From the NCBI GenBank assembly GCA_028826165.1, contig JAPDFW010000146.1:43843-107842 (forward strand): a DNA stretch of 64,000 bases, written 5' to 3'. Shown in pieces: positions 1 through 64,000 of the stretch. The notes beneath the pieces were generated by a model. That model saw only the letters and a program-made list of their open reading frames with translations. It had not been told where the DNA came from and ran no database searches. The position numbers were made by a program, and so were the translations under genes. Positions within the stretch are counted from its first letter, which is position 1. Each line of letters starts with the position of its first letter. The stretch is from Anaeramoeba ignava BMAN (Eukaryota; Protista; Anaeramoebae).

Positions 1-348
1 ATAATTTTATAAATAATTTTATATTTAATTTAATAAATAATTTTATATTTAATTTTATATTTAATTTAATAAATAATTTTATAAATAATTTTATAAATAA
101 TTTTATAAATAATTTAATAAATAATTTTATATTTAATTTTATATTTAATTTTATATTTAATTTTATAAATAATTTTATATTTAATTTTATAAATAATTTT
201 ATAAATAATTTAATAAATAATTTTATAATTAATTTTATATATAATTTTATAAATAATTTTATAAATAATTTTATAAATAATTTTATATTTTATAAATAAT
301 TTTATATTTTATAAATAATATTATATTTAATTTTAAATTTCGACAAAC

Positions 349-2074
349 AGTTCTTCCTTTATCATCTTGTATTTCAGTATTTGCTTTATTATTTAAAAGT
401 AATTGAGTCATTTGCAAATCAGAATTCATAACTGAAAAATGAAGTGCACAACTTCCAGAATCTATTCTTGTATTAATTGAGGCTTTTTGTTGAAGAAGAA
501 ATTTAACAGTATTTAATTTTTTATTTTTTGTTGCTAAATGCAAACAAGTAAATCCATCATTATCTTGTACATCAATATTAGCTCCAGCTCGAAGCAAAAT
601 TGAACAACAATCATTGTATCCATAAAATGCTGCAAAATGTAATGAATTCCATCCATTTGCTCGTGTTTCTTTTACTGATACCCCATGTTCTATTAATAAT
701 GAAATTATATTCGGATTTCCATTTTTTGCTGCAATCATCATTGGTGTTTCATCAACATTAATTGACTATTTATTATTATATTTAATTTTATATTTAATTT
801 TATATTTAATTTTATATATTTAATTTTATATTTAATTTTATATTTAATTTTATATTTAATATTATATTTAATTTTATATTTAATTTTATATTTAATTTTA
901 TATTTAATTTTATATTTAATTTTATATTTAATTTTATATTTAATTTTATATTTAATTTTATATTTAATATTATATTTATATATTTTAATATTATTTTATT
1001 TTATATATTTATATTTAATTTTTATATATTTAATTTTATTTTAATTTTATATTTTTATATTTAATATTATATTTAATTTTATATTTAATATTATATTTAA
1101 TTTTATATTTAATATTATATATTTAATTTTATATTTAATTTTTATATTTTAATTTTATATTTAATTTTATATTTAATATTATATTTAATTTTATATTTAA
1201 TATTATATTTAATTTTATATTTAATTTTATATTTAATATTATATTTAATTTTATATTTAATTTTATATTTAATTATTATATTTAATTTTATATTTAATTT
1301 TATATTTAATATTATATTTAATATTATATTTAATTTTATATTTAATATTATATTTAATTTTATATTTAATTTTATATTTTATATTTAATTTTATATTTAA
1401 TATTATATTTAATTTTATATTTATTTTTATATTTAATATTATATTTAATATTATATTTAATTTTATATTTAATATTATATTTAATATTATATTTAATATT
1501 ATATTTAATTTTATATTTAATTTTATATTTAATTTTATATTTAATTTTATATTTAATATTTAAATTTAGTTGTAAATGTTTCGCAAAAAACAACCAAAGA
1601 AAAAAAAGAAGAAAATACTTTAATTTTAGCACCAAAATCAAGTAAAGTTTGCAAGCAATTATGGAAACCGAATCTACAGACATAATGAATAGGGGAAAGA
1701 CCAATATCATTTTCACAATCAGGATCAGCACCTTTTTGAAGCAATTGTTTGCACAATTCTGAAAGACCTCTTTGGGAAGCAATATGAAGAGGGGTCCAAC
1801 CCATTTCGTTTTTTGAATTAGTATTCATTCTGTAAGATAAAAGCACTTTTTGACAGTTGATATCGGGAAAATTACTTAAGCAACTGTAATGCAATGCTGT
1901 GTCGCCTGTTATGCTTTTTGTATGCAATAAATCCCGTTTTATTGCCGTTGATCTTAATGCGGCCGTTATGATTTCTGAATCGGATTTCATACTCGCTTCC
2001 CAAAGAATTGGATTGCTTATTTCACTCACAAATTGTTTGCTTCCTTTTGTTAAGGTTTTGTTTTTTTTCCACAT
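349..2074 (-). CDS. Ankyrin-repeat protein, 3' end runs off the window (exons 2074-1619 and 765-349, then another intron)
   Basis: Ankyrin motifs GDTALHYSC, GWTPLHIAS, GLSPIHYVC, ETPMMIAA, GWNSLHFAA, GFTCLHLA, GSCALHFS. A GT..AG intron at 1618-766 joins GAKIK|SINVDETP in frame; next donor GT at 348. Confidence 0.9.
770..1560. repeat. Intronic ~12-bp tandem repeat (TTATATTTAATT-like); a related repeat fills 1-330
   Basis: Directly visible periodic AT-only array inside the ankyrin gene introns. Confidence 0.9.
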
Positions 2075-2577
2075 TTTTGTTTTTTGTTTTTTTTTTGTTT
2101 TGTGATTTGATTGTAAAAAAAAAAAAAGAACTAAAAAAATGATTTTTTTTTTTTCGATCTTAAATTAAAAAAAATTTTTTCAAAAGATTTTATTTTTTTA
2201 TTTAATTTGATTTTTAATTTGATTTTTAAATTGATTTTTAATTTGATTTTTTTAAGAATTTTAGATTGAATTTTAAATTGAATTTTTAATTTGAATTTTG
2301 CCTTTTTTTTTGCTTTTAATTAAAAATTTTTTGTTTTAATTTGAATTTGGAATTTATTTTTAAAAAAGAAAAAAAAATTAAAAAATCGAATTTCTTTTTT
2401 GAATCAATCAAATTTTATTAACAAATCCAAAATAAAAAATTAGATTTGAAATTAGATTTGAATTTGAAATTAGATTTGAATTTGAATTTGAAATTGAATT
2501 TGAAATTAGATTTGAATTTGAATTTGAAATTAAAATTAGATTTGAAATTGAATTTGAAATTAGATTTGAATTTGAAA

Positions 2578-4856
2578 TCATTTTTTTTGAGTGACTTGAC
2601 CAAGTTCATCCAAAATTTCTTGTGGAACCAAAACCAAAGAAGAACTTGAGGATGATTTCAAAGCATTTGTTAAAGCTCTTAAATATTGAACTGTGATCAA
2701 ATAATCTGTTGCTTTAACATTCGATTGTTTAATTGCTTCTCTAATAGCAGTAACAGATCTTGCTTCAGCTTTAGAAATTAAAATTTTGGATTCTGCAAGA
2801 CCTTTTGCTTGTTGAATTTGTGAAGTTCTTGATCCTTCAGCAAGTAAAACAATCTATAAAAAATTTATAAATTAATTTTTTTTTTGTTCCACTTTTTTTT
2901 TTATAAAAAAAATTTGTTTCGTTTTTACTTTTGCTGCTGTTCCTCTTGAACGAATAATTTCACTTTCTCTTTCTCCATCTGCAAGTAAGATTGTTGCTCT
3001 TCTTTCTCTTTCTTCTCGAATTTGATATTCCATAGCTGACAGTATATCATTTGGTGGTGAAATATTAAATACTTCACATCGATGAATAATAATTCCCCAT
3101 CGATTTGCATCTCTTTCAATTTGTTGTTTTAATTCAATCTTTTCAAATTTTAATTTTAATTTTAATTTTGATTTTGATTTTGATTTTGATTTTGATTTTG
3201 ATTTTGATTTTGATTTTGAATTTGATTTTGATTTTGATTTTGATTTTGATTTTGATTTTGATTTTGATTTTGATTTTGATTTTGATTTTGATTTTGATTT
3301 TGATTTTGATTTTGATTTTGATTTTGATTTTGATTTTGATTTTGATTTTGAATTTTGAATTTTGGATTTTAATATTCATTTTGAATTTGATTTTAATATT
3401 AATTTTGATTTTGAATTTGATTTTTTTAATTTACATTAATTAATTCACGAGAAGAAAAAGATTCATCTAATGTTAAATGAGCCATAATATTCCTTAAACT
3501 TGTTTGAGTAAGTAATTCAATTGCATCTGGTAAATTTTGAATTGCATAAACTGCTAATTTTGGATCATTAATTTGATAATACTAATTTTGTTTTGAACAA
3601 AATAAAATTGATGAAATTTAAAATCATTTTAAAAAAGGAAATATTTGGATAAATAATAAAAAATAACTAAATTTACAACTAAGGCATCAATTTTAATTGA
3701 AACATTATCTCGACTAATAACAGGCTGACTTCCAAATACAATCACATCTAAATTTTGAATTTGAATTTGAATTTGATTTTGATTTTGATTTTGAATTTGA
3801 ATTTGAATTTGAATTTGATTTTGGTTTTGATTTTGATTTTGATTTTGATTTTTGAATTTGATTTTGATTTTGATTTTGAATTTGATTTTGATTTTGATTT
3901 TGATTTTGATTTAAATTTGAATTTTCATTTAAATTTTGATTTTGATTTTGAAATTTGATTTTGATTTTGATTTTGAATTTTGATTTTCATTTTCATTTTG
4001 ATTTTGATTTTGATTTTGATTTTGATTTTGATTTTGATTTTGATTTTGATTTTGATTTTGATTTTGATTTTGATTTTGATTTTGATTTTGATTTTGATTT
4101 TGATTTTGATTTTGATTTTGATTTTGATTTGATTTTGAATTTGATTTTTTTGATTTTGATTTTGATTTTGATTTTGATTTTGATTTTGATTTTGATTTTG
4201 ATTTTGATTTTGATTTTGATTTTGATTTTTGAATTTTAATTTTGATTTTGATTTTGATTTTGATTTTGATTTTGATTTTGATTTTGATTTTGATTTGATT
4301 TTGATTTTGATTTTGATTTTGATTTTGATTTTGATTTTGATTTTGATTTTGATTTTGATTTTGATTTTGATTTTGATTTTGATTTTGATTTTGAATTTGA
4401 TTTTGATTTTGATTTTGATTTTGATTTTGATTTTGATTTTGATTTTGATTTTGATTTTGATTTTGATTTTAATTTTGATTTTAATTTTGATTTTAATTTT
4501 GATTTTGATTTTGATTTTGATTTTGATTTTGATTTTGATTATTAAAATGATTCCAAAAAAACAAAACAAATACGTTCTCTCATATCAACTCTATCAGTTT
4601 GTTCACGAACAATAACAGAGTAATTATTAGAAGTAGTAGGATATCTCCAATGAATTTTTCTTGGAGAATCAATAAAAGGAACAAGAAGATGAGCACCAGG
4701 AAGTAAAGTTTTCTTATATTTTCCCCATCTTTCCAAAATCATAACTTCAGAATGTCTTACAACTCTACAACATTTTGCAACCATAATCCAAATCACCAGT
4801 AATACAATAAAAAGTGCTACATATCCTCCAACCCAAGCGCCTATTGGATCTGACAT
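2578..4856 (-). CDS. SPFH/band-7 (stomatin/QmcA-like) membrane protein, 5 exons (4856-4574, 3747-3677, 3581-3435, 3138-2929, 2853-2578)
   Basis: N-terminal TM helix, then ERWGKYKKTLLPGAHLLVPFID, QPVISRDNVSIKIDALVYYQINDP, LTQTSLRNIMAHLTLDESFSSRELIN, RWGIIIHRCEV, ERERRATILLADGERES. Four GT..AG introns reconstruct an open frame ending QKK-TGA. Confidence 0.92.
3141..4545. repeat. (GATTTT)n hexamer arrays filling two SPFH introns (about 3141-3420 and 3750-4545)
   Basis: Direct observation. Confidence 0.9.
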
Positions 4857-5118
4857 TTTAAATTATTGAATAATTAATAATAATAATAAAAAATAAAAAG
4901 AAAAATTTGAATAATTAAAAATAAAATTAAAAAATAAATTGAAAATCAAAAAAAAATGAATTTAAAAAATATTAATGAAAAAAATTTATTTTAATTTAAT
5001 CAGGCAAAAAGAACATTAAATGAACCTTTTTTATTTTATTTTATTTTTCTTCTTTTTATTTTTTCTTCTTTTTTTCATTTTTTTTTTCATTTTTTTCTTT
5101 GTTATTAAAATTTAAAAT

Positions 5119-6817
5119 ATGAGTTGGAAATATAAAAAAAAACATAAAAAAAGAAAATCTATTTTTGATAATAAAACTGATTTTTTAATTCTTGATTATG
5201 CTAAAAAATCTCGTAAAAATATTAACTCAATTAAACCAAAAAATAACCCCCAAAAAAGAAATTTCTGGAAAAATGCTTCAAAAATTCCTCAATTTAACAA
5301 TTTTACTGCTGAGACTTTATTTCAACGTTATCAACATTTAGTTAAATTCCAAAATCAAAATCAAAACCAATTTGAAAATCAAAATCAAAATCAAAACCAA
5401 TTTGAAAATCAAAATGAAAATCAAAACCAATTTGAAAATGAAAATGAAAATCAAAATAAATTTGAAAATGAATTTGAAAATGAAAATCAAAATAAATTTG
5501 AAAATGAATTTGAAAATGAAAATCAAAATAAATTTGAAAATGAAAATGAAAATGAAAATGAAAATGAAAACCAAAATCAATTTGAAAATCAAAATGAAAA
5601 TCAAAATCAATTTGAAAATGAAAATGAAAATCAAAATCAATTTGAAAATCAATTTGAAAATGAAAATCAATTTGAAAATCAATTTGAAAATGAAAATCAA
5701 TTTGAAAATCAAAATGAATTTGAAAATCAAAATCAATTTCAAAATCAAAATCAAATTGAAAATAAAAATAAAAATCAAAATAAAAATAAAAATGAATTTG
5801 AAAATCAAAATCAAAATCAAAATCAAAATCAATTTGAAAATGAAAATGAAAATGAAAACCAAAATCAAATTGAAAATAAATTTGAAAATCAAAATCAATT
5901 TGAAAATGAAAATCAAAATCAAAATCAAAATCAAAATCAAAATCAATTTGAAAATAAATTTGAAAATCAAAACCAATTTGAAAATCAAAATCAAAATCAA
6001 AATGAAAATCAAAATCAAAATAAAAATAAAAATCAAAATCAATTTGAAAATCAAAATCAAAATCAATTTGAAAATGAAAATCAAAATCAAAATCAAAATC
6101 AAAATCAAAATGAAAATGAAAATCAAAATGAAAATCAATTTGAAAATCAATTTGAAAATGAAAATGAAAATGAAAATCAATTTGAAAATAAAAATCAAAA
6201 TCAATTTGAAAATGAAAATGAAAATTATTTTATAAAACAATTTCAAAATCAATTTAAAAATCAAAATCAAAATCACTTTTCAGAACAAAATTTAGATCCT
6301 TTACAATTTTTAACAAAATTAAATCAAAATCAATTTCAAAAATCAAAATGAAAATCAAAATGAAAATCAAAATGAAAATAAACATTCAGTTAGTAAAATT
6401 TTAGATTCGATTCTTGATAGTGGATTAATTTCAAATTCAGAATATTTTCGAGAATGTTCAAAAAATGAGGAATATTCAGAAAATAAAACAAACACTTTAG
6501 ATTTATCAAACTCAGAAACAAAATCAGAGAATCGAACTCAAATATTAACATTTTTTTTAGATTTAGTTCGACTTTTAGGAATTCCTTCAGAAGTTGGAGT
6601 TTATTGTTTGTTTGTTACATCTTGTCAAATTGATTCTGCACTTAAATTACTTTTTAATCAAGCTGAACCAAAAGATATTTGGACAACAGCAGATGATATT
6701 TATCTTCATGCACATCCAGACAAACTTGATCAATTAATAGAATCTAAAGGAGAAAAGAATGTGAGAAATCGAATCCATTTTTTAAGTGAATTTAAGAAAA
6801 ATGAAAAAGAGAAATGA
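5119..6817 (+). CDS. RAP1/TERF2IP-like telomere protein: Rap1-type Myb domain, long N/Q/E/F linker, Rap1 C-terminal (RCT) domain; one frameshift near 6340
   Basis: N-terminal RKSIFDNKTDFLILDYAKK...NFWK...FTAETLFQRYQHLVK resembles the Rap1 Myb. C-terminal IWTTADDIYL...LIESKGEKNVRNRIHFL resembles the RCT. The frame from about 6342 is open into ORF 6608-6817. Confidence 0.7.
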
Positions 6818-6899
6818 AAAGAAAAAATTTATTTGCTTTTTATTGATTAAAAATTATTAATTAAAAAATATCGATTAAAAACTCCATTTTAAAAAAGTC

Positions 6900-9800
6900 T
6901 TATTTTTCCTTCCCTAATTCAATTGCCAAAATAGCCAATCTTCCATCAGATAAACCAGCAATTAAAAATTGTTCATTATTTGAAAAAGATAATGAAAAAA
7001 TTGAACTTTTCAAATTGATATTGGAAACAACAACAAGATCAAAAAAGTTCCAAATAAGAAGACTCCCATCAAGACATCCAGTAACAAGATAAGAAGCATC
7101 AGAAGTGAGCTGCCAATCCAAAACAGGGGAACTAACAGAAGCACTTTTCAAAAATTTCCCATTCAAACTAAAAATTCTTATTAAAAGATCACTTGAGTAA
7201 ATCATAAAAAGACCATCTGGAGAAATTTTGACCAAATAGATTTCAACGGGGGAATCAGAAACATAAACGGAGCGAACATAACGGCCACGACGAACGGTAT
7301 GAACAATGCAACTTCCGTCCTTTGAGCCGCTAATAACAAGATCAAGATCAAGACTGATCGCAAGACAAGTCACGACGTCATCATGGCCGTAAAGCACATG
7401 TTTGGGTGTTTGCGAAACGGAGCGTGATTTCATATCAAACGACCATATGATGACGGTGGTGTCTTTGGACCCAGTGGCAAGAATGTGGTCGGTTGAGTTA
7501 AATCCTAGAGCCAAACATGTCACAACGTCTTTGTGTCGAACAACGCTCTGAGTCACTCGAGCACTTTCAATGGTTGATAGCTTGAAGGAATCATCCCAGT
7601 ATCCACAGCTGAACAAACGTTGCGCACTTTGTGAGTATTCAAAGCAATTTGCAAAGCGAGTAAGATCATAAGCAAAAGTGACACCCATTGATTTTTGATT
7701 TTCTGATAAGGAATGATCCAATTCAAAACTAAAAGGATTTGACTGAACTTTGAGATCGTTGGGTGTCCAACGATATAATCCCAGAACACGCGCACGATCA
7801 AGAATGAGAACAGAGTCCGGGATGCCGAGATACGATAAATAACGTGAATGTTGAATAAATTTGACATGAATCAAAGAATTTTTTGCGATTGTAATAAAAT
7901 ATAATTTGAGTAACGGAAAATTTTTCTCTGCAAAATATATCGGGGGAAGATTGGCTTCCTCGCGAGTATTTCGACGGGGATGCGGCCGCCGAAGAAGTTG
8001 AGTTGGTGTTTGTCCGAAACTTTCGATTTGAGTTTCAATAGCGAGTCTTTCGCTTTCATCGTTAATTGCATCAATATTGACAGTTTTTTCATATGTAAGA
8101 TAATAGAATAAATTTCCTGCTCGGATTGCTTCTTCGCCTTGTTGTTTGTAACCGAAAATGAGGTCGATCCATTTGTGTAGATTTGAGGAAATGTATTCGC
8201 TTTCAAGTGCAAGTCGGTTGATGTGCACAAATTCTTCTGCACTTTTCGCCCATTTCGGTAGAATGCAATCATTTAGTTCTTGTTTGTCTTGCCGTTTTCC
8301 AAGCGCAAAGTTGTTCTGGTTTTCAAGAAATTCCGGGAAATAGAAAAATTCTGGGATTAGTTCTTTTACATCAGATGTGCTTGTCATACAATTTCTCCAT
8401 GTTTCTGGAAGTGAATGAAACATTCTATCTGCTCTATCGAATTTTCCATCGTTGAGTTTGATAAAAAGAGTTGTGAATGGTTCACATCTTACGAGATAGG
8501 AAACAACGATACCTTTTAAAAATATTATTAAATATTAATAAATATTAAATATTAAATATTAAATTAAATATTAAATATTAAATATTAATAAATATTAAAT
8601 ATTAAATAATAATAAATATTATTAAATATTAAATATTAAATATTAAATATTAAATATTATTAAATATTAAATATTAAATATTATTAAATATTAAATATTA
8701 AATATTAAATATTAAATATTATTAAATATTAAATAATAAATATTAAATAATAAATATTAAATATTAATTATTAAATAATAAATATTAATAAATATTAAAT
8801 AATAAATATTAAATATTAAATAATAAATATTAAATATTAATTATTAAAATAAATATTAACCAGCATTCGAATAATGTGACCCATAATAAAAAGGTGGAAC
8901 AATCTGATCAGGATCTACAAAAGTCTCATATCTCTTCTTAAAATAAAGAAATCTCTCAGGATTCAATGCACCAATAGGCTTCGACAAATCTCGATACACA
9001 GAAGGATTAGAAAGATCAATATTTGTTGATTCATAATCGGAAATAACCCACGGAAAAATAGGATATTGAGAAATATCATTATATGTTCTCCCAGCAATCG
9101 TGTTCAACAACATCAAATAATCAAAATTAGTAATAAGTCGCTTTTGCCATAAAAGAGATATATCCGATTTCTTAAACCACTCTTCAGCACTCCCTGTTGA
9201 AATATCGAAATTTTGCTTATTCGGGACTAAATTCAAAATTTTGGAATAAATTTTATCCCGATCTTTTTTGTCGAAATTCAGAAAGAAATTTGTTCTGTCT
9301 TTTAGAAATATCTCAATTCCAGACTGTCGGAGTTGATATCTGCGCTTATAAACGAAAAGAATATCCTTCAATTTCCAAGAATAGTCATTTCCAATGCTCA
9401 TTTTTTGCTGGATATTCAGATTTGATGTTGTTTCGTTAAATTCAGAATTCTGTTTCACAAAAAAATCAAGCGAAATATTAGTAATTTCAAGTATTCCTGA
9501 TATCTTTTTCAGCGGAGAAATCAACTCGCATTGCCGACTTTCGATAATAATCTTTTTTTCAAACAAATCATTCTCATTTTGTTCTTTATCCTGATTTTGA
9601 TCATAATCTTCATCCTTTGATTTCGGATGATTTTTGACTTGATCTTTCAGCAAGTAAGAAATCATCTGGATCTTGCGACATGCCAAGAGAAACACGAGAA
9701 AGTTTCTCTTTGGCGTCTTTTGAAAGATTTAAGTCTGTCGCTTGGTTCATTGTTTGCGCGAATTTGGGATTAATTTTGGGATCCAAAGAAGCATCTAAAT

Positions 9801-12800
9801 GGTTATCAAAATGGAAATTTGGTTTCAATTTGCGTCTACGACGACATGAGTCCTCTGTTTTATCAAGCTTCCATCTCATACTATTCTGCTCTTCTTTTGT
9901 GAGCGGATTTCCCCACACACCACGCTCATTCATCGACTCTCTGAGCATCCATCGCAATTTGCGGAATGCAAAACGAAGTTTTTTCTGGAATTCTTCAGAA
10001 AGTCTTGAAATTCCAAGGCTTTCCTGAGCTATCAAGTTCTTGAATTGCGTCAAAAGCTCTTTGTATCGCGCTCCAAATGATGATCTTCCATCGAGCGCTT
10101 CTTGGTTCATTTTCGATTTTATAACTGGGAGAGTCGAATCAAGTCGCGACTCTAAAAATTTGACTTGATTTTTCCAAAATTGCTCAACTCTTCCGTTACT
10201 AGGAAAAATTATATGTTCAATAGTAAAATCCCAACTTGGCTGACTGAAAACATCCCGTAAATAATGCGCTCCTGATACTTTAAATGGTGAATCCTTTGGT
10301 TTCAACGGCAGTATTTGTTTGCCAGATGAATCGCGGAAAATCAATTGGAAAAAATGATAAAATTGCTGAATCAAAGTTTTCAAAATACTCAATAAAATTG
10401 ACTCAATAGGATCAACTTGAAGTCGCATTTTTTTCGCCATTTCTTGCTTGAAAAGTGTCACTTTTTTGTTGCGACTTCCCACTTGATGTGGATTATTGAC
10501 TGTTTTTGTTGGTTGTTCTTTTGTTATACATTCAGAAAGTGTTTTAAAAAGAGACGAGAAAACTTGCAAAATTTCGTCTTGATGCCGCGTTAAAAATGGC
10601 ACATCTTGAGGAATCGCTTGTGTAAAAAATGTCTGAAATTTATCTGCAAATCCTTGTGATCCAAAAATTTCTGGCATTTGAACCACTATTGAACAAAGAT
10701 GAAATACTGAGTTAATACATCCTGGATATAATGATTTATCTTTGAATTTGTATTTTCCGTTTCGGTACAAATAGCTTGGAAATTATCAAAAAATCGAAAA
10801 CTTTATCAACAATATATCCATCTTCCCATACAGTTTTTGCTTTGGAAGTATAAATTCTCTTTCCGTATTGCAACTTGAGTTTTGTATCAATTGAATCAAA
10901 TTGAGATGTATAAACTGGGAAATTTTTTTCGTTTTTTGAATTTGAATTTAAATTTAAATTTAAATTTGAATTTAAATTGGAATCTGAATTGGAATTTAAT
11001 TTTGAATTTAATTTTAAAATTATATTTGGTTCAGAATTTGATTTTAAATTTAAATTTAAATTTAGATTCTGATTCTCATTTTCTGACTCATAAACTTCCT
11101 TCTTAATTTTGCGCAAATTTTTGTTTTCATCTGCACTTGATCTTTCCTTTTTTTCTTTCAACATTTTCACATGGAACAAAATGGAATTATGAACAATTCG
11201 AATAAAATCAAACATGTTTTCAAGCATTGGTTGTGGGAGAGTATCATGCAAATCCGGACTTGGAGATTTAGATTCAAAGAACTCTATAAGTATCACTAAA
11301 GAGTCGTAAATGATTCTTCGCGAAATAGCATGCTGATACTTGCGATCTTTATAGCTATAGACCTGAATTGTTGATAACAAATAAAAAAAATTGCGTGCAC
11401 CGCTTGGGTTGTATTGGAAATGATGCAAATTTACTACTCTCAAAATTTCCAACCCAATATCGGATATTTGCATTGTAATGGACTGCTCTTCTTGAATTTC
11501 ATTCAAAACATTTTCATTCGTTTTGTCTTCTTCATTAAGGAAGTAATTGTGAGAAAATATCTTCTCAAATTTTATGATAGATTCACAATCAATAAGCTCA
11601 ATTAAAAATCTTTCAATATTATTCACATTTACAAAAATGCAGCAATTAAAAAATTGGTTTTGAAGTAATTTAAACAAATTTTGCAGCGCAACAAGGATAA
11701 TTTTTGTTGGGTATTTCTTGCCAAATCTCAGCAAAGTTCTGATCACAGAAGGTCTTAACAATTTGACAATTGTTCCATCTTTTAAATCATCAATTTTTTC
11801 GTTATCCCATTTGCATTCGAATCCCGTAAGTATTTCAAAAAGAATGCATAATATCCGTTTTGTGCAGGAATATTGCAACAGAATAGTATCGATAGCGATG
11901 TATCGATTCTCACTATCGAACCATGTTTTGAATTTTTTGATTGGTGTTGTATTTGATAAATGCCACATATCGAGTGTGCATAAAATTTGTAAAGAATTCT
12001 CTCTGACTTCTGCATTTTCGCAATCTAAAAGCACAACAAATGGGTCCATAAAGCCGCATTGCAACCAGATATCCATGTAGTGATCAGGAAACAATTTCGG
12101 CATTTTGCGGAATACTTTATCAAGCATAGCAAGTAAATCAGCAATGTTTTCTTTGTGCTTAGCCAATGAGCATTCCGCAATAATACATTTGATTGAATGA
12201 GGAGATGAATCCTGCTCAATCAATTGAGAAATAAGTTCCATGATGTTTTTCCGAAGAGCCAAAATTTGTTGTTGATTTGGTCTTTTCCCAATCACAACTC
12301 CTGTTGCAAAATCATGTTTTTGTTCTTTTTTTTGTTGTTCGCCAATAGATTCTGTTTCAGGAATAATATAGTAAAAAGTCCTTGCAATATATAACACATC
12401 TTCAATCGAAATTATACTTGAAGGAGGTGCTTGTTCTTTTACAAATTCTTTTAAGATTGTGAAAAATTCTTTCTGAATTTCAAAATCATGTGTAAATCCA
12501 AATTGAAAATCGAAGAAGAAAATGAGAAATCATCCCAGAAAGAAATTCTTCGTTACTAATGCTATTTAAGATTCTAGATATCACTTTCATAATATCAGAT
12601 GTAATATAACCTGGGTTAAGTAAGTTAAATATTTGTCCAAGAAGAGAGAATCCTGATGATCTAATTATATCTTCTTGAATTGTGAAATTTTCAATTACAA
12701 GATCAGCAATTAAGTCAAATATTTTAAAGCATATTATTTGTGGAGAAGTTTCATTTTGATTTTCATTTTCATTTAAATTTTGATTTTGATTTTGATTTTG

Positions 12801-15800
12801 ATTTTGATTTAAATTTGAATTTTCATTTAAATTTTCATTTAAATTTAAATTTGAATTTTGATTTTGATTTTGATTTTGATTTTGATTTTGATTTTGATTT
12901 TGATTTTGGATTTTGATTTTCATTTTGATTTTGATTTAAATTTGAATTTTCATTTAAATTTTCATTTAAATTTAAATTATGATTGTTAATCAACGTAACA
13001 AAAAATGGAAAAAGCACTTTGATTCCTCCAAGACAATTAATAACATCAGGAAAGTTCCTTGTTACACAACGAAACATTGATATAGATTTTGCATCAGTAT
13101 TAGTACTTGATGATACAGCTTGATTATAAGCAAACTCAAGATCACATGCTTTTGAATTAAAATTAAGAAAACTTTTACTGTAAATATTACTAATTGAATA
13201 CATCTTAACTGATTGCTTCCTAGTTATACATCCTTCAGATCGATTTTCTCGATCTCTTAAATCTTTAATAGTTGATTTTTTCTTTGAATCATATTTTTGT
13301 TTTTCTATTTTTTTCATCAATTTCGAATTATTTTGTTCGTTATTTGGAAAATCATTTGATAATAATTCTCGACTTATTTTTTCTTTTTTTTGTGTTAAAT
13401 TTGGAGATGAATAATAAATAGTTGAAATTTCTTCATCTGTGACAACATCTTCCAAAAAATAAATTGCGCCCATTTGACCAAAAAATGGATTTTCTCGATA
13501 AATACAAAGATCTACTTTTGGCGAAACAATCAAGTAATTTGATCCTATTTTATTTTTACTCAAGTAATCTTGGAAAATTGGAGATTTTGCATCGATACTT
13601 GAAACACAAAATCCATCAATATAAAGTTTTATTTTGGATTTCTTCTCTGGTGTTTGGGTAAGTGCAAGAAAAATCCATTTTTTGGATTCAATTTCTTCTT
13701 CAAATTTATGAAGAAAAACTTCTCCAATTTGTGTGGCTATTTTAATAACAATATTTGCTGTTTTATCATTTGGATCCTTGTCATTTGGATCAAAAAACAA
13801 TTCAATTCCATGTCCTTTTTCTGTTAAAAAACTAAATATTCTTGGTTGATATTTGATGTTATTTTGTGTATTATCATTAAAAGATTCAACACGAATCCAA
13901 GTGAAAAATGTGTATCCTTTTGAAGAAGGCCAATTATCAATTTTTGGGATTACAAGATTTGAAGAGATTCCATTAAAACCAAAGAATGCCTTAATTTTAA
14001 ATTTATAAATGAATTTTAATTTTAAATTTTATAAATGAATTTTAAATTTATAAATGAATTTTAATTTTAAATTTATAAATGAATTTTAATTTTATAAATG
14101 AATTTTAAATTTATAAATGAATTTTAAATTTATAAATGAATTTTAAATTTATAAATGAATTTTTAATTTATAAATGAATTTTGATTTTTACACCAGAATT
14201 AATAGATTCTTCTTGACACATTTTCTGAATCCCTGTAAGAAAAAGTGACATATAAATAAGTTGATTTTGTTGTGGAACATTTTTAAACGTTCGGAAAAAA
14301 TATTTCAATTCAGGAACAGTCAATCTATAAGAACCAAGAAGTGAAAAAAAATTAACAGAATAATCTGCAATTTTTGAGAAGGAATGCTTCGAGAAAATAT
14401 CTGCAAATATTGGGACAATTCCAGCTTCGCAACAACACCAAGTATTATGAGTTGATTTGCGACAAATATGAAGAAAAGTATGCAAAATATTACTAAAAAG
14501 TTTCATGTCACTTGATTTGGAAAAAATATTAAAAATCAACGAAACAATATCAGGATTTTGAATCAAGAAATTCTTTCTCAAATGGAATTTCCCCTTATAA
14601 ACAAGCATATTGCAAAGTGTTTTGTAGAGATCTTTACTTGGATTTCCATTATAATAATTAGATAATAATTGACCAAACTTTTTATATCCAAAATTCTGCT
14701 TAAATATTTTTGTTGATTTAAAGTTGTTTCTAAGAAGTTCTTGAACAAAGTCCACAACAAACATGATAAATTCTTTGTCAATCTTTTCGCTATTTTGCGA
14801 TTTAATTAATTCTTCAACATTTTGCAATGCTCCTGATTTTATAAAGAGAACTTGAAGTGGATCCTGTTTATTCTGGATACACAATGTTGACAATCGAAGT
14901 AGATTTTTCAAAGTGATTGAATTTGCTGATATCTTATTCCTGTCCTCTTTGCGTTTTGGTTTGTGAATTTTATGGAGAAAGAAAGTGATCATGTCTAAAA
15001 AATTTTTGAGAAATTTTGATTGTTGTTCGTTTTCCACTTCTCTAATAAAAGACGATATGAAATGACTTGAATAGCCTTTTGGTTTGGTTTTCCAAAAGTA
15101 GATCTCTCAGCATAATTGGGGTTGTATCGTCTCCAAGCGCTTGTTTTCTAATATCATCAATAGAAAATAAAACGCAAAATGAATCAAATAATTCATATCT
15201 AATTTTATGAAACACTTTTGGATCAAATGGAAAGGATGTTTTTATATCCTTCTTCATATATTTCCTTTGAATCAAATGGAAACGACGTATTTCTGCTGAT
15301 ATTTTGCTAATAAAATTAAGAGAAACAAGTGATTTTTTTGTTCTTCTTGGATTGGATATTAAAATTTTCATTAAAAGATCTAAAACCTCATGTTTTATTT
15401 GAAGATCATCTTGATATTTTTCAAACATTTCAATTAGACATGTGCATTCAGATAAATTCGGTTTATCTTTGCGTGATGCAGTATTATAAACAAACTTCTG
15501 GAAAAATATCTTTTTGGATTGAAAACATTCAGAATGTGATTTTGATAAATGAACATTCTTTTTCGTTTTAAAAAGTGAATATAAACAAATCAATCAATAA
15601 ATAAATAAATAAATAAAAACAAGATTGATTATTTTTTTTTTGTTTGATTTAAAGATCATCAAAAGATTGGAAATGATTTTGTGAAGAGAAAATAAAAAAT
15701 TATACTTCAAATTGAGGAGAATGCCAGAAAGCTTGAGAAAATAGAATATTCCAAACTGTTTTTTTTGTTAAGATATTTCTTATATCAAAAGCTCCAACTT

Positions 15801-18041
15801 TCAGAAGTAATTCAAGAATAAAAAATTGTAATTCTGGGGAAATAAATGTAAAAAACAGACGAATTTTTGGATCGAGTTCTGATTTCTTTGAGGGTCTTGT
15901 GTCCCAGATATTTAAACATGCTTCGATAATTTTGTATTTGATTTTGTTTTGTGATTGTTTAATTGTTTTCGATGTTGATCTTGCTATTCTTGGAGATTGT
16001 AATTTGTTTTGGTTTTCCTGATCACTAATTGTGTTTGATCTACTTTCGTGTGGTTTTTTTTCATGATCGGTTGTTGATTTTTGTGATTTGTGAAGACATA
16101 TTTCAGATAAATTAATAAACAACCGATGAAGAAATGGATTGCTTAAATATTTGGAAAAATCTCGAAGATTAATTTTGGGATTTGTTTTGGATCGTTGAAT
16201 TGAAGATAATGGTGGTGGTTTTGGAAGTGAAGATGGTGCTAATTTAATATTTACAAATATTTTTTTTAATAATAATAATAAATAAATAAATTCAATAAGA
16301 AAAAAAAAATATCAAATTATAAATTAATAAATCCACTTCTATTTACGGGAATAATCTTTTTTTGGATTGGATAAATTAAAAGATTCTTCATTTAAATTAT
16401 CTAGAGAAATTTCATTTTCATTAATTGTTTCGTAAACCCAATCTTGTGGAAAAGTATATGCAACCCATAAAATTAGATCGGATAGGTAATAGAGTTTTGG
16501 ATTTTTACAGACTGCAATTTCTGAGTCTGGAATATTAACTATAATTTCTCGAAGAAGTTGTAAAATGATCATTCTCTTTTCAAATCCAAGGTATTTTGAA
16601 TTTTGATTTTTTATTTGATTTTGATTTTCATTCAAATTTTCATAAACAATAGAAGGAGGACGAAGTTGTGAAATTACAAGATTTGAAGCTTGAGTTGTGA
16701 GTTCTTTTGAAATTAAACCATGACTAAATGTGAAAAGAAGAAGATTTAACAATGAAATATGAGTTTGAGATAGAATTTCGGTTCGTTTGATTTTCTGTTC
16801 GAATTCATTAAACAAATCAGTAAATACTTGAATAAAATGAATCAAAAGAAAAAGAAGAAGGAAATCAATTTGTTTGTTTTTAAAAGAAGAAAACATCAAA
16901 AATAAGAAATACAAAATAATAAATCTGTAATAAAAAGCTCAGAAATCCAGGATAAATAAGGTTTTCCTGTTATTGAAATATCATAAAGATTAATTTCTTC
17001 ATCTTCTTCTCGATCAATCACATTAATTTTATCGTTATTTCCATGTTCAATATTTTGTGGAACATGTTTTTCAAACTGATAATCATTCATAAGAAAAAAG
17101 CAAAGAATTCTGTTGATTGAAGAACAAATATAAATATAAATATCAAAATCATCATCAACATTAACATCAATATTAGTATTATCAACATCTCGAGAATTTG
17201 ATTCTAAATTTTGCTTTAAACTCAACTTTTTTTTTTCAATTTGAAAAATAATGTTTAAATAAATAAATAAGAATAGAAATATAAATACTTTTTTAGCCAA
17301 ATTGAAAGCTTTAGCATAAACAACAAGCCCTAGTTCAACTAATATATCAAATAAACCATATTTAAAAAGTATTGCTCTATTAAATCGAGAATTTGAAAGA
17401 ATAACAAGCATTTCTAAAGAAAGAATCTCGATTTTGTCATTATTTTTTGTTTGATAAATTTCATTTGTAATATTTGCTAATTGTTGAAAAATTTTTTTGT
17501 AAAATCATTTTGAAAATATAATTTTCTTTTGTCAATTTGAATTCGAAATGGTAATTTTATATTATATTTTATTTTATTTTGTTTCACCTTGTGATTTTTT
17601 TAAATGTAAAAGATAAAAAACTAAATTTCTTAATGTTTCAAATATTAAACGAGTTGGATGTGCTTCATCGTTTTGAATTGCTTGAGAAAATTGTTCGAAA
17701 TCAAATTTATTTGAAATTTCATTTTCTTTTGGTTTCCAATCTTGATAATTTTGTAAGAATAATTGAGCAAAGTTGTGAAACCATTCATTATGTGTTTGCT
17801 TTATAATTTTTATAATTATTATTAATTATTTATTAATTATTTATTTATTTATTTATTATTATTTATTTACAACATCTTTTATTTCAATTGATTTTTTCCA
17901 TAAATTTTGTATTTCTAATCCTTTTGGATTATGTTTTTCAAATCCAGAATTTTCAAGTATTTTTGAAAAATAATGTGTTTGAAATTTTTGGAAATTAATT
18001 TGTTTTCTGTTCCGAAATAATGAACCAAAATTTGTTTCCAT
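6900..18041 (-). CDS. Large BEACH-domain protein (neurobeachin/LYST/Lvs-like): ARM-like N-terminus, ConA-like lectin, PH-BEACH, BEACH, WD40; multi-exon, several apparent frameshifts
   Basis: [94 protein letters not shown], WD40 repeats, RWKLDKTED, GYTFFTWIRVE. GT..AG introns e.g. 8860-8513, 14191-13990, 17870-17799. Confidence 0.92.
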
Positions 18042-18419
18042 TTTTGTTTTGTTTTGTTTTAATAAAAAAAATATAAAATTATTTTATAAACAAAAGAAAA
18101 AAAAAATAATCAATAAAAAAAAAAAATGAAAATAAAAAAAATTAAAAAAAATTTGGATTTTTTTTTTTAATTTGAAAAAGAAAAAAAAGAAAAAAAAAGA
18201 ACAAAAGTATAAAATAATCACTTGAAAAGAAAAAAAAAATGAAAAAAAAAAAAGATCAAAAAAAAAATTGATTTTGAATGAAAATTTTGAATGAAATTAA
18301 TTTTGTTTTTGTTTTTTAAAAAAAGATAACTAAAAAGTTCTTTTTTTTTTTTGATTGATTTCTTAATTCAAAAGAGAATTAAAAGGATGAAAATAAATCA
18401 AATTAGTGCTCTTTTTTTT

Positions 18420-20386
18420 TTATAAAATAAGACATCTTCTTTTTTTAGGTTCTTCTTTTTTAGTAAATTTTAAAATTGTACGAATAGATTCATCAAAAAT
18501 TGTTTTGAGATTTACACTTGTTTTTGCTGAACATTCTAAATATTTATCTGCATGAATTTCTTGAGCAAGTTGTGATCCCTTTTTAAATTTTAATTATTAA
18601 TTTTAATTTTAATTTTTGATTTTAATTTTAATTTTAATTTTAATTTTAAATTTTAAATTTAATTTTAAATTTTAATTTTTAAATATTAATTTTAATTTTA
18701 ATTTTAATTTTAATTTTAAATTTTAATTTTAATTTTAATTTTAATTTTAATTTTAATTTTAATTTTAATTTTAATTTTAATTTTAATTTTAATTTTTTTA
18801 AATTTTAATTTTAATTTTTAATTTTAATTTTAAATTTTAATTTTAATTTTAAATTAATTTTAAATTTTAATTTTAAATAATTTTAATTTTAAATTTAATT
18901 TTAATTTAAATTTAATTTTAATTTTAATTTTAAATTTTAATTTTTAAATTTTAATTTTAAATTTTTCAGCATTATTTTTACGAAGCTCTTCTTGTGCAGC
19001 AGGATCATTTCTTAAATCTGTTTTTGTTCCAACTAAAATTGTTGGAGCTTCTGGACAATAATGTTTAACTTCACCAGCCCACTTTATTATTATTATAATA
19101 AAATATTGTTTAAATATATTTTAATAAATATATTATTTTATATTTTAATAAAATATATTTTTAATTTTAATTTTTAATTTTAATAAATATATTATTAATA
19201 AATATTTTAATATATTTTTATAATTTTAAAATTTTAAAAAATATAATGTTAATAAATATATTAATAAATATATTGTTAATAAATATATTGTTAATAAATA
19301 CATAATATTGTTAATAAATATATTGTTAATAAATATATTAATAAAATCAGCATTAATATTTTTAATAAATATATTATTAATAAAATATTGTTAAAAATAT
19401 CTTCTTAATAAATATAGCAGGATCATTTCTAAAAATCTTATTAATAAAAATTTTTGTTTCCATTGTTAAAAATTGTTGTTAATAAATATTCTGGACAATA
19501 ATGTTAATTTAACATTAAATATTTTATTAGCCCATATTTTAATAAATATATTATAATAAATATATTTTTAATATTGTTAATAAATATATTATTAATAAAT
19601 ATATTGTTAATAAATATATTGTTAATAAATATATTGTTAATAAATATATTGCCAATAAATATATTTTTAATAAATATATTATTAATAAATATATTGTTAA
19701 TAAATATATTGTTAATAAATATATTGTTAATAAATATATTGTTAATAAATATATTATTAATAAATATATTGTTAATAAATATATTGTTAATAAATATATT
19801 GTTAATAAAAATATATAAAAATATATTATTAAAAATATAATATAAATATATTATTAATAAAAAATTGTTAATAAAATATATTGTTAATAAATATATTGTT
19901 AATATTATTAATATTGTTAATAAATATATTGTTAATATTATTAATATTGTTAATATCATTGATAAATCAAACCTTTTCTCGAACATTTTTATAGGAAATT
20001 TGACTATCAACAGAGAAACAAATCAAAACAATATGAGCATTAGGATAACTTAACGGTCTAAGTGAATCATAATCTTCTTGACCTGCAGTATCCCAAATAC
20101 TTAATTCATAAGGTTTTCCATCAACATCAAACTTAGAATTATAATTTTCAAAAACTGTAGGAACATAACCTTCAGGAAATCTATAAAATATCATCATTTA
20201 AAAACAAAAAAAAAAACATTTTTCCACAAAAAAAAATTAAAAAAAAAAAAAATTAAAAAATTAAAAAATTAAAAAATTAAAAAAATAAAAAATTAACTTG
20301 TTTTCAATAAAAGTGATCAACATGCAAGTCTTTCCTGTTGCTCCATCTCCAACACAAACTAATTTAAATCTGTTCTCATCTGTCAT
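18420..20386 (-). CDS. Rho/Rac-family small GTPase, 4 exons (20386-20298, 20180-19973, 19081-~18962, 18578-18420), C-terminal CaaX CLIL
   Basis: [72 protein letters not shown]-stop. The donor of intron 3 is not visible. Confidence 0.95.
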
Positions 20387-20807
20387 TTCTGTAATTCAAT
20401 TTTCTTATGTTTTTTTTTTGTTTTTTGTTTGTTTAGTGAATTTAAATTGTTTTTTTTTTGTTTTGTTTGTTTAAAAAAAAAAAATGAAAAAGAAAAGCAA
20501 AAAAAAAATGAAAAAAAAATGAAAAAAAAAATTGAAAAAAAAATTTTTGTTTTTTATTTTTTTTTTTCGAATGAAATAAATTTTTTTTTAAATTAACAAA
20601 AAAAGAAATAAAGAAAAAAAGAGAAAAGTGAAAAATTAAAATTAAAAATAAAATTAAAAATAGATTTGTTTTTTTTTTCTTTGTTGTTTTTTAATTTAAA
20701 TTTTTTTCTGTTTTAAAAAAAAAAAAAGAAACAAAATTACAAAAGAAAATCATTTTAAAAGTCAATTTAAAAATAAATCTTTTTTTTGTTTGTTTGTTTG
20801 TTTGTTT

Positions 20808-23800
20808 TTAAATAGGAAGTATTTTAAAAGAAAGTTCCCACATTTCATCTTCAGTTGGAATTGGATCACGAACCAAAAAATTTTGAATAATATCAACTTT
20901 AACAAATTTATAACGAATTCCTTGAAATTCTTTAATTTTTTTAATAACATTAAAAATTCTTCTTCTTTTAGCCCAATTAATTAAATTATTTTCAATACGA
21001 CTAGGTAATTCTTCAATATTTGTAAGATCTGTAAGATACACACCAAGATAAGGAATTGCTGGAAGATTTGCATTTGCAAAAGCTTCTCTTAATTTTTTAT
21101 ATCCATTAATTGCATTTGTTAAATCATCAAGAATTTTGAATTGTTCAACAACCTTTTTAGGAACAGCTTTCCATGTTTCTTCTAATCTATCAACAGCTGA
21201 GTTTTGCATTCCTGATACAAATGCCATTACATCATTGAAATTATTCATTTGATATAAACTTTCTGTTATTGAAACAAGTCGAATTATTTTTTTCACTCGC
21301 ATTTTTTGTGATGTTTCTTTTAATATTTGAACAGAAACCCAATCTGCAAGATCGTTAAATCTTGATATCATATTCATCACATTTGGACTTATTTCTCTTT
21401 TATTTCTTTTTGTCCATGAATTGTTGAGTAATTCTTTTGTGTGTATTCTCTGGAATAAATCATGTGTTGTTAAACATATTTGTCTTGCTAATTCAATATC
21501 TGATATTTGAAAAATATCCAAGTTTTGCAAGTCTTTTGATTTGGGCATTTTTGGTGATGGTATTATGTAATTTGGATTGAAAGATACTCTTGTTTTCCCT
21601 CCGTTTTCTGCTCCATTTTTATTATTTTCTTTTGCTTTTTTTGATTTTTTAGGTGCACAACATCCTTGTGTTTCTGTATCTGTATCTATATATATTTCCA
21701 GTTCGGGTTCTATATTTGGTTTTGGTGTTTTTATTTGTGTTGGTGTTTCTTTTTGGTTTGTTTTCGTTATCATCTTTTTGTTGTAATATCTTTGTTTTGT
21801 GGATTATTTTGTTGTGGTTCTGTTAGTTCTCCTCTCATTGCTTTTAATTCTTTTTGTATTGATTCAAAAGTCATCCAAACAGATCTTCTTCTGATTTGTT
21901 TTTTATCAGATAACATATCAATTATTTCCTCTCCTTTTTTCTTGATTTGTGGATCTGAATGGATTACCAAACTATTTTGTGCAAAATTTTTGATCATTGA
22001 TTTGATTTCTTGTGGAAGATGTTGTGGATTGAATTCAAGAATTCTGAAAATCAAATCAACAACTGTAGTTTGTATTGTTTTTCTTTGTTCCAAATCAATT
22101 TCTGTTTTTGTAAATGGATGATGTGCTGGTACATTAAATCTAACCAGAATTTTTTGCATAAATAAAACTTCATCTGTGATATTTGGAAGAAGTTCCAAAA
22201 ATAAATCAATAAATGCTAATGAATATCCTTCTTGTGATGTTAATATTTCAATAGATTTATTCAAACTGGCTCCTCTTATTCTTTCATAAAGTAGTGCATT
22301 TTCAGCAACATTGTCATTGTTTTCCCAAACAATATTTGAAATTCCATAAGCAATTTCTTCCCACAAATCCATTGTATCACTAACTTTATCAATATTTTCT
22401 TGTCGAAAAACTGGATCCAATATATTTTGCATATCTTTATTATCTTTGGATGATTCTCTTCTTGAATGCCGTCTAATTTCATTTGGTTTTTCGATATTTG
22501 TTTGTTGTGTATTTTGATCTTGTGTTTGATTTTCTAAATTTGTATTTTCATTTGTATTTTCATTTATATTTGATTGAATATTTTCTATTTTATCATTTTC
22601 ATTAATTTCAAGTTCAGATTCATCTTGAGCTTGATTTCCTTTATCAAAATGAACTTCAACAGTTGGAATAATTTTTAAAACTGATCCTTTTTTAATTCCT
22701 TGGAAAGAAAATGCTAAATCTTCATCCAATTTAATTAAATCAGTGATTTGAGCATCTTTATGTTTTTTTTCATTTATATTTTCTTTTTGATTCAAATCAA
22801 TTTCAAGATCTGATTCTTGATAAATAACATGATATAATACATAATTAAGACCTTTTTTAAGTTGATAAATTCTTGAAAATTCATAAATGAAAACTTTCAC
22901 ATTAACAGTGAAATCGATAATAATTTCAACTTCTTCATCTGAAATTTTTTTATTAGTAACTTCATCATATCTTGGATAAATTAAATTAATTGTTGCAGGT
23001 CTTTGTTGGAATTTAATAAACATATATCCTGAAGTCTATTTAATTTTATTTTAAATTTTATTTTAAATTTTATTTTAAATTTAATTTTAAATTTTATTTT
23101 AAATTTTATTTTAAATTTTATTTTAAATTTTATTAATTTTAAATTTTTAATATTTTAAATTTTATTTTGAATTTTATTTTTAAATTTTATTTTAAATTTT
23201 ATTTTAAATTTTATTTTAAATTTTATTTTGAATTTAATTTTAAATTTTATTTTAAATTTTATTATAAATTTTATTTTAAATTTTATTTTAAATTTTATTA
23301 TAAATTTTATTTTAAATTTTATTTTAAATTTTATTTTAAATTTTATTATAAATTTTATTTTAAATTTTATTATAAATTTTATTTTAAATTTTATTATAAA
23401 TTTTATTTTAAATTTTATTATAAATTTTATTTTAAATTTTATTATAAATTTTATTATAAATTTTATTTTAAATTCTTACAAAATTTCGAGAAATATAAGC
23501 AGAAAGTTTTCTATTATTTCCTGGAATTACCCAAATTCCAAATGCATTTTCACTGTTTTTTGTTGGATATAACTTTCCAAAATGAAAATTATCATTAGTA
23601 GGAACAAAAGAAACTTGATGAGCTTCAACAGAAGATTCAACTCCACTTGTTACTGTTGATTCTAGAAAATGTGAATTATCTCTTGGTAACTTAAGTAATA
23701 ATCCATATTCTTCTTTTGGAACATTCAATTCAGCACATAAATGCTTCAATACAGTTGAAATTAATGCATCTGTTGGTATTGTTCTCCATCTTGGTGTTAA

Positions 23801-26322
23801 ATCCTTTGGATTTGGTGGGAGAATTACATCAATCTCATTTGGTGGTTTTTTAAGAATTTGAAGTTTTTTATTCTTATAATTTGATATTAATGAATTTTGA
23901 GAAATAAAATCTCCATCAAAATCTAAATAATTTTCTTGTTTATCTTCTACAGAAAAATCTAATTCATTTTCATGTTGATTTTGATTTTGAATTTGAATTT
24001 GAATTTGATTTTCGTTTTGATTTTGATTTTGATTTTGATTTTGATTTTGATTTTGATTTATTTGACTTCTTGGCCATTCTCCATCTTCAAAACTTGCAAA
24101 AATTCCATATTCATTTGGTTTTCCTTGATATTTTTCTGCACATGAAATGATAATATCTTGAACTATTAAATCTTCTTTTAATTCAAATGATTCATAAATT
24201 CCATGAGGTAATTTTATCCAAATTAAATTTGTTGGAGGTTTATCATGAATTGGTGTATTTTGATTTTGTATTTCTTGATTAGTTTCATTATTTATTTTTT
24301 TTGGTTCTTCAATAATTGAATTCTATTTATTTTTTTTTTAATTAATTAATTAAATAATAAATATTTTTTCTTTTCTTTTCTTTTTTAATTAATTAGAAAT
24401 TACTTGATAACTTTTCTCAAATAAAGAAAAATTAAAATCATAATCTTCAAGATCATTTTTAATTTCTTCATTAAGTGATAAGAAATATTCATGGAAATCT
24501 TCAATTAAACTATGATCAACTTTAGGAATTTGTGGATGGGTTTGAATGCAATTAATAATTTGACCAAATAAAACTATTGAATTCAATAAAGTATCTTCAG
24601 GAATTTCTTTATTCTTTAATAAAAAGAGAATTAGTTTCAAATCAAAAGTATCTGATAATTCGGTTATTTGTAATTGTGGAGGATCATCATCATTATAATA
24701 AGAAACAAGAATATCAAATAAAAGAATTGGAATAATAATTGGGATAATTATATTTTCAATATTAAGTGTAAGTAAAGCAGGATCAGATTGTGAAGCAAGT
24801 TCAGAAAAGAAAATGGAGTTTTTTGTTAAATTGATTAAAGTTTTTAAAACTGAATGATGATAAATTTTCAAGTCTTTTTCTGTATCTTCAATTTCACTAT
24901 TAAATTTAAATTAAAACATTTTAAATAATTTAACAAAATAATTAAAATATAAAATAATTTTTTTTATACTCATTTGATGATTCTTGAATTATAAATGGTG
25001 ATCTGGGAAGTGTTGATAAAACACTAAATAATAATGCAATTCCTTTGATTCCAATTAATGTTTTAATATCTTTTAAAGTTTCTTGACTAAAAAATGATTC
25101 CATTTTTTGATTCATTCTCATCCAAATCATCACTTTATCACTTGAAATTTCGGATTTTTCAGAAAGAATAGGTGAATCAAATGGATTTTGTTTTCTTGAA
25201 TAAATTTCAACATCAGTTTGTAAAAATTGATTTTCATTTTCATTTTCGTTCCCATTTCCACTTAGAAAATAATTTGGTGAATTAAAACGATTTTGGGATA
25301 AATTGTCTCCAAAACTCGACATAGTTCTATCATTTGGATTAATTTGATTGGGAAATCTTGAGAAAATTGTTCTTGTTTGATATCTTGGACTTAATAAGTA
25401 ATTGGTTTGTGTTTTTTGATTTAAAGAAAGAGTAGAAAATCCATGATCAGTATAATAATTAGCAGAATCATAATCATCATAATCCTCATTATCTTCATCT
25501 TTAGATTCATCTTTATATAATTGAATCATTTTCCATTTCTTTTCCAAACTCATTTCATTAATTTTATCCCTTTTTTTTGGGTCAATTCTATTAAATAAAT
25601 AAAATTTTTTTTTTCAGTTTTTTTTTTAAAATAAAAAATTTTTAAAATTATAAATTACTTTTGTTCATCTAATATTTTAGATAATTCACTTTCAATTTGT
25701 TGTTGTGATAATTCATTTATTGATTGTTGATTAATTCTGTTTGAAGTTTTTAAAGAAAGAGAAGAGCGTTTATGTTTAGGATCAAGAATATTAGATAATT
25801 TGGGTTTATCTTTGTTTTTCTGTTTAATTTTTTGAGGTGTTTTTGGTTTTTGATATTCATCATAAGAAATTTTTCGAGTAAAATCTTCAAGTTTTGGGTT
25901 TTTAATTTCTGTTTCTTGAGGTGATTGAATTTTTAAAAAGTTTTTTCTTCTTTGTTGATAATGTTTTCTATTTGATTTCACTTCAAAATTTTTGCGAATT
26001 TCTAACATAACATTATTTAAATCTTGTTGTTTTAACTGTTTTTAAAGAAAAAAAAATTTTTTTTAATAATTAAATTTATAATTTATAATTTATAATTTAT
26101 AATAAGAAAAAATTTTTAATTTCGAAAATTTAACGATCTAAATTATTGAAAATTCTTTTTTGTTTTTTTTCTCTTATATTTAAATTAATAATTTTTGATC
26201 ATATTTTTGATTTAAAATAAACCTTTTTGTGGTGATATAAAAGAAGAATGATGTAATTTATCATAAGAAATTGAGAAAGAACGTTTAGGTTTTCTTCTTT
26301 GAATTTTAATTTGTTTACTCAT
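20808..26322 (-). CDS. RasGEF (REM + CDC25) protein with N-terminal formin-GBD-like segment and ubiquitin-like folds; multi-exon, frameshifts near 24060 and 21775
   Basis: CDC25 motifs ELARQICL, NNFNDVMAFVSGMQNSAVDRLEETW, PAIPYLGVYLTDL, LINWAKRR; REM IRGASLNKSIEIL; N-terminal EMSLEKKWKMIQ. Introns 24403-24323 and 23479-23036 link the ORFs in frame. The extreme 5' exons are less certain. Confidence 0.78.
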
Positions 26323-26731
26323 TTTTTTAATTTAATTTAATTTAATTTAATTTAAAAAAGAATAAAAAAGAGAATAAAAAAAGAGAAAAGGGATTCTTTT
26401 TAGGAACGTTGAATAATTTTAAATTAAAATAATAATAAAGAGAAAAGATCAATATTTAAAAAAAAGAATAAAAAAGAATAAAAAAAAAGAAAAAATGAAA
26501 AAAAAAAATCAATTAAAAAAAAAATAAATAAAAATAAATTATTCTCCTTTTTAATTTAAAAATTTTTTTTCTCCTTTTTAAATTTAATTTTTACTTTATT
26601 TTTTTAATATAAATTTTAATTTTAAATTATAGAAAAATAATAAAAATATATTTTAAATATTTTTTTAAAATGAACTTTAATTAAATTCTTTTTTAAAAAA
26701 ACAATATAAAATAAATAATAAAAAATTTTTT

Positions 26732-27037
26732 TTAATCTTCTTTTGATTTTTTAAATGCTTTTAATTCTTCAAATTCCTGAATAAATTTTGATAATAATAT
26801 TTGGAAAGTAATTTTATTGTTTTCATTTTCATTTTCTTTAATAATTGATTGAAGATTTGGAGAAGTATTTAAAATTTTTTGAATTGAATCTTTAATTAAA
26901 TTATTTAATAAAATAACTTCATTAATTAATAGAACTTGTTCATTTTTCTTTTTTTTAAAAGTTTTTCTACAAATTTCTGAAAATTGAAGGAAAGTTTCTT
27001 TTAATTTAATTATTTGGTCTTCATTTATTTTTTCCAT
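26732..27037 (-). CDS. Small hypothetical helical/coiled-coil protein (101 aa)
   Basis: ATG-initiated, non-repetitive ORF flanked by AT-rich intergenic DNA; no recognised family. Confidence 0.5.
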   Translation of the reverse strand: MEKINEDQIIKLKETFLQFSEICRKTFKKKKNEQVLLINEVILLNNLIKDSIQKILNTSPNLQSIIKENENENNKITFQILLSKFIQEFEELKAFKKSKED

Positions 27038-27137
27038 TTATTTTTTAATTATAAAAAAAAAAAATGAAAAATTAAAATTTAAATTTTTATTTTTTTTTAC
27101 AGTTTTTTTTTACAGTTTTCTGTTTTATTATTTTATA

Positions 27138-30100
27138 ATGGGAAATCAACCAAGAAGGATTAAACATTTAGGTACTAAATAATTTTAACCGAAATTAAGA
27201 AAAAAAAAATAATACCCCAATAATAATTATCATAATCTTTTAACTTATTTTTAACATTTTTAATTTGATTTAATTTAATTATTTAATTTGATTTAATTTA
27301 ATTATTTCTTTTAATTTGATTTAATTTAGGTGCTCGAGAATTTTATATATCTTTTAAAAATCAAACACGCCATCTTGTAAATTTAATTATAAATTTAAAT
27401 ATAAATTTAATTATAAATTTAAATATAAATTTAATTATAAATTTAATTATAAATTTAATTATAAATTTAATTATAAATTTAATTATAAATTTAATTATAA
27501 ATTTAATTATAAATATAATTATAAATTTAATTATAAATTTAATTATAAATTTAATTATAAATTTAATTATAAATTTAATTATAATTTTATTATAAATTTA
27601 TAATTATAAATTTAATTATAAATTTCAATTATAAATATAATTATAAATTTAAATATAAATTTAATTATAAATTTAATTATAAATTTAATTATAAATTTAA
27701 TTATAATTTTAATTATAAATTTTAATTATAAATTTAATTATAAATTTAATTATAAATATAAATATAAATTAATAAATTTAATTATAAATATAATTATAAA
27801 ATATAATTATAAATTTAATTATAAATTTAATTATAAATTTAATTATAAATTTAATTATAAATTTAATTATAAATTTAATTATAAATTTAATTATAAATTT
27901 AATTATAAATTTAATTATAAATTTAATTATAAATTTAATTATAAATTTAATTATAAATTTAATTATAAATTTAATTATAAATTTAATTATAAATTTAATT
28001 ATAAATTTAATTATAAATTTAATTATAAATATAATTATAAATATAATTATAAATATTATTATAAATATAATTATAAATTTAATTATAATTTTTTAATGAA
28101 TTTTAATTATAAATATAATTATAAATTTAATTATAAATTTAATTCCAAAAAAAAAGAAAAAACAAAAAAATCATAAAATAGTCTTGAAAAAAATATATGG
28201 AACATGTAAAAAACAGAACCCAGAAAAAACATTATTTGAATTAGTATTAGATGGTGTAACACCAACACCACAAATATTCTCGGCATTTGTTGATTCTCTT
28301 GTCACAAATCCTAACCCGAAAAATATTTCACTAAGAGAATCCAAATTAAACGAGAAATGCATTGAAAACCTTTTTGAAACAATGAAAAATCAACCAACAC
28401 AAGTTCATCAATTAGATCTTTCATTAAATCCAATTTCAGAAGAAACACTGTCGCTAATTGTAAATCAATTAATTTCTTCAGATCAAGAATATTTGCAATT
28501 ATATCACTTAACACTTGATGGAATTGATTTGGATGATGTTTCAATTGGAATCATTTTGGAATTGATCCAAAAATACCCTAAATTAAAAATTCTCGAACTT
28601 CGCAACAATCACTTGTCACATTCCTCAATTGCTCTTATCAGAGAAGCCTCTTCAAACAAACACTTCCTTGACAAAACTAGATCTCGGTTTTGATTCAAGT
28701 GATGATTCCGTTTTGGAATACGAAAAGGCCCAAATAACTCATATTTTGGAAAGAAATAATATCATCAACCAAATCATTCAGCAAATGGTTGATGTTGCTT
28801 GCGAAAGACGATTCAAGAAAAAAATGAGGAATTTCCAAAACAGTTTGAGAAATTTATCACCAAATTTTGCTCAATTTCAAAATGAAGATAATTCAGATAA
28901 AAATTTCCCTCTTTTTGCCGTTTTTCATGAAGTTGTCTCGCCAAAAAAATCAAATTCTCAAAAGGAAAAATCATTTCAATTATCATCGTCAAAATTCAAA
29001 GTGGGATTTGTCGAGACACAAGGAAGACGAACTGAAATGCAAGACTCAACAATGATGATATTTGATTTTATGAAGAAGAAAAAAATGGATCATTTTTGGT
29101 CGAATCAAGATCATGACACTTTTGAATGGAATAACAAGACGTTGAAGAAAATATCCGTTTCAAAACTAAAAAATAAACGGAAAAAGGAAAGCAAAAACAA
29201 GACAAATATAAGCAAAATGGAGAATGATCATGACCAAAAAAGAGCAAGAAAAAGACCTCCTCGTCGAGTCTTTCTTGCAAAAGAAATTTTCATTTCTTCT
29301 CGAAACGCCACAAGTCGGAATCGCTATCCTCTGCATCGAACAGGCTCAGGAAAAGATGTTTTCCAGGTGCAATTGGTTAATTTTGATAACTCAACATCTC
29401 AAGTAGTTGTGGATTCAAATGAGAATGATTTTAATGATTCAACAAATCAAATTAATAATAATAATAATGATAATGATGATAATAATGATAATAATGATAA
29501 TAATGATAATAATGATAATAATGATAATAATGATAATAATCAACAACAAAACATTTTTATTCCAAATAAAAATGAATTTTTTCAAATTGATAATTCTTCT
29601 TTCATAAATCAAAACGAAATCAATACTGAAAAAGATCAAAATGATAATGATATTGATATTGATAATGATAATGATATTAATATTGATAATGATAATAATA
29701 TTGATAATGATAATGATAATGATAATGATATGAATATTAATATCGATAATGATATTAATATTGATAATGATATTGATAATGATATGAATCTAAATATTCA
29801 ATCAATCCAAAAAAATCAAGAAATCAAAAAAACAAAAAAAGAAATACAAAGAATCTCTTTTAGTCACTCAGAATATTACGGTATTTTTGATGGGCACGGA
29901 AGTCGAGAATCCGCAGATTTTGTTTCGAATAATTTGCACCAAATAATTGCCGAAATGCTTGGCAAGAATTTTGCAATTGAAGCAGCAATCACCGAATCTT
30001 TTCTAAAAATTGATGAGCAAATGAAAGAATGGTCACAATATTTTGGAACAACAGCATTAGTCGCAATTTTTCTCGATAATTATTTGTGGATTGCAAATGT

Positions 30101-30506
30101 TGGTGATACTCGCGCAGTTTTATCTGTTAATGGGAAAGCATTCCGATTATCACTTGATCATAAAACAAGTCTGAAAGAAGAAAAAAAAAGAATTGAAAAT
30201 TTAGGAGGAAAAATCAAATATTCTCGCGTTCAAGGAATTCTAAACATCACTCGTGCTCTTGGTGATAGTCAATTTGGAGAAATGGTTTCGTCAGTTCCTT
30301 ATATTTCTTCAGTACAAATCAATTCTTCTTGCCAATTTTTAATTTTGGCTTGTGATGGTCTTTGGGATGTGATTTCTGACCAAAAAGCTGTTGATATTGT
30401 TTCTCAACAAAAAGACCCTCAAATTGCTGCTGAAAAATTAAAAGAATTTGCTTTGAAAAAATATTCTTCTGACAATATTTCAGTTATTGTTATTCGTTTT
30501 GATTAA
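27138..30506 (+). CDS. RNI-like LRR + PP2C (PPM) phosphatase with N-terminal MG (possible myristoylation); two introns; frameshift near 28650
   Basis: MGNQPRR start; LRRs (HQLDLSLNPI, KILELRNNHL, TKLDLG); PP2C motifs GRRTEMQD, GIFDGHG, GTTALV, ANVGDTRAVL, LNITRALGD, FLILACDGLWDV, DNISVIVI. Confidence 0.88.
27380..28140. repeat. Intronic 12-bp tandem repeat (ATAAATTTAATT)n
   Basis: Direct observation, in intron 2 of the LRR-PP2C gene. Confidence 0.9.
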
Positions 30507-30617
30507 TTTTTCTTTAAATTTTTCTTTAAATTTTTCTTTAAATTTTTCTTTGAAAATAATTATTAAAATTTTTATTTTTCATTTTTTTCCTTTTTTTATT
30601 CATTTTCCTTAAAAATA

Positions 30618-32530
30618 ATGAATCAACCAATAACAGTTAAAGAAGGAAATATTTATGCAAACTATTATTCAATTTGTGCAAAACAAGGATATGGAGATTG
30701 TTCTTATGAAGAAATAAGACTTGATAATAATAGAAATACAAATGAAGATGAAAATTCAATTCAAAATTCAATTCAAAATCCAAACACAAACAAAACATCT
30801 TTATTTGCAAATCAAAATCAAAATCAAAATACAAATCAAAATCAAAATCAAAATCAAAATCAAAATCAAAATCAAAATCAAAATCAAAATACAAACAAAA
30901 CATCTTTATTTGGAAATCTAAATCCAACTCCAAATCCAAATCAAAATCAAAATCAAAATCAAAATCAAAATCAAAATCAAAATCAAAATCAAAATCAAAA
31001 TCAAAATCAAAATCAAAATCAAAATCAAAATCAAAATCAAAATCAAAATCAAAATCAAAATCAAAATCAAAATCAAAATATAAACAAAACATCTTTATTT
31101 GCAAATCAAAATCAAAATCAAAATCCAAATCTAAACACAAATACAAACAAAACATCTTTATTTGGAAATCTAAATCAAAATCAAAATATAATTCTAAATC
31201 AAAATCAAAATATAAATCTAAATCAAAATACAAACAAAACATCTTTATTTGGAAATCAAAATCAAAATCAAAATCAAAATCAAAATCAAAATCAAAATCA
31301 AAATCAAAATCAAAATCAAAATCAAAATCAAAATCAAAATCAAAATACAAACAAAACATCTTTATTTGAAATCAAAATCAAAATCAAAATCAAAATCAAA
31401 ATCAAAATCAAAATCAAAATCAAAATCAAAATCAAAATCAAAATCAAAATACAAACAAAACATCTTTATTTGGAAATCAAAATCAAAATCAAAATTCAAT
31501 TCAAAATCAAAATCAAAATCAAAATCAAAATCAAAATCAAAATCAAAATCAAAATCAAAATCAAAATCAAAATCAAAATCAAAATACAAACAAAACATCT
31601 TTATTTGGAAATCAAAATTCAATTCAAAATCAAAATCAAAATCAAAATCAAAATCAAAATCAAAATCAAAATCAAAATCAAAATCAAAATACAAACAAAA
31701 CATCTTTATTTGGAAATCAAAATCAAAATCAAAATCAAAATCAAAATCAAAATCAAAATTCAATTCTAAATCAAAATCCAAACACAAATACAAGCAAAAC
31801 ATCTTTATTTGGAAATCAAAATCAAAATCAAAATTCAATTCTAAATCAAAATCAAAATACAAACAAAACATCTTTATTTGCAAATCAAAATCAAAATCAA
31901 AATCAAAATCAAAATCAAAATCTAAACACAAATACAAACAAAACATCTTTATTTGGAAATCAAAATCAAAATCAAAATACAATTCTAAATCAAAATCAAA
32001 ATCAAAATCTAAATCAAAATCAAAATACAAACAAAACATCTTTATTTGGAAATCAAAATCAAAATCAAAATCAAAATCAAAATCAAAATCAAAATCAAAA
32101 TCAAAATCAAAATCAAAATCAAAATCAAAATCAAAATACAAACAAAACATCTTTATTTGGAAATCTAAATCAAAATCAAAATACAATTCTAAATCAAAAT
32201 CCAATAACAGTTAAAGAAGGAAATATTTATACAAACTATTATTCAATTTGTGCAAAACAAGGATATGAAGATTTTTCTTATGAAGAAATAAGACTTGATA
32301 ATAATAGAAATACAAATGAAGATGAAAATTCAAATCAAAATACAAACATAACATCTTTATTTGGAAATCTAAATCTTAATTCAAATCAAAATTCAATTCT
32401 AAATCAAAATCCAATAACAGTTAAAGAAGGAAATATTTATGCAAACTATTATTCAATTTGTGCAAAACAAGGATATGAAGATCGTTCTTATGAAGAAATA
32501 AGACTTGAAAATAATAGAAATACAAATTAA
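30618..32530 (+). CDS. Nup98-like FG-repeat protein with three GLEBS-like motifs and SLFG/NQ repeats, no autoprotease domain; internal frameshifts
   Basis: YYSICAKQGY(G/E)DxSYEEIRL at about 30660, 32235 and 32445; NKTSLFG repeats; one G missing at about 31367 relative to sister repeats; stop TAA at 32528-32530. Confidence 0.72.
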
Positions 32531-33108
32531 AATTTAAAATTAAAATCAAAATTAAAATTAAAATTCAAATTAAAATTAAAATTAAAATTTAAAATTAAAA
32601 TTAAAATTAAAATTAAAATTAAAATTAAAATTAAAATTAAAATTAAAATTAAAATTAAAATTAAAATTAAAATTAAAATTAAAATTAAAATTAAAATTGA
32701 TTTATAAAATTAAAATTAAAATTAAAATTAAAATTAAAATTGATTTATAAAATTAAAATTAAAATTAAAATTAAAATTAAAATTAAAATTAAAATTAAAA
32801 TTGATTTATAAAATTAAAATCAAAATTAAAATTAAAATTAAAATTAAAATTGATTTATAAAATTAAAATTGATTTATAAAATTAAAATTAAAATTAAAAT
32901 TGATTTATAAAATCAAAATTAAAATTAAAATTAAAATTAAAATCGGAAAAAAAAATAAAGAAGAAAAAAAAATAAAAGGAGAAAAAAAAAAAATAAAAAA
33001 AAAAGAGAAAATGATCAAAAAAAAAATATAAAAACAAAAAAAAACATTTTTTTTAATTATTTTTTTTCATTTTTTTTTTCATTTTTTTTTTCTTTTTTTT
33101 TAAAAATA

Positions 33109-35820
33109 ATGAATCAAGCAATAACAGTTAAAGAAGGAAATAGTTATGCAAGTTATCATTCAATTTGTGCAAAACAAGGATATGAAGATCGTTCTTATGA
33201 AGAAATAAGACTTGAAACATTAAAACAAAAAAATTCAACAAGCATTTTTCCAAAATCAAGTTTATTTCAAAATCAAAGCAAAACATTTACTTCTGGAAAC
33301 TCTCTATTTTCAAATCAAAATCAAAATCAAAATAAAAGTAGCTTATTCTCAAATCAAAATCAAAGTAGAACAACTTTATTCTCAAATTCAAATTCAAATC
33401 AAAATCAAAACACAAACAGATCATCTTTATTTTCAAATCAAAATACAAATCAAAACAGAACATCTTTATTTTCAAATCAAACTCAAACTCAAAACCAAAA
33501 TACAAACAGATCATCTTTATTTTCAAATTCAAATCAAAATCAAAATACAAACAGATCATCATTATTTTCAAATCAAAATACAAATACAAATACAAATACA
33601 AACAGATCATCTTTATTTTCAAATCAAACCCAGAATACAAACCAGAACAGATCATCTTTATTTTCAAATTCAAATCAAAATCAAACTACAAACAGAACAT
33701 CTTTATTTTCAAATCAAACCCAGAATACAAATCAGAATAGATCATCTTTATTTTCAAATCAAACCCAAAACACAAACAGATCATCATTATTTTCAAATCA
33801 AAATACAAATACAAATACAAATACAAATACAAATACAAACAGATCATCTTTATTTTCAAATCAAAATCAAACTCAAAATACAAACAGATCATCTTTATTT
33901 TCAAATCAAAATCAAAATCAGAATACAAACAGATCATCATTATTTTCAAATCAAACTCAAAACACAAACAGATCATCTTTATTTTCAAACTCAGCCCAAA
34001 ATACAAATCAAAATACAAACAGATCATCTTTATTTTCAAACAACCAATCAAATCAAAATACAAACCAGAACAGATCATCTTTATTTTCAAATCAAAATCA
34101 GAATACAAACAGATCATCTTTATTTTCAAATCAAAATCAAAACACAAACAGATCATCTTTATTTTCAAATCAAAATCAAAATCAAACTCAAAATACGAAC
34201 AGATCATCTTTATTTTCAAATAACCAATCAAATCAAAATCAAAACACTTCTTTATTTTCAAGAAATCAAAATCAAAATCAAAACACTTCTTTATTTTCAA
34301 GAAATCAAAATCAAAGTTCTTCGTTATTTTCAAGAAATCAAAATCAATATCAAAATCAATATCAAAACACACCAATAAAAATTGCTTTTGCTGGATTAGA
34401 CTCAGAAAATCCTCATGGATTTCTTCATTTATCAAACATCAAAAAAAAGAAAGAAGAACAAGAAAAAAGAGCAGTTCCTGAAAACAAAGCTAATCTGGAT
34501 ATCAATCGACGCAAAAACATATTTTTAAGCACACCAAGACATTCATTTACGAACAAAAATTCGTATTCAAACAAATTATCTTTATTTGAAGGATCACAAC
34601 CATTTTTAGAACCATTTACAACTTCAAGTCCAACTTCGTCAAAAAAAATGTTATCAAAAAAGCCAACTTCAAGTATTAAAAAACTTGAGATTAATCCAAA
34701 ATCGTTTTCTTCGCATAAATCTCGAAAAGAGCAAATTTCTCAACTTTCACGTTATGGAGTGAAATTTTCAAAAGATGAAGAACAAGATGACGAAACTTAT
34801 TTAAAGAAATCAACTGTATTATCTCAAAAACAAAAACTGAAAAATCAATATAAAGATGAAGATGAAGATGAAGATGAAGATGATGATGAAATTGAAGATG
34901 ATGATGATGATGAATACGAAATTGAATTTCAATTTGATGAAAATCAAAATCAATATCAAAATCAAAATCAAATCCAAAATCAAATCCAAAATCAAATCGA
35001 AGATGATGATGAAGATGATGAAGATGATGAAGATGATGAAGATGATGAAGAAATTGAAGTTAAAATTGATAATGAAAGTGATAATGAAAGTGATAATGAA
35101 AGTGATAATGAAAATGATAATGAAAATCAAATTCAATATGAATACGAAAATGATGAAAATGATAATGAAAATGATAATGAAAATGATGAAAATGATAATG
35201 AAAATGAAAATGAAAATGAATACGAAAATGAAGATGAAATTGATGATGAAGATGAAAATGAAATTGAAGATGAAAATGAAATTGGAAATGAAATTGGAAA
35301 TGAAAATGAAAATGAAGATGAAATTGAAGATGAAGATGAAGATGATATTGAAGATGAAAATGATGAAAATGAAAATGATAGTAATGAAGAAGAAAGCAAT
35401 ACTAGAGAATGGTTAAAAGAAGGATATTATACAAATCCTTCAATTAGTCAAATTTCCAAAATGAATGAACAAGAAAAATCCGAAGTCAAATCATTTATAA
35501 TTGGTAAAAAAGGATATGGCAAAATAGAGTTCCAAAACCCTATAAATATAAATGGAATCGATATAAAAAAATTTATTACTTTTAGCAATCAAGGATTTGT
35601 TGTAAATCAAGATCCATCTTTTGAAGAAATTAGAAAAAAAGGTCAAACAATTTGTGTTTTAGAAAAATGTTTTCCTCCTCAAAATAATAATTTAGATAAA
35701 AAAACAATTGAAAATATTGTTATTTCTGGAGTTGAACAAAATTTATCTATATTTGAAGCAAAAGTTAATAATTATTCCATTCAAAATGGAACTTTGGAAT
35801 TCACAACAAAACATCTTTAA
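33109..35820 (+). CDS. Nup98-like nucleoporin: GLEBS, SSLFS repeats, acidic tract, C-terminal Nucleoporin2/autoprotease-like domain
   Basis: YHSICAKQGYEDRSYEEIRLE (GLEBS-like); GYYTNPSISQI...FIIGKKGYGKIEF...GTLEFTTKHL-stop matches the Nup98 APD pattern. Confidence 0.85.
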   Translation: MNQAITVKEGNSYASYHSICAKQGYEDRSYEEIRLETLKQKNSTSIFPKSSLFQNQSKTFTSGNSLFSNQNQNQNKSSLFSNQNQSRTTLFSNSNSNQNQNTNRSSLFSNQNTNQNRTSLFSNQTQTQNQNTNRSSLFSNSNQNQNTNRSSLFSNQNTNTNTNTNRSSLFSNQTQNTNQNRSSLFSNSNQNQTTNRTSLFSNQTQNTNQNRSSLFSNQTQNTNRSSLFSNQNTNTNTNTNTNTNRSSLFSNQNQTQNTNRSSLFSNQNQNQNTNRSSLFSNQTQNTNRSSLFSNSAQNTNQNTNRSSLFSNNQSNQNTNQNRSSLFSNQNQNTNRSSLFSNQNQNTNRSSLFSNQNQNQTQNTNRSSLFSNNQSNQNQNTSLFSRNQNQNQNTSLFSRNQNQSSSLFSRNQNQYQNQYQNTPIKIAFAGLDSENPHGFLHLSNIKKKKEEQEKRAVPENKANLDINRRKNIFLSTPRHSFTNKNSYSNKLSLFEGSQPFLEPFTTSSPTSSKKMLSKKPTSSIKKLEINPKSFSSHKSRKEQISQLSRYGVKFSKDEEQDDETYLKKSTVLSQKQKLKNQYKDEDEDEDEDDDEIEDDDDDEYEIEFQFDENQNQYQNQNQIQNQIQNQIEDDDEDDEDDEDDEDDEEIEVKIDNESDNESDNESDNENDNENQIQYEYENDENDNENDNENDENDNENENENEYENEDEIDDEDENEIEDENEIGNEIGNENENEDEIEDEDEDDIEDENDENENDSNEEESNTREWLKEGYYTNPSISQISKMNEQEKSEVKSFIIGKKGYGKIEFQNPININGIDIKKFITFSNQGFVVNQDPSFEEIRKKGQTICVLEKCFPPQNNNLDKKTIENIVISGVEQNLSIFEAKVNNYSIQNGTLEFTTKHL

Positions 35821-36003
35821 ATTTAAATTTAAATTTAAATCAAAAAACCAAATCAAAAATTCTTTTTTAAATTTCATTTTATTCCACTTTTATTTTAAAT
35901 TCCACTTTTATTTTTAAATTCATTTTCTTTTCTTTTCTTTTCTTTTTTTACTTTAAAATTGGTTTATCAATAAAAGTTCTCAAAACTTATTATTAATTAT
36001 TTT

Positions 36004-39000
36004 TCATTTTTCATTTTTCATTTTTATTTGAGAATCATTTTCTAATTGTTTAATTTTACCAGAAACAATCTCTCTTAAATCTCTAATTTCATTTAAAATT
36101 TGATCACGAAAAACACGAATTTTATTTAAAACTGATAAAGCAGAAGATAATTGCAATTCCAAGTTAAAAATTTCTTGTTCACCAGGAAAATTTTCTCTTT
36201 CATCACGAGAACTACTATTACTAAGATCACTACTATCAAGTTTTAATATTTGAATTTTTTGTATTTGAGTGTGTGTTTCTCTTATGATTGTATCAAAATC
36301 ATTTTTATTGTCTGAACGAACCAAAAGTTTAGATTTTGAATTTGAACGAATGAGAAAATGAGAAAAAGTAGAATTTTCAGTTGATTTAAAAAGTGATGAA
36401 ATCATTTCTTCTTGTTTTTTACTTCTACGTATGAATTTCTTCATAATTTTAATAACTCTTTTATTTTCATTGATTATTTCTAAACCTAATAAAGAAAGTT
36501 TAAAAGAGAATTCTGCTGTTGTTTTTGAGGTTTGATTTCGATAAAAATATAATGATTCTGGAACTAAAACTAAAAATCTTGTAACCCAAACAAGATCTTT
36601 TGGATGAAATATTTGAACATTAAATCCAAAATAGTTTTCTTTTTGATTTGAATTTGAATTGAATTCTTTATTTGAGTTTAAATCTGAATTTGAATTTAAA
36701 TCTGAATTTGATTTTAAATTTGAATTTAAATTTGAATTTAATTCTTGTTTTGATTCTTGTTTTAATTCTTGTTTTAATTCTTGTTTTAATTCTTGATTTG
36801 ATTTTGAATTTGAGTTTTGTTTTGATTCTTGTTTTAATTCTTGTTTTAATTCTTGTTTTAATTCTTGATTTGAGTTTTGTTTTAATTCTTGTTTTAATTC
36901 TTGTTTTAATTCTTGTTTTGAATTTGATTCTTGTTTTAATTCTTGTTTTGATTCTTGTTTTAATTCTTGTTTTGATTTTAAATTTGAGTTTTGTTTTGAT
37001 TCTTGTTTTAATTCTTGTTTTAATTCTTGTTTTGAATTTGATTCTTTATTTAAATTTGAGTTTTGTTTTGATTCTTGTTTTAATTCTTGATTTGAGTTTA
37101 AATTTGAATTTAATTCTTGTTTTAATTCTTGTTTTAATTCTTGTTTTAATTCTTGTTTTAATTCTTGTTTTGAATTTGATTCTTGTTTTAATTCTTGTTT
37201 TGATTTTAAATTTGAGTTTGAATTTGAGTTTTGTTTTGATTCTTGTTTTGATTTTAATTTTTGTTTTAATTCTTGATTTGATTTTGAATTTGAGTTTGAA
37301 TTTGAATTTAAATTTGAATTTAATTTTTGTTTTAATTCTTGTTTTAATTCTTGTTTTGAATTTAATTCTTGCTTTGATTCTTGTTTTGATTTTAAATTTG
37401 AATTTGATTTTAAATTTAAATTTGGTTTTGAATTTTGTTTTTGTTTTTGTTTTTCTTTTTGATTTTGATTTTGATTTTGATTTTGATTTTGATTTGATTT
37501 GGACTTGAATTCATCATTTACTTGAGTATTTAATATATTTTTCGAAATTTTTAAATTAGATTTTGTTCTTAAATTTGGATCAATTTCTTGGACTTGCTTT
37601 TGAATTTTTCTTCTTCTTTGAGGAGATAGTTTTGGAATACGAGGCTGCTGATGAGATTGAAGATTATTATATTTTTGATTTGATTGTTTTGATAAATCAG
37701 TTATTTTTTGAGAAAGATCAACAACAACTTGTTGAAGTTGAGAAATCATCATTGATTGTTTCATATATTCTGAGTTTGTATAAAAAAGCTTCTCAGAAAT
37801 TTGGTCTTTAGAAAATTTTGCCCAAGCAATATCCATTTCTCCTTCAGCAATTAAGTGTTCTAATTGTCGGATTTTTTTCCTCAATCTCAAAATTTTTTGA
37901 TGAAGATTTTTTTGTAATTCAAGTTCTAATTGAACCTCAATTTTGGGTTTTTGGTCTTCTTTTGTATCAATTTGTTTCTCGGAATCTTTTGGTTGAGGAT
38001 CATCAGAAATTTCTTCAATTTTCTTATTTTCGTTTTGGGAAGAAAGTGTATTTGATAAATTGGAAATATTATTAATTTGCTGTTTGATAAAACTATGAAT
38101 AACTTCGAATTGTGCTGGATCTACAACAAATTCTGTTTGGTCAATTGAAACGCGAATTGTTGTTTGTGGTTTTTTTTCGGGATTCTTTTTTTCTTCTTCA
38201 TTATTTAATGTTTCTTTGCTTTCTGGATGGATATCTTGTTGTGAATCTTCAATTTCAATTTGAATTCCTTTTTTTTTGGATAGAAAACTTTCAAAAGATC
38301 CATAAACAGAAAAATTAGGACAAATTGAAGAGATGATTTCATGTTGAAACGAATAGAATCTTTGGATTGTTTTGAAAGAAAAAGAGCGTTTTTCTTGATT
38401 TTCTGACATGAGAACATTCCCATCAACTTTAAAAAGATCAAAAAGAAGAAAAATTCCATTTTTTTGATTTTGGGAAAATTGATCGAATCCTATCAGATTG
38501 ATTTCAAATTGAGAAACTTGAATATCCCAATTAAATTCAAGATCATTTCGTTTTGTATGAACTTCCAATGCATTAAACACTTGAGCTGCAGTTTTTGGGA
38601 AGTTGAGATGATGAGAGTTCTCATTATTAATAAAAAGGTTATTTTTTGGATCACTATCAATTTGATTTCCAAAAGCTTGCTTTGAATCGAATCCGAAATG
38701 TAAATTACTAATAATTGAATGGAAGTCATTATCGGTTACTTTTTGAAGAAGAGGTTCATATAGAAAAACAACAACTGGTGCAATGTCTTGTGAATTTAAC
38801 ATGGAAGATAATCCTGTACATCGAAGTTTGATATCAACTTTAAACTTTCTTTTTTGAGTTAAAGTATCAATATATTTTTGAAGATGCATTTCTGTCAAAA
38901 AAAATATTTGGTCTTTTTTGTCAATTTGAGTAATTTGAGTAATTTGATTATTTTCATTAATTTGATTAATTTGATTATTTTCATTATTTTCATCATTTTC

Positions 39001-42000
39001 TTTATTTTCATTATTTTCATTATTTTGATTATTTTGATTATTTTCATTATTTTCATTATTTTCTTTATTTTCATTATTTTCATTATTTTCATTATTTTCT
39101 TTATTTTCATTATTTTCTTTATTTTCTTTATTTTCTTTATTTTCTTTATTTTCATCATTTTCTTTATTTTGTTCCTTGGTTTCTAATATAGATTGAGCTG
39201 ATTCAAAAATTGATTCTGTTGTAAATAAAGTAATAGGATTTTTTGAATTTGGATGAAGTTTTGCTGAAAAACTTTCAAAAAATAAATAAGATTGAATCAT
39301 TTCATCCGATTTAATTTTACTATCTTGTTTTTGCAAATTAGATCCTTTAATTATTGATTCCAAAGTTCCAAAATAAAGTGAAATAATTGGAACAATCTTT
39401 TCTCCATTTTTCTTTTCATTTTCACTTTCATTTTCACTTTCATTGTTTTCCATTTTGTTTGAAGCAATAGTGAGAGTAGATGATGTGAAGTTGAAGATTA
39501 CTTGATCAAAGGGAATTTTAATGTATTGTATTATTTCAGAAACAATGTCGTCTTTGTTTTCACTTAAGACTTTCTCCAATTTTTCTTCATTATTTATTTT
39601 GTGATCTGGAGGTTTTTTTTCCATTTCATCCTCGGTATTTTCCCAAAGCCAATAAAATTGGTTTGGGAATTGTTTGCGAAAATTTATTTCAGGTGCTTGC
39701 AAATGATCTTTTATAAAAATGAGGATATTTTTGTAAATTTTTTCTGTGATAATTCCATAAAATTCACCAAGATCAATAAATATTGTGTCAATCAAAGCAG
39801 ATAAATCTGGAGATGATGATTTGGTAACTCTAAAATTACAAAAAACTTCCATATTTTCCAGTTTAAATGCGTTTAAATTTTCATTTTCATTTTCATTTTC
39901 ATTTGAATTTGATGAAATGGTCAGAGATTTCTCATTTAAAATATCTTCTACAACAAGACGTATCAATCTAATACGTGCCTGTATATTATAAGTTTTATTA
40001 TTTTCTTTTTCTTTTTCTTTTCTTTTTCTTCTTTTTTTTCTATATAATCATTTGAATTTAATCCATTCAAATTTAGTTTTGATAAATTCTTGAGTGATTT
40101 GATTTTGGTTTTCAATTCATTTGGAACAAAATTTTCACTTCCACCAAATATTTCAATTGAATTTAATGTCAAAGCAAGAGTGGGAAGGCGAGTAGATGTA
40201 TAAGAAGTGAGAACTATTTGAAGTTTCAAAATCTGATTATTTAAATATTTGATTTAAATTAGAAAATGTTAATTTGATTTAAATTAATTGATATTTTGAC
40301 ATTTTTACTTCAATTCGAATTTGGGAAAAATCGTTCATTTTAGGAGTTAATCTGAAAATCAAATTAGAATCCAATTTATCAATATGCTCATTTTTGATAT
40401 TCGATAAAATGGTGCTAATTTTAGTTCTATGAGGAATATATTCGAAAACTTGTTCGAAATATTCAAGCAATAAAAAAGTGTGAACTTTATCAAGAACAAA
40501 TGTTATTGGTTTTAAAAGAACAACAAATTCATAATCATAATAACTTGAATGAGAAACCCATTCTTTGTTGAATAATATGATTCCGAAAGAAGCCTTCGAC
40601 ATTTTTACATCTCCTATAACTTCGTTAAACTCTTTGGCACGAATTTTCTCTTTAGCAATTTCATTTGGATGAATTGATTCTGATCGAAACAAATTACGTG
40701 AATATTGAGAAAAGGGATAATTCTCTTCCGGAACAGAATTTATTTGGTTCTGAAGAATAACTAATCGAGTTCCTCGATGAGTCAGTTGGAAAGAATCAAC
40801 AGTGATTTGTGCGAATCCAGGATAATAAGGATTATGAGGAGAAAGAGATTGCGAAATGTGAAGATTTTGAGCAAAAAAAACAAATCCTTGATTGAGTAAA
40901 ATTCGTAAATTTTGGATTTCTTCATTTTCTGATAAATTTCGTTTTTTTTCTGGAATCAAATGGAATGAAGCTTGAGAAATGTGGATATTCACAATAAATT
41001 CTGGTGGGAGTAATTGTAGTTGTGCTTTTTCATGTTCTGTTTTTGGCATTTCAAGTGGAACATCTGTTCTAAACATAAAATGATTTACACCATTAATTAA
41101 ACTTAACAAATTTGAAAATATAAATGGTGATGCTTTAATTCCTATAAATTCAAGTGAAATATCAATTTGTGTTGTTCCTAATTTTCCATCTTTACGAGTA
41201 ATGAACTATTTTATATAAATAATAAATCAATTATTTTTTTTTTTGAATAAATTTTTTTGTAAAATAACAATATCAAATCTACCTTCATTTCCAAAGGAAG
41301 TTTATCAAATAAAACTTGATTTTTTTGAGAATCTAACGTTTTTGTATTTGGTTTATCTGAATAAATAAAAAATGCTGAAATTTCATCAATAGTTGCTTTT
41401 CTAAAAATGTGAATATCTTTTTTGTTCTTATTGAAATTAAAAATATTTTTTAAAGAAACTTTTTGGAAATTTTCATTTGTTGTAAAAATGGAAAAGTCTT
41501 TAATATTCATGCAAATTTCTGGTGGACTCCAATCCCCAACTTTTCTAAGGTGATGTTTTCCTAATAATTTGATTCTGAAATTAACTCTTTCAATATTAAT
41601 TGTAATTCCATCTGCAATTTTTTGTCCAAATCCAAATTTGGGTTGTAAATCTTTTTGTTTTTTATTTTTTTTGGATTTCTTTTTTTTATTCTTAATTTCT
41701 TTATCTTCTTTTTGTTTCATTTTGTCAATTTTTTCTTTTCTTTTATAAATATAAATATTTAAAATATTTTATAAATTATTTTATAAATTATTTTATAAAT
41801 TATTTTATAAATTATTTTATAAATTGTTTTATAAATTGTTTTATAAATTATTTTATAAATTATTTTATAAATTATTTTATAAATTATTTTATAAATTATT
41901 TTATAAATTATTTTATAAATTGTTTTATAAATTATTTTATAAATTATTTTATAAATTATTTTATAAATTATTTTTGAAATTATTTATAAATTATTTTTGA

Positions 42001-44015
42001 AATTGTTTTATAAATTATTTTATAAATTATTTTTGAAATTGTTTTATAAATTATTTTATAAATTGTTTTATAAATTATTTTATAAATTATTTTATAAATT
42101 ATTTTATAAATTGTTTTATAAATTATTTTATAAATTATTTTATAAATTATTTTATAAATTATTTTATAAATTATTTTATAAATTATTTTATAAATTGTTT
42201 TATAAATTATTTTTAGAAATTATTTTATAGATTATTTTATAAATTATTTTATAAATTATTTTATAAATTGTTTTATAAATTCTTTTTATAAATTTTTTAT
42301 AAATTGTTTTATAAATTGTTTTATAAATTATTTTATAAATTATTTTATAAATTTTTTTATAAATTATTTTATAAATTGTTTTATAAATTGTTTTATAAAT
42401 TGTTTTTATAAATTATTTTATAAATTGTTTTATAAATTGTTTTATAAATTATTTTATAAAATATTTTATAAATTATTTTTAGAAATTATTTTATAAATTA
42501 TTTTATAAATTATTTTATAAATTATTTTATAAATTATTTTATAAATATTTTATAAATTATTTTATAAATTATTTTATAAATTGTTTTTATAAATTGTTTT
42601 ATAAATTGTTTTATAAATTGTTTTATAAATTATTTTATAAATTATTTTATAAATTGTTTTATTTTATAAATTATTTTATAAATTATTTTATAAATTATTT
42701 TATAAATTGTTTTATAAATTGTTTTATAAATTGTTTTATAAATTGTTTTATAAATTGTTTTATAAATTGTTTTATAAATTATTTTATAAATTGTTTTATA
42801 AATTGTTTTATAAATTGTTTTTGAAATTGTTTTATAAATTATTTTATAAATTATTTTATAAATTGTTTTATAAATTATTTTATAAATTGTTTTATAAATT
42901 GTTTTATAAATCATTTTTGAAATTGTTTTTATAAATTATTTTATAAATCATTTTATAAATTATTTTATAAATTATTTTATAAATTGTTTTATAAATTATT
43001 TTATAAATTATTTTATAAATTATTTTATAAATTATTTTGAAATTATTTTATAAATTATTTTATAAATTATTTTATAAATTGTTTTATAAATTGTTTTATA
43101 AATTATTTTATAAATTATTTTATAAATTATTTTATAAATTATTTTATAAATTATTTTATAAATTATTTTATAAATTATTTTATAAATTATTTTATAAATT
43201 ATTTTATAAATTGTTTTATAAATTGTTTTATAAATTGTTTTATAAATTATTTTATAAATTGTTTTATAAATTATTTTATAAATTGTTTTATAAATTGTTT
43301 TATAAATTATTTTATAAATTGTTTTATAAATTATTTTTGAAATTCTTTTTTGAAATTCTTTTTGAAATTTTATAAATTGTTTTTGGTATTCTCCTTTCGA
43401 TTTTAAAATGAATATATACTTTGAAAGAATAAAAGAGGCAATATCTTCTCTTTCTTGCATTTCAATATCTACACTTTCAATATTTAAAATAATAGGTTCT
43501 TTTCTTATTTTTGAAATAATACACTAAAAAAAAAAATAAATCAAAAAAAAATTTAAATAAATTAAAATTTTGTCCCAAAATGATCTAAGAAAAAAAAAAT
43601 CTTTTTAGATATTTTTACATGAACTTTTAGTTTACTAACAAAACCACGATTCATTTTTAATTGGGGTAAAGGTATAAAACTTTGAATAACTGGAACATTT
43701 AACTCAAGATTTACAAGCTCAGTTTTCCCTGATAATAATTCAAAACTGGACCCCTTTTGTTTAAAATCTACATAATAAAATTAAAGGTAAATAATATAAA
43801 TTAATTGTTGTTTTATTGTGCTTATATTATAATTTATATTGAAAAAAAAGGTATTTTTTAAATTTATAATTTTTATTTGTGAAAAAAAAAGGTTTTTTTT
43901 TTGCTTTTTTTTTTGTTTTTTGTTTTTTAATTTAAAAAAGAAAAAAATTAATCAATTTACCTTTAAAAAATGTTGATAAAATTTTATGAAGAGCTTTAGT
44001 TACGATTAAATTCAT
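36004..44015 (-). CDS. Bridge-like lipid transfer protein, Chorein_N family (BLTP3/UHRF1BP1-like), with coiled coil, QELK repeats and C-terminal PH-like domain; multi-exon
   Basis: Spliced N-terminus MNLIVTKALHKIYQHFFK/DFKQKGSSFELLSGKTELVNLELN...GFVSKLKVH resembles Chorein_N; FGFGQKIADGITINIERV resembles BLTP3; WVTRFLVLVPESLYFYR is PH-like. Confidence 0.75.
41765..43380. repeat. 1.6-kb intronic 12-bp repeat (TTATAAATT[A/G]TT)n
   Basis: Direct observation; it generates the spurious LFYK/KIIY ORFs. Confidence 0.92.
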
Positions 44016-44083
44016 ATTAAACAAAAAAAAAAAGAGGAAAAAAAATGATTTTTTAATTTTAATTCTAATTTTAAATTTTTAAA

Positions 44084-47000
44084 TTATTTTTTTTGAGAAA
44101 GATCAAATAAGTTTTGGAATTGATTTAAAATGTTGGGATTAATTTGATTTAATAGTTCTTTTTGAGTTTCTTCATTTAAAGAATCAACAAGATTTATAAT
44201 ATTTTGTTTGATTTGTAAAACAATTTCATTATTAATTATTGAATCAAATTGAAGATGAAATTTTTCAAGATAATTTTTAAAAGTATCTGGAATACCAAAT
44301 TCGATTGATTTTTCCCAAATTTGTTTTGAATCATCCTCATTGAATTCATGATGAATAAGTGATTGATTATTTTTTTCATTTTCTATTCCTTTTATTTTTT
44401 GTTGATTTAAAGGAGAATTTGGATCTTCAAGATCTTGCTTTTCGTGAAATAATCCAATAAACAAAGTCATCAATATTTCAATTTTAAGTAGTAGATAATT
44501 CTTCTCAAAACTGAAAAGAACAGAAAGGGCAAAATGAGATAATTTCCTGTTTTGGAAAGTGAGTAAATAATCGTTTAATTCAATCCATTTATCAAAAAAG
44601 TAAAATAAAACATCTTGAAAATTCCCGAAATTTCCATTTTGATTTTGAGCGAATTTGTTGAGAAATTCCAGGAAAAACATTGGTTCATGAATAATGACTC
44701 TTGATATCAATAAAATGTACTTTGAATTTAAAAGAGGACCAGTTGTATTCAATTCGTCTTCAAATTTGAATGAAATTATTGATTCAAATAGAATTTGCAA
44801 TAATCCAGATTTTTCAAGAATCATGGCAATATCCTGAGGAAAGCGTATAAGAATAAGATCTAAAACTTGATATATTTGGAGAATGGCTTCGTTTGAAACT
44901 TGAGGGATCAAAACGGAAAATTCTTCCATAATTTGATTCACAAACGAATTGAGGAAATGCTCTTCTCCAATAATAATATATGCTTCAATAATTTCCAATC
45001 CTTTTTTCAAATCTTCATCAACTGTTAATAACTTGAAAATACTTGGGAAAATTTCAAATAACTGTGAATAATCTTTCTGAAATTGCTCTGTGTTGTTTGT
45101 GTTTTGGAAATCGGATATTGTTATTGAATTGCGAATAATTGATAGCCAACATTCAAACGTTGCTGTTAATACCGAGAATTCGAAGCAATTTGAATCGACT
45201 GAATTTTGGATAATTGGCAAAATGAGTGAGTAAAACATGATAGAATCCATTCCAAGCGAATTAACAATTGCTGAAAGAACAACAAGAATATGTTTCCGAA
45301 TATTTTTGAGCATTGGAGAATCATATTCAAAATCAACTGGAAAATTGCTTGTGTTTTGCTCATTTGATGAAGAAGATCCAAGTAAATTACCCCAACCTTG
45401 AGACAAAAATTTGATAATTTCCTCTGCATAATTTTTGATTTCATCCCCAATATAATATATTAATAACCCAAGAGAATTTAAAATTTTTTCGGCTAGTTCT
45501 TCACTGTAAATGTTTTTGGGAAAATCAATTAAGAAATGAATCCATGAAACAAAATCTCCTTGATTTTCATTCAAATGCAGATGCGGAATCAAACCGATCA
45601 AACTATCAACACCTGAAATCTGAATAACAATATCTGGCGAAGATAGTGTTTTGGTGATTAACTCGTAAATATCATGAATTATCGATTTATCAATTTGGGT
45701 TGCAAATTGTTCGACTAGCCAGAAAATTCTCCTGATAAGAATTCCCGAATTGTCACTAATCAAATCATTTTTCAAAATGTTCTGATAAAAATTTGGAAAG
45801 TTGATTAGATTTTGGAATTGAAACGATCCCCATCCGATAAGATGATATACAGCATCTTTAAACAGAATGTTATTTTCGTCATATTCTAAAATTTGCGTGT
45901 TATTATCAGTGATTGAATTCAAAAGCGAAAATGTAATTGAAGTTGAAAGTTCTGTTCGAGATTTGAAAAATGACTTGAAAAAAGATTTAGTGGCTGAATT
46001 GAGCTTGAATTCGATATTTTCAATATGATTGTTTTCAATAAAATTTTCTGGATTTTCTTTCCATTCATCCAAGTCTTGCGTACTCATAACAATAACTTTT
46101 TTCACAAGAACTTCGCAAATCATGGATATTGTTTGTTGAGTGAAAATTAAATCAATATTAGAAGTGCTATTTTCTTGTGAAGAAAAACAACTATTGTGTT
46201 CTACTGATTGCAAAATGGAACTAAGAAATTCCAGAGTGTATGCGATAAATTTGGAATAGTTTGCATTTTTACGAAAAGAATTGCTTGATAAAAATGAATA
46301 GAATTCATCAAGTGATTGCTGAAGAGTTTTAACTCCGTAATTTGCAAATAAAGAAGTAAATTTCTCTTGAATTTGGAAAATTAACTTGCAAGTTTTGGAT
46401 ATAATATTTTCACAAAGTTTTTTTAATCGAAAAAGTGGATTTTCATTTTCAAAATCATTTCCAAAATCATTTCCATTTTTTTGAGAAACAATTTTTTGCT
46501 CCAAATATTCCAAAGAAGTTCTGTATTGAAATAACTGCTCCAAATACTTGATTGCTTGTTCAGTAAATTGAGAAAGAATTTGATGATTATCTGTTGGTTG
46601 AAATCCATATTTTGAAAGTATTAAACACGATTTAAGAAGATATTTAAATAGAGAATCAAGATGAGAAAAATTCTCAAAATTTGTTAGCAATATTTGTTGG
46701 ATTTGTTGCAATGAAAGTTGTTCGTTTTCGATATTTCCAAAAAAAAGAAATAACCAATCAATTCCATTTCCAATAATTTTGATTAAATTATTAAAATTAT
46801 CATTTGCAATTTGTCTAAATTTAAAACGGTCTCTGGGTAAAACCTTTGTTGATAATTCTTCAATTACAAATCGAATAGTCATTGATTTTCTAAGAAGTGA
46901 TAAACTCAAAATATCTGAATTTTTATTTGTATTTACAAATAAATTGTTAAATAATTGCTTCCTATTTGTTTATTTTAATTAAAATGAATTAAAATGAATT

Positions 47001-47589
47001 AAATATTGATTTATTACCAATTCATTGAAGAATCATTTCTTGCAATTTTTGCAATTGAAATGGAAACTTGAGTTGCAATCTAAATGTGTTTTTAAATTGA
47101 AGAATTTTTGTAAAAAATATTGTTTTATTTTGTTTTATTTAAAAAGATTTTAAACCCGAAAATCTTCATCTGTAAACATTTCTAATAAACGATTAGTGAT
47201 GTTTTCTTTTTCTTCATTTGAAATTGTAAATCTAATCCAATTAAATTTTAAAAATTTAAAGAGAAATTTATTTAACAAAAAAAAAATTTACAATGAATTT
47301 TTTCTTATAAATTTGTTTAAAGAATTTTTTAATAAAATGGATGCTAAAAGTCTTTTTGGTGAAGGGATTTGATTATTTGAAATGAATTCCTTTTTGAAAA
47401 AAAAAATAGATTATTTATAAATTATATTTAATTTTTTTTCTTTTTTTTTTTTTTTACAGTAAGTAAAAAAGAAAATCCATTTTGTTGAGATAAATGAGTT
47501 AATTGATTTTCAGATTCTTGAATAAGTTGAAAATTTTCACTTAAAATATTATCAAAAAGAATTGAAATTGTTTGTAATTTTTGATTCAT
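44084..47589 (-). CDS. Importin-beta family karyopherin, importin-11/Kap120-like; several short 5' introns
   Basis: IBN_N-like start (ESENQL...RLLASILLKNSLNK), HEAT-like helices, DLDEWKENPENFI, KDAVYHLIGWG, LIRRIFWLV. Confidence 0.8.
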
Positions 47590-47783
47590 TAATTTAAAAA
47601 TGAAAAATGAAAAATGAAAAAAATGAAAAAAATGAAAAGAAAAATTTTGATTTTAATTTTGATTTTAAATTTAATTTGGAATTTTAATTTTGATTTTAAT
47701 TTTGATTTTGATTTTAATTTTGAATTTTGATTTTAATTTTAATTTTAATTTTAAAATGAATTTGGAATTTTAATTTGGAATTT

Positions 47784-48176
47784 TTAAAGCTTGTCGAAAA
47801 CGTCGTTTAATTTCTTTAAAACTACTTCAGCAACTCCATTCATTTTTGAATTATTCGCAATTCCAAAATATTTGATTGGATCAGGAAAGAGTAAAAAAAT
47901 TTCATCAGATCCTTTATCTTTTCTTAAAGCAGCATGACAAGGAAGAAGAGCAAGTGAATCAGGATCTGCTCGAAGAAAACCAGCAGCATATTCAGGATAG
48001 CAAAAAGTAATTACTAAACAGTCTCCAAAATCTTCATTCAATGCAGCTTTAACGCTTTTACAAATTCTTGCTTGTGCTAATACTATAAGATCGCAAGATT
48101 TAAGTGCTTCAATTACTGTTTCTAATGCTTTTTCAAAATCTGTTTCTTTTAATTTTTTTTTTAAAACGAAAGTCAT
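47784..48176 (-). CDS. DUF302-family protein (prokaryote-type), copy 1
   Basis: 130 aa, intronless; FEKALETVIEALK...ITFCYPEYA...ALLPCHA fits the DUF302 CxP / LLPC pattern. Confidence 0.8.
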   Translation of the reverse strand: MTFVLKKKLKETDFEKALETVIEALKSCDLIVLAQARICKSVKAALNEDFGDCLVITFCYPEYAAGFLRADPDSLALLPCHAALRKDKGSDEIFLLFPDPIKYFGIANNSKMNGVAEVVLKKLNDVFDKL

Positions 48177-48493
48177 TTTTTTATGTTGACTTGAATTAAA
48201 AAAAGAAAATAAAAAATGATTTAGAAAAAAATCAAATTAAAAAAAGCAAAAAAAAAAAGCAAAAAAAAAATTTTTTTTATTTTAATTTTTTATCCCTTTA
48301 CTTTTTAATTAAAAAATAAAATAATAAAATAATAAAATAATTTTAAAATTGATTATCTTCTTTTTATTTAAAAAATATTCTTTGTTTCAAAGTTTTTTTT
48401 TTGAATAAAAAAAAAGAAGATTAAAAAAGAAAAAAAAAATTGGAAAAAAAAGAAAAGAAAAAAAAAATGGAAAAAATGAACTGAAAAGTAATT

Positions 48494-48886
48494 TTAAATT
48501 TTATCGAAAACTTCTTTTAATTTCTCACTAACAATTTCACCAAGTTCATCAATTTTACTTTGATTTGCAATTTTTAAGTAATTAATTGGTTCAAGAGTTA
48601 AACATAAAATTTCTTCAGATCCTTTATCTTTTTTCACAGTTACATTACAGGGAAGTAAAGTAACTGCATTTGGATCAACTTGAAGAGTACTAAATGCAAT
48701 TTTGGGAAAACAGGCATTAATGATCATAACTTGTCCAATATCTTCATTTAATTTTGCTTTAATTACATCACTAAGTTTGATTTGGGATAAAATTCCAAAT
48801 CCAGTTGATTTAAGTGCTTCTAATACTGTTTCTAATCCTTTCTCAAATACTGTTTCTTTAAGTTTTTTTGATAAAAAATAAGCCAT
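48494..48886 (-). CDS. DUF302-family protein (prokaryote-type), copy 2
   Basis: 130 aa, intronless; GFGILSQIKLSDVIKAKLNED...INACFPKIA...LLPCNVTV; colinear paralog of 47784-48176. Confidence 0.85.
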   Translation of the reverse strand: MAYFLSKKLKETVFEKGLETVLEALKSTGFGILSQIKLSDVIKAKLNEDIGQVMIINACFPKIAFSTLQVDPNAVTLLPCNVTVKKDKGSEEILCLTLEPINYLKIANQSKIDELGEIVSEKLKEVFDKI

Positions 48887-49279
48887 TTGATTAAATTTAA
48901 AATTTAAAAAAAAAATTTAAAAAAAAAATGAAAAGAAAAAAATGAAAAAATTTTTTTTGAATTAAAAAATTCGCTGGCAAAATAATTTAAAGATTTAATG
49001 ATGAGTAATTATTTAATTTAAAATAGATTTTTTATTGTGATTTTTGTTTTTAGATAATTTGATCAAATAAATAAGATAAAATTAAAAATTAAAATTAAAA
49101 ATTAATAAAGGGGTTATTTTTGGATTTTAATAAAAAATTTTGCTTTTTTTAATATTTGGGGGTATTTTGAATATTAAAAAAAAAATTTAATTAAATTTGA
49201 AATCTTTTTGATCTAAAAAGAAAAAGCAACATAATTAATAAAAATAATAATTTTTTGGATTTTCTATTTTAGATTTATA

Positions 49280-50925
49280 ATGATATTTATATTTATATTG
49301 ATATTTATATTTATATTTATATTTATATTGATATTTATATTGATATTTATATTAATATTAATATTGATATTTATATTTATATTGATATTTATATTGATAT
49401 TGATATTTATATTTATATTTATATTTATATTAATATTTATATTTATAATTATATTGATATTGATATTGATATTGATATTTATATTGATATTTATATTGAT
49501 ATTGATATTGATATTGATATTTATATTGATATTGATATTGATATTGATATTGATATTTATATTGATATTGATATTTATATTTATATTGATATTGATATTG
49601 ATATTGATATTTATATTGATATTGATATTGATATTTATATTGATATTGATATTGATATTGATATTGATATTTATATTGATATTTATATTTATATTGATAT
49701 TTATATTGATATTGATATTTATATTTATATTGATATTGATATTGATATTGATATTTATATTGATATTGATATTGATATTTATATTTATATTGATATTGAT
49801 ATTGATATTGATATTGATATTTATATTTATATTTATATTTATATTGATATTGATATTTATATTGATATTGATATTGATATTGATATTTATATTGATATTG
49901 ATATTGATATTGATATTTATATTGATATTGATATTGATATTGATATTGATATTGATATTGATATTTATATTTATATTTATATTTATATTTATATTTATAT
50001 TGATATTGATATTGTAATATTTATATTGATATTGATATTGATATTGATATTGATATTGATATTTTATATTTATATTGATATTGATATTAATATTTATATT
50101 GATATTGATATTGATATTGATATTTGATATTTATATTGATATTGATATTGATATTTTATATTGATATTGATATTGATATTGATATATTTATATTTATATT
50201 TATATTTATATTTATATTTATATTTTATATTTATATTTTATATTTATATTTTATATTTATATTTTATATTTATATTTATATTTTATATTTATATTTTATA
50301 TTTATATATTTATATTTATATTTATATTTTATATTTATATTTATATTTATATTTACATTTATATTTATATTTATATTTATATTTATATTTATATTTATAT
50401 TTATATTTCATATTTATATTTATATTTATATTTTATTTTTATATTTATATTTTATATTTTATATTTTTATATTTATGTTTATATATTTATATTTATATTT
50501 ATATTTATATTTATATTTATATTTATATTTATATTTATATTTATATTTATATTTATATTTATATTTTATATTTATAATTATATTTATATTTATATTTTAT
50601 ATTTATATTTATATTTATATTTTATATTGATATTTATATTGATATGACATTTATATTGATATTGATATTGATATTGATATTTATATTGATATTGATATTT
50701 ATATTGATATTTATATTGATATTTATATTGATATTTATATTTATATTTATATTGATATTGATATTGATATTGATATTGATATTGATATTGATATTGATAT
50801 TGATATTGATATTGATATTGATATTGATATTGATATTGATATTGATATTGATATTGATATTGATATTGATATTGATATTGATATTGATATTGATATTGAT
50901 ATTGATATTGATATTGATATTGATT
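49280..50925. repeat. 1.65-kb hexamer satellite mixing ATATTG and ATATTT units
   Basis: Direct observation; it abuts the stop codon of the RCC1-BTB gene. Confidence 0.95.
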
Positions 50926-52782
50926 TTAAAAAATAGAACAATTATTTTTTTGAATTTGATTTTGATTTTCATTTTCAATTTCAATTTCATTTTCAAATTG
51001 ATTTTGATTTTGATTTTGATTTTGATTATTAAATTTCCTAATTAATAAATCAAATAAATTTGGATTTGTTTGATTTAATTGAAAATAATCAATTCCAATT
51101 TGAATTTCATCAATTATTTCTTGTGTAATTTGAATTCCTTCTTTAATTTGATTTGAATAAATCCAATATTCAAATATTTGAAATGATTTATTACTTAATT
51201 CACTATAATCTGTAACTTTATTAGATGTATCTTCAGTTACAGATAAAAACATTCCTCGATATAATTCACTTCTCATTATTAATATTAATTTTGGAAATTT
51301 ATATTGTTTTTCTTTTCTTTCAATAATGAAATCATTTCCATTTTCATTTTCATTTAAATAAATTCTTTTCATTGTTTCTTCAATTTTTTCATTGGAATTT
51401 ATAATTTCTTTAATTTCAGAATATAATTTTGGATTAATTTTGGAATTGTTTGAATAAATCATTTCAAATATTTGATTTGATTCTTTAATTGATTTATTTG
51501 AAATAATTTCTTGAAGTTTTTCAATTTGATTTTGATTTTGATTTAATCTATATTTCAATATTAATTTATGAGCTTCAATTATTTCTCCATTTTCTGTTTT
51601 AAATGAAATATCACAAAATTCTTTTCTTCTAAATAGTTTTATCAAATCTTCTTCAAGATTGGAAAAAGGAGGAGAATAATAAAGAAATGATCTTTGATAT
51701 CCACAAAGAACATGATAATTGGAAATATTTTCATTAAATCTTAATTTAGGAAGTTCAATTTGAATTGGAATTAATTGATATTTTGTATCTCCAGTTCCTA
51801 ATTGACCATAAGAATTACTTCCAAATACTATTAATTTTGAATTTGATGTTAAAATCAAAGTATGTGTATTTCCAACAGAAAATTCAAGAATATTATCATC
51901 ATTTTCAAATAAAGATGATTTAATTTCAGTAAATTCATAAGTATTTTCATTTTTGCCAAGTCCATTTAATTGATATTCTCCACATGAATAAAGTTTTCTT
52001 TTTGGATTTTCATCTTCATTTTCAATCAACATTACTGAAAAAGCATATCCACATTGAATATCAATTATTTCACCTTTTGGAATATTTTGGATTTTGGTTA
52101 ATTTTTGGATTTCTGATTGTTCTTTTCTTGATTCTCCTAATCCAACTTGACCATAATTGTTATATCCGCATCCAAATAATTCTTGATTTGAATTCAAAAG
52201 AAAAACATGATAAGAAGTATTTCCTGAAAATATTTTAGAAACATTTTTCATCATTAAAATTGGTTTTTCTGTTTCATAAAGTGTTTTAGAATCAAAACCA
52301 AGTTGGCCATAATTATTTGAACCAATTCCATAAGCATTTTGATTTGAAGTTAATAAGTAAATTGAATTAGCAGAACAAACAATATCTTGAATTATTCTAT
52401 CATTTGGATCTTCAATTAATGATGAAATATTGATAAATTCTTTTGGATTTTCTGAATTAATATCTTTTCCTTTGGCAAATACATTTCCTTCTATTGTTAA
52501 AATAGCTTCATTTCCAAAACCAACAGTTACTTTTTGAATATTTTCTTCAAATTGGATTTTTGAAGGATTTTGATTTGAATCATTTTCATTTAGATATTCT
52601 ATTGCTTTTCCATTTTTAAAAAGGAAAATTGTTGAAAAATCTCCTGATGAAATTTGTTTAATTTGTTTTTCATTTTCATTTTCATTTTCAAATTTAAATT
52701 GAATTGGTTTTTTTATTTCATTTGGTTCATTTTTGAAAAGTTTTGGATATTTATTTAAACCAAAAAATAAACAATCATTCAT
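50926..52782 (-). CDS. RCC1-repeat + tandem BTB/POZ protein with C-terminal CaaX (CSIF)
   Basis: RCC1 motifs GSNNYGQLG, GYNNYGQVG, FSVGNTHTLIL, GSNSYGQLGTG; BTB FCDISF...IEAHKLIL and DFIIE...FPKLILIMRSELYRGMF. Confidence 0.92.
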   Translation of the reverse strand: MNDCLFFGLNKYPKLFKNEPNEIKKPIQFKFENENENEKQIKQISSGDFSTIFLFKNGKAIEYLNENDSNQNPSKIQFEENIQKVTVGFGNEAILTIEGNVFAKGKDINSENPKEFINISSLIEDPNDRIIQDIVCSANSIYLLTSNQNAYGIGSNNYGQLGFDSKTLYETEKPILMMKNVSKIFSGNTSYHVFLLNSNQELFGCGYNNYGQVGLGESRKEQSEIQKLTKIQNIPKGEIIDIQCGYAFSVMLIENEDENPKRKLYSCGEYQLNGLGKNENTYEFTEIKSSLFENDDNILEFSVGNTHTLILTSNSKLIVFGSNSYGQLGTGDTKYQLIPIQIELPKLRFNENISNYHVLCGYQRSFLYYSPPFSNLEEDLIKLFRRKEFCDISFKTENGEIIEAHKLILKYRLNQNQNQIEKLQEIISNKSIKESNQIFEMIYSNNSKINPKLYSEIKEIINSNEKIEETMKRIYLNENENGNDFIIERKEKQYKFPKLILIMRSELYRGMFLSVTEDTSNKVTDYSELSNKSFQIFEYWIYSNQIKEGIQITQEIIDEIQIGIDYFQLNQTNPNLFDLLIRKFNNQNQNQNQNQFENEIEIENENQNQIQKNNCSIF

Positions 52783-53032
52783 TTTAAAAAAGAAAAAAAA
52801 TGAAAAAATGAAAAATGGAATTTTAATTTTGATTTTAATTTTAATTTTAATTTTAATTTTGATTTTAATTTTGATTTTGATTTTAATTTTAATTTTAATT
52901 TTAATTTTAATTTTAATTTTAATTTTAATTTTAATTTTAATTTTAATTTTAATTTTAATTTTGATTTTAATTTTGAATTTGATCTTGATTTTAATTTTAA
53001 TTTTAATTTTAATTTTGATTTTAATTTTGATT

Positions 53033-53358
53033 TTAATTTTGATTATTAAATTTGATAATTAATAAATCAAATAAATTTGGATTTGTTTGATTTAATTGAA
53101 AATAATCAATTCCAATTTGAATTTCATCAATAATTTCTTGTGTAATTTCAATTTCATCTTTAATTTGATTTGAATAAATCCAATATTCAAATATTTGAAA
53201 TGATTTATTACTTAATTCACTATAATCTGTAACTTTATTAGAAGTATCATTTGTTACAGATAAAAACATTCCTCGATATAATTCACTTCTCATTATTAAT
53301 ATTAATTTTGGAAATTTATATTGTTTTTCTTTTCTTTCAATAATAAAATCTTTTTCAT
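53033..53358 (-). pseudogene. 5'-truncated near-identical copy of the last BTB domain of the adjacent RCC1-BTB gene
   Basis: DFIIERKEKQYKFPKLILIMRSELYRGMF...NPNLFDLLI nearly identical to 51030-51335; no upstream coding frame or RCC1 part. Confidence 0.75.
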
Positions 53359-53359
53359 T

Positions 53360-53632
53360 AATTTATTTCAAAAATAAAATCAATATTATTAAATAATTAA
53401 ATTTAAAATCAATTCTATTTTATATATTTTATCAACATTTATTTATTTAAAATAATATAAAATTATTCCCAATAATTTAATAAAATTAATAAAATATTTT
53501 AATTAATTTATTTCAAAAATGAAATCAAGAATATTAAATAATTAGATTTGAAATTAATTCTAATTTATATATTTTATTAACATTTCTTTATTTAAAATAA
53601 TATAAAATTATTCCCAATAATTTAATAAAATT
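53360..53632. repeat. Diverged two-copy direct repeat, period about 145 bp
   Basis: ATTTATTTCAAAAAT...TATAAAATTATTCCCAATAATTTAATAAAATT occurs from about 53360 and again from about 53505. Confidence 0.7.
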
Positions 53633-53963
53633 GATAAGAAAATTGAAATATTTTATTAAAAATATAAATGGAATTAAAATAATTTTTAATAATAAATTAG
53701 AATTAATTTTTTTCCTAATTTATCTAATAATAAAGAATTTGAATTTAATTATTATTAATTTCTATTTTCTATTTTCTATTTTTGTTTATTATCAAAGAAC
53801 ACAATTTTTTCATTTCTTTTCCTAAATTTTTAATAATATTTTTAAATTAAATTGAATTGTTTAAAATTTGATTTGTTTCCTTATTTATTGATTTGAAGAA
53901 TTTAATTTGATTGAAGGTAAATGAAAATTGAATTAAATTTGAAAAAAAAATGAAAAATATTTT

Positions 53964-56900
53964 TTAAATGAAATAAGTTTCAAGTTCATCAACAACCCAT
54001 TTATTATAAGAACCAGCTAAATAACTTTGAGCTTCATTTGATTTATATTTAATTCCATTAGGTAGATTATAACAATTACCAAAATTTGAATAACCAGATT
54101 GTAAATTAGAATCTAACTCAATATCACCTATAAATATTTTAATAAGGATAAATAATTAATTTTAATAATAATTAATAATAATTTAATTTGAAATTAATTT
54201 TATTTTAAATTGAAATAATAATATTATTTATTATATTAATATTTTGGATTATTTATTAATTTAATTTTAATTATAATAATAAATATTTATTAAATATAAA
54301 TTATTTACCAACTATTTTAATAAAGATAAATAATTAATTTTAATAATAATTAATAATAATTTAATTTAAAATTAATTTTATTTTAAATTGAAATAATAAT
54401 ATTATTTATTATATTAATATTTTAGATTATTTATTAATTTAATTTTAATTATAATAATAATTATTTATTAAATATAAATTATTTACTCACTATTTTAATA
54501 AAGATAAATAATTAATTTTAATAATAATTAATAATAATTTATTTTAAAATTAATTTTATTTTAAATTTAAATAATAATATTATTTATTATATTAATATTT
54601 TGGATTATTTATTAATTTAATTTTAATTATAATAATAAAATATTTATTAAATATAAATTATTTACCAACTATTTTAATAAAGATAAATAATTAATTTTAA
54701 TAATAATTAATAATAATTTAATTTAAAATTAATTTTATTTTTAAATTGAAATAATAATATTATTTATTATATTAATATTTTGGATTATTTATTAATTTAA
54801 TTTTTAATTATAATAATAAATATTTATTAAATATAAATTATTTACAATCTATTTTAATAAAGATAAATAATTAATTTTAATAATAATTAATAATAATTTA
54901 ATTTAAAATTAATTTTATTTTAAATTTAAATAATAATATTATTTATTATATTAATATTTTGGATTATTTATTAATTTAATTTTAATTATAATAATAAATA
55001 TTTATTAAATATAAATTATTTACAATCTATTTCAATAAAAATAAATAATTAATTTTAATAATAATTAATAATAATTTAATTTAAAATTAATTTTATTTTT
55101 AAATTGAAATAATAATATTATTTATTATATTAATATTTTGGATTATTTATTAATTTAATTTTAATTATAATAATAAATATTTATTAAATATAAATTATTT
55201 ACAATCTATTTTAATAAATATAAATAATTAATTTTAATAATAATTAATAATAATTTAATTTAAAATTAATTTTATTTTAAATTGAAATAATAATATTATT
55301 TATTATATTAATATTTTAGATTATTTATTAATTTAATTTTAATTATAATAATAAATATTTATTAAATATAAATTATTTACTAGCTATTTTAATAAAGATA
55401 AATAATTAATTTTAATAATAATTAATAATAATTTAATTTAAAATTAATTTTAAATTGAAATAATAATATTATTTATTATATTAATATTTTGGATTATTTA
55501 TTAATTTAATTTTAATTATAATAATAAATATTTATTAAATATAAATTTATTTACTATCTATTTTAATAAAGATAAATAATTAATTTTAATAATAATTAAT
55601 AATAATTTAATTTAAAATTAATTTTATTTTAAATTTAAATAATAATATTATTTATTATATTAATATTTTGGATTATTTATTAATTTAATTTTAATTATAA
55701 TAATAAATATTTATTAAATATAAATTATTTATATTTACTTCCAAAAGTTGGACCATCATTTGAACCATAAAAAATTGCATATTTTTCTTCTCCTTGTTTA
55801 ATTGTAAACTTCTCTGGTTTTCTATTTCCTTTATCATTTCTTAATGAAAAAATAAATGCATTTGAATCTTTAATATATCCATAATCACCATAATCATAAC
55901 TCCATTTTGATTTATCATTTGTCCATCCAACTTGAGTAAAACCTCCAAAAATAAAATTATCTTTTGTTTTGATAATAACTAATGTTTTTCCTTTCCCATC
56001 AACTGCTTTATGCCAATTTTGAGAATCAAATCCATCTCTTTTTGCTGAAAACCCTTTTTTCATTTTAGAAAAAAAATCATTATCATTTATCCATTCTTGT
56101 AATTTCTTAACATATTCTTTATCTTTAATAATTTCTGAATCTGAAAATTGAGGTAAAATCTTCAATAATTTATTTTGATTTTGATTTTGATTTTCAATTT
56201 CTTTTTCAAATGATAATTTAATATTTTGGATTTCTTCATCTTTTTGTTTGAGAATCTTTTCTTTCTCTTCAATTTCTTTTTTGAGTTTCTCTTGAATCTC
56301 TTTATTTTCTTTTTCTTTCTTTTTATTTTCTTTCTCTTTCTTTTTATTTTCTTTCTCTTTCTTTTCAATTTCTTGTTTTTGATTTTGATTTTCAGATTCA
56401 AATGATTTAATTCTTTTATCTCTTCTTTTAATTTTCTTATCTTTTTCTTTGATTTTTGTTTGATTTTCTTGATCTTGAATTTCAAAAATAGTTCTTTCAA
56501 AATGAATTAAAAAAGAATTTGGAAGAAAAATATCAAATTGTTTTAATTTATCAAAATCTTGTTTTGAAATTGAATCTTTATCAAATAATGAAAAAAAAGA
56601 ATGAAATAATCTTTTCTTTGCATTCATTTTGTGTTTATATTTCCTTAATTTTTGATTTCTTTTTTTAATCCAATTATTTAAAAATTGAAAAAAATCAAAT
56701 TGAAAAATTTCTTTTTTTTCTTGTTTAAATTGAATAAATTTGATAATTTCTTCTTTAGTTAAATTGAATAAATTCTCATTATTTTGAATTTGGGAAAAAT
56801 TTTGATTTATTAATTCAAAACATTTTATTTCAATTTCATTTGAATTTAAATTTCGATTTTGGAATAAAAATTGGAAAAAATTTGAATAATTAATTGAATT

Positions 56901-57321
56901 TAAAATTTTTTTTTGAATAATTTCTTTCAATAAATTTAATTTAAAATAAATTGAAATTTCCAATAATTGGAGAAGATTTTCTTGATTCTCAAAAGAAATA
57001 TTTCCATAATAAATATAACTCAAAATTGATTCCATTTCTTTTTTATTAAATTGATTTAAAAAAATAGAAAGAGATTCTTGCCTTAATGACTCATTAAAAA
57101 GGAGATCTTGAAGATAAAATTGATTTATGAACTTTAATTTCAAAAGGATTTGATTTATTCTCAACAAAAATTGAAAAATCTTTAAATGAATTTCCATTTA
57201 AAAGGTTTGAATAATCTTTAATTAAATTTTTTGTTACTTTTTTTTCTAAATTTTTCATTTCATTTTCATTTTGATTTGCATTTGCATTTTCAATTTGGTT
57301 ATTATTATTATTATTATCCAT
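53964..57321 (-). CDS. BTB-BACK + coiled coil + TLDc domain protein; main exon 57321-55739 (frameshift near 57097), last exon 54127-53964, up to eight 3-nt micro-exons between
   Basis: BTB DFSIFV...IKVHKSILSSRSPF; TLDc GFSAKRDGFDSQNWHKAVDGKGKTLVIIKT...IFGGFT...DSNAFIFSL...GPTFG; last exon DIELDSNL...SNFGNCY...YLAGSYNKWVVDELETYFI-stop. Confidence 0.9.
54128..55738 (-). other. Tandem array of nine 171-181-bp GT...AG intron units separated by eight 3-nt spacers (candidate micro-exons)
   Basis: Each unit begins GTAAAT and ends ATAG on the minus strand. Spacers at 55555-57 (ATA), 55381-83 (CTA), 55203-05 (ATT), 55024-26 (ATT), 54846-48 (ATT), 54666-68 (TTG), 54487-89 (TGA), 54309-11 (TTG). Confidence 0.9.
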
Positions 57322-57731
57322 TTTGTTTTTTGTTTTTGTTTTTGTGTTTTTGTTTTTGTTTTTGTTTAAAAAAAAAAGGAAAAAAATGAAAAAAAAAATT
57401 TATAAAAAAAAATTTAAAAATAAAAAAAGTGGATTTTGAAAATAAATAAAAATATAAAAAATAAGAATAAATTTAAATTAATAATTAATTTAATTTTATT
57501 TTTAATTTATTATTTTAAATTAATTTATTAATAAATTATTATTATTTTTTATTAATTTTTATTATTAAAAAAAAAAGGAAAATTATTTTAATTTAATTTT
57601 TAATTTAATTTTTTTTTTGGAATTTAAAAATTATTAATAAATTTAAATTTTAAAACAAATTTCCAAATTAATATTAATTCAATTTAATTCAAAAAAAAGA
57701 TAAAATTTTAATTTCAAAAAAATCAATTTTC

Positions 57732-59450
57732 AAAATATTTTTAAATAATAAAATATTTAAATCTAAAACAATAAATTATTATTTTAATAATAAAATTAAA
57801 TATTAAATTATATTTTTAAATTAATTTATAAATTAAATATTAAATCAAACTTATTCTCATTTTTTATATTTATATGTTAAATATTTTAAATAATAAAATA
57901 TTTAAATCTAAAATATTAAATTATTATTTTAATAATAAAATTAAATATTAAATTATATTTTTAAATTAATTTATAAATTAAATATTAAATCAAATTTATT
58001 TTCATTTTTTATATTTATGTGTTAAATATTTTAAATAATAAAATATTTAAATCTAAAACAATAAATTATTATTTTAAACATAAAATTAAATATTAAATTA
58101 TATTTTTAAATTAATTTATAAATTAAATATTAAATTAAATCTATTCTTATTTTTTATATTTTATATGTTAAATATTTAAATAATAAAATATTTAAATCTA
58201 AAACATTAAATTATTATTTTAATAATAAAATTAAATATTAAATTATATTTTTAAATTAATTTATAAATTAAATATTAAATTAAATCTATTCTTATTTTTT
58301 ATATTTATATGTTAAATATTTAAATAATAAAATATTTAAATCTAAAACATTAAATTATTATTTTAATAATAAAACTAAATATTAAATTATATTTTTAAAT
58401 TAATTTATAAATTTAAATATTAAATTAAATTTATTTTCATTTTTTATATTTTATGTTTAATTTTTAAATAATAAAATATTTAAATCTAAAACAATAAATT
58501 ATTATTTTAATAATAAAATTAAATATTAAATTATATTTTTAAATTAATTTATAAATTAAATATTAAATTAAATCTATTCTTATTTTTTATATTTTTATGT
58601 TAAATATTTAAATAATAAAATATTTAAATCTAAAACAATAAATTATTATTTTAATAATAAATTAAATATTAAATTATATTTTTAAATTAATTTATAAATT
58701 AAATATTAAATTAAATCTATTCTTATTTTTTATATTTTATATGTTAAATATTTAAATAATAAAATATTTAAATCTAAAACAATAAATTATTATTTTAATA
58801 ATAAAATTAAATATTAAATTATATTTTTAAATTAATTTATAAATTAAATATTAAATTAAATCTATTTTCATTTTTTATATTTATGTGTTAAATATTTAAA
58901 TAATAAAATATTTAAATCTAAAACATAAATTATTATTTTAATAATAAAATTAAATATTAAATTATATTTTTAAATTAATTTATAAATTAAATATTAAATT
59001 AAATCTATTCTCATTTTTATATTTATGTGTTAAATATTTAAATAATAAAATATTTAAATCTAAAACAATAAATTATTATTTTAATAATAAAATTAAATAA
59101 TAAATTATATTTTTAAATTAATTTATAAATTAAATATTAAATTAAATCTATTTTCATTTTTTATATTTATGTGTTAAATATTTAAATAATAAAATATTTA
59201 AATCTAAAACATTAAATTATTATTTTAATAATAAAATTAAATATTAAATTATATTTTTAAATTAATTTATAAATTAAATATTAAATTAAATCTATTCTTA
59301 TTTTTTATATTTATATGTTAAATATTTAAATAATAAAATATTTAAATCTAAAACAATAAATTATTATTTTAATAATAAAATTAAATATTAAATTATATTT
59401 TTAAATTAATTTCTAAATTAAATATTAAATTAAATTAATTTTCATTTTTC
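57732..59450. repeat. Intergenic minisatellite, about 12 copies of a ~144-bp AT-rich unit
   Basis: Anchor TTTAAATCTAAAA recurs about every 144 bp from about 57760 to about 59350. Confidence 0.92.
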
Positions 59451-59489
59451 ATTTTTCATTTTTCAATTTTTTTTAAAAATAAAATAAAA

Positions 59490-61434
59490 ATGTTTGCATC
59501 ACTTCATGAAGTATTTGCACAATATATAAATCATAAAAATACAGCTGATGTAAGAATAATAATAACAGAAGAAAATCCAACAACAAAAACAACAACAACA
59601 ACAACACAATCACAAACAACAACAATATTATATGCACATAAATTTGTATTATCAACAGCAAGTCCACAATGGATGAATAAATTTTATAATCCAAATTGGA
59701 AAGATCCATCAAGTCCAAGACTTTTTACACTTAAATTCTCAGATATTGATGCAGATTCATTCCAAATTGTACTTGAATATATTTACACAAGAAAACCGAA
59801 TATTCAATCAAGAAATGTTGTAAAAGTGATGAGTTTTGCACAAAAATATCAAATGTTTGATCTTTTAAAAATGTGTGAATTATTTTTGAGTAGTAATTTA
59901 ACTCTTGAAAATTGTTTGGCTGCTTTTGAGTTTTCTTTGAAGAATTCGAACAAAGAAATTGAATATCAAGCCAAAGAATTTATTGAATTGAATTCATTAG
60001 AATTATTTGAAAAAGTTGCTTGTTTAGTTAGTTTGGAAGAATTGACTATTGTTGAAATATTAAAGCTCAAGCAAATTAGAGCATCTGAACTTTCTCTTTT
60101 TAATAGGCTTATGGAATGGGGTCAATGGCGTTGTTATTCACATAATTTGAAGGCTAATTTGTCTGATATGAAGGAAATGTTGAAAAATGTTCTTCCTTTT
60201 ATTAGAATTGAATTAATGGGATCTAAAGGAATTGAAACTTTAGAAGAAAGTGGATTGTATCCACAAGAAAAAATAGATCAAGCAAAGAGTCGGTTATTAC
60301 AAGAATTATTACAAAATCGTGAAAAGGATACGACTAAATTAAAGCCTATATCACAAGTAAAAACAATTTTGAATTTATTTAACAAATTTATTTAACAAAT
60401 TTAAAATGAATTTATTTAACAAATTTATTTAACAAATTTAAAATGAATTTATTTAACAAATTTATTTAACAAATTTATTTAACAAATTTAAAATGGATTT
60501 ATTTAACAAATTTAAAATGAATTTATTTAACAAATTTAAAATGAATTTAAAATGAATTTATTTAACAAATTTAAAATGAATTTATTTAACAAATTTAAAA
60601 TGAATTTATTTAACAAATTTAAAATGAATTTAAAATGAATTTAAAATGAATTTATTTAACAAATTTAAAATGAATTTATTTAACAAATTTATTTAACAAA
60701 TTTAAAATGAATTTATTTAACAAATTTAAAACAAATTTAAAATGAATTTAAAATGAATTTATTTATTTAAAATTTCATTTTAATAGATAAAGGTTTTATT
60801 AATTGCATCAGATGATAGTGCAAAATATAGAGAAGATGTAAAATTATCAATAACTTCAACAGGAATTAAAAATGTTGATATATTTGATGCAACAAAAGGA
60901 GTTCCACAATTACAACAACTTCAAAAATATGATGTAGTATTTGTATATTCAGCATCAATAAAATTTTTAAATGCAAAAAAAACAGGAGATGTTTTAGCAA
61001 AATATGTTGAATCAGGAAAAGGATTAGTTTTATGTTCAGATGAAGCACTTTTAAGAGGATCAGAAGGAGAAATACAAGGGAAAATAATTGATTATCTTCC
61101 AGTTGAAAAAGGAGATCATATTTGTGATGAAAAAACAGAACTTGGAGATATTAATTATACAAGACATGCAATTATGAATGGTGTAAATAGTTTTGATGGA
61201 GGTGCTGGTTCTCCTCATTGCAGTGGTGCTTGTACTAAAAGTGGGAAAGTTATTGCTTATTGGGATGATGGTGTTCCTTTGATTGTTGTTCATAGAAAAA
61301 TGGATAATTTTGGAAATATTGTTATTCTTAATTTTCAACCTCCTTCTGATAAAGTTGATGCTTATTATTGGGATTCTAAAACTGATGGTGCTAAAATTAT
61401 TGCTAATTCTGTTCAGTTTGCAGCTTCTAATTAA
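59490..61434 (+). CDS. BTB-BACK protein with C-terminal alpha/beta (class I GATase-like) domain; intron 60357-60786
   Basis: BTB ADVRI...LYAHKFVLSTASP...FQIVLEYIYT; BACK ASELSLFNRLMEWG; exon 2 IKVLLIASDD...YDVVFVYS...GDVLAKYVESGKGLV...IAYWDDGVPLI joins ORF 61174-61434. Confidence 0.85.
60370..60770. repeat. Intronic repeat built from AACAAATTT / AAAATGAATTT / ATTT modules
   Basis: Direct observation. Confidence 0.85.
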
Positions 61435-61522
61435 ATATTTTTTAATTAATTTTGTTCCACTTTTTTTAAATTAATTAAATTAAATTAAATAAGAAATTAC
61501 TTTGTTTTTTAAGTTAAATCTC

Positions 61523-61785
61523 TTTTGATTTTGATTTTGATTTTGATTTTGATTTTGATTTTGATTTTGATTTTGATTTTGATTTTGATTTTGATTTTGA
61601 TTTTGATTTTGATTTTGATTTTGATTTTGATTTTGATTTTGATTTTGATTTTGATTTTGATTTTGATTTTGATTTTGATTTTGATTTTGATTTTGATTTT
61701 GATTTTGATTTTGATTTTGATTTTGATTTTGATTTTGATTTTGATTTTGATTTTGATTTTTGATTTTGATTTTGATTTTTGATTT
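61523..61785. repeat. Nearly pure (GATTTT)n intergenic microsatellite
   Basis: Direct observation. Confidence 0.95.
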
Positions 61786-61834
61786 TGTTTTTTTGTTTTC
61801 ATTTTTTTTTTCATTTTTCAATTTTTGGTTTTAA

Positions 61835-62901
61835 ATGAGTTTAGCTGAAAAATTAAAAAAAGTTCAATTAAAACAAACAGAAACAAAAGATTCAAGTAAA
61901 CCAGATATTACAGCTAAAGAATATGATGAAAACGAAATCAAAATTTATCAAAATAAAGTTCTTGATATAAACATTGAAGAATGGTTAGATTTAATTCCAG
62001 AATTTACATTCAAAACTAAATTATTCCCATTAAAATATGAAGATGCAGAATTGTTTTTTCAAGCTTATGAATTAAAAATGAAGGAAAACAAAGAATTAAC
62101 AGAAAATATAAAAAATCAAATTGAAAAATTAGCAGAAAATTTACAAAAAGTAATCAATGAAATCAAACAAGATGATCCACAAGTTTTTGTTAAATCTTCA
62201 TCAAGAAGTGCAAAAGATACAGGTCCATATCAACAAAAATTCATCATGGAATATCAAGCAAAATTAAAAGCAAAAAAATTAAGAGATGATAATGATAAAA
62301 TGATTTCACTTCTTGAAGCTGGTTATGAAATGCTTAAAGTAAAAAGCGCAAAAGAATTACTTATGAATTGGGTTTTTCAGAAAGAATTTATCAAGACATG
62401 TTTATTGCAATCAAACACAAATCACGATTCAAGGAAAACTTCGTAATCAGAAAATGGGTTGATATGGATCCTGATATGGAATTTCGTGGTTTTGTTTCAA
62501 ATGGAAAATTAACTGCTTTATCTCAATATAATCATTTGTGTTTTTGGCCTCGTTTGGTTCAAATGAAAAGTTATCTTGAAAAAATCATTGTTGATTATTT
62601 TTATTCAAATATCCAAAAAAAATTGGAATCTAATTTTAAGAATTATATTATTGATTTTTGTGTTGTTGGTGAAAAATTGGATCAAATTTGGGTTATTGAA
62701 TTAAATCCTTTTCTTTCTACTACTGATGGTTGTTTATTTTCATGGGAAAATGAAAAATCTTTAATTGAAAATGGACCTTTTGAATTTAGAATCAACTCAA
62801 AAATTAGAAGTGGTGGAAAATCATTAATGCAAACTTCTTGGAGAGAAATTTTCGAAAAGTATTCAAATATTGATAATGAAGAAGATGAAAAAAAGAAATG
62901 A
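61835..62901 (+). CDS. Cdc123-like (R2K clade) ATP-grasp protein with N-terminal WH2/actobindin-like motif; 1-nt frameshift near 62375
   Basis: VFVKSSSRSAKD, SERIYQD, FVIRKW, MEFRGFVSNGKLTALSQY, YIIDF, IWVIELNPF, TDGCLFSW. Adding one T to GGTTTTTCAG fuses the two ORFs. Confidence 0.88.
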
Positions 62902-63125
62902 TCTTTTTTTTTTTTAAATCAAATCAAAAATTAGAAGTGGAGAGAAATTTTCGAAAAGTATTCAAATATTGATAATGAAGAAGATGAAAAAAAGAAATGA
63001 TCTTTTTTTTTTTTAAATCAAATCAAAAATTAGAAGTGGAGAGAAATTTTCGAAAAGTATTCAAATATTGATGATGAAGAAGATGAAAAAAAGAAATAAT
63101 CTTTTTTTTTGAATCAAATCAAAAT
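62839..63125 (+). repeat. Three tandem copies of a 99-bp unit containing the last ~20 codons, stop and 3' flank of the Cdc123-like gene
   Basis: GGAGAGAAATTTTCGAAAAGTATTCAAATATTGAT... at about 62840, 62939 and 63038. Confidence 0.92.
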
Positions 63126-63150
63126 GAAAGAGAGAAAAAATTCTTTTCAT

Positions 63151-64000
63151 TTAATTTTCTTTTTTCTTAATTTGTTCTTCTGAAAATAATTTTTCACTTA
63201 AAAAATCAACATTTGATTCTTGAGTTATATAATTATTTTGATTTAAAGAAAATGATCCAATTTCTCCATTAGGAGTTATCCAAATAATTCTTCCTTGAAA
63301 TGTAGATGTTATGTTTTTAGCTCTAAAAGAAATTTTTGGAATTCGAAATTTATCAATAAGATTTTGTTGATAAAATCGATTTATTTTGATAAGTTGAAAT
63401 AATATCATTTCTCCATCTTCATCAATATAACAAACACAATTTCTTTTGGATGAAAATGAAATTAATGAAGAAAAAGATCCATTGAAATCAATTTTGATAT
63501 TTTTAGCTGTTTTCAAAGATGGTAATTTTTAATAACAACTCTATCATTGAATGTGATTAATAAATATTGTGCTTTTTGTTGGTGATAATTTTTGGGTTTT
63601 GATTTCTTTCTTTTTTTGTTGTGATTCCTTCTTTTCAATATCTATTTTAGGTGATTCTCTTCTTCTTTTGTTAATTAGATCTATTAAATCATTTGAAAGT
63701 TCATTAATACCATTAATATTATTTATTGTTAAATCAATTGGAATATTTGTTGGAAATCCGTTTTTATCAATAAAATAAAGATTTTGAAGTTTTGATTCTT
63801 GATTTTTCATCTTTGATTCTTTGATCATTTCTCCATTCAAAGTTGAAAAATACTTATTGAACCATCTTCTTTACCAATAATTATTGTGGAATCTTTATTT
63901 GTTTTTGTTTTGATGAAGATATAATTATTGATTTTATTGGATAATTATCTTCAATATCCATTTCTCCTCCAATTAAATTTTACTTTAATTTGAAATTATC
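63151..64000 (-). CDS. 3' part of a gene entering from beyond the window; beta-rich, possibly WD40 (Lgl/tomosyn C-terminus-like)
   Basis: ORFs 63544-63840 and 63151-63516 are non-repetitive and appear joined by small frameshifts; the family assignment is only a resemblance. Confidence 0.4.

Follow-up and report, generated by a model that had tools for sequence, protein, structure and literature searches.

The window analyzed here, a 64,000-nucleotide stretch of the Anaeramoeba ignava genome, carries on its minus strand the gene M0811_13738 (NCBI model P0001), a BTB-TLDc gene that is annotated with one intron. The annotated intron (55738-54128) consists of nine near-identical GT..AG units of 171-181 nt with eight 3-nt spacers between them (Table 1), and is recognized by TRF as a tandem repeat with a period of 178, 9.0 copies and 96% matches. 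The array is in phase 1 and lies in a loop of the TLDc domain, between the near-invariant residues G-P-x-F-G and D, and the NCBI model treats the whole of it as a single intron, joining the first donor directly to the last acceptor. One exon of 1.58 kb and one exon of 164 nt encode nearly all of the BTB-TLDc protein. The original prediction had described the nine units and eight spacers, and both were reproduced in our analysis, together with the loop translations given for them: G-N-T-N-Y-Y-F-V-I-G-D when all spacers are included and G-S-D when all are skipped. The flanking splice signals had been taken as invariant. They are near-identical at internal sites, with one internal acceptor carrying G in place of A six bases ahead of its end, and the internal sites are distinct in sequence from the first donor and the last acceptor.

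Table 1. Features of the array gene (window positions) and rows of the second junction family (contig positions). On the minus strand, the higher coordinate of each intron unit is the first base of its GT.
Feature	Position	Strand	Basis
T5 run, frame break	57096..57100	-	copy comparison
First coding exon: BTB, coiled region, N-terminal TLDc; ends 1 base into codon after GPTFG	55739..57321	-	TLD PF07534 E 2.5e-16; NCBI model
Intron unit 1, 181 nt, own distinctive first donor	55558..55738	-	
Spacer 1, ATA	55555..55557	-	
Intron unit 2, 171 nt	55384..55554	-	
Spacer 2, CTA	55381..55383	-	
Intron unit 3, 175 nt	55206..55380	-	
Spacer 3, ATT	55203..55205	-	
Intron unit 4, 176 nt	55027..55202	-	
Spacer 4, ATT	55024..55026	-	
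Intron unit 5, 175 nt	54849..55023	-	
Spacer 5, ATT	54846..54848	-	
Intron unit 6, 177 nt	54669..54845	-	
Spacer 6, TTG	54666..54668	-	
Intron unit 7, 176 nt	54490..54665	-	
Spacer 7, TGA, split over two codons (phase 1)	54487..54489	-	
Intron unit 8, 175 nt	54312..54486	-	
Spacer 8, TTG	54309..54311	-	
Intron unit 9, 181 nt, distinctive T-richer terminal acceptor (type present in 21/24 genes)	54128..54308	-	
Last exon: C-terminal 53 TLDc residues and stop codon	53964..54127	-	
Second junction family, row	C1:409304-413063	-	
Second junction family, row	C57:593648-597557	-	
Second junction family, row	C87:271575-274985+	-	

Pfam detects the TLD domain in the window gene at 69.7 bits, against a cut-off of 24.5, and returns a partial BTB match (E 0.0095), the BTB domain being broken by a frameshift. 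The gene had been assigned to the BTB-BACK proteins; in the window copy Pfam gives no BACK domain and only the partial BTB, and many paralogues have both PF00651 and PF07707. The frame break, which the earlier note had missed, falls in a run of five T that contains seven T in 14 of 16 copies, and the NCBI model bridges it by dropping part of the BTB domain. The assembly was obtained from nanopore data and polished with short reads; the loss of two bases from a T run is typical of nanopore error, and the frameshift is either a homopolymer assembly error or a lesion that may be real. The window gene is separated from a divergent BTB-BACK gene at 59490 by a 144-nt tandem repeat (57740-59456; 11.9 copies, 95% matches) that is devoid of AG-NNN-GT junctions. 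Positions 53033-53293 and 53341-53669 contain an 86-codon fragment, a duplicate of the C-terminal part of BTB in the neighbouring RCC1-BTB gene (50926-52782), and, next to it, a two-copy 145-nt repeat.

To determine the distribution of this layout, the genome (42,843,398 bases in 147 contigs) was searched for the junctions. With a gap of 3 nt, the exact junction has 316 matches in the genome, compared to a single match of the reversed-pattern control, while gaps of 0-2 nt yield two matches and gaps of 4-30 nt yield 13, all of them of 4 nt. With 316 occurrences against one in the control and 15 for the other lengths, the 3-nt layout is not due to chance. The genome scan for AG-N3-GT junctions that had been suggested as a check was also positive, the generic AT-flanked pattern giving 1454 matches against 627 for its reversed control. 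The corresponding AG-N6-GT pattern gives 155 matches against 1277, and the combination of an N3 excess with an N6 deficit indicates that 3-nt spacers extend well past the TLDc family. A second junction family is represented by 220 exact copies, in which 3-nt spacers follow one another in long rows at a spacing of 75-110 nt (Table 1). Five consecutive junctions with the same 6-nt spacer, GATGAT, are found at C67:402784-403794 (minus strand) and possibly represent an array of two-codon exons. The genome is also rich in AT-rich tandem repeats.

Within the TLDc family, searching with the last exon identified 508 candidate paralogues. Among the 150 listed, about 40 show the short open frame expected behind an intron in the TLDc loop, and most of the other listed last exons run through without a break. 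A comparison of the intron position and spacers in paralogues had been suggested as a check, and it yielded 23 further genes with a phase-1 intron at the same site, distributed over 20 genomic regions, in all of which the intron units are located at the TLDc loop. Parsing of the 24 genes yielded 273 spacers, of which 264 are 3 nt long; the nine off-length spacers are compatible with an indel background of 0.7% per site. Genes contain from 0 to 30 spacers with a fixed first donor and last acceptor, a range that includes a one-intron gene and a two-intron gene. Four tandem BTB-TLDc genes on contig C1 (L011 and L012, C1:1056500-1076499) have introns of 53-199 nt, and all 86 of their spacers are 3 nt. 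Each spacer is flanked by AG and GT and by introns of spliceable size; the array intron sizes of 53-199 nt are ordinary for this genome, all of them exceeding the shortest intron (35 nt) and lying around the mode (76 nt; median 102 nt) (PMC11550330). Several array genes have three extra exon bases ahead of the first donor, and in L018, L029 and L030 an acceptor of internal type closes the array; five exon bases and D-F come next, as though the last spacer and the final exon had fused. Double-length units, with junctions missing AG, GT or both, occur in L016, L027, L029 and L030, and L029 has three double-length units with a different insert.

The original prediction held that the spacers are truly variable, and the family-wide data agree: the 264 3-nt spacers comprise 25 different triplets, and within arrays the spacers diverge by 0.48 per site, compared to 0.020 in the intron bodies, a 24-fold difference. 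In two arrays whose units can be paired one to one, 13 of 16 spacers appear in the same order with matching intron lengths, and differences affect 5 of 48 spacer bases versus 21 of 1331 intron bases (P = 0.0016), the spacer changes being swaps among triplets known elsewhere in the family. Spacer composition also bears the mark of codons. In the phase-1 family, A or T occupies the middle spacer base, which corresponds to codon position 3, in 228 of 264 cases, and starts that could complete a stop codon are found in 22 of 264 spacers, although AA alone makes up positions 2-3 of roughly 30% of the gene's codons; TGA is tolerated in this phase, and five spacers are TGA. In the second junction family, whose triplets look like whole codons of a presumed phase 0, there are no stop triplets in at least 220 copies, A or T is the final base of 98 of 100 listed spacers, and 45 start with AA, AG or GA (hand counts). 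The shift of the codon signature with reading phase between the two junction families counts for coding use of the triplets.

At the level of DNA, the proposal of coding micro-exons within a variable loop thus draws strong indirect support from the frame-preserving spacer length, the 24-fold faster substitution, the phase-dependent codon bias and the hypervariability of the same loop in intronless paralogues. Among the transcriptome-derived proteins of EukProt, none was found for any array gene; two more distant TLDc paralogues have one, and the gene of the EukProt TLDc protein that we examined is without an intron in the loop. The array genes may be inactive or weakly expressed in culture, or their copies may have been collapsed in assembly.

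The loop was mapped on a predicted structure, as had been recommended. In the model of the TLDc domain of P0001 with all spacers skipped, it lies between two strands (pLDDT 97.4), and the model superimposes on 6r82 with a Z of 18.2 and an rmsd of 2.1 Å over 146 residues. A fold search returned six TLDc chains with Z of 12.8-18.2, the next match having 4.8, which places the domain within the TLDc family. Judged by motif rather than by residue-level alignment, the apparent counterpart of the loop in Ncoa7 is the glycine-rich bend (896-903, adjoining G896; PMC8608904). In paralogues without an array, the same loop is hypervariable and spans from one to over nine residues. Ordinary loops have 2-7 residues, compared to 1-2 when all spacers are skipped and up to 31 when all are included, and since the latter exceed nearly all intronless loops, this counts against full inclusion. 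Full inclusion gives codons rich in D (20%), Y (15%), N (9%) and F (9%), whereas intronless loops are G-rich instead.

The internal introns have diverged by 2.7% within loci and by 2.9% between loci that lie on different contigs, compared to 15% for the last exons. For the spacers, divergence inside one locus (0.49) is nearly as high as that from one locus to another (0.52). In most genes the first donor and the last acceptor each retain a sequence of their own, and the one-intron gene has both. Intron homogenisation, spacer diversity and conserved termini make up the pattern expected of unequal crossover within arrays plus exchange between loci. The pattern foreseen for copy-number change and exchange by recombination is therefore present in the DNA, and the process behind it would be crossover or conversion between intron arms; high intron similarity could also come from recent spread out of a single source or from selection on the intron sequence. 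Spread of the array between unrelated paralogues was considered and set aside, as a single origin of the array genes is not rejected (p-AU 0.64). The intronless P0319 was likewise considered as a fossil cDNA, its loop YSWR resembling triplet products, but its position in the tree is unstable and the idea was given no weight.

Based on the features of the DNA described above, our preferred interpretation, with a probability of roughly 0.5, is that the spacers are real one-codon exons that are joined to their neighbours and diversified mainly in DNA, between intron homology arms. Each unit would be a normal-sized intron removed singly, joining neighbouring triplets, and the TLDc loop after GPxFG would be written codon by codon, with each phase-1 triplet and its neighbours setting two residues. 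The near-identical introns would act as homology arms of about 175 nt, unequal crossover between them would add or remove single codons in frame, and gene conversion would move triplets between units and between loci. To judge from the substitution rates, selection would keep the triplets diverse, and skipping of runs of units probably adds isoforms. The product would be a BTB-TLDc family with one rapidly remodelled surface loop, plausibly the recognition loop of ubiquitin-ligase adaptors; the suggested role as a Cullin-3 adaptor, with the loop contributing to substrate binding, may apply here.

The question of which triplets are joined bears directly on an alternative that we regard as possible but rather doubtful, namely that free combinatorial splicing is the main engine. 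Identical sites would compete, each transcript would keep a small ordered subset of triplets, and loops of ordinary length would result. Such competition is consistent with internal splice sites that are nearly identical between distinct and conserved terminal sites, and with ordinary loops being longer than those that skip all triplets and shorter than the longest that include all. It had been argued that no subset of triplets makes a stop, and at the window locus the 256 subsets indeed contain no stops and encode 112 distinct loops; in 15 of 22 genes tested no sampled subset contains a stop, and stop-prone starts are rare overall. In six paralogues, however, 12-54% of random half-subsets contain stops, as do 9 of 27 single inclusions in L014, and the stop-free argument is therefore local, not general. 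With every 3-nt spacer included, L014 again has a stop and the others are open. Stop-prone triplets, moreover, nearly always stand after a neighbour that does not end in T: a stop-prone spacer follows a T-ending neighbour once, against 4.95 expected (P = 0.013; 0.027 with duplicates collapsed), and neighbouring pairs show dependence (P = 0.038), a modest signal from related arrays that are not independent. Stop avoidance between adjacent spacers fits joining of neighbours better than free choice, and the ordinary intron size of the units would favour one-by-one removal. With regard to the docking-selector RNA pairing of Dscam-type clusters, local folding of junctions and units gave z values of -0.7 to -1.9 relative to shuffles, which are not significant. 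Neighbour joining and combinatorial splicing both use the triplets as exons, and their summed probabilities make exonic use in some form likely.

It is also conceivable, if improbable, that the array is one long intron with a tandem repeat derived from splice ends, in which the triplets are never exonic, the array being either an intronic satellite or a series of stepping stones by which the intron is removed piecewise. This would accord with the abundance of AT-rich tandem repeats in the genome, with the decay of some junctions and with the direct join used in the NCBI annotation, which yields a valid TLDc protein of confidently predicted fold (pLDDT 97). It leaves unexplained a 24-fold faster substitution limited to three bases, a fixed 3-nt length amid variable intron lengths and a codon signature that changes with the phase from one junction family to the other. 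If transcripts hold only direct joins, the architecture would be an odd intronic satellite; even then, it calls for explanation that the introns of paralogues are five times more similar to each other than their flanking exons are, and that three hypervariable bases separate one intron from the next. That errors of assembly or polishing created the array or the variety of its spacers, or that the window gene and most array genes are dead copies, is very improbable: the polished nanopore assembly, the frameshift in the window gene, the short open frames upstream of the array in many paralogues and the lack of EukProt proteins for array genes speak for it, and against it stand the same architecture at 24 loci on many contigs, the 13 of 16 spacers and the intron lengths shared in order by two arrays, and the 450 or more codons open upstream in at least seven array genes.

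Comparison with known systems further delimits the architecture. The TLDc family (PF07534) includes OXR1, NCOA7, TBC1D24 and mEAK7; the array genes share its fold and motifs (Z 18.2 to 6r82) and differ from known TLDc proteins in their fusion to BTB, their hundreds of copies and their hypervariable loop. For the introns themselves, the nearest parallels are Introner elements and intron gain by tandem duplication. Introner elements are near-identical introns scattered over unrelated genes. The A. ignava arrays also provide many near-identical complete introns in a protist genome, but in the 20 regions these are not dispersed among unrelated genes: they are confined to a single homologous site in one family, where they follow each other head to tail, with variable triplets between them in place of copies of one target site. 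Ordinary 3-nt microexons are single, conserved and placed between unrelated introns. The spacers resemble them in being very short, frame-preserving and overlooked by annotation pipelines, yet are hypervariable and arranged in rows of up to 30, a layout that none of the papers retrieved describes. The ordinary microexons of animals and plants show a 3n length bias (PMC8042270). In arthropod Dscam1, one exon is chosen from many homologous, domain-sized exons (PMC6800468). Both systems place tandem alternative coding units in one gene and vary a putative recognition surface; in A. ignava, by contrast, it is the intron that is repeated and conserved, the variable unit being a single codon, and Dscam-type inclusion of a single exon, here a single triplet, would make stops in six array genes.

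The array appears to work most like the micro-exon genes (MEGs) of Schistosoma, which encode secreted proteins with a signal peptide largely through micro-exons, mostly of about 15 nt (6-81), between introns of 0.1-5 kb (PMC10526429). Both systems line up very short exons, in multiples of three, in rows, and MEGs vary by gene duplication and alternative splicing. The putative A. ignava exons differ in being uniformly 3 nt and split across codons, in having near-identical introns common to several loci and in supplying one loop of a folded BTB-TLDc protein; with two large exons encoding almost all of that protein, the gene falls outside the definition of a MEG. As it fits none of the families tested, we take the architecture to be of a new kind. 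Our search of the literature on Anaeramoeba and microexons, which was incomplete, found no paper, and the note on introns in the A. ignava genome paper (PMC11550330) does not mention micro-exons; the architecture is real and apparently undescribed.

As a tentative and more far-reaching proposal, the arrays may amount to a two-level diversifier in a single-celled eukaryote, in which a genome-wide pool of one-codon exons is exchanged among genes via cloned introns and variable skipping gives from tens to millions of loop variants per gene for intracellular recognition proteins, the device having been built more than once and in different phases. If the triplets are spliced in, the introns would serve as recombination arms and the exons would be reduced to one codon, so that loop length and sequence change in frame by single residues. 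The public A. ignava annotation would then miss many exons, and the arrays would offer a natural test system for a spliceosome that meets as many as 30 exons of 3 nt in succession, all of them with identical splice sites. They would also add a new way of generating variable protein surfaces to those known from Dscam, MEGs and diversity-generating retroelements.
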